Part shown: positions 1 to 5,057 of the stretch, piece by piece
Position numbering within the stretch: position 1 is the first letter of the stretch
How the letters are laid out: every line of letters begins with the position of its first letter
IMG/VR virus record: IMGVR_UViG_3300029749_000526
Length of the DNA stretch: 5,057 nucleotides
Origin: a virus
Taxonomy: Duplodnaviria; Heunggongvirae; Uroviricota; Caudoviricetes
Direction: 5' to 3' (one strand)
Notes under the pieces: generated by a model
Databases searched by the model: none
The model's input: only the letters and a program-made list of their open reading frames with translations
What the model was told of the DNA's origin: nothing
Translations under genes and position numbers: made by a program

Positions 1-636
1 GATCAGATATTTATGAACGAAGTGTTCCTGAAATACCTGACGGCTCCCACCATTACCAGCGGCGGTAATCCTCCGGCATTTTCCCTGACACCGGACGGGC
101 GGCTGACGGCGAAAAATGCCGATATCAGCGGTAACGTGAATGCGAACTCCGGGACGCTCAACAATGTCACGATTAATCAGAACTGCCGGATTCTGGGAAA
201 ACTGTCAGCCAACCAGATTGAAGGCGATATTGTTAAAACGGTGGGCAAAGCTTTCCCCCGGGACTCCCGTGCACCGGAGCGGTGGCCATCAGGGACCATT
301 ACCGTCAGGGTTTATGACGATCAGCCGTTTGACCGGCAAATTGTTATTCCGGCGGTGGCATTCAGTGGCGCTAAACATGAGCAAGATCATACTGATATCT
401 ACTCCTCATGCCGTCTGATAGTACGAAAAAACGGTGCTGAAATTTATAACCGAACGGCTCTGGATAATACGCTGATATATACGGGTGTTATTGATATGCC
501 TGCAGGCAGTGGTGTAATGACACTGGAATTTTCTGTATCGGCATGGCTGGTAAATGGCTGGTATCCCACAGCAAGTATCAGCGATTTGCTGGTTGTGGTG
601 ATGAAGAAAGCCACCGCAGGCATCAGTATCAGCTGA
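1..636 (+). CDS. J: Tail tip host-specificity protein J, C-terminal portion (5'-partial; the reading frame is open from base 1 and continues upstream of the window)
   Basis: Open frame from position 1 to TGA at 634-636. Its position immediately upstream of lom and stf matches the lambda J-lom-stf gene order. The translated C-terminus (…[32 protein letters not shown]) fits my recollection of lambdoid J receptor-binding C-termini. The ATG at 13 is internal, not the true start. Confidence 0.8.
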
Positions 637-655
637 ATTTTATAACCCCAATACG

Positions 656-679
656 GGCGTCAGAAATGACGCCTTTTTT
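656..679 (+). terminator. Putative rho-independent terminator downstream of J
   Basis: Perfect 7-bp inverted repeat GGCGTCA (656-662) / TGACGCC (667-673) with a GAAA loop, followed directly by a T-run (674-679), 20 nt after the J stop codon. Confidence 0.6.
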
Positions 680-703
680 ATTGCAGAAAAGCGAGAGGTA
701 ATT

Positions 704-1303
704 ATGCGTAAATTATGTGCTGTTATTCTGTCCGCAGTAGTCTGGCTGGTTGCCGCTGGTACGCCAGCGAGCGCAGCAGAGCATCAGTCCACACTAAGCG
801 CCGGGTATCTTCAGGCCCATACTGATATGCCAGGCAGTGATGACCTGAAGGGCATTAACGTGAAATACCGTTATGAATTTACGGACACGCTGGGGCTGGT
901 GACGTCATTCAGTTATGCCAATGCCAAAGATGAGCAAAAAACGCATTACAGCGATACCCGCTGGCATGAAGATTCAGTGCGTAACCGCTGGTTCAGCATG
1001 ATGGCGGGGCCATCTGTACGCGTGAATGAATGGTTCAGTGCTTATGCGATGGCAGGTGTGGCTTACAGCCGTGTTTCGACGTTCTCCGGGGATTATCTCC
1101 GCGTAACTGACAACAAGGGGAAAACGCACGATGTGCTGACCGGAAGTGATGACGATCGCCACAGCAACACGTCTCTGGCGTGGGGAGCTGGCGTGCAGTT
1201 TAACCCGACCGAATCCGTGGCCATTGATATTGCTTATGAAGGCTCCGGCAGTGGTGACTGGCGCACTGACGGTTTCATCGTGGGTGTCGGTTATAAATTC
1301 TGA
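704..1303 (+). CDS. lom: Outer-membrane beta-barrel protein Lom (Ail/Lom family), a lambdoid lysogenic-conversion moron
   Basis: 199-aa ORF with a typical Sec signal peptide (MRKLCAVILSAVVWLVAAGTPASA/AEH), alternating amphipathic beta-strand character and a C-terminal aromatic residue (…GVGYKF) typical of outer-membrane barrels. Lies between J and stf as in lambda. GAGAGG Shine-Dalgarno at 693-698, 5 nt before the ATG. Confidence 0.9.
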   Translation: MRKLCAVILSAVVWLVAAGTPASAAEHQSTLSAGYLQAHTDMPGSDDLKGINVKYRYEFTDTLGLVTSFSYANAKDEQKTHYSDTRWHEDSVRNRWFSMMAGPSVRVNEWFSAYAMAGVAYSRVSTFSGDYLRVTDNKGKTHDVLTGSDDDRHSNTSLAWGAGVQFNPTESVAIDIAYEGSGSGDWRTDGFIVGVGYKF

Positions 1304-1330
1304 TTAGCCAGGTAACACAGTGTTATGACA

Positions 1331-1356
1331 GCCCGCCGGTTCAGGCGGGCTTTTTT
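1331..1356 (+). terminator. Putative rho-independent terminator downstream of lom
   Basis: GC-rich 7-bp stem GCCCGCC (1331-1337) / GGCGGGC (1344-1350) with a 6-nt loop, followed by TTTTTT (1351-1356), 28 nt after the lom stop. Confidence 0.65.
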
Positions 1357-1367
1357 GTGGAGTGGAT

Positions 1368-3764
1368 ATGGCAGCAGTAAAAATCTCAGGTGTGCTGAAA
1401 GATGGTGCGGGAAAACCAATACAGAACTGCACTATTCAACTGAAGGCAAAGCGTAACAGCACCACGGTACTGGTGAACACGGTGGCTTCTGAAAATCCGG
1501 ATGAAGCCGGACGTTACAGCATGGATGTTGAGTATGGCCAGTACAGCGTCACCCTGCTGGTTGAAGGTTTTCCGCCTTCACATGCCGGGACCATTACCGT
1601 CTATGAAGGTTCCAGACCAGGTACGCTGAATGATTTTCTCGGTGCCATGACGGAAGATGATGTCATGCCGGAGGCATTGCGCCGTTTTGAGGCAATGGTG
1701 GAAGAAGCGGCACGCAACGCCGAAGCCGCCTCTCAGAGCGCAGCGGCGGCAAAGAAATCCGAAACTGCAGCGGCATCATCGAAGAACGCGGCGAAAACCT
1801 CAGAAACGAATGCAGCTAACAGCGCACAGGCGGCAGCGGCCTCGCAGACTGCATCGGCAAACTCCGCGACAGCAGCCAAAAAATCAGAAACCAACGCGAA
1901 AAATAGCGAGACAGCCGCAAAGACGAGCGAAACCAACGCAAAGTCCAGCCAGACGGCAGCGAAGACCAGCGAAACGAATGCCAAAGCCAGCGAAACTGCG
2001 GCGAAAAGCAGTCAGGATGCAGCAGCTGAAAGCGAGAGTGCCGCAGCTGGTTCTGCGACTTCAGCAGCTGGATCAGCAACTGCTGCGGCTAACAGCCAGA
2101 AAGCAGCGAAGACGAGCGAAACCAACGCAAAGTCCAGCCAGACGGCAGCGAAGACCAGCGAAACGAATGCCAAAGCCAGCGAAACTGCGGCGAAAAGCAG
2201 TCAGGATGCAGCAGCTGAAAGCGAGAGTGCCGCAGCTGGTTCTGCAAGTGCGGCGGCTGCTTCTGCCACTGCATCAGCAAACAGTCAAAAAGCTGCAAAA
2301 ACCAGTGAAACCAACGCAAAGGCGAGCGAGACTGCGGCGGCTAACTCGGCGCAAGCATCGGCAGCAAGCCAGACAGCAGCTAAAGCAAGTGAAGACGCAG
2401 CCAGAGAGTATGCAAGTCAGGCAGCAGAGCCGTATAAATATGTCTTACAGCCACTGCCTGATGTGTGGATACCGTTTAACGATTCACTGGAAATGATTAC
2501 TGGTTTCGCCCCAGGTTATAAAAAAGTCACTATCGGTGATGATGTTATTACTTTTCCATCAGAGAAGGTTGTATCTTTCACCCGCTCTACTTCTGCAACA
2601 TATATAAACAAATCAGGTTCGTTTACTTTTGCAGAAATTAACGAGCCGCGCTTTGAAAAGGAAGGTTTATTAATTGAAGGTCAGAGGACAAATACATTTA
2701 CTAATAGCAATAATCCTTCATTATGGAACTATGACGACAAGAATATAGAAATAACCACATCGGTTGATGAATATGGTTTTAAATATGGTTTGTTCGATGT
2801 AAAGGAAACATCAACCACTGAAAGGGCGACGATAATATCTACTGGATACAGTAGGGTTATTGATGTTGCTGCAAATGAATCTGTTACCTTGTCCTGTAGG
2901 GTTAAGAAGATAAATGGAGAAGGTATTATAACGTTAAGACCCAGAATATCTTTCGTTAACGATGACGGCACAAGCAACACGCTGGTAGCTGGTTCCTACA
3001 TAGATTGCGAAACTGGTGATGTTTTAGGTTTTTCTGGTGGGGATGCTGTAAATCATGTCATATACAGAGAAGCTAACGGATGGTTACGCGTCGAATTTAC
3101 ATATAAATCACCAGAAGCAAAAAGCATGTATGGGCGCTTTGAAATGGGAGCAGATAAAAGGGCGATCAAAAAAGGCGATCAGATAATGTTTACTACGCCG
3201 CAATTTGAAAAAGGATCGTGTGCATCATCATTTATCGTTACATCAGATGTGGCAGTTACACGGGCTAGTGACGTGGTAATAATGCCAATAAGACTGAACT
3301 GGTCAACACCTCCGTTAAGCGTTCTTATGGAAGTTAATATCAACTGGGACAAAATGCCAAACAGTGAAGGTTCAGCAAGGCTTCTTAACGTGTCAATAAC
3401 TGGCGCAACAACGGATGTTGCTGATGAAAGTTATATGTATTTTGGTTTTACCTCTGGAGGCGCGCGCTCAATTATAACTAACGGAAAAGGAACAAAGACC
3501 GAGTATAAAGCCTACTGTAACAGGACAACCCGCAGGTTTATTGCTGGGTTTAAGTTTACAGAGCAGAAAGAATTGCGTGCTGTTATAAACGGTAACTTTG
3601 GCGCTGTTGGTGTATCACAACACACAAGACAACGTTATACAGAAGGGCCAATAAATATAGGCGGTCAATCAATATCAGGTAACAGGCATTTATTTGGACA
3701 CGTGCGCAATTTACGTATCTGGCATAAGGAACTGACAGATGCACAAATGGGAGAAAGAATATAA
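1368..3764 (+). CDS. stf: Side tail fibre protein (lambda Stf-like N-terminus and repetitive shaft, with a divergent C-terminal distal domain)
   Basis: Long ORF ending at TAA 3762-3764. I place the start at ATG 1368 (GGAG at 1359-1362, 5-nt spacer) rather than the in-frame GTG at 1362 used by the ORF track. The N-terminus (MAAVKISGVLKDGAGKPIQNCTIQLKA…RYSMDVEYGQYSV…GFPPSHAGTITVYE) matches my recollection of the lambda Stf N-terminal region. The central region is Ala/Ser/Thr-rich with reiterated KTSETNAK-type motifs, typical of fibre shafts. The C-terminal ~440 aa are compositionally distinct and not lambda-like. Confidence 0.85.
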   Translation: MAAVKISGVLKDGAGKPIQNCTIQLKAKRNSTTVLVNTVASENPDEAGRYSMDVEYGQYSVTLLVEGFPPSHAGTITVYEGSRPGTLNDFLGAMTEDDVMPEALRRFEAMVEEAARNAEAASQSAAAAKKSETAAASSKNAAKTSETNAANSAQAAAASQTASANSATAAKKSETNAKNSETAAKTSETNAKSSQTAAKTSETNAKASETAAKSSQDAAAESESAAAGSATSAAGSATAAANSQKAAKTSETNAKSSQTAAKTSETNAKASETAAKSSQDAAAESESAAAGSASAAAASATASANSQKAAKTSETNAKASETAAANSAQASAASQTAAKASEDAAREYASQAAEPYKYVLQPLPDVWIPFNDSLEMITGFAPGYKKVTIGDDVITFPSEKVVSFTRSTSATYINKSGSFTFAEINEPRFEKEGLLIEGQRTNTFTNSNNPSLWNYDDKNIEITTSVDEYGFKYGLFDVKETSTTERATIISTGYSRVIDVAANESVTLSCRVKKINGEGIITLRPRISFVNDDGTSNTLVAGSYIDCETGDVLGFSGGDAVNHVIYREANGWLRVEFTYKSPEAKSMYGRFEMGADKRAIKKGDQIMFTTPQFEKGSCASSFIVTSDVAVTRASDVVIMPIRLNWSTPPLSVLMEVNINWDKMPNSEGSARLLNVSITGATTDVADESYMYFGFTSGGARSIITNGKGTKTEYKAYCNRTTRRFIAGFKFTEQKELRAVINGNFGAVGVSQHTRQRYTEGPINIGGQSISGNRHLFGHVRNLRIWHKELTDAQMGERI
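1920..2245 (+). repeat. In-frame tandem direct duplication inside the stf shaft region (two copies of about 137 bp at a 189-bp period)
   Basis: The segment about 1920-2056 (…gacgagcgaaaccaacgcaaagtccagccagacggcagcgaagaccagcgaaacgaatgccaaagccagcgaaactgcggcgaaaagcagtcaggatgcagcagctgaaagcgagagtgccgcagctggttctgc) recurs at about 2109-2245 with apparent nucleotide identity. It encodes AKTSETNAKSSQTAAKTSETNAKASETAAKSSQDAAAESESAAAGSA twice. The 189-bp period equals 63 codons, so frame is preserved. Confidence 0.8.
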
Positions 3765-4045
3765 TGCGAGACTTAACCCTCAAATTCATAAACAAGGCCG
3801 ACTTTTCGGCCTTTATGGATAGCATTGGTTATGAAGATGACGAGGTAATGCAGAACAATGTTCTCATTGATGTGATAGGTAACGTGTACAAAGAAACCGG
3901 AGAACTTACTGAAGATGGCGAACCGGTATGTGTTAAGGAAGACGGATATTTTGTAAACGTGCGCATCATTAATGATGTGAAAACACCGTCAATATTCGAT
4001 GAATACGTGGTTGCTGTTGAGCATCAACTTCGTGGCTGGATGTGA
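3764..4045 (+). CDS. Hypothetical small acidic protein (93 aa), translationally coupled to stf; possible fibre accessory or chaperone protein
   Basis: The ATG at 3764-3766 overlaps the stf TAA stop (ATAATG) by 1 nt. GGGAGA lies upstream at 3749-3754. The ORF ends at TGA 4043-4045. The translation has 19 Asp/Glu against 8 Lys/Arg (estimated net charge about -11). I recognise no family from the sequence alone. Confidence 0.55.
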   Translation: MRDLTLKFINKADFSAFMDSIGYEDDEVMQNNVLIDVIGNVYKETGELTEDGEPVCVKEDGYFVNVRIINDVKTPSIFDEYVVAVEHQLRGWM

Positions 4046-4054
4046 GGGAGACAA

Positions 4055-4756
4055 ATGGCTACATCGACAGTAATTCCAGGAGATATCACCACGCTAAAGG
4101 GAGATGTCAGTAAAACTAAGGAAGATATTTCCTCAATTAACGGAAAAGTATCAACGCTTCAGATTGATATGACCAGTGCAAAGCAGGATATCAGCACCAG
4201 ATACACAAAAACTGAAGTTGATAATAAGCTGAAAAACAAAGTGGAAGCGAACGATCTGGAAAGCGGTCGTTATGGCGGTGATTTTTACCCGCTGACAGGT
4301 CGTGAAGCGTTTTATTTATGGAATTTGGCCACGACTACAGCTGCGGCAAACCTTTATCTTAATCCTGACCCCGCAATTTCGTCTGTTCTGCGGTCAACAT
4401 CGTCTATCCGCTATAAACATTCAGTAGAGACGATAGATTCAGAGCACGCCGATCTCATTTTCAAGATGCGCCCTGTGTGGTACAGGTCGCAATGCGAAAA
4501 TGACAGGCGTGACTGGGGATTCTACGGATTGATTGCCGAGGAAGTAGGAGAAATTGCCCCTCAGTTTGTACACTGGCGACCAGCTAACGAAGATGATGCA
4601 CCGGAAGCTATTTCCAGCAATGGCCTTGTTGCCGAAGGTGTGATGTACGAACGTCTGGTTGTTCCACTGATTCACCATATCCAGAAACTGACAGAAAGAG
4701 TTGATGAACTTGAGTCAGAATTAAAGCTGTTATCAACTTCCCGAAGCGATATCTGA
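4055..4756 (+). CDS. Tail-fibre-like protein with an N-terminal coiled-coil segment and a C-terminal peptidase S74-like intramolecular chaperone domain
   Basis: AGGGAG Shine-Dalgarno at 4045-4050, 4 nt before ATG 4055. The C-terminal ~115 aa (SSIRYKHSVETIDSEHADLIFKMRPVWYRSQ…GFYGLIAEEVGEIAPQFVHW…GLVAEGVMYERLVVPLIHHIQKLTERVDELESELKLL) follow the pattern I recall for the S74 chaperone-of-endosialidase domain (SDxxLKxNI…L+PVxY…GxIAQEVxxxxPElV…, ending in a coiled-coil). The N-terminal ~100 aa (DITTLKGDVSKTKEDISSINGKVSTLQIDMTSAKQDIS…) are heptad-like. Confidence 0.75.
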   Translation: MATSTVIPGDITTLKGDVSKTKEDISSINGKVSTLQIDMTSAKQDISTRYTKTEVDNKLKNKVEANDLESGRYGGDFYPLTGREAFYLWNLATTTAAANLYLNPDPAISSVLRSTSSIRYKHSVETIDSEHADLIFKMRPVWYRSQCENDRRDWGFYGLIAEEVGEIAPQFVHWRPANEDDAPEAISSNGLVAEGVMYERLVVPLIHHIQKLTERVDELESELKLLSTSRSDI

Positions 4757-4769
4757 TAAAGGAGGAGTA

Positions 4770-5057
4770 ATGGATATAAGCCCCTTACTTCATGCGCTTT
4801 GTGCTGTGGCTGCGCAGGTACTGGTTGGTTTTTTTACCGGAAACTGGGCTTACGGGGCGATAGCCGGTTGTACATTCTTCATTGCGCGGGAACACACCCA
4901 GGCAGAATATCGCTGGATTGAAATGTTCGGGCATGGCAAGCGGATTAACATGCCATGGTGGGGCGGTTTTGATCCACGTGCATGGGATGTGGCAAGCCTG
5001 ATGGATTTTGCTGTGCCGGTGGTGGCGTGTCTGCTGATCTGGATGTTGATCCGTTAA
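4770..5057 (+). CDS. Hypothetical small membrane protein (95 aa, 2-3 predicted transmembrane segments); possible moron or superinfection-exclusion candidate
   Basis: Strong Shine-Dalgarno AAAGGAGGA at 4758-4766, 3 nt before ATG 4770. The ORF ends at TAA 5055-5057. Hydrophobic stretches at residues ~5-22 and ~26-39 (PLLHALCAVAAQVLVGFF, WAYGAIAGCTFFIA) and ~74-94 (VASLMDFAVPVVACLLIWMLI) are separated by a charged, Trp-rich loop (REHTQAEYRWIEMFGHGKRINMPWWGGFDPRAW). It starts 13 nt after the preceding gene. Confidence 0.6.
   Translation: MDISPLLHALCAVAAQVLVGFFTGNWAYGAIAGCTFFIAREHTQAEYRWIEMFGHGKRINMPWWGGFDPRAWDVASLMDFAVPVVACLLIWMLIR

What the first reader, a model, noticed from the sequence alone, without database searches (positions are those of the whole stretch)
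1920..2245. Recent 189-bp in-frame tandem duplication in the fibre shaft
Two about 137-bp blocks appear nucleotide-identical at an exact 189-bp (63-codon) offset, embedded in a longer region of degenerate KTSETNAK / ASETAAK / SQ(D/T)AAA repeats. Near-perfect nucleotide identity implies a recent duplication or ongoing repeat homogenisation. Such repeats can expand or contract by slipped-strand or RecA-mediated recombination, changing fibre length. They are also a common cause of assembly collapse, so the true copy number may differ from what is shown.
Basis: seen in the sequence. Interest (0 to 1): 0.4.

Follow-up and report, generated by a model that had tools for sequence, protein, structure and literature searches.

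The report
Homogenised old repeat in phage fibre
Two perfectly identical 137-base blocks in a prophage side-tail-fibre gene are real, but they come from recent copy-correction (gene conversion) between two old 63-codon repeats that most related E. coli prophages also carry, not from a new duplication; this is ordinary repeat dynamics in a coiled-coil fibre shaft.

Summary
Positions 1920-2056 and 2109-2245 are 137/137 identical at an offset of 189 nt (63 codons). The next-longest exact repeat in the window is 15 nt. The blocks lie in the Ala/Ser-rich heptad region (about aa 96-352) of a lambda Stf-type side tail fibre gene (1368-3764) in an E. coli lambdoid prophage.

The "recent duplication" reading is not supported. 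The other 52 nt of each unit differ at 17 sites. About 960 complete E. coli genomes carry the same two-unit layout, with copies that differ at 4-14 of the 137 sites. The window's copy 1 carries copy-2 states at 7 diagnostic sites (1991-2048). Its copy 2 carries copy-1 states at 2117 and 2123. Across 14 alleles the 137-nt block has no fixed difference between copy positions, while the 52-nt spacer has 13.

Copy number does vary. Strain AVS0655 has the window's allele minus exactly 189 nt, and at least five one-copy haplotypes exist. No three-copy allele was seen. A second, independent assembly has the same identical pair, so it is not an assembly artefact. The finding is ordinary and of low interest.

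The parts
13..636 (+). 3' end of the tail-tip gene J (C-terminal receptor-binding domain); context only
   Evidence: Pfam PF12421 Ig_GpJ_C, E 2.3e-38. Annotated gpJ in the source genome.
704..1303 (+). lom (Ail/Lom outer-membrane beta-barrel), bracketed by terminator-like hairpins at 655-674 and 1330-1351; context only
   Evidence: Pfam PF06316, E 2e-127. Terminator scan.
1368..3764 (+). Intact side tail fibre gene of the lambda Stf type, 798 codons
   Evidence: ORF list. phrog_1419 full length. 100% identical to E. coli AMSCJX02 NZ_CP031105.1. Annotated as a full-length CDS in relatives L003 and L005.
1374..1763 (+). N-terminal collar domain (aa 3-132) that attaches the fibre to the tail
   Evidence: Pfam PF08400 phage_tail_N, E 1e-66. 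PDB 9E7M/9MGH lambda gpStf collar matches aa 3-95, E 9e-49. Described in PMC12617516.
1653..2423 (+). Ala/Ser-rich heptad region (aa 96-352), predicted alpha-helical; the counterpart of lambda's trimeric proximal coiled coil
   Evidence: AF2 monomer gives helices 96-229 and 236-352 at pLDDT about 60-78. About 35 uninterrupted heptads in the printed register. Lambda gpStf residues 102-393 are the proximal coiled coil.
1920..2056 (+). X block, copy 1 (137 nt), identical to copy 2
1991..2048 (+). Minimal conversion tract in copy 1. Seven sites (1991, 2003, 2008, 2012, 2017, 2045, 2048) carry the copy-2 state relative to the nearest two-copy allele, L007.
   Evidence: Mismatch lists and variable-site tables. 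The segment 1985-2056 is identical to copy 2 of L007 and L009 and to one-copy L002.
2057..2108 (+). Y1 spacer of unit 1 (52 nt). It differs from Y2 at 17 sites and is orthologous to Y1 of the relatives.
   Evidence: 13 fixed Y1/Y2 differences across alleles.
2109..2245 (+). X block, copy 2 (137 nt). Sites 2117 and 2123 carry the copy-1 state.
2246..2297 (+). Y2 spacer of unit 2. It is followed by a partial, diverged third unit from 2298.
2670..3266 (+). C-terminal distal module with a GTA_spike_fiber domain (aa 435-633), unlike lambda's own distal part
   Evidence: NCBIfam NF048003, E 1.5e-20. phrog_5939 aa 368-796.
3764..4045 (+). 93-codon ORF of unknown function whose start overlaps the stf stop (TAATG); conserved downstream partner
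   Evidence: phrog_1361, E 3e-44. Present in all related loci.
4055..4756 (+). 233-codon tail-fibre-domain protein with a C-terminal S74 intramolecular chaperone domain
   Evidence: Pfam PF13884, E 3.7e-6. phrog_3299.

Best explanation
The 189-nt (63-codon, 9-heptad) unit was duplicated long ago in the coiled-coil shaft of this family of lambdoid side tail fibres. Two units, each made of a 137-nt X block and a 52-nt Y spacer, are the standard layout in E. coli prophages.

The X blocks of the two units keep exchanging sequence by homologous recombination, that is, ectopic gene conversion within a gene or between co-resident or co-infecting prophages. In the lineage of this window, such exchange recently erased every difference between X1 and X2. 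The 3' part of copy 1 took the copy-2 sequence. The 5' end of copy 2 carries the copy-1 sequence.

The tract ends at 2056/2057, where paralogous homology stops. That is why identity covers 137 nt and not 189 nt.

The resulting perfect direct repeat is a good substrate for unequal crossing-over or replication slippage. This would remove exactly 189 nt in frame and shorten the trimeric helical shaft by 63 residues, about 9 nm at roughly 0.15 nm per residue. An allele with exactly that deletion exists in nature.

Shown here: the identity, the mosaic site pattern, the shared polymorphism between copy positions, the natural one-copy alleles, and the independent second assembly.

Inferred: the recombination mechanism, the direction window-type to one-copy, the trimeric coiled-coil geometry, and any effect on adsorption.
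For: (1) The exact 137-nt identity is real, but the Y segments differ at 17 of 52 sites.

(2) The two-copy layout is the norm. 960 of 5426 complete E. coli genomes cover at least 80% of 1368-2500, and all 60 top hits span 1131-1133 nt. The best non-self identity is 97.2%.

(3) X1/X2 mismatches per allele form a continuum: 0 (window), 4, 7, 7, 8, 9, 9, 11, 12, 13, 13, 13, 14. Y1/Y2 stays near 17.

(4) Compared with L007, all 9 sites where L007's copies differ are resolved in the window to the paralogous state, 7 in copy 1 and 2 in copy 2.

(5) The window's b-segment is identical to copy 2 of L007 and L009. Its a-segment is identical to copy 1 of L007 and L012.

(6) Across 14 alleles, X has 0 fixed differences between copy positions. 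Between-copy divergence is 7.1%, against allelic diversity of 5.4% and 4.9%. Y has 13 fixed differences, with 28% between copies against 5-10% allelic.

(7) Other alleles are homogenised over other tracts. L014 has an 88-nt run. L017 (90 nt) and L018 (82 nt) have Y1 overwritten by a Y2-type sequence. L005 has copy 2 partly converted to copy-1 type.

(8) 25 different copy1/copy2 haplotype combinations occur among 120 protein clusters, and the same haplotypes appear at both positions.

(9) L002 equals the window minus exactly 189 nt, with no other difference between 1844 and 2943. Five different one-copy haplotypes exist. L006 has a different junction.

(10) The independent assembly L020 has the same 137-nt pair.

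(11) The region is helical and corresponds to lambda's proximal coiled coil.
Against: No sampled allele is the exact unconverted parent, so neither the number of events nor their direction can be read off. An allelic crossover with an L014-like allele, which already carries the copy-2-type b segment in copy 1, could have produced the same sequence without a new ectopic event in this lineage.

The direction window-type to L002 is inferred. The reverse route, a patch from an L002-like allele into a two-copy allele, is also possible.

The sample is 14 two-copy alleles plus 120 protein clusters, not the whole population.

The AF2 model is a monomer with modest confidence (mean pLDDT 59). The trimeric coiled coil rests on homology to lambda gpStf, and sequence similarity to the solved structure covers only the collar domain.

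No functional consequence of fibre length was tested.
Confidence: 0.8

Rival explanations
1. Allelic shuffling rather than a new ectopic event. The copy-2-type b haplotype was already sitting at copy 1 in some alleles (L014, L015, L016). Ordinary in-register recombination between prophage alleles then brought together a copy 1 and a copy 2 that happen to be identical. The underlying paralogous exchange would be older than this lineage.
For: L014 copy 1 differs from the window's copy 1 at only two sites, 1964 and 1991. 25 haplotype combinations show rampant allelic recombination. The source genome has 6 places that match stf, so donors are at hand.
Against: Site 1991 carries C in the window's copy 1 but T in copy 1 of all 12 other two-copy alleles in the table, including L014. 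An L014-like donor alone therefore does not give the window. The scenario still needs an earlier ectopic conversion to explain why one haplotype occurs at both positions, so it changes the timing and not the mechanism.
Confidence: 0.15
2. A truly recent de novo tandem duplication of a 189-nt unit from a one-copy allele.
For: The 137-nt identity is perfect and the offset is exactly in frame. A one-copy allele (L002) is nearly identical in its flanks.
Against: A fresh duplication makes at least 189 identical bases. Here 17 of the remaining 52 differ. The window's Y1 matches the Y1 of the two-copy relatives, so unit 1 is orthologous to theirs. The two-copy layout with diverged copies is present in about 960 genomes.
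Confidence: 0.03
3. An assembly or polishing artefact. Reads mis-mapped between two similar copies made the consensus of both copies identical, or the true copy number differs.
For: Repeats of this kind are known to trouble assemblers. Most database homologues are truncated at contig ends.
Against: An independent assembly (GCA_043150945.1, L020) differs from the window at 6 sites in lom yet has the identical 137-nt pair. The hybrid X sequence also occurs in the independently sequenced AVS0655 one-copy allele. The two-copy count is the population norm. The converted sites form two clean blocks and not a per-site mixture.
Confidence: 0.02

Closest known systems
Bacteriophage lambda (Ur-lambda) side tail fibre gpStf
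   Same: Same genomic position (J - lom - stf). The N-terminal collar domain is homologous (PF08400; PDB 9E7M, E 9e-49). It is followed by a long Ala/Ser/Thr-rich heptad region, which in lambda forms the trimeric proximal coiled coil (residues 102-393; PMC12617516).
   Different: The distal half is unrelated to lambda's. It has a GTA_spike_fiber-type module (NF048003) in place of the gp37-like distal coiled coil and OmpC-binding tip. No Tfa-like assembly gene follows; instead there is a 93-aa ORF and a 233-aa protein with an S74 chaperone domain. The specific 63-codon two-unit repeat is a feature of this allele family. Whether lambda itself has it was not examined.
Concerted evolution (ectopic gene conversion and unequal crossing-over) of tandem intragenic repeats, as described for repeat-containing bacterial surface proteins and multigene families (comparison from general knowledge)
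   Same: Paralogous copies share polymorphisms and have no fixed differences. Conversion tracts of different extent occur in different alleles. Copy number changes in frame. The tract stops where homology stops.
   Different: There are only two units, and the homogenised segment covers 137 of 189 nt. The spacer part mostly escapes conversion. No evidence of selection for variation was obtained.
Mosaic, module-swapping evolution of phage tail fibre genes (comparison from general knowledge of the P2, Mu, lambda and T-even fibre literature)
   Same: The conserved N-terminal and shaft part is joined to several unrelated C-terminal modules in different prophages. Recombination is frequent within the shaft.
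   Different: The event examined here is an exchange between two repeats inside one gene, not a swap of receptor-binding modules.

Membership tests
Lambda Stf-type side tail fibre | N-terminal collar domain (Pfam PF08400 phage_tail_N; lambda gpStf residues 1-91) | tested here: met
   PF08400, E 1e-66, aa 3-132. PDB 9E7M/9MGH, E 9e-49, aa 3-95.
Lambda Stf-type side tail fibre | Gene located directly downstream of J and lom in a lambdoid tail module | tested here: met
   J C-terminus at 13-636, lom at 704-1303, stf at 1368.
Lambda Stf-type side tail fibre | Long proximal trimeric alpha-helical coiled coil after the collar | tested here: inconclusive
   A helix is predicted for aa 96-352, but from a monomer model of modest confidence. 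The heptad pattern is continuous. The trimeric state is inferred only from lambda.
Lambda Stf-type side tail fibre | Lambda-like distal domain plus Tfa assembly chaperone | tested here: not met
   The C-terminal half hits GTA_spike_fiber and phrog_1419/5939. The downstream ORFs are phrog_1361 and an S74-domain protein, not Tfa. It is therefore an Stf-family fibre with a different distal module.
Recent de novo tandem duplication | The whole duplicated unit is identical, or nearly so, between the copies | tested here: not met
   Only 137 of 189 nt are identical. The other 52 nt differ at 17 sites.
Recent de novo tandem duplication | Closest relatives have one copy, and the duplicate is lineage-specific | tested here: not met
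   About 960 genomes share the two-copy layout. One-copy alleles are rare, about 4-5 genomes.
Concerted evolution / gene conversion between paralogous repeats | Differences from relatives cluster in tracts and match the paralogous copy | tested here: met
   9 of 9 sites that are paralog-variable in L007 are resolved to the paralogous state in the window.
Concerted evolution / gene conversion between paralogous repeats | Polymorphisms shared between copy positions, with no fixed paralog-specific sites in the converted segment and fixed sites outside it | tested here: met
   X has 0 fixed differences and Y has 13. The same protein haplotypes occur at both positions.
Concerted evolution / gene conversion between paralogous repeats | Independent events with different tract limits in different lineages | tested here: met
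   L005, L014, L017 and L018 show different homogenised tracts.
Contingency locus / programmed phase variation | Short simple-sequence tract or dedicated recombinase/invertible element that gives high-frequency reversible switching | tested here: not met
   The unit is 189 nt and in frame. No inverted repeats or recombinase lie in the window. The switching rate is not testable with these tools.

The most novel reading that the evidence does not exclude
Homogenisation of the X blocks might be kept by selection and not merely tolerated. A perfect 137-nt repeat would let a prophage population throw off shorter (one-unit) and perhaps longer side fibres at appreciable frequency. That would be a recombination-based tuning of fibre reach, matched to host surface-layer thickness such as O-antigen or capsule.
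Probability: 0.05. Interest if true: 0.5.

Novelty: new member of a known kind. Interest (0 to 1): 0.2.

Why it matters
The practical value is mainly cautionary and descriptive.

Perfect identity between tandem copies should not be read as a recent duplication unless the whole unit and the relatives have been checked. In this gene it marks gene conversion between old repeats.

The result also documents that the coiled-coil shaft of Stf-type fibres in E. coli prophages is length-polymorphic. The populated length classes differ in heptad multiples (63, 28 and 14 residues), and the shaft is a recombination hot zone. This matters for people who engineer chimeric lambda side fibres and for short-read assembly and annotation of these genes. 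PGAP mis-annotates this intact ORF as fragments in several genomes.

No new biology is implied unless fibre length turns out to be functionally tuned.

Tried and rejected
(1) I tested for three-copy alleles with synthetic Y1-X-Y1 and Y2-X-Y2 queries and a coverage criterion. The test did not discriminate, because megablast extends through the diverged Y segments; the source genome itself scores 100% coverage. It did lead to L017 and L018, which have X-Y2-X-Y2. No shaft longer than the two-copy form appeared among 120 protein clusters, but the search was not exhaustive.

(2) I tested the idea that all length variants keep the heptad phase. It is rejected as a strict rule. Populated classes differ by 63, 28 or 14 residues, but singletons with -4, -12, -30 and -41 exist. 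The -13 class is -14 plus a different C-terminal junction.

(3) No Chi sites occur in the window, so there is no evidence of a Chi-stimulated hotspot.

(4) A literature search for described gene conversion or repeat variation in Stf shafts found nothing relevant.

(5) Pfam, PHROGs and NCBIfam gave no function for ORFs 3764-4045 and 4770-5057.

(6) The fold search was not used. The AF2 model is a low-confidence monomer of a trimeric fibre, so matches would be meaningless.
Full report
**What is in the window**

The 5057-nt window is 100% identical to part of a lambdoid prophage in the chromosome of E. coli AMSCJX02 (NZ_CP031105.1). It holds these features:
- the 3' end of the tail-tip gene J (13-636; PF12421);
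- lom (704-1303; PF06316), bracketed by two terminator-like hairpins;
- an intact 798-codon gene (1368-3764);
- three small downstream ORFs.

The 798-codon protein begins with the 'prophage tail fibre N-terminal' domain (PF08400, E 1e-66, aa 3-132). That domain matches the solved collar domain of the lambda side tail fibre gpStf (PDB 9E7M/9MGH, E 9e-49, aa 3-95). In Ur-lambda the collar (residues 1-91) and a short linker are followed by a trimeric proximal coiled coil (residues 102-393; PMC12617516).

In the window's protein, aa ~113-357 read as about 35 uninterrupted Ala/Ser-rich heptads. An AlphaFold2 monomer model predicts helix for aa 96-229 and 236-352 at modest confidence (pLDDT about 60-78). 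The break and fold-back sit at the Gly-rich segment, as expected when one chain of a trimer is modelled alone.

The C-terminal half carries a GTA_spike_fiber-type domain (NF048003, aa 435-633) and is not lambda-like.

**Checking the observation**

At an offset of exactly 189 nt, positions 1920-2056 equal 2109-2245 without a single mismatch, 137 nt in all. The next-longest exact repeat anywhere in the window is 15 nt. Tandem Repeats Finder reports a 189-nt period over 1901-2339 (2.3 copies) and 21/42-nt sub-periods.

The identity does not cover the whole unit, however. The other 52 nt (Y1, 2057-2108, against Y2, 2246-2297) differ at 17 sites. A fresh duplication of a 189-nt unit would give at least 189 identical bases.

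**Relatives**

The two-unit layout is not peculiar to this strain.
- 960 of 5426 complete E. coli genomes cover at least 80% of 1368-2500.
- All 60 best hits span 1131-1133 nt, which means two units.
- The best non-self identity is only 97.2%.

I compared two-copy alleles from other chromosomes, plasmids and phages. Their X blocks differ from each other at 4, 7, 7, 8, 9, 9, 11, 12, 13, 13, 13 and 14 of 137 sites, and Y1/Y2 differ at about 17 of 52 in nearly all. The window sits at the zero end of a continuum.

**Where the window differs from the relatives**

Nearly all relatives differ from the window at the same cluster of sites in copy 1 (1991-2048) and at 2105, 2117 and 2123. The variable-site tables show the following.
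- The window's copy 1 carries the state typical of copy 2 at the sites that separate copy 1 from copy 2 in the relatives.
- Segment 1985-2056 of the window is identical to copy 2 of L007 and L009.
- Segment 1920-1984 of both window copies is identical to copy 1 of L007 and L012.
- Relative to L007, all nine sites at which L007's two copies differ are resolved in the window to the paralogous state. Seven are in copy 1 (1991, 2003, 2008, 2012, 2017, 2045, 2048) and two are in copy 2 (2117, 2123).

Independent point mutations cannot plausibly do this. The tract ends at 2056/2057, exactly where paralogous homology ends, which explains the figure of 137 nt.

**Population pattern**

Across 14 alleles the X block has no site with a fixed difference between copy positions. 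Between-copy divergence is 7.1%, barely above allelic diversity within a position (5.4% and 4.9%). The 52-nt Y spacer has 13 fixed differences, with 28% divergence between copies against 5-10% allelic.

Other alleles are homogenised over different tracts:
- L014 has an 88-nt identical run.
- L005 has copy 2 partly converted to the copy-1 type.
- L017 and L018 have Y1 overwritten by a Y2-type sequence, giving runs of 90 and 82 nt.

Among 120 protein clusters there are 25 different combinations of copy-1 and copy-2 haplotypes. The same haplotypes occur at both positions. Identical pairs are rare: one cluster of the window type and two of the opposite type.

This is the signature of recurrent ectopic gene conversion plus allelic recombination, that is, concerted evolution.

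**Copy-number change**

E. coli AVS0655 (L002) carries a 2208-nt gene that equals the window's gene minus exactly one 189-nt unit. It has no other difference between window positions 1844 and 2943. Phage IdasGreatGrand (L006) is also one-copy, but with a different hybrid X. Its crossover lies between 2028 and 2039 of an L008-like parent. Five different one-copy haplotypes occur among the protein clusters.

Contraction has therefore happened several times. It remains rare, at about 4-5 complete genomes against roughly 960 with two units.

Shaft-length classes among homologues are:
- 247 aa (two units, 45 clusters);
- 234 aa (two units minus two heptads, with another C-terminal junction; 59 clusters);
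- 184 aa (one unit, 7 clusters);
- 233 aa and 219 aa;
- a few singletons whose indels are not heptad multiples.

Heptad phase is thus usual but not strictly kept. Nothing longer than two units was seen. My direct test for three units did not discriminate.

**Artefact?**

A third-party assembly of another genome (GCA_043150945.1, contig DAYGOI010000062.1; L020) matches the window over 2794 nt except at six sites in lom. It has the same 137-nt identical pair. The hybrid X sequence also occurs in the independently sequenced AVS0655. An assembly or polishing artefact is therefore very unlikely. Only raw reads could close that question for AMSCJX02 itself.

**Mechanism and its status**

Shown:
- the duplication is old;
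- the identity arose by replacing paralog-specific sites with the other copy's states;
- such exchange is recurrent in the population;
- an exact one-unit contraction of this very allele exists.

Inferred:
- The exchange is homologous-recombination gene conversion. It could be intragenic or between co-resident prophages; the source genome has six stf-like places.
- The perfect 137-nt repeat makes this allele more prone to unequal crossing-over or slippage than alleles with 4-14 mismatches.
- One unit adds about 9 nm to a trimeric coiled coil (63 residues at about 0.15 nm each, from general knowledge of coiled-coil geometry).

The main open alternative is timing. The copy-2-type segment may already have sat in copy 1 of an L014-like allele and reached this lineage by ordinary allelic recombination. 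Site 1991 argues against L014 as the sole donor.

**Comparison with what is known, and verdict**

The gene belongs to the lambda Stf family by its collar domain and genomic position, with a different distal module. The repeat dynamics are a standard case of concerted evolution of intragenic tandem repeats inside the well-known mosaic evolution of phage fibre genes. I found no paper that describes this particular repeat, but nothing about it is unexpected.

It is a new example of a known kind.

Noticed in passing
window 1368-3764 (L001 6001-8397): RefSeq/PGAP annotation of the source genome splits this intact 798-codon ORF into four features: a 'pseudogene' N-fragment (1368-1734), an antisense 'hypothetical protein' WP_096211417.1 (1733-1984, minus strand), an out-of-frame 'phage tail protein' WP_396012966.1 (2167-2496, the frame of the Arg-rich ORF 1657-2496), and an in-frame C-terminal CDS (2493-3764). 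The same fragmentation occurs in L004, L010, L015 and L016, while L003 and L005 carry the full CDS. The antisense and out-of-frame products hit no NCBIfam model.
   Followed up: partly
window 1657-2496 (+), 1733-1984, 1816-2079, 2012-2173, 2089-2319 (-): The repeat region is open in several other frames on both strands (up to 279 codons, Arg/Gln-rich). This is most likely a by-product of the biased, repetitive codon content and not evidence of overlapping genes.
   Followed up: no
window 655-674 and 1330-1351: Two strong terminator-like hairpins with T tracts bracket lom. This makes lom look like a self-contained cassette between J and stf.
   Followed up: partly
window 292-306 and 1587-1601: A 15-nt exact repeat, GGGACCATTACCGTC, occurs in the J C-terminal domain and in the Stf collar domain. 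Both copies encode GTITV. By my estimate about 0.01 such pairs are expected by chance in 5 kb.
   Followed up: no
window 3764-4045, 4055-4756, 4770-5057: The genes downstream of stf are not a lambda-type tfa. They are a 93-aa ORF (phrog_1361) whose start overlaps the stf stop (TAATG), a 233-aa tail-fibre-domain protein with an S74 intramolecular chaperone domain, and a 95-aa ORF with hydrophobic stretches (phrog_1443). This trio is conserved next to every related stf examined.
   Followed up: partly
protein hits P0001-P0120: Most database homologues are 'partial' proteins of 470-630 aa that end at contig ends. Short-read assemblies routinely break inside this gene, probably because several prophages per genome share its 5' half. 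The median is 2 matching places per genome and the maximum is 13.
   Followed up: no
P0043, P0045, P0119, P0120, P0117: Single clusters carry shaft indels that are not heptad multiples (-4, -12, -30, -41 aa). One (P0117) has a short out-of-frame patch (AAARPRRLHRQTS). It is unknown whether these are functional fibres, decaying prophage genes or sequencing errors.
   Followed up: no
L017 3615-4844; L018 1233-1691; L013 1883-3876: Related stf loci are hit by mobile elements or decay. There is an IS3-family insertion inside stf on plasmid p13TMH22-2, an IS200C between lom and stf in CFSAN018748, and a frameshifted stf in SCU-482.
   Followed up: no
L019 (NZ_OZ369471.1 plasmid, 1937-4267): A 106-kb plasmid, present in many 'Esc' isolates, carries a 776-aa fibre gene with a related shaft repeat but without the Stf collar at the same position. 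It was annotated only as a phage head spike fiber domain protein.
   Followed up: no

Follow-up and report, generated by a model that had tools for sequence, protein, structure and literature searches.

The window analysed here, a 5,057-nucleotide stretch of a tailed phage genome (IMG/VR record IMGVR_UViG_3300029749_000526), carries on its plus strand an 800-aa side tail fibre gene, stf (1362..3764), whose product matches Pfam phage_tail_N with an E-value of 1e-66 and PHROG 1419. It is followed by ORF93 (3764-4045), which encodes an acidic protein of 93 aa and 10.7 kDa matching PHROG 1361, and by the gene of a very short second fibre-like protein (4055..4756, 233 aa) with a putative docking peptide, a coiled coil and a Peptidase_S74 domain. 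A 95-aa hydrophobic protein (4770..5057) of PHROG 1443, a family of unknown function, closes the module.

The genes are closely packed. The stf stop codon (TAA, 3762-3764) and the ORF93 start codon (ATG, 3764-3766) have one base in common (TAATG), as had been noticed originally, and the coupling site (3750..3766) includes an SD-like GGAG at 3750-3753, 10 nt upstream of the ATG. In 82 of 88 related loci the stop codon of the preceding fibre gene and the start codon of the ORF93 homologue overlap by 1 or 4 nt. The spacer between ORF93 and the second fibre (4046..4057, including the second-fibre ATG) comprises 9 nt with GGGAGA as SD sequence, and this spacing was again the same in 82/88 loci. No convincing promoter or terminator was found inside the stf-ORF93-second fibre stretch. 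The layout places ORF93 inside the late fibre operon, translationally coupled to stf; fibre and ORF93 share one late transcript, and the coupling favours roughly 1:1 production.

The PHROG 1361 profile matched ORF93 with an E-value of 3.1e-44, residues 1-93 aligning to profile positions 1-92 of 92. By this match ORF93 is an ordinary member of a family without assigned function; PHROG matches were limited to two families, both of unknown function. The identical protein was recorded on 146 contigs, the reading frame was intact in 88/88 related loci examined, and pairwise dN/dS among related loci was about 0.33. Because of this family match, the identical copies, the intact frames and the low dN/dS, ORF93 is a real gene and not a chance ORF. 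Of 5426 complete E. coli genomes, 980 (about 18%) contained it. A scan of species-representative genomes returned only 3 loci, of which one lies on a contig that is probably mis-binned, a weak result because the single search pattern was narrow.

The structure of ORF93 was predicted to be a compact alpha/beta domain (b-a-a-b-b-b-b-a) followed by a C-terminal tail. The tail (..LRGWM; conserved pattern ..P.R.W) contains an invariant R90 and a nearly invariant W92. Its column identity is 0.87-0.95, yet its pLDDT is lower (67-81), and conservation combined with lower pLDDT is the pattern expected of a partner-binding motif. The tail is retained in ev017, ev243 and L088, all of which are without the second fibre.

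Searches for relatives outside the family gave little. Against Pfam, ORF93 had no match at E<=0.1, and Caudo_TAP, the family of lambda Tfa, was not detected at E<=1 in any of 31 family members. Pfam, NCBIfam and PDB sequence searches with ORF93 and these 31 members returned nothing meaningful, the best PDB E-values (0.24 and 0.57) being at chance level. PHROG 1361 has no Pfam or NCBIfam model, and no solved structure of the family was found. The predicted fold had no convincing match, and none to a known DNA mimic or a known fibre chaperone. Among 50 cluster representatives, no natural fusion of ORF93 with a fibre was found; two long repetitive proteins were discounted as fusions, the match spanning only about 30 residues. 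The dissimilarity to lambda Tfa claimed in the original prediction was thus confirmed, with no Caudo_TAP or other Pfam match.

The strong acidity also held exactly as stated at the outset, with 10 D and 9 E against 5 K and 3 R (19 vs 8), a computed pI of 4.21 and a net charge of about -11. Such charge is common to ORF93 and the DNA mimics Ocr and ArdA, and it had been put forward, as the less likely of two readings, that ORF93 might be an acidic DNA mimic. On this reading, ORF93 would mimic DNA, or have some other anti-defence or lysogenic-conversion function, and lie beside the fibre gene by chance, for which the net charge and the frequent presence of accessory genes downstream of lambdoid fibre genes could be cited. 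Beyond charge, we found nothing to favour mimicry: no relation of ORF93 to a known DNA mimic was found in sequence or fold, and its predicted alpha/beta fold is unlike known DNA mimics. For a protein of the Ocr or ArdA type one would expect expression early or from a leading region, apart from the structural genes; ORF93 lies in the late fibre operon, a placement that recurs in five phage groups. Wedged between fibre genes, it overlaps the first by 1 nt, lies 9 nt before the second and has no convincing promoter or terminator of its own. The same layout is kept in virulent T5-, T1- and rV5-like phages, and ORF93 is consistently tied to one type of fibre head. We therefore regard a DNA-mimic or other chance-neighbour role as extremely improbable.

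To what kind of fibre is ORF93 tied? Stf consists of an N-terminal phage_tail_N anchor, an Ala-rich repetitive rod, a beta-sandwich and a lectin-like head. The beta-sandwich (aa 437-635) resembles the GTA head-spike fibre (NCBIfam GTA_spike_fiber, E 1.5e-20; PDB 6tb9 Rcc01080, E 6e-7). The head (about aa 640-800; 3279..3761) is of the ConA/LamG/pentraxin/CBM40 type as judged by AF2, Foldseek and Laminin_G_3. The AF2 model of the head was all-beta with a pLDDT of 71, and Foldseek returned 231 PDB matches at E<=1e-3 to lectin-like domains (that of BoNT Hc, pentraxin and CBM40). Pfam Laminin_G_3 matched Stf up to its C-terminus with an E-value of 7e-5 and a score of 23.4 bits, below the cut-off of 27.6. 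In 8 of 9 diverse homologues it was the sole family match at the upstream C-terminus, one of these being above the cut-off. The head is thus predicted by modelling to fold as a ConA-like lectin. The last 160 aa of Stf are basic (pI 9.9, charge about +7), so that ORF93 and the head bear opposite charges (about -11 and +7).

The pairing of ORF93 with this head was strict. ORF93 homologues directly followed a protein with the lectin-head tail motif, that is, the motif of the last 40 residues of Stf (...GNRHLFGHVRNLRIWHKELTDAQMGERI; 3642..3761), in 87 of 88 loci, and the motif was still recognisable in six distant loci. The lectin head was found upstream of ORF93 in lambda-, T1-, T5-, rV5- and Dhillonvirus-like phages, and six metagenomic relatives with 31-37% identity also lay directly behind a lectin-headed fibre. 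Among phage records, the head was found in 203 and ORF93 in 187, with near-identical taxon profiles; two of the apparent gaps were checked, and both carried divergent family members (profile E 1e-18 to 1e-19). Neither an ORF93 away from a fibre gene, in the contexts examined, nor a confident structural match to an unrelated family, the two observations that had been named as counting against a fibre-linked role, was found.

Strict pairing with a probable carbohydrate-binding head, together with the complementary charges, could also mean that ORF93 caps or regulates the head by masking its glycan-binding face, for example to keep it from binding host glycans or debris too early, while virions are assembled and released, with no role in folding or in anchoring another fibre. 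The persistence of ORF93 in loci without a second fibre would suit such a cap. Glycan-binding faces are variable, however, and ORF93 is highly conserved, we know of no precedent, and the link of ORF93 to the docking peptide described below would be left unexplained. We consider this role unlikely.

Conservation along the locus was sharply bounded. Column identity was 0.65-0.83 over Stf residues 761-800 against 0.27-0.48 over the preceding 80 residues, 0.84-0.98 over most of ORF93, and 0.93 and 0.84 over residues 1-20 of the second fibre before dropping to 0.13-0.54. A conserved island thus runs from the final 40 residues of Stf through ORF93 to residue 20 of the second fibre, with hypervariable sequence on both flanks. 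Mean identity was about 87% for ORF93 but about 56% for the lectin head, which fell as low as about 30%. Pairwise ORF93 identity correlated with that of the second-fibre N-terminus (r 0.55) and hardly with that of the head (r 0.19). Co-variation of ORF93 with a specific head variant was rejected on these values. That ORF93 stays so similar while the head diverges argues that it is tied to the head class and to its conserved last 40 residues, and not to a specific swapped variant. The original prediction had proposed a fibre chaperone or adaptor that came in with this particular Stf C-terminal domain: a link to the C-terminal module agrees with all the context evidence, and co-occurrence with one swapped domain had to be given up. 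ORF93 forms the middle of a conserved joint that links two variable receptor-binding fibre genes, and the likeliest role for such a protein is as a subunit for fibre assembly or as an adaptor.

The known proteins closest to this description in position are lambda Tfa, Mu U and P2 G (Caudo_TAP), which are likewise products of a small gene that immediately follows a side tail fibre gene and is expressed together with it. They are presumed to act on the C-terminal end of the fibre, and some Tfa-type proteins remain bound to the tip. ORF93 differs from them in several respects: it has no sequence or profile similarity to them, is only about half as large, consists of one conserved domain without a tip-specific variable domain or a fibre-binding part that co-varies with the tip, and has as its partner a globular lectin head rather than a beta-helical fibre tip. 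It could nevertheless be a transient chaperone, absent from the virion, that assists folding or trimerisation of the lectin-headed fibre from its C-terminal end, acting in trans as Tfa-type proteins do, or as S74 does in cis; in that case the second fibre would attach to Stf itself. A position right behind the fibre gene with translational coupling is typical of tail-fibre assembly genes, the protein is small, acidic and complementary in charge to the head, and it is kept where no second fibre is encoded. Its distribution in Vequintavirus-like phages may also fit. Only 36 such records carry an ORF93 homologue; they include EmilHeitz and JeffSchatz, the latter with a fibre gene that has the lectin head at its end. 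The 36 matches to the JeffSchatz homologue do not include phage rV5. A preprint describes the EmilHeitz fibre as lectin-headed and the alternative allele of MaxTheCat as ending in an S74 chaperone domain. Against a chaperone speak the lack of co-variation with the variable head body, unlike the tip-binding domains of Tfa-type proteins, and the lack of sequence or fold similarity to known fibre chaperones. ConA-like domains, moreover, generally fold unaided, and a chaperone would not explain why the second-fibre peptide occurs only beside ORF93. We regard a purely transient chaperone as possible but somewhat doubtful.

The second-fibre N-terminal peptide (MATSTVIPGDITTLKGDVSK; 4055..4114), a putative docking peptide, forms the downstream edge of the junction cassette. 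Its pattern is M.T.T.IP.DI..LK, of which M.T.T.IP was present in 82/88 loci. In enterobacterial phage records the peptide was found only where ORF93 was present, 9-19 nt downstream of it. In T5-like AKFV33 it is kept as MTTYTNIPQDITKLK beside a diverged ORF93 homologue (orf136) that tblastn with the window protein no longer detects. The rest of the second fibre contains a Pfam Peptidase_S74 intramolecular chaperone (aa 116-172, E 3.7e-6), also matches the C-terminus of PHROG 3299 and PDB 8hqz_d (DT57C LtfA); a receptor-binding domain is almost lacking. A second fibre with the conserved N-terminal peptide is usually located downstream of ORF93; it is absent in ev017, ev243, L088 and JeffSchatz, though ORF93 is kept there.

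A direct counterpart of stf-ORF93-second fibre is gp22-gp23-gp24 of phage IrisVonRoten: Stf and Gp22 share 41% identity over 724 aa, ORF93 and gp23 share 39%. In published models the proximal fibre Gp22, whose C-terminal domain is galectin-like, carries the distal fibre Gp24, and the small gene gp23 between them goes undiscussed (PMC11990801). The locus type is that of the two-protein or branched lateral fibres of T5-like phages (DT57C LtfA/LtfB; IrisVonRoten Gp22/Gp24), in which a distal fibre is carried by a proximal one; these are described as two-protein fibres, without discussion of a small middle gene (PMC4728585, PMC10713586, PMC11990801). The gene is never mentioned in the LtfA/LtfB and BASEL collection papers. 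No proteomics or cryo-EM assignment for the ORF93 family was found in the literature; the virion study of AKFV33 analysed four gel bands only. In DT57C LtfA, rod and distal fibre are fused in one chain, and lectin head, ORF93 homologue and peptide are absent alike.

In the T4 long tail fibre, the genes are ordered as their products are in the fibre (proximal, joint, distal), and a fibre joint or trimerisation requires small accessory proteins (gp35/gp36; chaperone gp57A). ORF93 has no detectable homology to these proteins, and gp35 and gp36 are much larger, so that the comparison is one of analogy only. For a structural joint protein one would expect both partner fibres to be always present and conserved elements to flank it on both partners; such elements are found at the ORF93 locus, where the upstream lectin-headed fibre is always encoded and the second fibre is sometimes absent.

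We prefer to see ORF93 as a dedicated accessory subunit of lectin-headed side or lateral fibres, and in particular as a joint adaptor that is retained, a reading to which we give, tentatively, a little less than an even chance. The acidic surface of ORF93 and its ..P.R.W tail would bind the basic, conserved C-terminal face of the lectin head, and ORF93 would remain on the fibre end as a constant piece of a joint made of the C-terminal 40 residues of Stf, ORF93 and the N-terminal 20 residues of the following fibre protein. The M.T.T.IP.DI..LK peptide would dock onto this joint, and the upstream lectin head and the downstream distal fibre may thereby be independently exchangeable; where no second fibre is present, ORF93 would merely cap or stabilise the head. 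A bolder version, that ORF93 is a universal-joint protein of the virion that clamps three lectin heads and captures the N-terminal peptide of a separately encoded distal fibre, is conceivable, though we hold it to be rather less than probable. If true, lambda-, T1-, T5- and Dhillonvirus-like phages would build branched two-storey fibres from swappable receptor-binding modules.

The O-antigen and glycan host range of many coliphages, and of very common E. coli prophages, is determined by side and lateral tail fibres, and about 18% of complete E. coli genomes contain the stf-ORF93-second fibre junction. Should ORF93 be needed to assemble lectin-headed fibres or to attach a second fibre to them, then fibre swaps, host-range prediction and structural models must include it; current structural models of such fibres contain only two large proteins. 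The conserved cassette of Stf tail, ORF93 and docking peptide marks natural break points for the exchange of receptor-binding modules. The family has a narrow taxonomic range and probably plays an auxiliary part; assigning it is therefore a useful annotation rather than a conceptual surprise. In ev017 and ev243, the PHROG 1443 protein that closes the module in the window was found directly after ORF93.

The window is the distal end of a lambdoid tail module, carrying the C-terminus of J (13-636), lom (704-1303), a strong terminator-like hairpin (1330-1351), the side tail fibre gene stf (1362-3764, 800 aa), the acidic 93-aa ORF (ORF93, 3764-4045), a 233-aa fibre-like protein with a Peptidase_S74 intramolecular chaperone domain (fibre 2, 4055-4756) and a 95-aa hydrophobic protein (4770-5057). 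The four genes from stf onwards are separated by -1, 9 and 13 nt, and no convincing promoter or terminator was found between stf and the 95-aa gene, where site counts were at shuffle level. Within stf, a 189-bp unit with 42-bp sub-repeats is repeated 2.3 times (1901-2339, 87% matches). It codes for an Ala/Ser/Thr-rich rod (..AAKTSETNAKSSQTAAKTSETNAKASETAAKSSQDAAAESESAAAGSA..) and is a likely source of variation in fibre-shaft length.

ORF93 is a real gene. As the original prediction had it, the stop codon of stf (TAA, 3762-3764) overlaps the ATG of ORF93 (3764-3766), by one base, and the protein is strongly acidic (19 D/E against 8 K/R). GGAG lies 10 nt upstream, the pI is 4.21 and the net charge about -11. 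Charge is the single feature that agrees with a DNA mimic or anti-defence gene, the second function then proposed, which we consider highly improbable. ORF93 is an ordinary member of PHROG 1361, a family of unknown function whose profile covers it end to end (E 3e-44). Purifying selection was shown across 88 related loci, in all of which the ORF was intact (pairwise dN/dS ~0.33). The identical protein was present on 146 contigs, with hundreds of close variants in E. coli, and the junction region occurred in 980 of 5426 complete E. coli genomes, at up to 5 copies per genome, where PGAP labels ORF93 'hypothetical protein'. Its family is a narrow one, with only 50 matches at E<=1e-3, fragments in many cases, from an exhaustive HMMER search of 1.84 billion cluster representatives; a single narrow search pattern found three loci among 185,579 species-representative genomes. 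One homologue, 84% identical to an E. coli prophage protein, lay on a 2.8-kb contig binned as a Collinsella MAG (JAGZNZ010000051.1), a placement that is most likely a binning error. The AF2 model (31 sequences in the input alignment, mean pLDDT 88.5, pTM 0.76) predicted a compact alpha/beta domain consisting of a strand, two helices, four strands and a short helix. The C-terminal tail after it is modelled less confidently, yet R90 is invariant there and W92 nearly so across the family.

By tblastn, 187 phage records contained ORF93 homologues. They comprised lambda-like, Drexlerviridae, Dhillonvirus, Tequintavirus/Epseptimavirus and Nonagvirus/Seuratvirus-like records and part of Vequintavirus, and nearly all are annotated as adjoining a tail fibre gene. 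In 82 of the 88 loci analysed base by base, ORF93 overlaps the end of the upstream ORF by 1 or 4 nt, and the upstream protein ended in ..IGGQ..G.RHLFGH[IV][RK]N[FL]R[IL]WHK[AE]LTD.Q.. in 87. In the sole exception (L061, locus about 2772-5000), the Stf-like ORF before an intact ORF93 begins the head region (..NVAPRIFDF..) and ends in ...VFAGRTDVRKFIGEY, without the lectin-head tail; its head may have been truncated or replaced. The same context was kept in IrisVonRoten gp22/gp23 (T5-like), JeffSchatz gp26/gp27 (rV5-like), G3B1 (T1-like), Ioannina (Dhillonvirus), AKFV33 orf137/orf136 and PhiR47_1. Similarly, in six metagenomic relatives, 31-37% identical to ORF93, the motif was still recognisable, in variant form, at the end of each upstream protein, one of which had a precomputed Laminin_G_3 match. 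Of nine diverse upstream C-termini, eight had Laminin_G_3 as their only Pfam match, which always ran to the last residues of the protein. The AF2 model of the last 200 Stf residues was an all-beta sandwich that matched the botulinum toxin Hc lectin-like domain, pentraxins and CBM40 (231 PDB matches, E<=1e-3). The C-terminal region upstream of ORF93 is a ConA-like lectin domain (the head). In agreement, the corresponding domain of IrisVonRoten Gp22 has been described as 'galectin-like' (PMC11990801), and a 'lectin-like head D69' was described for the EmilHeitz fibre (bioRxiv 2024.10.28.620165). The domain preceding the head (Stf aa 437-635, window 2670-3266) matched NCBIfam GTA_spike_fiber (E 1.5e-20) and, among solved structures, Rcc01080, the head spike fibre of RcGTA (PDB 6tb9, E 6e-7); therefore, Stf has two tandem beta-sandwich domains, which probably bind glycans.

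The converse was approximately true as well. The head was found in 203 phage records, whose taxon profile matches that of the 187 records carrying ORF93, and two apparent gaps, on examination, both held divergent family members (profile E 1e-18 to 1e-19). Strict co-occurrence of ORF93 with the lectin head, and its co-transcription and translational coupling with the lectin-headed fibre, were shown. Some records named 'Campylobacter phage' or 'Listeria phage' (e.g. MG065676.1, OR848352.1) carry fibre modules identical or nearly so to those of rV5-like and T5-like coliphages, with a 100% match to JeffSchatz gp27 over 110 aa, which suggests mislabelling or contamination. In a proteome study, the lectin-headed ORF137 of AKFV33 ran at 95.8 kDa (PMC3326045). 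The calculated masses are 83.1 kDa for ORF137 and 10.1 kDa for orf136, its ORF93 homologue; the gap is probably anomalous SDS-PAGE migration, though an SDS-resistant complex may be the cause.

Downstream, fibre 2 started exactly 9 nt past ORF93 in 82 of 88 loci, beginning with M.T.T.IP.DI..LK, a putative docking peptide. Among enterobacterial phage records this peptide occurred only where ORF93 was present, and its start lies 9-19 nt past ORF93 in each of the 13 records that appear in both search listings. AKFV33 keeps a recognisable version (MTTYTNIPQDITKLK); its orf136 was absent from the listed tblastn matches and was found only with the ORF93 family profile. Mean column identity over 55 non-redundant loci was 0.27-0.48 for Stf 681-760, 0.65-0.83 for Stf 761-800, 0.84-0.98 for ORF93 (0.66 for residues 71-80), 0.93 and 0.84 for fibre 2 residues 1-20, and 0.13-0.54 for residues 21-50. 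Identity of ORF93 correlated more closely with that of the fibre 2 N-terminus (r 0.55) than with that of the head (r 0.19). Thus, ORF93 forms the centre of a conserved junction cassette, with a hypervariable receptor-binding module on either side. Its anticipated association with this particular Stf C-terminal domain holds for the class of head but not for the head variant.

The fibre 2 body is variable (233/234, 346 or 574 aa), with the S74 domain at its end in most loci. The 346- and 574-aa versions have real distal domains, and the 233-aa protein of the window comprises the conserved peptide, a short coiled coil and the chaperone (aa 116-172). S74 chaperones are autocleaved in other S74 fibres; if so here, a stub of ~115 aa would remain, lacking any obvious receptor-binding domain. 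The BASEL annotators gave short homologues in KurtStettler and KarlJaspers the label 'putative lateral tail fiber chaperone'. ORF93 also occurs without such a fibre 2, being followed directly by a 97-aa membrane protein in ev017 and ev243, by an S24 peptidase gene in L088 and by an unrelated 196-aa protein in JeffSchatz. This persistence would be accounted for if ORF93 were a transient chaperone for lectin-headed fibres, the main rival explanation and a plausible one, which nevertheless leaves unexplained both the missing co-variation with the head and the link to the docking peptide.

ORF93 would bind the head: its net charge of about -11 is complemented by one of about +7 on the last 160 residues of Stf. 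The conserved, low-confidence ..P.R.W tail is the likely docking motif, and its retention in phages without fibre 2 argues that its partner would be the head and not the distal fibre. That ORF93 merely masks the head as a regulator seems improbable. In the version we prefer, tentatively and at somewhat short of even chances, ORF93 stays on the head as a constant joint element that takes the N-terminal peptide of the distal fibre, which would account for the fused fibre of DT57C, for the conserved island and for the occurrence of the peptide only beside ORF93. When the DT57C locus was compared with L002 and the AKFV33 locus, LtfA (locus 2980-6210, 1076 aa) aligned with IrisVonRoten Gp22 only over the N-terminal 200 residues, and its residues 508-1073 aligned with the distal fibres Gp24 and AKFV33 orf135 (45% identity). 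LtfA is therefore a natural fusion, with rod and distal fibre in one chain. The lectin head, ORF93 and docking peptide are all absent from DT57C; the three come together where the fibre is divided between two polypeptides. The comparison of Vequintavirus alleles, partly literature-based, agrees with a chaperone. Only 36 Vequintavirus records have an ORF93 homologue, JeffSchatz and EmilHeitz among them. The JeffSchatz fibre gene ends in the lectin-head motif. The EmilHeitz fibre is described as lectin-headed, whereas the alternative allele of MaxTheCat is described as ending in an S74 intramolecular chaperone (bioRxiv 2024.10.28.620165). The prediction of a fibre chaperone or adaptor was broadly right, with lectin-head co-occurrence and the junction cassette added and the tie to one head variant dropped.

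In function, ORF93 comes closest to the Tfa-type proteins of fibre assembly and to proteins at the joints of multi-part fibres, such as T4 gp35/gp36 and those in the branched fibres of DT57C, phiEco32 and CBA120, but it belongs to none of these families. The expected lack of similarity to lambda Tfa was borne out by the failed Caudo_TAP profile match, and a tip co-variation test for Tfa-type membership failed too. In the available papers on these loci, the fibres are presented as consisting of two proteins, and the small middle gene goes unmentioned; in the IrisVonRoten RefSeq record, gp23 is labelled 'tail fiber protein' without comment. ORF93 is common and comes from an existing, unannotated family, and so counts as a fibre accessory protein, a known kind, rather than as a novel type of system. 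As far as we found in the literature, neither the strict lectin-head rule nor the junction cassette has been described, and both can be tested directly. The 95-aa hydrophobic protein belongs to PHROG 1443 (function unknown), with no Pfam or NCBIfam model. In the lambdoid loci examined, its gene is the last of the fibre module; in ev017 and ev243 it comes directly after ORF93. The protein could be a membrane moron, e.g. for superinfection exclusion.

What the first reader, a model, noticed from the sequence alone, without database searches (positions are those of the whole stretch)
3764..5057. Compact three-gene cassette downstream of the swapped fibre tip; possible co-inherited host-range or accessory module
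Three ORFs are packed with 1-nt overlap, 9-nt and 13-nt spacers, all on the + strand, each with its own Shine-Dalgarno, and with no terminator-like hairpin seen between them. Together with the compositional break inside stf, the simplest model is that the Stf distal domain plus these genes were acquired as one unit. The combination (novel fibre tip, acidic coupled ORF, S74-type protein, membrane protein) is not the canonical lambda stf-tfa arrangement and may be an undescribed adsorption or exclusion system. Whether the module continues beyond 5057 cannot be seen.
Basis: inference. Interest (0 to 1): 0.55.

Follow-up and report, generated by a model that had tools for sequence, protein, structure and literature searches.

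The report
Modular side-tail-fibre accessory genes of prophage
The three packed genes are real, but they are the ordinary and very common downstream half of a mix-and-match side-tail-fibre locus of E. coli prophages (small fibre partner protein, exchangeable second mini-fibre, small membrane protein), not a unit acquired together with this particular fibre tip.

Summary
Observation confirmed. There are three + strand genes (3764-4045, 4055-4756, 4770-5057) with a 1-nt overlap, 9-nt and 13-nt spacers, Shine-Dalgarno sites and no terminator between them. All three are under purifying selection.

Interpretation only partly supported. The order Stf – orf93 – [second fibre] – orf95 is a conserved architecture, but its parts reassort.
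- This Stf tip occurs at >=95% in about 9 of 5,426 complete E. coli genomes. orf93 occurs in 970, the ORF2 core in 746 and orf95 in 1,900.
- The same tip plus an identical orf93 occurs with a different ORF2 allele.
- The same ORF2 follows tips that are only about 40% identical.

What each gene is:
- orf93 (93 aa, pI 4.2) always accompanies this lectin-like tip family in lambdoid, T1-like, T5-like, 9g-like and rV5-like phages. It is probably an assembly factor or adaptor.
- ORF2 is a short distal fibre. It has a conserved N-terminal docking peptide and a C-terminal S74 self-cleaving chaperone (Ser116/Lys121). It is homologous in layout to IrisVonRoten Gp24 and SIA3lw ORF44.
- orf95 is a three-helix membrane protein of unknown function. 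Its family sits just after receptor-binding genes in sipho-, myo- and podophages.

The prophage ends about 400 nt after orf95. This is ordinary biology containing two uncharacterised families.

The parts
1362..3764 (+). stf, side tail fibre (800 aa), shown as context. The N-terminal tail-attachment domain and Ala-rich shaft are conserved up to residue ~370 (nt ~2470). The lectin-like distal half (residues 371-800) is the partner of orf93.
   Evidence: Pfam phage_tail_N 1e-66. NCBIfam GTA_spike_fiber domain at residues 437-635. Tip identity to other phages is 38-42% against 92-97% for the N-terminal part. Conserved and variable blocks were mapped.
3764..4045 (+). orf93: a 93-aa acidic protein (pI 4.2) translationally coupled to stf. 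It belongs to family phrog_1361 and is the invariable genomic partner of this Stf tip family. It is a probable fibre assembly factor or adaptor.
   Evidence: dN/dS 0.27-0.49. No Pfam, NCBIfam or PADLOC match.
4055..4756 (+). ORF2: a 233-aa short distal fibre subunit with a C-terminal S74 intramolecular chaperone. It is an exchangeable allele of the 'second fibre' slot.
   Evidence: Pfam PF13884. phrog_3299 and tail-fibre phrogs. Match to a T5-like L-shaped fibre, 8hqz_d. Allele survey. dN/dS 0.09-0.19.
4055..4102 (+). Conserved N-terminal docking peptide of ORF2 (MATSTVIPGDITTLKG; family motif M-[AV]-T-x-T-V-I-P-x-D-I-x-x-L-K).
   Evidence: It is shared by otherwise unrelated ORF2-slot proteins of lambdoid, Nonagvirus, Drexlerviridae and T5-like phages, including IrisVonRoten Gp24.
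4400..4753 (+). S74 intramolecular chaperone region of ORF2 (residues 116-233). The predicted nucleophile is Ser116 (4400-4402) and the base is Lys121 (4415-4417). Cleavage would leave a 115-aa mature chain.
   Evidence: The Pfam match starts at residue 116, which is model position 1. The S-[DS]-x-R-x-K motif aligns in six ORF2-slot proteins.
4770..5057 (+). orf95: a 95-aa three-helix membrane protein of family phrog_1443. It is the last gene of the prophage arm. Its family lies next to receptor-binding-protein (RBP) genes in many phage types.
   Evidence: AF2 pLDDT 94.7 with helices 4-23, 26-53 and 74-94. Hydropathy. Contexts. dN/dS 0.18-0.30.
3750..3753 (+). Shine-Dalgarno-like GGAG upstream of orf93.
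4046..4050 (+). Shine-Dalgarno-like GGGAG upstream of ORF2.
4760..4765 (+). Shine-Dalgarno AGGAGG upstream of orf95.

Best explanation
Positions 3764-5057 are the downstream half of a modular, multi-protein side-tail-fibre locus at the end of the late operon of a lambdoid prophage.

Shown: the locus has fixed slots whose contents are exchanged by recombination. Slot 1 is Stf, with a conserved tail anchor and shaft and a highly diversified lectin-like distal half. Slot 2 is orf93, always present directly behind this tip family and start/stop-coupled to it. Slot 3 is optional and allelic. It holds a protein with a conserved 15-residue N-terminal peptide, a variable middle of 98-470 residues and a C-terminal S74 domain with the Ser/Lys dyad intact. 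Slot 4 in lambdoids is orf95.

Inferred mechanism for ORF2. It trimerises with the help of its own S74 chaperone, which then cuts itself off at Ser116. The 115-residue mature chains (shaft repeats plus a small tip) dock through the conserved N-terminal peptide onto the distal part of Stf. This gives a branched fibre with two receptor-binding modules, as modelled for IrisVonRoten Gp22/Gp24 and shown genetically for DT57C LtfA/LtfB.

Inferred mechanism for orf93. It acts at the Stf tip as an assembly factor and/or as the adaptor that carries the docking site. It has a role independent of ORF2, because phage 21-type loci keep it without ORF2.

Inferred mechanism for orf95. It is not a virion part. 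It is an inner-membrane protein co-transcribed late. Because it accompanies unrelated fibre and spike genes in many phages regardless of their specificity, it most likely acts on a conserved host-envelope target, for example to limit superinfection or re-adsorption, or to alter surface glycan display. This last step is the weakest (about 0.25).
For: Architecture and reassortment. In the orf93-centred set, 78 of 78 untruncated loci carry an ORF2-slot gene (31 of the 233 type, 47 of the 346 type), and 66 of 68 carry orf95. There are 15 tip clusters, 5 of them seen with both alleles.

Genome counts: tip at >=95% in ~9 genomes, orf93 in 970, ORF2 in 746 and orf95 in 1,900, out of 5,426.

ORF2 as a fibre subunit: S74 domain with Ser116/Lys121. 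All six ORF2-slot proteins tested end in S74. Tail-fibre phrogs match and T5-like L-shaped fibre 8hqz matches. The N-terminal motif is shared with IrisVonRoten Gp24, which the BASEL authors model as a distal fibre on proximal Gp22. SIA3lw ORF44, which sits in the same slot, was detected in virions by mass spectrometry. A full-length 58% homologue exists in the virulent T1-like phage tunzivis.

orf93 tied to the tip: it is found directly after a tip-family fibre in five phage groups, always with overlapping or abutting start and stop. It is retained without ORF2 in phage 21 and in 45 of 80 orf95-centred loci.

orf95: a confident three-helix model. It lies directly after RBP genes in P22-like Gally, a P2-like Leclercia prophage, a P2-like Aeromonas prophage, a Kuttervirus-like Salmonella contig, Citrobacter (pectate-lyase spike), E. 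coli (SGNH-domain protein), phiHAP-1 (after tfa) and Comamonas (after J).

Purifying selection on all three genes.
Against: No structure is available for orf93 (AF2 pLDDT 43), so 'chaperone' and 'adaptor' cannot be told apart. There is no proteomic evidence for it: the SIA3lw gel bands only covered 19-132 kDa.

Docking of ORF2 on Stf is inferred from homology of a 15-residue peptide and from a published model of another phage. It was not tested here.

The mature ORF2 is only 115 residues, so it may bind nothing. BASEL records label short homologues 'putative lateral tail fiber chaperone'.

orf95 has no informative homologue or fold match. One homologue (57% identical) lies in a non-prophage region of an Aeromonas chromosome, and two phage contexts are uninterpretable. 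RBP adjacency could reflect hitch-hiking at a recombination boundary rather than function.
Confidence: 0.6

Rival explanations
1. One co-inherited host-range or exclusion cassette. The novel Stf tip and the three downstream genes entered as a single unit and work together as a new adsorption or exclusion system.
For: Low G+C runs from ~2450 through orf93 into ORF2. The genes are tightly packed with no terminator. In four IMG/VR loci and several genomes the same tip is followed by the same three genes.
Against: The same tip plus an identical orf93 occurs with another ORF2 allele. The same ORF2 follows at least 5 tip types only ~40% identical. Genome frequencies differ about 80- to 200-fold between the tip and the downstream genes. 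orf95 is shared with P22-like, P2-like and other phages.
Confidence: 0.07
2. The short ORF2 is not a fibre. It is a trans-acting S74-type chaperone that folds the Stf tip, which has neither its own intramolecular chaperone nor a Tfa.
For: Half of ORF2 is the chaperone domain. Short homologues are annotated 'putative lateral tail fiber chaperone' or 'chaperone of endosialidase' in deposited phages. The Stf tip has no S74 or Tfa partner.
Against: The slot also holds 346-580-aa alleles with large pre-chaperone domains and the same N-terminal peptide. One of these is a virion protein and one is modelled as a distal fibre. Phage 21-type loci have the same tip family with no ORF2 at all, so the tip does not need ORF2. 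From my own knowledge, S74 domains act in cis on the chain they are part of; this was not tested here.
Confidence: 0.13
3. orf95 is a lysis-related membrane protein (holin, antiholin or similar) rather than an envelope or adsorption factor.
For: It is small with three hydrophobic helices. In one E. coli prophage it lies directly upstream of two holins, an endolysin and a spanin. In the Comamonas prophage it precedes three small unannotated ORFs. Four of 88 family members give weak Phage_holin_8 hits.
Against: Profile comparison with a genuine Phage_holin_8 protein gives probability 0.5%. orf95 has no charged C-terminal tail and has a strongly conserved polar motif (REHTQAEYRW...MPWWGGF), which is atypical for holins. 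In lambdoid, P22-like and P2-like contexts it is far from the lysis genes but next to RBP genes.
Confidence: 0.1
4. orf93 is purely a cytoplasmic Tfa-like chaperone that is absent from virions and has nothing to do with docking ORF2.
For: It occupies the position and coupling of tfa behind stf. It is retained where ORF2 is absent. It is small and acidic.
Against: There is no sequence relation to Caudo_TAP. orf93 clades track the presence or absence of ORF2 perfectly in 158 loci: the window clade and a third clade always occur with ORF2, and the phage 21 clade never does. These loci are not phylogenetically independent. The IrisVonRoten record calls Gp23 a 'tail fiber protein'.
Confidence: 0.3

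Closest known systems
Lateral tail-fibre locus of T5-like phage IrisVonRoten (Bas32): Gp22 proximal fibre, Gp23, Gp24 T-shaped distal fibre (PMC11990801)
   Same: The three-gene layout and spacing are the same. The Gp22 distal half is 41.7% identical to Stf 371-800. Gp23 is 40% identical to orf93. Gp24 shares the N-terminal M-x-T-x-TVIPxDIxxLK peptide and the C-terminal S74 domain.
   Different: Gp24 is 574 aa with two large receptor-binding domains, whereas ORF2 keeps only 115 pre-chaperone residues. The host phage is virulent and T5-like. There is no orf95 homologue. The paper does not assign a role to the 92-aa Gp23.
Branched L-shaped tail fibres LtfA/LtfB of T5-like phages DT57C and DT571/2 (PMC4728585, PMC10713586)
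   Same: A tail-anchored proximal fibre carries a second, separately encoded fibre that lacks a tail anchor, docks by a short conserved N-terminus and ends in an S74 domain.
   Different: LtfA itself ends in S74, and no small intervening gene is described. Here Stf ends in a lectin-like domain and is followed by orf93. I did not compare the LtfB N-terminus with ORF2.
Lambda stf-tfa (and Mu/P2-type fibre plus Tfa chaperone)
   Same: The genomic position after J and lom is the same. The Stf N-terminal domain and shaft are the same (Pfam phage_tail_N). A small gene is coupled to the fibre gene's stop codon.
   Different: No protein here matches the Tfa family. The distal half of Stf belongs to a different family. 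Additional genes are present.
Endosialidase / T5 pb1 C-terminal intramolecular chaperone (Peptidase_S74, PF13884)
   Same: The domain is present above the Pfam cutoff, with the Ser-x4-Lys motif at the predicted cleavage site.
   Different: It is carried by a very short, separately encoded chain rather than by a long spike or fibre.
Exclusion or conversion genes encoded next to RBP genes (T5 llp, phi80/N15/HK022 cor; epsilon15/D3 small O-antigen polymerase inhibitors). Recalled from my own knowledge as a functional analogy for orf95.
   Same: A small envelope protein is encoded immediately beside the genes that determine adsorption. In P22-like Gally it sits in the classical conversion slot between tailspike and int, behind a terminator-like hairpin.
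   Different: orf95 has no lipobox and no sequence match to any such family. It does not co-vary with RBP specificity. It also occurs in what looks like a virulent Kuttervirus-type genome.

Membership tests
Peptidase_S74 intramolecular-chaperone fibre/spike proteins (ORF2) | C-terminal PF13884 domain above the curated cutoff | tested here: met
   27.6 bits against a cutoff of 22, residues 116-172.
Peptidase_S74 intramolecular-chaperone fibre/spike proteins (ORF2) | Catalytic Ser and Lys (S-x4-K) at the start of the domain | tested here: met
   Ser116 and Lys121 (SSIRYK) align with SDxRLK in five other slot proteins.
Peptidase_S74 intramolecular-chaperone fibre/spike proteins (ORF2) | Autoproteolytic release of the chaperone after trimerisation | not testable with these tools
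   Needs protein expression, with an S116A control.
Multi-subunit / branched lateral tail fibre (IrisVonRoten Gp22-24, DT57C LtfA/B type) | Proximal fibre with a tail-attachment N-terminus | tested here: met
   Stf matches Pfam phage_tail_N at 1e-66.
Multi-subunit / branched lateral tail fibre (IrisVonRoten Gp22-24, DT57C LtfA/B type) | Separately encoded distal subunit without a tail anchor but with a conserved N-terminal docking peptide | tested here: met
   The motif is shared across lambdoid, T1-like, 9g-like and T5-like slot proteins.
Multi-subunit / branched lateral tail fibre (IrisVonRoten Gp22-24, DT57C LtfA/B type) | Distal subunit physically present in the virion and attached to the proximal fibre | not testable with these tools
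   Shown only for the homologous slot protein of SIA3lw by mass spectrometry and modelled for IrisVonRoten.
Lambda-type Stf-Tfa pair | Downstream Tfa chaperone of the Caudo_TAP family (PF02413) | tested here: not met
   No Pfam match for orf93, ORF2 or orf95 at E<=0.1, and none among 10 orf93 relatives at E<=1.
Known superinfection-exclusion or defence proteins (Cor, Llp, Imm, Sie; PADLOC systems), considered for orf95 | Sequence match to a described family | tested here: not met
   No match in Pfam, NCBIfam or PADLOC.
Known superinfection-exclusion or defence proteins (Cor, Llp, Imm, Sie; PADLOC systems), considered for orf95 | Lipoprotein signal (Cor/Llp type) | tested here: not met
   No L-[AS]-[GA]-C lipobox. 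The N-terminus reads MDISPLLHALCAV.
Holins (Phage_holin_8), considered for orf95 | Profile-level homology to a family member | tested here: not met
   hhalign probability 0.5% against the Phage_holin_8 protein of L025. Only 4 of 88 relatives give sub-threshold hits.

The most novel reading that the evidence does not exclude
Two uncharacterised families in this cassette could each define something new. First, orf95 (phrog_1443) could be a pan-phage inner-membrane factor functionally tied to receptor-binding proteins. It is found directly after fibre or spike genes of sipho-, myo- and podophages. It may be a new kind of envelope-directed exclusion or anti-readsorption protein that acts on a conserved target rather than on the receptor itself. 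Second, orf93 (phrog_1361) could be a new class of fibre-tip adaptor or chaperone that creates the branch point of two-module side fibres.
Probability: 0.35. Interest if true: 0.55.

Novelty: new member of a known kind. Interest (0 to 1): 0.33.

Why it matters
Side and lateral tail fibres set phage host range and are being engineered for DNA delivery and therapy. This locus shows a simple plug-and-play grammar with four elements:
- a conserved anchor and shaft;
- a diversified lectin-like tip with an obligatory 93-aa partner;
- an optional second fibre that plugs in through a 15-residue peptide and folds itself;
- a conserved membrane protein at the end.

The same grammar is shared by temperate lambdoids, including the Qin prophage of E. 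coli B/BL21 strains, and by virulent T1-, T5- and 9g-like phages. Knowing which pieces are exchangeable and which must travel together is directly useful for chimeric fibre design. The recurrent position of the orf95 family next to RBP genes gives a concrete, cheap hypothesis to test for a family present in about a third of E. coli genomes. The window itself is not surprising.

Tried and rejected
- AlphaFold2 of orf93 with 35 relatives (78-96% identical to the query) gave pLDDT 43, so no fold search was attempted on it. A profile search with distant relatives still listed only close homologues.
- Fold searches with the confident orf95 model found nothing below E=0.4 in PDB or BFVD. afdb50 was unavailable.
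- Pfam, NCBIfam and PADLOC gave no family for orf93 or orf95.
- The weak Phage_holin_8 hits of four orf95 relatives were rejected by profile comparison.
- An exhaustive HMMER search for domain fusions of orf95 found 332 clusters; the 150 listed are 50-146 aa, so no fusion gives a clue.
- Rfam found no RNA family in the window. ARAGORN found no complete tRNA after orf95.
- Promoter-like matches were at chance level, so independent expression of orf95 in this prophage could not be judged.
- Literature searches and the papers read gave no functional statement about the 93-aa or the 95-aa protein.
- I considered ORF2 as a decayed fragment of a longer fibre, because phrog_3299 aligns it to the last 240 residues of a 1,385-position profile. 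I rejected this because of strong purifying selection, conservation in a virulent phage and its own conserved N-terminal peptide.

Full report
**What is in the window.** The window is the tail end of a lambdoid prophage.
- It matches the chromosome of E. coli AMSCJX02 at 99.9% over all 5,057 bases.
- It holds the C-terminus of J (13-636), lom (704-1303), stf (1362-3764), and then the three ORFs of the finding.
- In that genome the third ORF is the last prophage gene. About 1 kb without annotated genes follows, containing a hairpin and a fragment that looks like a tRNA 3' end, and then host yodB.

**Check of the observation.**
- The coordinates, the 1-nt overlap, the 9-nt and 13-nt spacers, and the Shine-Dalgarno motifs (GGAG 3750-3753, GGGAG 4046-4050, AGGAGG 4760-4765) are correct.
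- No + strand terminator-like hairpin is found between the genes.
- orf93 is acidic (pI 4.2). ORF2 carries Peptidase_S74 at 116-172, above the Pfam cutoff. orf95 is a membrane protein.
- The G+C break in stf is real. It sits where Stf identity to other lambdoid Stf proteins falls from 92-97% to about 40%, at residue ~370.
- All three ORFs evolve under purifying selection, with dN/dS of 0.09-0.49 against four loci.

**Is it one co-inherited unit? No.**

| Locus | Stf tip identity | orf93 identity | ORF2 identity |
|---|---|---|---|
| CPww7, first prophage | 98.8% | identical protein | different 346-aa allele; only the first 27 residues align |
| Phage IdasGreatGrand | 39-42% | 81-91% | 96-97% |
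| E. coli B strains, Qin prophage | 39-42% | 81-91% | 96-97% |
| CPww7, second prophage | 39-42% | 81-91% | 96-97% |
| ECONIH1 | 39-42% | 81-91% | 96-97% |

- Among 5,426 complete E. coli genomes, this tip is found at >=95% nucleotide identity in about 9. The orf93 clade is in 970, the ORF2 core in 746 and orf95 in 1,900.
- In 80 IMG/VR loci centred on orf93, every locus has a tip-family fibre directly upstream. All 78 untruncated loci have an ORF2-slot gene (31 of the 233-aa type, 47 of the 346-aa type), and 66 of 68 have orf95.
- In the same 80 loci the tips fall into 15 clusters at 90% identity, and 5 clusters are seen with both ORF2 alleles.
- In 80 loci centred on orf95, 45 have orf93 directly upstream with no ORF2, 26 have the 233-aa allele and 9 the 346-aa allele.
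- So the gene order is a conserved architecture, but the tip and the second fibre reassort freely and orf95 is common to all variants.

**orf93.**
- The family (phrog_1361) occurs in 187 deposited phage records.
- In every case I opened, it sits immediately after a long fibre whose distal half belongs to the same family as Stf 371-800, with overlapping or abutting stop and start. The cases are lambdoids (phage 21, Tritos, IdasGreatGrand), Drexlerviridae (tunzivis), Nonagvirus (ESCO3), T5-like phages (IrisVonRoten, SIA3lw) and rV5-like phages (JeffSchatz).
- The tip family has two strongly variable blocks (about 450-610 and 660-765) set in conserved frames (355-450, 611-650, 765-800). The first block falls within the NCBIfam GTA head-spike-fibre domain hit at 437-635. 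The BASEL authors describe a galectin-like C-terminal domain in the IrisVonRoten homologue Gp22.
- orf93 stays 80-91% identical among lambdoids while the tips drop to 40%. It therefore does not track receptor specificity and presumably contacts a conserved part.
- It is kept in phage 21-type loci that have no ORF2, so it has a role tied to Stf itself.
- Its clades nevertheless correlate perfectly with the presence or absence of ORF2 in 158 loci that are not independent. This leaves room for an adaptor role.
- It has no Pfam, NCBIfam or PADLOC match, and the AlphaFold2 model was poor (pLDDT 43).
- I therefore call it a fibre-tip assembly factor and/or adaptor, and I cannot separate the two.

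**ORF2.**
- The protein has three parts: a conserved N-terminal peptide; shaft-type repeats similar to those of a T5-like L-shaped fibre, followed by a short tip segment; and an S74 intramolecular chaperone.
- The nucleophile and base are in place (Ser116 and Lys121, SSIRYK), aligned with SDxRLK in the other slot proteins. Cleavage would leave 115 residues.
- All six slot proteins tested (224-580 aa) end in S74. All start with M-[AV]-T-x-TVIP-x-DI-x-x-LK.
- That peptide is shared with IrisVonRoten Gp24, which the BASEL authors model as a distal T-shaped fibre attached to the proximal fibre Gp22.
- It is also shared with the slot of SIA3lw ORF44, which was detected in purified virions by mass spectrometry.
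- A 58% identical full-length homologue exists in the virulent T1-like phage tunzivis.
- The branched LtfA/LtfB fibres of DT57C are a genetically supported precedent.
- I conclude that ORF2 is a short, self-chaperoned second fibre subunit that plugs into Stf.
- The rival view, that it is a trans-acting chaperone as some database records label short homologues, is weakened by two facts. The same slot holds large alleles, and phage 21-type loci have the same tip family without any ORF2.

**orf95.**
- AlphaFold2 gives a confident three-helix model: pLDDT 94.7, helices 4-23, 26-53 and 74-94.
- The family has a sharply conserved polar motif, FIAREHTQAEYRW...GKR.NMPWWGGF.
- It comprises 332 clusters at 50% identity; the 150 listed are 50-146 aa and none is a fusion.
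- It matches no described family or solved fold. Weak holin hits were rejected.
- Its genomic position is striking, because it lies directly after receptor-binding genes of unrelated kinds:

| Context | Gene directly upstream |
|---|---|
| P22-like Gally | tailspike; orf95 follows a strong terminator-like hairpin, in the slot before int |
| P2-like prophage of Leclercia | tail fibre ending in S74 |
| P2-like prophage of Aeromonas | tail fibre |
| Kuttervirus-like Salmonella contig | tailspike; it lies between two tailspike genes |
| Citrobacter | pectate-lyase spike |
| E. coli prophage | SGNH-domain (Lipase_GDSL_2) protein; the lysis genes lie just downstream |
| phiHAP-1 | tfa |
| Comamonas | J and a 72-aa ORF |

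- One homologue lies in a non-prophage region of an Aeromonas chromosome. Two phage contexts are uninformative.
- Because orf95 stays about 90% identical whatever the fibre, it cannot be receptor-specific.
- My best guess, at low confidence, is an inner-membrane protein that acts on a conserved envelope process to the phage's benefit.

**Comparison with what is known.**
- The locus is not a lambda stf-tfa pair, because the Tfa family feature was tested and not met.
- It is a member of the multi-subunit lateral-fibre kind described for T5-like phages. Its second subunit is a bona fide S74 protein by sequence.
- The BASEL papers note that lateral fibres of T5-like and small siphoviruses can consist of one large protein or of two or more proteins.
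- Neither the 93-aa nor the 95-aa protein is discussed in any paper I could find.

**Verdict.**
- The 'single acquired unit' and 'undescribed system' readings are not supported.
- The region is an ordinary and very widespread modular fibre locus.
- The residual interest lies in two conserved, uncharacterised small proteins with clear genomic logic.

Noticed in passing
window 4770-5057; loci L011, L012, L013, L014, L015, L023, L024, L025: Homologues of the 95-aa membrane protein sit immediately after fibre or tailspike genes in phages of all three morphotypes (lambdoid, P22-like, P2-like, Kuttervirus-like and others), whatever the type of receptor-binding protein. I found no description of this association.
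   Followed up: partly
L010 6001-6309 (Aeromonas rivipollensis chromosome): A 57% identical orf95 homologue lies in a non-prophage neighbourhood (pirin, RIO1 kinase, two lipid A acyltransferase genes). The family is therefore not strictly phage-borne.
   Followed up: no
window 1362-3764; L004 7368-9764: The window has an intact 800-aa stf ORF, but RefSeq annotates the 99.9% identical copy in AMSCJX02 as a pseudogene fragment plus separate pieces. The shaft contains a 189-nt tandem repeat (1901-2339, 2.3 copies), where assembly or frameshift differences are plausible.
   Followed up: no
window ~2450-2480 (Stf residue ~370): A recombination junction. G+C drops from 0.57 to under 0.40, and Stf identity to other lambdoid Stf proteins drops from 92-97% to about 40% at the same place, just before the highly conserved PYKYVLQPLPDVWIPFNDSL segment.
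   Followed up: partly
window 2710-3190 and 3340-3655 (Stf residues ~450-610 and ~660-765): Two hypervariable blocks lie inside the lectin-like distal half of Stf, flanked by conserved frames. They are candidate receptor-contact regions.
   Followed up: partly
L018 (E. coli NEBExpress, B lineage) 2677-6034: The Qin prophage of E. coli B strains carries the same orf93-ORF2-orf95 cassette behind an IS3-truncated Stf. It is followed by a tfa remnant and pinQ, which suggests this module replaced an stfQ-tfaQ invertible segment.
   Followed up: no
L107 2633-2918; L114 3023-3308: A third, strongly diverged orf93 clade (MRDITLRFDNREQF...) was not detected by tblastn with the window or phage 21 proteins. 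It is paired with ORF2 proteins that start MVTK, as in IrisVonRoten Gp24.
   Followed up: partly
L014 3789-3855 (phage Gally): A strong terminator-like hairpin (9 bp, 6 GC, T-run) lies right after the tailspike gene, followed by a promoter-like site before the orf95 homologue. This resembles a stand-alone moron-like unit, unlike the coupled arrangement in the window.
   Followed up: no
L004 11074-11107 and ~11420-11470 (17-50 and ~360-410 nt beyond the window end): A 9-bp GC-rich hairpin has a T-run only on the minus strand. Further on is a fragment resembling a tRNA 3' end (GGTTCAAATCCCCC...CGCCA), although ARAGORN finds no complete tRNA. It is probably the attachment-site repeat that marks the prophage end.
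   Followed up: partly
window 4055-4756: phrog_3299 aligns the whole of ORF2 to the last 240 positions of a 1,385-position fibre profile that also matches the Stf shaft. This suggests that one-chain and two-chain versions of this fibre interconvert by gene fission or fusion, as reported for a DT57C-like deletion mutant.
   Followed up: no

What the first reader, a model, noticed from the sequence alone, without database searches (positions are those of the whole stretch)
4055..4756. Stand-alone S74-like intramolecular-chaperone domain protein with a short coiled-coil N-terminus
S74 chaperone domains are normally the C-terminal, self-cleaving portion of long tail fibres or tailspikes. Here the domain sits in a separate 233-aa protein whose N-terminal ~110 aa are only a heptad-repeat segment. 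The position matching the canonical Ser-Asp cleavage motif reads S-S-I-R-Y-K, so the Ser and the Lys five residues on are retained but the Asp is replaced by Ser. This could be a very short accessory fibre or whisker matured by autoproteolysis, or a domain acting in trans for the upstream fibre. Either would be an unusual arrangement worth testing.
Basis: partly seen in the sequence, partly recalled or inferred. Interest (0 to 1): 0.6.

Follow-up and report, generated by a model that had tools for sequence, protein, structure and literature searches.

The report
Short distal side-tail-fibre subunit
The 233-residue protein really carries a self-cleaving S74 chaperone domain, but it is a common short version of the second, add-on subunit of a multi-part phage side tail fibre, not an odd stand-alone chaperone.

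Summary
ORF 4055-4756 encodes 233 aa with a Pfam PF13884 match above threshold (residues 116-172) and the motif T115|S116-S-I-R-Y-K121.

The interpretation mostly does not hold.
- The Ser that replaces Asp follows the catalytic Ser and is not catalytic. 134 of the 142 closest family representatives checked have the same Ser-Ser, long fibres included.
- Only residues 9-48 are heptad coil. Residues 66-115 are a conserved fibre tip that precedes the same chaperone in over 1,000 fibre families, including one-piece lambdoid side fibres (56-60% identity).
- The gene is the third in a conserved module: proximal fibre, then a 93-aa protein, then a subunit with the N-terminal motif M-A/V-T-x-T-V-I-P-x-D-I. 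This module occurs in lambdoid, T1-like, T5-like and Nonagvirus phages.
- Longer alleles (346, 351 and 574 aa) occupy the same slot. The 574-aa one is IrisVonRoten Gp24, published as a distal fibre.
- All 119 genes with this motif follow a 93-aa gene. Phage 21-type phages have the fibre and the 93-aa gene but no third gene. This argues against a trans-chaperone role.
- About 13% of complete E. coli genomes carry the gene, and it is under purifying selection.

Cleavage and docking are inferred, not shown. Interest is low.

The parts
4055..4756 (+). Gene 3 of the fibre module: 233-aa distal fibre subunit with a C-terminal S74 intramolecular chaperone (26.2 kDa precursor).
   Evidence: ORF and translation. 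PF13884 above threshold. dN/dS 0.13-0.21 against lambdoid and T1-like orthologues. PGAP calls it 'tail fiber domain-containing protein'.
4046..4050 (+). Shine-Dalgarno-like GGGAG, 4 nt before the ATG.
   Evidence: Read directly from the sequence. The N-terminus is conserved from Met1 across phage families.
4055..4102 (+). Residues 1-16, MATSTVIPGDITTLKG: conserved N-terminal motif, the inferred docking peptide.
   Evidence: Shared with the 346-aa (Tritos), 351-aa (ESCO3, JenP1) and 574-aa (IrisVonRoten Gp24) proteins, which otherwise differ. All 119 such genes lie 9 or 12 nt after a 93-aa-family gene.
4079..4198 (+). Residues 9-48: heptad coiled-coil shaft.
   Evidence: a/d pattern, 0 of 2000 shuffles. 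AlphaFold2 helix 9-47, pLDDT 78-86. Weak match to the P22 gp26 tail needle coil. Length varies among orthologues.
4250..4399 (+). Residues 66-115: small fibre-tip segment ending at Thr115. This is the predicted cis substrate of the chaperone and the C-terminus of the mature 12.5-kDa product.
   Evidence: The stretch TTTxxANxYxxPxxxxxVxRSTS is conserved just before the chaperone in long fibres. pN/pS 0.22.
4400..4417 (+). Predicted catalytic motif S116-S-I-R-Y-K121. The predicted scissile bond is Thr115|Ser116.
   Evidence: Codons read. K121 is invariant and S116 at least 90% conserved in 35 homologues. Register matches T5 pb1 T1263|S1264...K1269.
4400..4753 (+). Residues 116-233: S74 intramolecular chaperone domain (13.7 kDa), ending in a heptad helix at 198-230.
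   Evidence: AlphaFold2 helix 198-232.
3764..4045 (+). Gene 2: 93-aa protein of unknown function (phrog_1361). Its start overlaps the stf stop (ATGA).
   Evidence: Always directly upstream of dock-type genes. Also present without gene 3.
1368..3764 (+). Gene 1: side tail fibre (Stf). It has a lambda-type N-terminus, an Ala/Ser/Thr-rich repeat shaft, a C-terminal GTA-head-spike-like domain and a LamG-like end. It is the inferred platform for gene 3. The start is probably the ATG at 1368 (MAAVKISG), not the GTG at 1362.
   Evidence: PF08400. NF048003 at residues 437-635. PDB 6tb9 E=6e-7. Homologous to phage 21, IrisVonRoten Gp22 and IdasGreatGrand fibres.
4770..5057 (+). Downstream 95-aa membrane protein (phrog_1443), co-oriented. 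It is probably not part of the fibre.
   Evidence: It follows the 93-aa gene directly in phages that lack gene 3.

Best explanation
The 233-aa protein is the short allele of the distal (add-on) subunit of a multi-part side tail fibre. Three chains are expected to assemble from the C-terminus, as follows.

1. The S74 intramolecular chaperone (residues 116-233) trimerises.
2. It templates its own small tip (66-115) and coiled-coil shaft (9-60).
3. It cuts itself off at Thr115|Ser116 using the Ser116/Lys121 dyad.
4. The mature trimer of 12.5-kDa chains attaches through its conserved N-terminal 16 residues to the C-terminal platform of the upstream Stf fibre, to the 93-aa protein, or to both.

Shown here: domain identity, motif conservation, homology of residues 38-233 to the ends of one-piece fibres, the conserved gene module, the allelic series, and purifying selection.

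Inferred: trimerisation, cleavage, virion incorporation and the docking partner.

Unknown: whether the tiny tip binds a receptor or only caps or stabilises the fibre.
For: (1) S74 domain above the Pfam threshold, with Ser/Lys in the T5 pb1 register.

(2) Residues 38-233 are 56-60% identical to the C-termini of one-piece lambdoid Stf proteins: P0063 (735 aa) and P0064 (958 aa), each with phage_tail_N, Phage_fiber_2 and S74. 1602 cluster representatives match at E<=1e-10. Nearly all of the 150 best matches listed carry this tip and chaperone at the C-terminal end of proteins of up to 1284 aa. The chaperone therefore has its own cis substrate here.

(3) The first 16 residues are shared with the 346-, 351- and 574-aa proteins in the same slot. 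Each of these has its own different middle part and its own S74 domain. The 574-aa one is IrisVonRoten Gp24, modelled by its authors as a distal fibre attached to a proximal fibre. That proximal fibre is 40% identical to this Stf (E=3e-127).

(4) The module is found in four phage groups whose tails otherwise differ. The only shared possible partners are therefore the Stf C-terminal domain and the 93-aa protein.

(5) 119 of 119 dock-type genes in IMG/VR lie 9-12 nt after a 93-aa-family gene. 78 of 78 readable loci next to close 93-aa homologues have a dock-type gene: 37 of about 346 aa and 31 of 227-234 aa.

(6) dN/dS is 0.13-0.21. Every segment is constrained, with pN/pS 0.22-0.54.

(7) Precedent: in DT57C, LtfB is held on the virion through LtfA, and both carry pfam13884.
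Against: - There is no experimental or structural evidence for cleavage, trimerisation or attachment of this protein.
- The AlphaFold2 monomer is weak (pLDDT 62; residues 62-122 below 50), and fold searches found only generic helices.
- After cleavage only about 50 non-coil residues remain, which is small for a receptor-binding domain.
- BASEL annotators called the T1-like orthologue 'putative lateral tail fiber chaperone'.
- Several phage isolates carry disrupted copies (AV105, VSe12, some IMG/VR loci), so the gene is dispensable at least in the laboratory.
- The IMG/VR loci are mostly related E. coli prophages, so the counts are not independent events.
Confidence: 0.62

Rival explanations
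1. Structural cap or stabiliser. The protein docks on the proximal fibre as above but has no receptor-binding role. Its job is to complete or stabilise the Stf trimer, so without it the side fibre is unstable.
For: The mature part is tiny and lacks a recognisable binding domain. The lambdoid alleles are 91-97% identical while the Stf C-terminal domain next to them is only about 40-58% identical, so specificity seems to lie in Stf. In DT571/2 an ltfB mutant loses all lateral fibres.
Against: Homologous Stf plus 93-aa pairs exist with no third gene at all in phage 21, PhiR49_2, ev017, ev207 and Lambda_4C10 (with 30). Disrupted copies occur in viable phages. The same slot holds alleles with large variable middle parts, which is typical of receptor binding.
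Confidence: 0.2
2. Trans-acting chaperone. The S74 domain, delivered by the N-terminal peptide, folds or trimerises the upstream Stf and is not a virion component. This is the reading implied by the annotation 'putative lateral tail fiber chaperone'.
For: The gene lies where tail-fibre assembly genes usually lie, just after stf. BASEL annotation of PeterMerian and KarlJaspers. LtfA instability without LtfB shows that a second subunit can matter for the first.
Against: The chaperone is preceded in cis by the tip it normally folds, conserved with it as a unit across over 1,000 fibre families. The Stf C-terminus is a beta-sandwich of the GTA-spike/LamG type and folds without this gene in phage 21-type phages. 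There is no co-variation between the chaperone and the Stf C-terminal domain. There is no similarity to Tfa-type chaperone families. I found no published trans-acting S74 domain.
Confidence: 0.07
3. Recombination relic. The ORF is the leftover 3' end of an older one-piece stf gene displaced by a new cassette, and has no present function.
For: It is homologous to the last ~190 residues of one-piece Stf proteins and of phrog_3299 (positions 1147-1384 of 1385). A tail-fibre-assembly pseudogene fragment lies downstream in related prophages. Some copies are frameshifted.
Against: It has its own start, ribosome-binding site and a conserved N-terminus that one-piece fibres lack. dN/dS is 0.13-0.21, even between lambdoid and T1-like orthologues that have diverged to 58% identity. 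It is intact in hundreds of genomes and in lytic phages, which have no room for relics.
Confidence: 0.03

Closest known systems
IrisVonRoten (Bas32, Tequintavirus) lateral fibre: bas32_0022, bas32_0023 and bas32_0024 (Gp22-Gp24), from the BASEL collection papers
   Same: Same three-gene order. The proximal fibre is 40% identical over the C-terminal ~440 aa. The small protein is 39% identical. The third protein starts MVTKTVIPTDITKLKN and ends in PF13884. Its authors model it as a distal fibre attached to the proximal fibre.
   Different: Gp24 is 574 aa with two large receptor-binding domains and a canonical S-D-S-R-L-K site. The window protein is 233 aa, has only a coil and a ~50-residue tip, and reads S-S-I-R-Y-K.
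T5 pb1 L-shaped tail fibre chaperone domain (PDB 4UW7/4UW8) and K1F endosialidase C-terminal chaperone
   Same: C-terminal chaperone of about 120-130 aa, Ser/Lys dyad with Lys five residues after Ser, Thr before the scissile bond, and a trimeric coiled-coil helix at the end.
   Different: Those domains end very long one-piece proteins. Sequence similarity is only at family level. The upstream 'sensor' Arg/Asp could not be mapped here.
DT57C / DT571/2 LtfA-LtfB branched fibres (PMC4728585; 8hqz_d)
   Same: A second fibre protein is carried on the first, and each has its own pfam13884. LtfA is the best solved-structure sequence match (E=7e-8), has T-S-G-I-E-Y-K at the site, and shares the shaft repeat ...YTKTEVD....
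   Different: There the docking region and partner are phiEco32 gp14/gp15-like. There is no 93-aa protein and no GTA-spike-like platform.
One-piece lambdoid side tail fibres ending in the same module (P0063, P0064)
   Same: 56-60% identity over residues 38-233, with the same S-S-x-R-Y-K site.
   Different: In those the module is fused to the phage_tail_N shaft. Here it is a separate gene with a docking N-terminus.
Lambda Stf-Tfa and Mu-type tail fibre assembly chaperones
   Same: Position immediately downstream of stf.
   Different: No sequence relationship. Tfa acts in trans and binds the fibre tip, whereas S74 domains act in cis and cut themselves off.

Membership tests
Peptidase S74 / intramolecular chaperone of tail fibres and tailspikes (PF13884) | Profile match above the curated threshold | tested here: met
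   27.6 bits against a gathering score of 22, E=3.7e-6, residues 116-172 against profile positions 1-57 of 58. Supported by the phmmer match to 8hqz_d and 1602 homologues at E<=1e-10.
Peptidase S74 / intramolecular chaperone of tail fibres and tailspikes (PF13884) | Catalytic Ser with Lys five residues downstream | tested here: met
   S116 and K121. K121 is invariant and S116 at least 90% conserved in 35 homologues. The register equals T5 pb1 S1264/K1269.
Peptidase S74 / intramolecular chaperone of tail fibres and tailspikes (PF13884) | Asp directly after the catalytic Ser (Pfam consensus) | tested here: not met
   Ser117 instead. This residue is not part of the published mechanism. 134 of 142 close representatives also have Ser and one has Gly. 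DT57C LtfA has Gly. It is therefore not a defining feature.
Peptidase S74 / intramolecular chaperone of tail fibres and tailspikes (PF13884) | Located at the C-terminus, directly after a fibre segment that it folds in cis | tested here: met
   The domain spans 116-233 of 233. Residues 66-115 are homologous to the pre-cleavage tip of long fibres.
Peptidase S74 / intramolecular chaperone of tail fibres and tailspikes (PF13884) | Chaperone fold with a central trimeric coiled coil | tested here: inconclusive
Peptidase S74 / intramolecular chaperone of tail fibres and tailspikes (PF13884) | Autoproteolytic release after trimer folding | not testable with these tools
   Needs expression of the wild type and of S116A and K121A mutants. 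The expected change is 26.2 kDa to 12.5 + 13.7 kDa.
Multi-part lateral/side tail fibre of the IrisVonRoten Gp22-24 type | Gene order: proximal fibre, ~93-aa protein, distal subunit, tightly linked | tested here: met
   Window 1368-3764, 3764-4045 and 4055-4756, with no terminator between them. The same order is found in L001-L005, L007 and L092.
Multi-part lateral/side tail fibre of the IrisVonRoten Gp22-24 type | Homologous proximal-fibre C-terminal domain and small protein | tested here: met
   E=3e-127 and 40% identity. The small proteins align over their full length at 39% identity.
Multi-part lateral/side tail fibre of the IrisVonRoten Gp22-24 type | Distal subunit begins with the conserved motif M-[AV]-T-x-T-[VIN]-I-P-x-D-I | tested here: met
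   119 of 119 such genes follow a 93-aa-family gene.
Multi-part lateral/side tail fibre of the IrisVonRoten Gp22-24 type | Physical attachment of the distal subunit to the proximal fibre | not testable with these tools
   Only monomer prediction is available. The published support is an AlphaFold-Multimer model of the IrisVonRoten homologues.
Trans-acting tail fibre assembly chaperones (lambda Tfa / Mu gpU type) | Sequence membership in a tail-fibre-assembly family | tested here: not met
   No Pfam, NCBIfam or PHROG match of that kind. All PHROG matches are fibre or tail proteins.

The most novel reading that the evidence does not exclude
The short allele may have lost receptor binding and become an assembly factor. 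In this reading, an S74-type chaperone is tethered by its N-terminal peptide to the Stf/93-aa platform and nucleates or locks the proximal fibre trimer. It then cleaves itself and leaves only a 12.5-kDa cap. This would be the first S74 domain whose useful work is done on another polypeptide. It would also explain why annotators called it a 'lateral tail fiber chaperone'.
Probability: 0.07. Interest if true: 0.6.

Novelty: new member of a known kind. Interest (0 to 1): 0.25.

Why it matters
The matter is mainly one of annotation and phage engineering.

- **Inconsistent naming.** The gene is currently labelled 'hypothetical', 'tail fiber domain-containing protein', 'chaperone of endosialidase' or 'putative lateral tail fiber chaperone'. 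The evidence here says it is the distal subunit of a three-gene fibre cassette that moves between lambdoid, T1-like, T5-like and Nonagvirus phages.
- **Engineering use.** The 16-residue N-terminal motif plus the 93-aa gene mark a natural plug-in point, where alleles of 233, 346, 351 and 574 aa are exchanged. That point could be used to retarget side fibres.
- **Open biology.** It is not known what a distal subunit with almost no binding domain does, nor what the ubiquitous 93-aa protein does.

None of this overturns current understanding of S74 domains.

Tried and rejected
- **AlphaFold2 of the 93-aa protein.** pLDDT was 46.6 with a shallow alignment, so it was not used.
- **Profile search of the PDB.** It reached only 8hqz_d convincingly. 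MYRF (7dc3) and S16 (6f45) were at E~0.5-0.7.
- **Literature searches.** I looked for a described stand-alone or trans-acting S74 protein and found none. The K1F deep-mutational-scan paper does not discuss the cleavage-site residues. The Sfin-1 proteomics concerns a one-piece fibre.
- **NCBIfam and Rfam.** NCBIfam gave no match for genes 2-4. Rfam found no RNA family in the window.
- **Phage 'rolling' as a case without gene 3.** I considered this and rejected it, because a dock-type ORF runs off the end of the record.
- **Fused-chain trick for the 93-aa/dock complex.** I considered it and dropped it, because outside sequences are not accepted and a single-sequence model would be meaningless.

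Full report
**What is in the window.**
The 5057 bases are the right end of a lambdoid tail operon, all on the + strand:
- the C-terminus of J (13-636, PF12421);
- lom (704-1303, PF06316);
- a side tail fibre gene stf (1362/1368-3764, 800 aa, PF08400 N-terminus);
- a 93-aa gene whose start overlaps the stf stop (3764-4045, phrog_1361);
- the ORF of the finding (4055-4756, 233 aa);
- a 95-aa membrane-protein gene (4770-5057, phrog_1443).

Terminator-like hairpins follow J and lom, but none lies between stf and the end of the window. The last four genes therefore look like one transcription unit. No Rfam family matches. The segment 3764-4770 that was searched, covering genes 2 and 3, is 100% identical to the chromosome of E. 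coli AMSCJX02.

**Checking the observation.**
The ORF, its length and the S74 domain are real.
- PF13884 matches residues 116-172 against profile positions 1-57 of 58, with 27.6 bits against a gathering score of 22.
- phmmer against the PDB finds the chaperone end of a 1076-aa T5-like L-shaped fibre, 8hqz_d, at E=7e-8.
- An exhaustive HMMER search finds 3624 cluster representatives at E<=0.001 and 1602 at E<=1e-10.
- The motif is T115-S116-S117-I-R-Y-K121, codons 4397-4417.

- Only residues 9-48 carry a heptad pattern. Nine of 11 a/d positions are I/L/M/V, and 0 of 2000 shuffles reach this. Residues 63-115 show none. AlphaFold2 agrees, with helices at 9-47 and 52-60 and then non-helical sequence.
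- The Asp of the Pfam consensus is not part of the cleavage chemistry. In T5 pb1 the bond cut is Thr1263-Ser1264, Ser1264 is the nucleophile and Lys1269 activates it (PMC4690869). The window protein has exactly this register.

Ser-Ser is the rule in this branch of the family. It occurs in 134 of the 142 best cluster representatives checked, one has Gly, and no motif was found in seven. It occurs in proteins of 180-1284 aa. DT57C LtfA reads T-S-G-I-E-Y-K.

**It is a real, constrained gene.**
- Pairwise dN/dS is 0.13-0.21. This includes comparisons between lambdoid and T1-like orthologues that share only about 58% of residues.
- Across 27 distinct alleles, every segment is constrained. pN/pS is 0.24 for the N-terminal motif, 0.54 for the coil, 0.22 for the tip and 0.28 for the chaperone.
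- 719 of 5426 complete E. coli genomes carry at least 80% of the 93-aa plus 233-aa gene pair. PGAP names the 233-aa product 'tail fiber domain-containing protein'.

**What the parts are.**
- *Residues 38-233* are 56-60% identical to the C-terminal ends of ordinary one-piece lambdoid side fibres. Examples are P0063 (735 aa) and P0064 (958 aa), each with phage_tail_N, Phage_fiber_2 and S74. The PHROG match is to positions 1147-1384 of a 1385-aa family.
- *The stretch before the cleavage site* (TTTAAANLYLNPDPAISSVLRSTS) travels with the chaperone in hundreds of families. The chaperone therefore has its usual cis substrate here.
- *Residues 42-63* resemble the shaft repeat of DT57C LtfA.
- *The first 16 residues*, MATSTVIPGDITTLKG, are new relative to one-piece fibres.

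**The genomic module.**
The same three genes, in the same order and tightly spaced, occur in these phage groups:

| Phage group | Example | Third gene |
|---|---|---|
| Lambdoid | IdasGreatGrand | 234 aa |
| Lambdoid | Tritos | 346 aa |
| Drexlerviridae | PeterMerian, SLUR29 | 231 and 245 aa |
| Nonagvirus | ESCO3, JenP1 | 351 aa |
| Tequintavirus | IrisVonRoten | 574 aa |

- PhiR49_1 (lambdoid) matches the same region at 91% nucleotide identity over 95% of the query. Its locus was not inspected.
- All the third genes begin M-[AV]-T-x-T-[VIN]-I-P-x-D-I-x-x-L-K and end in an S74 domain. They differ completely in between.
- In 80 IMG/VR loci found through the 93-aa protein, all 78 readable ones have such a gene next to it: 37 of about 346 aa and 31 of 227-234 aa.
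- A DNA-pattern scan for the N-terminal motif gave 120 loci, of which 119 were usable. In all 119 a 93-aa-family gene ends 9 or 12 nt upstream.
- The reverse does not hold. Phage 21 and PhiR49_2 have a homologous Stf C-terminal domain and the small protein, followed directly by the 95-aa membrane gene. The coordinates for ev017, ev207 and Lambda_4C10 show the same.
- The third gene therefore depends on the other two, and not the other way round.

**The upstream fibre.**
- Its C-terminal ~440 residues contain a domain related to the head-spike fibre of the Rhodobacter gene transfer agent (NF048003 at residues 437-635; 6tb9 at E=6e-7).
- They end in a LamG-like motif.
- This region is only about 40-58% identical between phages whose flanking sequences, including the 93-aa and 233-aa genes, are 91-97% identical. 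It is therefore probably the main variable receptor-binding cassette.

**Mechanism proposed.**
By analogy with T5 pb1 and the K1F endosialidase (established knowledge), the steps would be:
1. The C-terminal domain trimerises.
2. It templates the tip and coil of its own chain.
3. It cuts at Thr115|Ser116, giving 12.5-kDa and 13.7-kDa products.
4. The mature short trimer docks through its N-terminal peptide on the Stf C-terminal platform, the 93-aa protein, or both.

The docking partner is an inference. Those two proteins are the only components shared by four phage groups with otherwise different tails. Two precedents support the general picture. The BASEL authors modelled the IrisVonRoten homologue as a distal fibre on a proximal fibre with a galectin-like C-terminal domain. 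DT57C LtfB is carried by LtfA. The BASEL 2021 paper also notes that lateral fibres of these phages can be one polypeptide or two or more proteins.

**Rivals.**
- *Pure cap or stabiliser role* (0.2). This is hard to separate from the best reading, because the mature part is so small and the lambdoid alleles are so conserved.
- *Trans-chaperone role* (0.07). This is disfavoured by the cis substrate, by the phages that lack the gene, by the lack of co-variation with Stf, and by the absence of any Tfa-like similarity.
- *Relic* (0.03). This is contradicted by purifying selection and by the gene's own conserved start.

**What did not work.**
Structure prediction was limited to monomers and gave no usable fold comparison for either the 233-aa or the 93-aa protein. 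I found no paper that tests this protein.

**Verdict.**
The domain call is right. The arrangement is common, and it fits a known kind of multi-part fibre. The Ser-for-Asp change is a subfamily trait at a non-catalytic position. This is a new, short member of a known kind, and interest is low (0.25). The open questions are what a nearly domain-less distal subunit does and what the 93-aa protein does.

Noticed in passing
window 1901-2339 (within stf): There is a 189-bp tandem repeat of 2.3 copies at 87% identity, with nested 21- and 42-bp units. It encodes the Ala/Ser/Thr-rich shaft (…KTSETNAKASETAAKSSQDAAAESESAAAGSA…). The IdasGreatGrand Stf is 69 aa shorter (731 against 800 aa), with its alignment gaps falling in this repeat region. 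The shaft length therefore seems to vary by repeat copy number.
   Followed up: partly
window 2470-3764 (Stf C-terminal ~430 aa): This region contains a GTA head-spike-fibre-like domain (NF048003; PDB 6tb9) and a LamG-like end (…GNRHLFGHVRNLRIWHKELTDAQ). It is only about 40-58% identical between phages whose flanking genes are over 90% identical. Homologues occur in lambdoid, T1-like, T5-like, Nonagvirus, Dhillonvirus and rV5-like phages. It looks like a widely exchanged receptor-binding cassette.
   Followed up: partly
window 3764-4045: A 93-aa protein of unknown function (phrog_1361) is translationally coupled to stf (ATGA overlap). Homologues are present in 187 phage records across at least five phage groups, with or without a third gene. 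AlphaFold2 gave no confident fold (pLDDT 46.6). It could be an adaptor or a fibre chaperone.
   Followed up: partly
window 4043-4057; also L001-L007 and the IMG/VR loci: The 93-aa gene and gene 3 are always in the same reading frame, separated by a stop codon plus 9 nt (98 loci) or 12 nt (19 loci). This is probably just inheritance of a short spacer. Stop-codon read-through giving a fusion protein was not examined.
   Followed up: no
L006 4090-4100 (phage AV105); L094 (VSe12); L027, L032, L089: Several copies of the third gene are disrupted. AV105 has one extra C in a run of C (6 against 5 in SLUR29), which splits the gene into 86-aa and 180-aa ORFs. VSe12 and some prophage loci have ORFs truncated to 64-194 aa. 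These are either sequencing errors in homopolymers or real loss, so the gene may be dispensable.
   Followed up: partly
window 4770-5057: A 95-aa predicted membrane protein (phrog_1443; two transmembrane segments according to the phage 21 record) follows the fibre genes in many lambdoid phages, whether or not gene 3 is present. Its function is unknown. Its position suggests a lysogenic-conversion or exclusion role.
   Followed up: no
L010 5815-5924 and L011 6183-6302 (E. coli prophages related to the window): A fragment of a tail fibre assembly (tfa) pseudogene and a broken pin-type recombinase gene lie just beyond the 95-aa gene. This suggests that the three-gene cassette replaced an older stf-tfa invertible module.
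   Followed up: no
window 1362-1370: The mechanical ORF list starts stf at GTG 1362 (MDMAAVK…). The annotated IdasGreatGrand orthologue starts at the ATG equivalent to 1368 (MAAVKISG…).
   Followed up: partly

What the first reader, a model, noticed from the sequence alone, without database searches (positions are those of the whole stretch)
4770..5057. Small membrane protein at the distal end of the fibre module: candidate moron
This 95-aa ORF has one of the strongest ribosome-binding sites in the window, and its GC content appears higher than that of the AT-rich fibre tip upstream. It encodes 2-3 hydrophobic helices with a Trp/Arg-rich loop. The region just downstream of tail fibre genes in lambdoid prophages is a known site for morons, including entry-blocking and superinfection-exclusion proteins (for example cor in phi80/N15-type phages). 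A small inner-membrane protein here is a plausible exclusion or host-modifying factor, but no function can be read from the sequence.
Basis: inference. Interest (0 to 1): 0.5.

Follow-up and report, generated by a model that had tools for sequence, protein, structure and literature searches.

The report
Membrane protein riding with tailspike genes
This is a real gene for a 95-residue inner-membrane protein from a widespread, unstudied family; in many unrelated phages it sits directly after the gene for the sugar-recognising tail spike or fibre, it also occurs alone in bacterial chromosomes, and it looks like an accessory rather than a virion part, though its function is untested.

Summary
ORF 4770-5057 (+) is intact, has the strongest Shine-Dalgarno site in the window, and encodes three hydrophobic helices plus a Trp/Arg-rich loop. 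The GC point is inverted: the ORF matches the phage backbone, and the fibre-tip genes upstream are the AT-rich outliers.

The protein belongs to PHROG 1443 (function unknown; no Pfam, NCBIfam, PADLOC or PDB relative). Homologues occur in 1900 of 5426 complete E. coli genomes and across alpha-, beta-, gamma- and deltaproteobacteria.

It is a discrete mosaic cassette: DNA homology to other lambdoid phages starts at its ribosome-binding site and ends at its stop codon. In lambda-, P2-, P1- and P22-like phages and in 80 environmental viral contigs it lies tightly coupled, usually 25 nt or less, downstream of a glycan-targeting receptor-binding gene. 33 of 64 upstream genes are pectate-lyase-type tailspikes.

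It also stands alone among housekeeping genes (Aeromonas, sphingomonads) and is a pseudogene in virulent T1-like phages, so it is not a structural part. The invariant 34-residue loop is predicted to be cytoplasmic.

Best guess (0.4): an accessory envelope- or exclusion-type factor linked to polysaccharide receptors. No promoter of its own was found, and the mechanism is unknown.

The parts
4758..4769 (+). Left edge of the mobile cassette, including the Shine-Dalgarno site AGGAGG (4760-4765)
   Evidence: DNA homology to phage 21, mEp460 and an E. ruysiae prophage begins at 4758, while the sequence upstream is unrelated. The SD duplex of -11.6 kcal/mol is the strongest in the window.
4770..5057 (+). 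CDS of the 95-aa membrane protein (PHROG 1443 family; 'Ybl63' in UniRef)
   Evidence: It is 100% identical in three E. coli chromosomes.
4779..4838 (+). Helix 1 (aa 4-23), a predicted transmembrane helix carrying the family-invariant His8 and conserved Gln16
4845..4886 (+). Helix 2, membrane part (aa 26-39); it forms a hairpin with helix 1 through a 2-residue turn
   Evidence: There is a weak PhoR N-terminal hairpin resemblance in 8 of 115 members, best E = 0.003.
4887..4988 (+). Conserved loop (aa 40-73): an amphipathic helix REHTQAEYRWIEMF followed by GHGKRINMPWWGGFDPRAWD; predicted cytoplasmic
   Evidence: Across 115 diverse members, R40, E41, Q44, A45, E46 and W72 are at least 90% conserved, and Y47, R48, I50, R58 and P62 at least 75%. 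K+R counts are 6.0 on the N-terminus plus loop side against 0.8 on the other side, and this holds in 110 of 115 sequences. Hydrophobic moment of residues 40-53 is 0.51.
4989..5051 (+). Helix 3 (aa 74-94), a transmembrane helix with conserved Asp79 and invariant Pro83; no charged C-terminal tail
4055..4756 (+). Upstream partner gene: a 233-aa tail-fibre protein with a C-terminal Peptidase_S74 intramolecular chaperone domain; its stop lies 13 nt before the ATG of the ORF
   Evidence: Pfam PF13884 at E = 3.7e-6 and PHROG 3299. The same S74-then-gene arrangement occurs in a Leclercia P2-like prophage, a T1-like phage and a Desulfovibrio prophage.
3764..4045 (+). orf93 (PHROG 1361), a small partner of the lectin-type side tail fibre; context only, not part of the cassette
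   Evidence: It is found after fibre genes in 187 phage records, including T1-, T5- and rV5-like phages that lack the 95-aa gene.
1362..3764 (+). Side tail fibre (800 aa); its conserved N-terminal domain forms the left flank of the exchangeable fibre-tip region, of which the 95-aa gene is the right flank
   Evidence: PF08400 phage_tail_N at E = 1e-66. The N-terminus is 72-80% identical and the tip 37-39% identical to phage 21 and relatives.

Best explanation
TIER 1 (largely shown; my confidence about 0.85). The ORF is a functional gene for a three-helix inner-membrane protein of a conserved, uncharacterised family (PHROG 1443). It is a self-contained accessory cassette made of its own strong ribosome-binding site plus the coding sequence. 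In phages it sits at the 3' end of genes for glycan-targeting receptor-binding proteins: depolymerase tailspikes, S74 fibres and lectin-type fibres. It is read from the same late transcript as those genes. It is not a virion or assembly component.

TIER 2 (inferred; about 0.4). Its function is directed at the host envelope and tied to the use of surface polysaccharides as receptors. Through its invariant loop at the cytoplasmic face of the inner membrane it would bind a target that is conserved across Proteobacteria, for example a generic step of polyprenyl-phosphate-linked glycan assembly. The cell that expresses it would then display less or altered receptor, or otherwise become refractory to adsorption and superinfection. 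In this reading it plays the same ecological role as the gtrABC, oac and polymerase-inhibitor genes that occupy the same slot next to tailspike genes. The chromosomal homologues would perform the same biochemical act for the cell.
For: REAL, CONSTRAINED GENE
- Full-length PHROG match.
- 576 homologue clusters in the word-indexed search and 441 clusters at 50% identity in the exhaustive search, all stand-alone proteins of about 90-130 aa.
- dN/dS is 0.08-0.35 in most comparisons between E. coli alleles, with substitutions confined to helices 1 and 3.
- The AF2 model has pLDDT 93.

DISCRETE CASSETTE
- Homology to other phages runs only from 4758 to 5048, or to 5166 for mEp460.

ASSOCIATION WITH RECEPTOR-BINDING GENES IN INDEPENDENT LINEAGES
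- Lambdoid phages.
- Leclercia P2-like prophage: 939-aa S74 fibre, then the gene with a gap of 0 nt.
- Halomonas phiHAP-1: tail fibre assembly gene, then the gene, then the sheath gene.
- P1-like phage.
- P22-like JEP4: the gene's start overlaps the tailspike stop, and the integrase gene follows.
- P22-like 611R6: the gene lies beside an OafA O-acetylase gene.
- Citrobacter siphophage with a pectate-lyase spike.
- Aeromonas 234-kb phage AVP1, where the gene lies beside a beta-helix-like protein.

SYSTEMATIC TEST ON 80 DIVERSE IMG/VR CONTIGS
- 73 of 77 have a co-directional ORF ending within 150 nt upstream; the gap is 25 nt or less in 63 of those 73.
- Of 64 upstream ORFs of at least 100 aa, 33 carry PF12708 (pectate-lyase-like), 5 Beta_helix, 5 the endosialidase N-terminal extension, 3 S74 and 2 Peptidase_G2. 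PHROG labels are tail spike, pre-neck appendage and EPS depolymerase.

NOT STRUCTURAL
- Housekeeping neighbourhoods in Aeromonas (Pirin upstream, in four loci) and next to ligA, DAHP synthase and other housekeeping genes in other genomes.
- Pseudogene in phage 6947 and relatives.
- orf93 and its fibre occur widely without this gene.

LOCATION AND TOPOLOGY
- The slot matches the known seroconversion slot between tailspike and int (gtrABC in epsilon34, PMC2629481). In epsilon15 a small two-TM polymerase inhibitor is encoded next to the tailspike gene.
- The loop is predicted cytoplasmic.
Against: - No experiment, and no homology to any protein of known function.
- No similarity to the epsilon15 polymerase inhibitor, Cor, N15 gp22 or HK97 gp15.
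- No promoter of its own was detected. Tight coupling to a late structural gene is more typical of a lytic-cycle function, such as a chaperone or lysis factor, than of a prophage-expressed conversion gene.
- An intact copy exists in a large Aeromonas phage, which I presume to be virulent.
- The family also occurs in sphingomonads, which by general knowledge lack LPS, so any target must be more general than O-antigen.
- In 20 of 80 environmental contigs, and in P1-like phages, the next gene is another membrane or holin-like protein. This equally suits a lysis role.
Confidence: 0.4

Rival explanations
1. Superinfection exclusion at the DNA-entry step. The protein sits in the inner membrane and blocks genome translocation of incoming phages, as HK97 gp15, P22 SieA and T4 Imm do.
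For: - It is a small polytopic inner-membrane protein.
- It is encoded in temperate phages at the prophage end next to att or int.
- It is the last gene of at least 35 of 80 predicted E. coli proviruses.
- It is decayed in virulent T1-like phages.
- It is very common in E. coli, with a median of 2 copies per positive genome.
Against: - No similarity to HK97 gp15 and no PADLOC hit.
- By general knowledge, known exclusion proteins are phage-group-specific and fast-evolving. This loop is near-invariant from E. coli to Sphingomonas and Desulfovibrio.
- This model does not explain the specific link to glycan-targeting spikes.
- No promoter for lysogenic expression was detected.
Confidence: 0.15
2. 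Host-type membrane protein carried passively. Its main evolutionary role in these phages would be as the conserved right-hand homology arm for swapping the host-range (fibre-tip) cassette, with the stf N-terminal domain as the left arm.
For: - Homology boundaries are sharp, at its RBS and its stop codon, while the fibre tips between it and the stf N-terminus are unrelated or 37-39% identical.
- The gene is 90-96% identical at DNA level across 1900 E. coli genomes.
- Cargo (sitABCD) and remnants (tfa fragment, pin) insert just downstream.
- A remnant was dragged into T1-like phages together with an S74 spike.
Against: - Purifying selection acts at the protein level.
- The family is conserved across bacterial classes and in non-recombining contexts.
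- The strong private RBS argues that the protein is made and matters.
- A linker role can coexist with a biochemical one, so it is not a true alternative.
Confidence: 0.15
3. Lysis-associated membrane protein: a holin partner, an antiholin, or a lysis-timing or membrane-stability factor made late together with the spike.
For: - It is co-transcribed with, and tightly coupled to, late genes.
- In 20 of 80 environmental contigs the overlapping next gene is a PHROG 1544 protein with C-terminal hydrophobic segments.
- In the P1-like phage it directly precedes LydA-like and LydB genes.
- In Aeromonas phage 62AhydR11PP it follows PHROG 3108 and PHROG 1544 genes.
- Epsilon15 has an unrelated three-TM protein just upstream of its holin.
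- One family member gave a weak Phage_holin_8 hit at E = 0.004.
Against: - Lambdoid and P22-like carriers have complete lysis cassettes elsewhere; the window contains none.
- There is no charged C-terminal tail (sequence), and the conserved 34-residue loop is unlike holins.
- Chromosomal single-copy homologues exist.
- PHROG 1544 has no annotated function and its relatives have no Pfam domain, so calling it 'holin-like' is only my reading of the sequence.
Confidence: 0.12
4. Maturation or assembly helper of the adjacent spike or fibre: a membrane-anchored chaperone or docking site.
For: - The position immediately downstream of, and translationally coupled to, the receptor-binding gene is the canonical chaperone position.
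- The conserved loop would face the cytoplasm, where spikes fold.
Against: - It accompanies unrelated folds: P22 head-binding spike, pectate-lyase spikes, S74 fibres and lectin-type fibres, the last of which already have orf93.
- S74 and G2 domains are themselves intramolecular chaperones, per their Pfam descriptions.
- It is a pseudogene next to an intact spike in viable T1-like phages.
- It is absent from most phages with these spikes.
- It occurs free-standing in chromosomes.
Confidence: 0.08

Closest known systems
PHROG 1443 (function unknown; UniRef name 'Ybl63'; phage 21 CPT_21_24 'putative membrane protein')
   Same: This is the family itself. The profile match is full-length, 1-95 of 97 positions, at E = 6e-57. 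The protein is 92.6% identical to the phage 21 protein.
   Different: Nothing is known about the family. No paper mentions it, and there is no Pfam, NCBIfam or PADLOC model.
Seroconversion genes next to tailspike genes: epsilon15 gp22 (alpha-polymerase inhibitor, 2 TM) and gp21; P22 and epsilon34 gtrABC; Sf6-type oac
   Same: - These are small or polytopic inner-membrane proteins encoded beside the gene for an O-antigen-specific spike, in the slot between spike and int (PMC2629481).
- The 95-aa gene sits beside an OafA acetylase gene in phage 611R6.
   Different: - No sequence relation to gp22 or gp23.
- The epsilon15 genes lie on the opposite strand, behind a terminator, whereas this gene is co-directional and coupled.
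- This family is conserved across bacterial classes and has chromosomal copies.
- No glycan phenotype has been shown.
Cor (N15, phi80, T1) and T5 Llp: receptor-masking proteins encoded beside receptor-binding genes
   Same: The position downstream of tail tip or fibre genes. The role is non-structural.
   Different: - No similarity.
- By general knowledge, Cor and Llp act at the outer membrane on FhuA.
- This protein has no lipobox, has three helices, and has a loop predicted to be cytoplasmic.
Inner-membrane superinfection-exclusion proteins (HK97 gp15, P22 SieA, T4 Imm)
   Same: Small inner-membrane proteins carried as morons in or beside tail gene clusters.
   Different: - No similarity to gp15. 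gp15 is 62 aa with one hydrophobic segment and is annotated with a putative terminator on each side.
- SieA and Imm were not compared.
Tail-fibre assembly partners encoded just downstream of fibre genes (lambda Tfa type; orf93 / PHROG 1361 in this window)
   Same: The position, and the translational coupling to the receptor-binding gene.
   Different: - Those partners are soluble and co-vary with their fibre.
- orf93 follows fibres in 187 phage records without needing this gene.
- This protein is membrane-embedded, independent of fibre type, and dispensable.

Membership tests
PHROG 1443 / 'Ybl63' family | Full-length match to the family profile | tested here: met
   E = 6.3e-57, residues 1-95 on profile positions 1-95 of 97.
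PHROG 1443 / 'Ybl63' family | Family signature residues: H8, R40-E41, Q44-A45-E46, W72, D79, P83 | tested here: met
   All are present in the window protein. All but D79 (91 of 115) are conserved in at least 90% of 115 diverse members.
Moron (Hendrix/Juhala sense) | Extra gene present in some and absent from other otherwise syntenic phages | tested here: met
   - 72 phage records carry it, against 187 that carry the neighbouring orf93.
- It follows the tailspike gene in JEP4 but not in epsilon15.
- Its mosaic edges lie at its RBS and its stop codon.
Moron (Hendrix/Juhala sense) | Own promoter upstream | tested here: not met
   No sigma-70-like site on the + strand between 3760 and 4770, and the gap to the upstream gene is 13 nt. 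This was a consensus scan only, so a weak or non-canonical promoter is not excluded.
Moron (Hendrix/Juhala sense) | Terminator downstream | tested here: inconclusive
   A stable hairpin (-21.5 kcal/mol, z = -3.9) lies 18 nt after the stop in the identical E. coli locus, but its T-run is on the minus strand. It lies outside the window.
Moron (Hendrix/Juhala sense) | Base composition deviating from the surrounding phage genes | tested here: not met
   The ORF is 52.4% GC, equal to the J, lom and stf N-terminal backbone (50.5-54.5%). The fibre tip is the outlier.
Moron (Hendrix/Juhala sense) | Expression from the repressed prophage | not testable with these tools
   Needs RNA-seq or 5'-RACE of a lysogen.
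Cor / Llp receptor-masking proteins | Sequence similarity to Cor | tested here: not met
   hhalign against N15 Cor gave probability 0.2%.
Cor / Llp receptor-masking proteins | Export signal, lipobox and periplasm- or outer-membrane-facing active part | tested here: not met
   There is no lipobox cysteine motif after helix 1 (sequence). The positive-inside rule places the conserved loop in the cytoplasm in 110 of 115 members. Topology is predicted, not measured.
HK97 gp15-type inner-membrane exclusion proteins | Sequence similarity | tested here: not met
   hhalign gave probability 0.3%.
HK97 gp15-type inner-membrane exclusion proteins | Blocks DNA entry of superinfecting phage | not testable with these tools
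   Needs a phage challenge of an expressing strain.
Epsilon15-type O-antigen polymerase inhibitor | Sequence similarity to gp22 | tested here: not met
   hhalign gave probability 0.04%.
Epsilon15-type O-antigen polymerase inhibitor | Small membrane protein encoded beside an O-antigen-specific tailspike gene | tested here: met
   JEP4, 611R6 and Citrobacter prophage contexts, plus 33 of 64 upstream PF12708 spikes. This concerns position only, not function.
Holins (class I) | Three TM helices, a charged cytoplasmic C-terminal tail, and adjacency to an endolysin gene | tested here: not met
   - It has three helices, but the protein ends one residue after helix 3.
- The predicted topology is N-in, C-out.
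- No lysis gene lies in the window.
- Adjacency to LydA-like or PHROG 1544 genes is seen only in other phages.
Virion or fibre-assembly component | Co-inheritance with one fibre type, and indispensability | tested here: not met
   - It follows at least four unrelated receptor-binding folds.
- It is a pseudogene beside an intact spike.
- Chromosomal homologues exist.

The most novel reading that the evidence does not exclude
The family is a miniature, oligomeric inner-membrane regulator or enzyme. It would act at the cytoplasmic face on a universal step of polyprenyl-phosphate-linked glycan assembly. Phages that recognise polysaccharides with depolymerase spikes would have captured it repeatedly as a generic 'receptor shut-off' or seroconversion factor. 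That would be a new class of phage-host interface protein with cellular counterparts that tune envelope glycan synthesis.
Probability: 0.12. Interest if true: 0.75.

Novelty: new variant of a known kind. Interest (0 to 1): 0.45.

Why it matters
Small accessory genes beside receptor-binding genes decide who can infect whom. Cor, Llp, gtr, oac and the polymerase inhibitors are examples.

This family is far more widespread than any of those. It is found in about a third of complete E. coli genomes and in hundreds of environmental viral contigs. It occurs in four or more temperate phage lineages and in bacterial chromosomes. No function has been assigned to it.

Its specific, tight linkage to polysaccharide-targeting spikes gives a concrete hypothesis that can be tested cheaply. 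The result would be relevant to three things:
- predicting phage host range;
- designing depolymerase-bearing therapeutic phages;
- understanding serotype and capsule variation driven by prophages.

If the protein turns out to be only a late lysis or housekeeping factor, the result is still useful: a very common 'hypothetical protein' would gain an annotation.

Tried and rejected
DIRECT HOMOLOGY TO KNOWN FUNCTIONS: nothing found.
- Pfam, NCBIfam and PADLOC on the protein.
- Pfam on 115 family members at E up to 1. This gave only weak PhoR N-terminal hairpin hits (8 members), VirB3 (5) and single noise hits.
- PDB sequence profiles.

FOLD SEARCHES with the pLDDT-93 model gave only generic helical matches.
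- Foldseek against BFVD and against PDB: no hit at E <= 0.001.
- AFDB50 was unavailable.

PAIRWISE PROFILE COMPARISONS were all negative: N15 gp22, N15 Cor, HK97 gp15, epsilon15 gp22 and epsilon15 gp23.

P2 Fun(Z) was rejected as an analogue. It is 528 aa and lies on the other strand.

SEARCH FOR A CONSERVED PARTNER GENE across 63 loci: none beyond lineage-specific neighbours.

S74 DOMAIN AS A UNIVERSAL UPSTREAM PARTNER: only 4 of about 69 loci, so this idea was rejected in favour of 'glycan-targeting receptor-binding proteins in general'.

'PHROG 1544 = GTA-type holin' was my recollection. Its 116 relatives carry no Pfam domain and it has no PDB relative, so the idea is kept only as an unverified reading.

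UPSTREAM REGIONS OF THE CHROMOSOMAL COPIES were inspected for regulatory boxes. Nothing was recognisable.

RNA ELEMENTS: no Rfam family or tRNA downstream.

LITERATURE:
- No paper on 'Ybl63'.
- Tai, Kapi1 and Hf4s papers were read and found not to concern this family.
Full report
**1. The observation**

The window carries the distal tail region of a lambdoid prophage:
- the C-terminal receptor-binding domain of J (13-636, PF12421);
- lom (704-1303);
- an 800-aa side tail fibre (1362-3764, phage_tail_N);
- a 93-aa ORF (3764-4045, PHROG 1361);
- a 233-aa fibre protein with a Peptidase_S74 chaperone domain (4055-4756);
- the ORF in question (4770-5057).

The ORF is intact: ATG start, 95 codons, and a TAA stop that forms the last three bases of the window. 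Its AGGAGG box lies 4 nt before the ATG and pairs with the 16S rRNA tail at -11.6 kcal/mol. That is the minimum over the whole window; the other genes give -6.3 to -8.5.

The ORF is 52.4% GC, against 40-45% for the three genes upstream. But J, lom and the N-terminal half of stf are 50.5-54.5%. The AT-rich fibre tip is therefore the compositional outlier, not this ORF.

Hydropathy shows segments at residues 4-24, 25-40 and 74-95. AlphaFold2 on a 38-sequence alignment gave pLDDT 93.2 with helices 4-23, 26-53 and 74-94.

**2. It is a real gene of a large, unnamed family**

- It matches PHROG 1443 (unknown function) end to end at E = 6e-57.
- Pfam, NCBIfam, PADLOC and PDB sequence searches find nothing.
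- The only name any source gives is 'Ybl63', or 'putative membrane protein' in phage 21. No paper mentions it.
- DNA homologues at 90-95% identity occur in 1900 of 5426 complete E. coli genomes, with a median of two copies per positive genome and 57 places on plasmids.
- Protein homologues occur in Salmonella, Citrobacter, Enterobacter, Leclercia, Aeromonas, Comamonas, Acidovorax, Halomonas, Sphingomonas and relatives, Devosia and Desulfovibrio.
- An exhaustive profile search finds 441 clusters at 50% identity, all stand-alone proteins of about 90-130 aa.
- Across 115 diverse members, H8, R40, E41, Q44, A45, E46, W72 and P83 are at least 90% conserved. Y47, R48, I50, R58, P62 and D79 are at least 75% conserved. 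The helices otherwise vary.
- Among nine E. coli alleles dN/dS is 0.08-0.35 in most comparisons, and every substitution but one lies outside residues 23-72.

**3. Predicted topology**

The N-terminus plus the 40-73 loop carry on average 6.0 Lys+Arg. The 24-25 turn plus the C-terminus carry 0.8. This asymmetry holds in 110 of 115 sequences. The positive-inside rule therefore predicts N-in, loop 40-73 cytoplasmic, C-out. Residues 40-53 form an amphipathic helix (hydrophobic moment 0.51). This is a prediction, not a measurement. If it is right, masking of an outer-membrane receptor in the manner of Cor or Llp is excluded.

**4. It is a self-contained cassette**

DNA homology between the window and phage 21, an E. 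ruysiae prophage and others starts at 4758, which is the ribosome-binding site, and ends at 5048. For mEp460 it runs to 109 nt beyond the stop. Upstream, the sequences are unrelated.

What precedes the gene in E. coli varies. It is either orf93-like directly (phage 21, mEp460, strains 81009 and B20123) or an additional S74 fibre (the window, DA33137).

What follows also varies:
- an att-site remnant and host genes;
- sitABCD cargo on the other strand;
- dinI and int;
- a tfa fragment and pin.

In at least 35 of 80 E. coli proviruses from IMG/VR the predicted provirus ends 3-9 nt after this gene.

No promoter-like or terminator-like site lies between the S74 fibre gene and the ORF, and the gap is 13 nt. 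A stable hairpin follows the stop in the identical chromosome, but its T-run is on the other strand.

**5. The key contextual result: it travels with glycan-targeting receptor-binding genes**

Outside the lambdoids the gene lies immediately after:
- a 939-aa S74 fibre in a Leclercia P2-like prophage, with a gap of 0 nt;
- the tail-fibre assembly gene of Halomonas phage phiHAP-1, upstream of the sheath gene;
- the Laminin_G_3 fibres of a P1-like phage, upstream of LydA-like and LydB genes;
- the head-binding tailspike of the P22-like phage JEP4, overlapping its stop, with int next;
- a tailspike plus an OafA O-acetylase gene in the P22-like phage 611R6;
- a pectate-lyase spike in a Citrobacter prophage;
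- a giant J-like protein in Comamonas.

In the 234-kb Aeromonas phage AVP1 an intact copy sits just upstream of a 758-aa beta-helix-like protein.

To move beyond anecdotes I scanned IMG/VR with a diverse alignment. There were more than 552 confirmed matches, and 80 loci were kept.
- In 73 of 77 usable loci a co-directional ORF ends within 150 nt upstream.
- In 63 of those 73 the gap is 25 nt or less, often with a 1- or 4-nt overlap.
- Of 64 upstream ORFs of at least 100 aa, 33 carry the pectate-lyase-like PF12708 domain, 5 Beta_helix, 5 the endosialidase N-terminal extension, 3 Peptidase_S74 and 2 Peptidase_G2.
- PHROGs label them tail spike, pre-neck appendage or EPS depolymerase.

Such spikes are about one gene per phage, so this adjacency is far above chance. 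That last step is inference; I did not run a formal background test.

**6. It is not a structural or assembly component**

- Chromosomal homologues lie among housekeeping genes. In Aeromonas the order is Pirin, then the gene, then a RIO1-type kinase and two lipid A acyltransferase genes on the other strand. The same Pirin neighbour is found in four loci from A. aquatica, A. media (two strains) and A. rivipollensis.
- In other genomes the upstream neighbour is ligA (three loci), DAHP synthase, a PNPase-type gene, peptidase M3 and so on.
- No partner gene is conserved across 63 loci.
- In the T1-like phage 6947, which I presume to be virulent, and in four further phage records with the same partial match, an intact S74 spike is followed by a decayed copy with a frameshift and an in-frame stop.
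- orf93, the small ORF after the lectin-type fibre, occurs in 187 phage records including T1-, T5- and rV5-like phages. The 95-aa gene occurs in only 72.

**7. What it most likely does**

Shown: it is a constrained, membrane-embedded, accessory cassette co-expressed with glycan-specific receptor-binding genes.

Inferred: the slot it occupies is the one used by seroconversion genes. Examples are gtrABC after the epsilon34 and P22 tailspike genes (PMC2629481), and the polymerase and its two-TM inhibitor beside the epsilon15 spike gene. The near-invariance of the loop, irrespective of spike type and host class, argues for a generic conserved target at the cytoplasmic face rather than a serotype-specific one. 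My best guess is therefore a host-envelope-directed factor that limits or alters polysaccharide receptor supply, or otherwise makes the expressing cell refractory. I give this 0.4.

Points that weigh against it:
- no promoter of its own was detected;
- tight coupling to a late gene is more typical of a lytic-cycle function;
- an intact copy exists in a large Aeromonas phage;
- the family is present in sphingomonads;
- it is frequently adjacent to other membrane or holin-like genes (PHROG 1544 in 20 of 80 contigs, LydA-like in P1-like phages).

The rivals are DNA-entry exclusion (0.15), a passively carried host gene serving as a recombination anchor (0.15), a lysis-associated role (0.12) and a spike maturation helper (0.08).

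**8. Comparison with known systems**

Membership is established only for PHROG 1443. Profile comparisons with N15 Cor, N15 gp22, HK97 gp15, epsilon15 gp22 and epsilon15 gp23 are all negative. P2 Fun(Z) is a 528-aa protein on the other strand. As a 'moron' it meets the presence/absence criterion, fails the own-promoter and deviant-composition criteria, and is inconclusive for a terminator.

**9. Verdict**

The added value is the discovery that this very common hypothetical protein is a specific, tightly coupled companion of polysaccharide-targeting spikes and fibres across phage lineages, and that it has cellular homologues. It is a new variant of a known kind, namely receptor-module accessory membrane proteins. 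Interest is moderate (0.45) because the function remains untested.

Noticed in passing
window 1362-3764 (repeat array 1887-2339): The 800-aa side-tail-fibre ORF is intact in the window. It contains a 189-nt unit repeated 2.3 times, with nested 42- and 21-nt periods, encoding an Ala/Ser/Thr/Lys-rich segment; AT skew reaches 0.75 there. In the 100% identical RefSeq chromosome, PGAP splits this ORF into a 'missing C-terminus' pseudogene, a minus-strand hypothetical gene and two further CDSs. This looks like an annotation artefact caused by the repeats.
   Followed up: partly
window 3764-4045: orf93 (PHROG 1361, no Pfam) follows tail-fibre genes in 187 phage records, including T1-like, T5-like, rV5-like and Dhillonvirus phages and P1-like prophages. 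It looks like a widespread, unnamed fibre partner or chaperone of lectin-type (Laminin_G_3 / 'head spike fibre domain') fibres.
   Followed up: partly
window 4055-4756: This fibre protein is unusually short (233 aa), consisting of little more than an N-terminal adaptor plus an S74 chaperone domain. Residues 1-32 recur at the N-terminus of a different 346-aa protein at the same position in an E. ruysiae prophage (L005). This suggests a conserved docking peptide with exchangeable tips.
   Followed up: no
L001 9373-9410 and 9402-9467 (18-110 nt beyond the window end): A stable hairpin (-21.5 kcal/mol) follows the stop codon, with its T-run on the minus strand. A 65-nt segment that starts inside it recurs in phage 21 and in another prophage only after the inserted sitABCD cargo. 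The cargo therefore appears to have been inserted at or within this hairpin.
   Followed up: partly
L001 about 9715-9770 (outside the window): A sequence that looks like the 3' part of a tRNA (…GGTTCAAATCCCCCTCTCTCCGCCA) lies about 400 nt after the gene, before yodB and zinT. It is probably the att-site duplication that marks the prophage end. ARAGORN and Rfam call nothing there.
   Followed up: partly
L175, L187, L216 and 17 other IMG/VR loci; L085 2993-3493: A protein of about 160 aa from PHROG 1544 (unknown function; soluble N-terminal part plus C-terminal hydrophobic segments) overlaps the 3' end of the 95-aa-family gene in 20 of 80 environmental contigs, and precedes it in Aeromonas phage 62AhydR11PP. 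Its 116 relatives carry no Pfam domain. It is a possible functional partner or lysis protein.
   Followed up: partly
L074 8970-9518; L085 2499-2993; L024: PHROG 3108 proteins (unknown function; the motif '…GLQESR…' is reminiscent of lytic transglycosylases, though that is my reading only) recur 0.2-0.7 kb from the gene in Comamonas prophages and in an Aeromonas phage.
   Followed up: no
L075 8473-11645: In Aeromonas the chromosomal homologue is convergent with a RIO1-type kinase gene and two lipid A acyltransferase genes. This is a weak hint of an envelope or LPS connection.
   Followed up: no
window 4788-4904 (aa 7-45): 8 of 115 family members give weak hits (best E = 0.003) to Pfam PF11808, the N-terminal membrane hairpin of PhoR. 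The cause is probably compositional, but the match agrees with an N-in hairpin topology.
   Followed up: no
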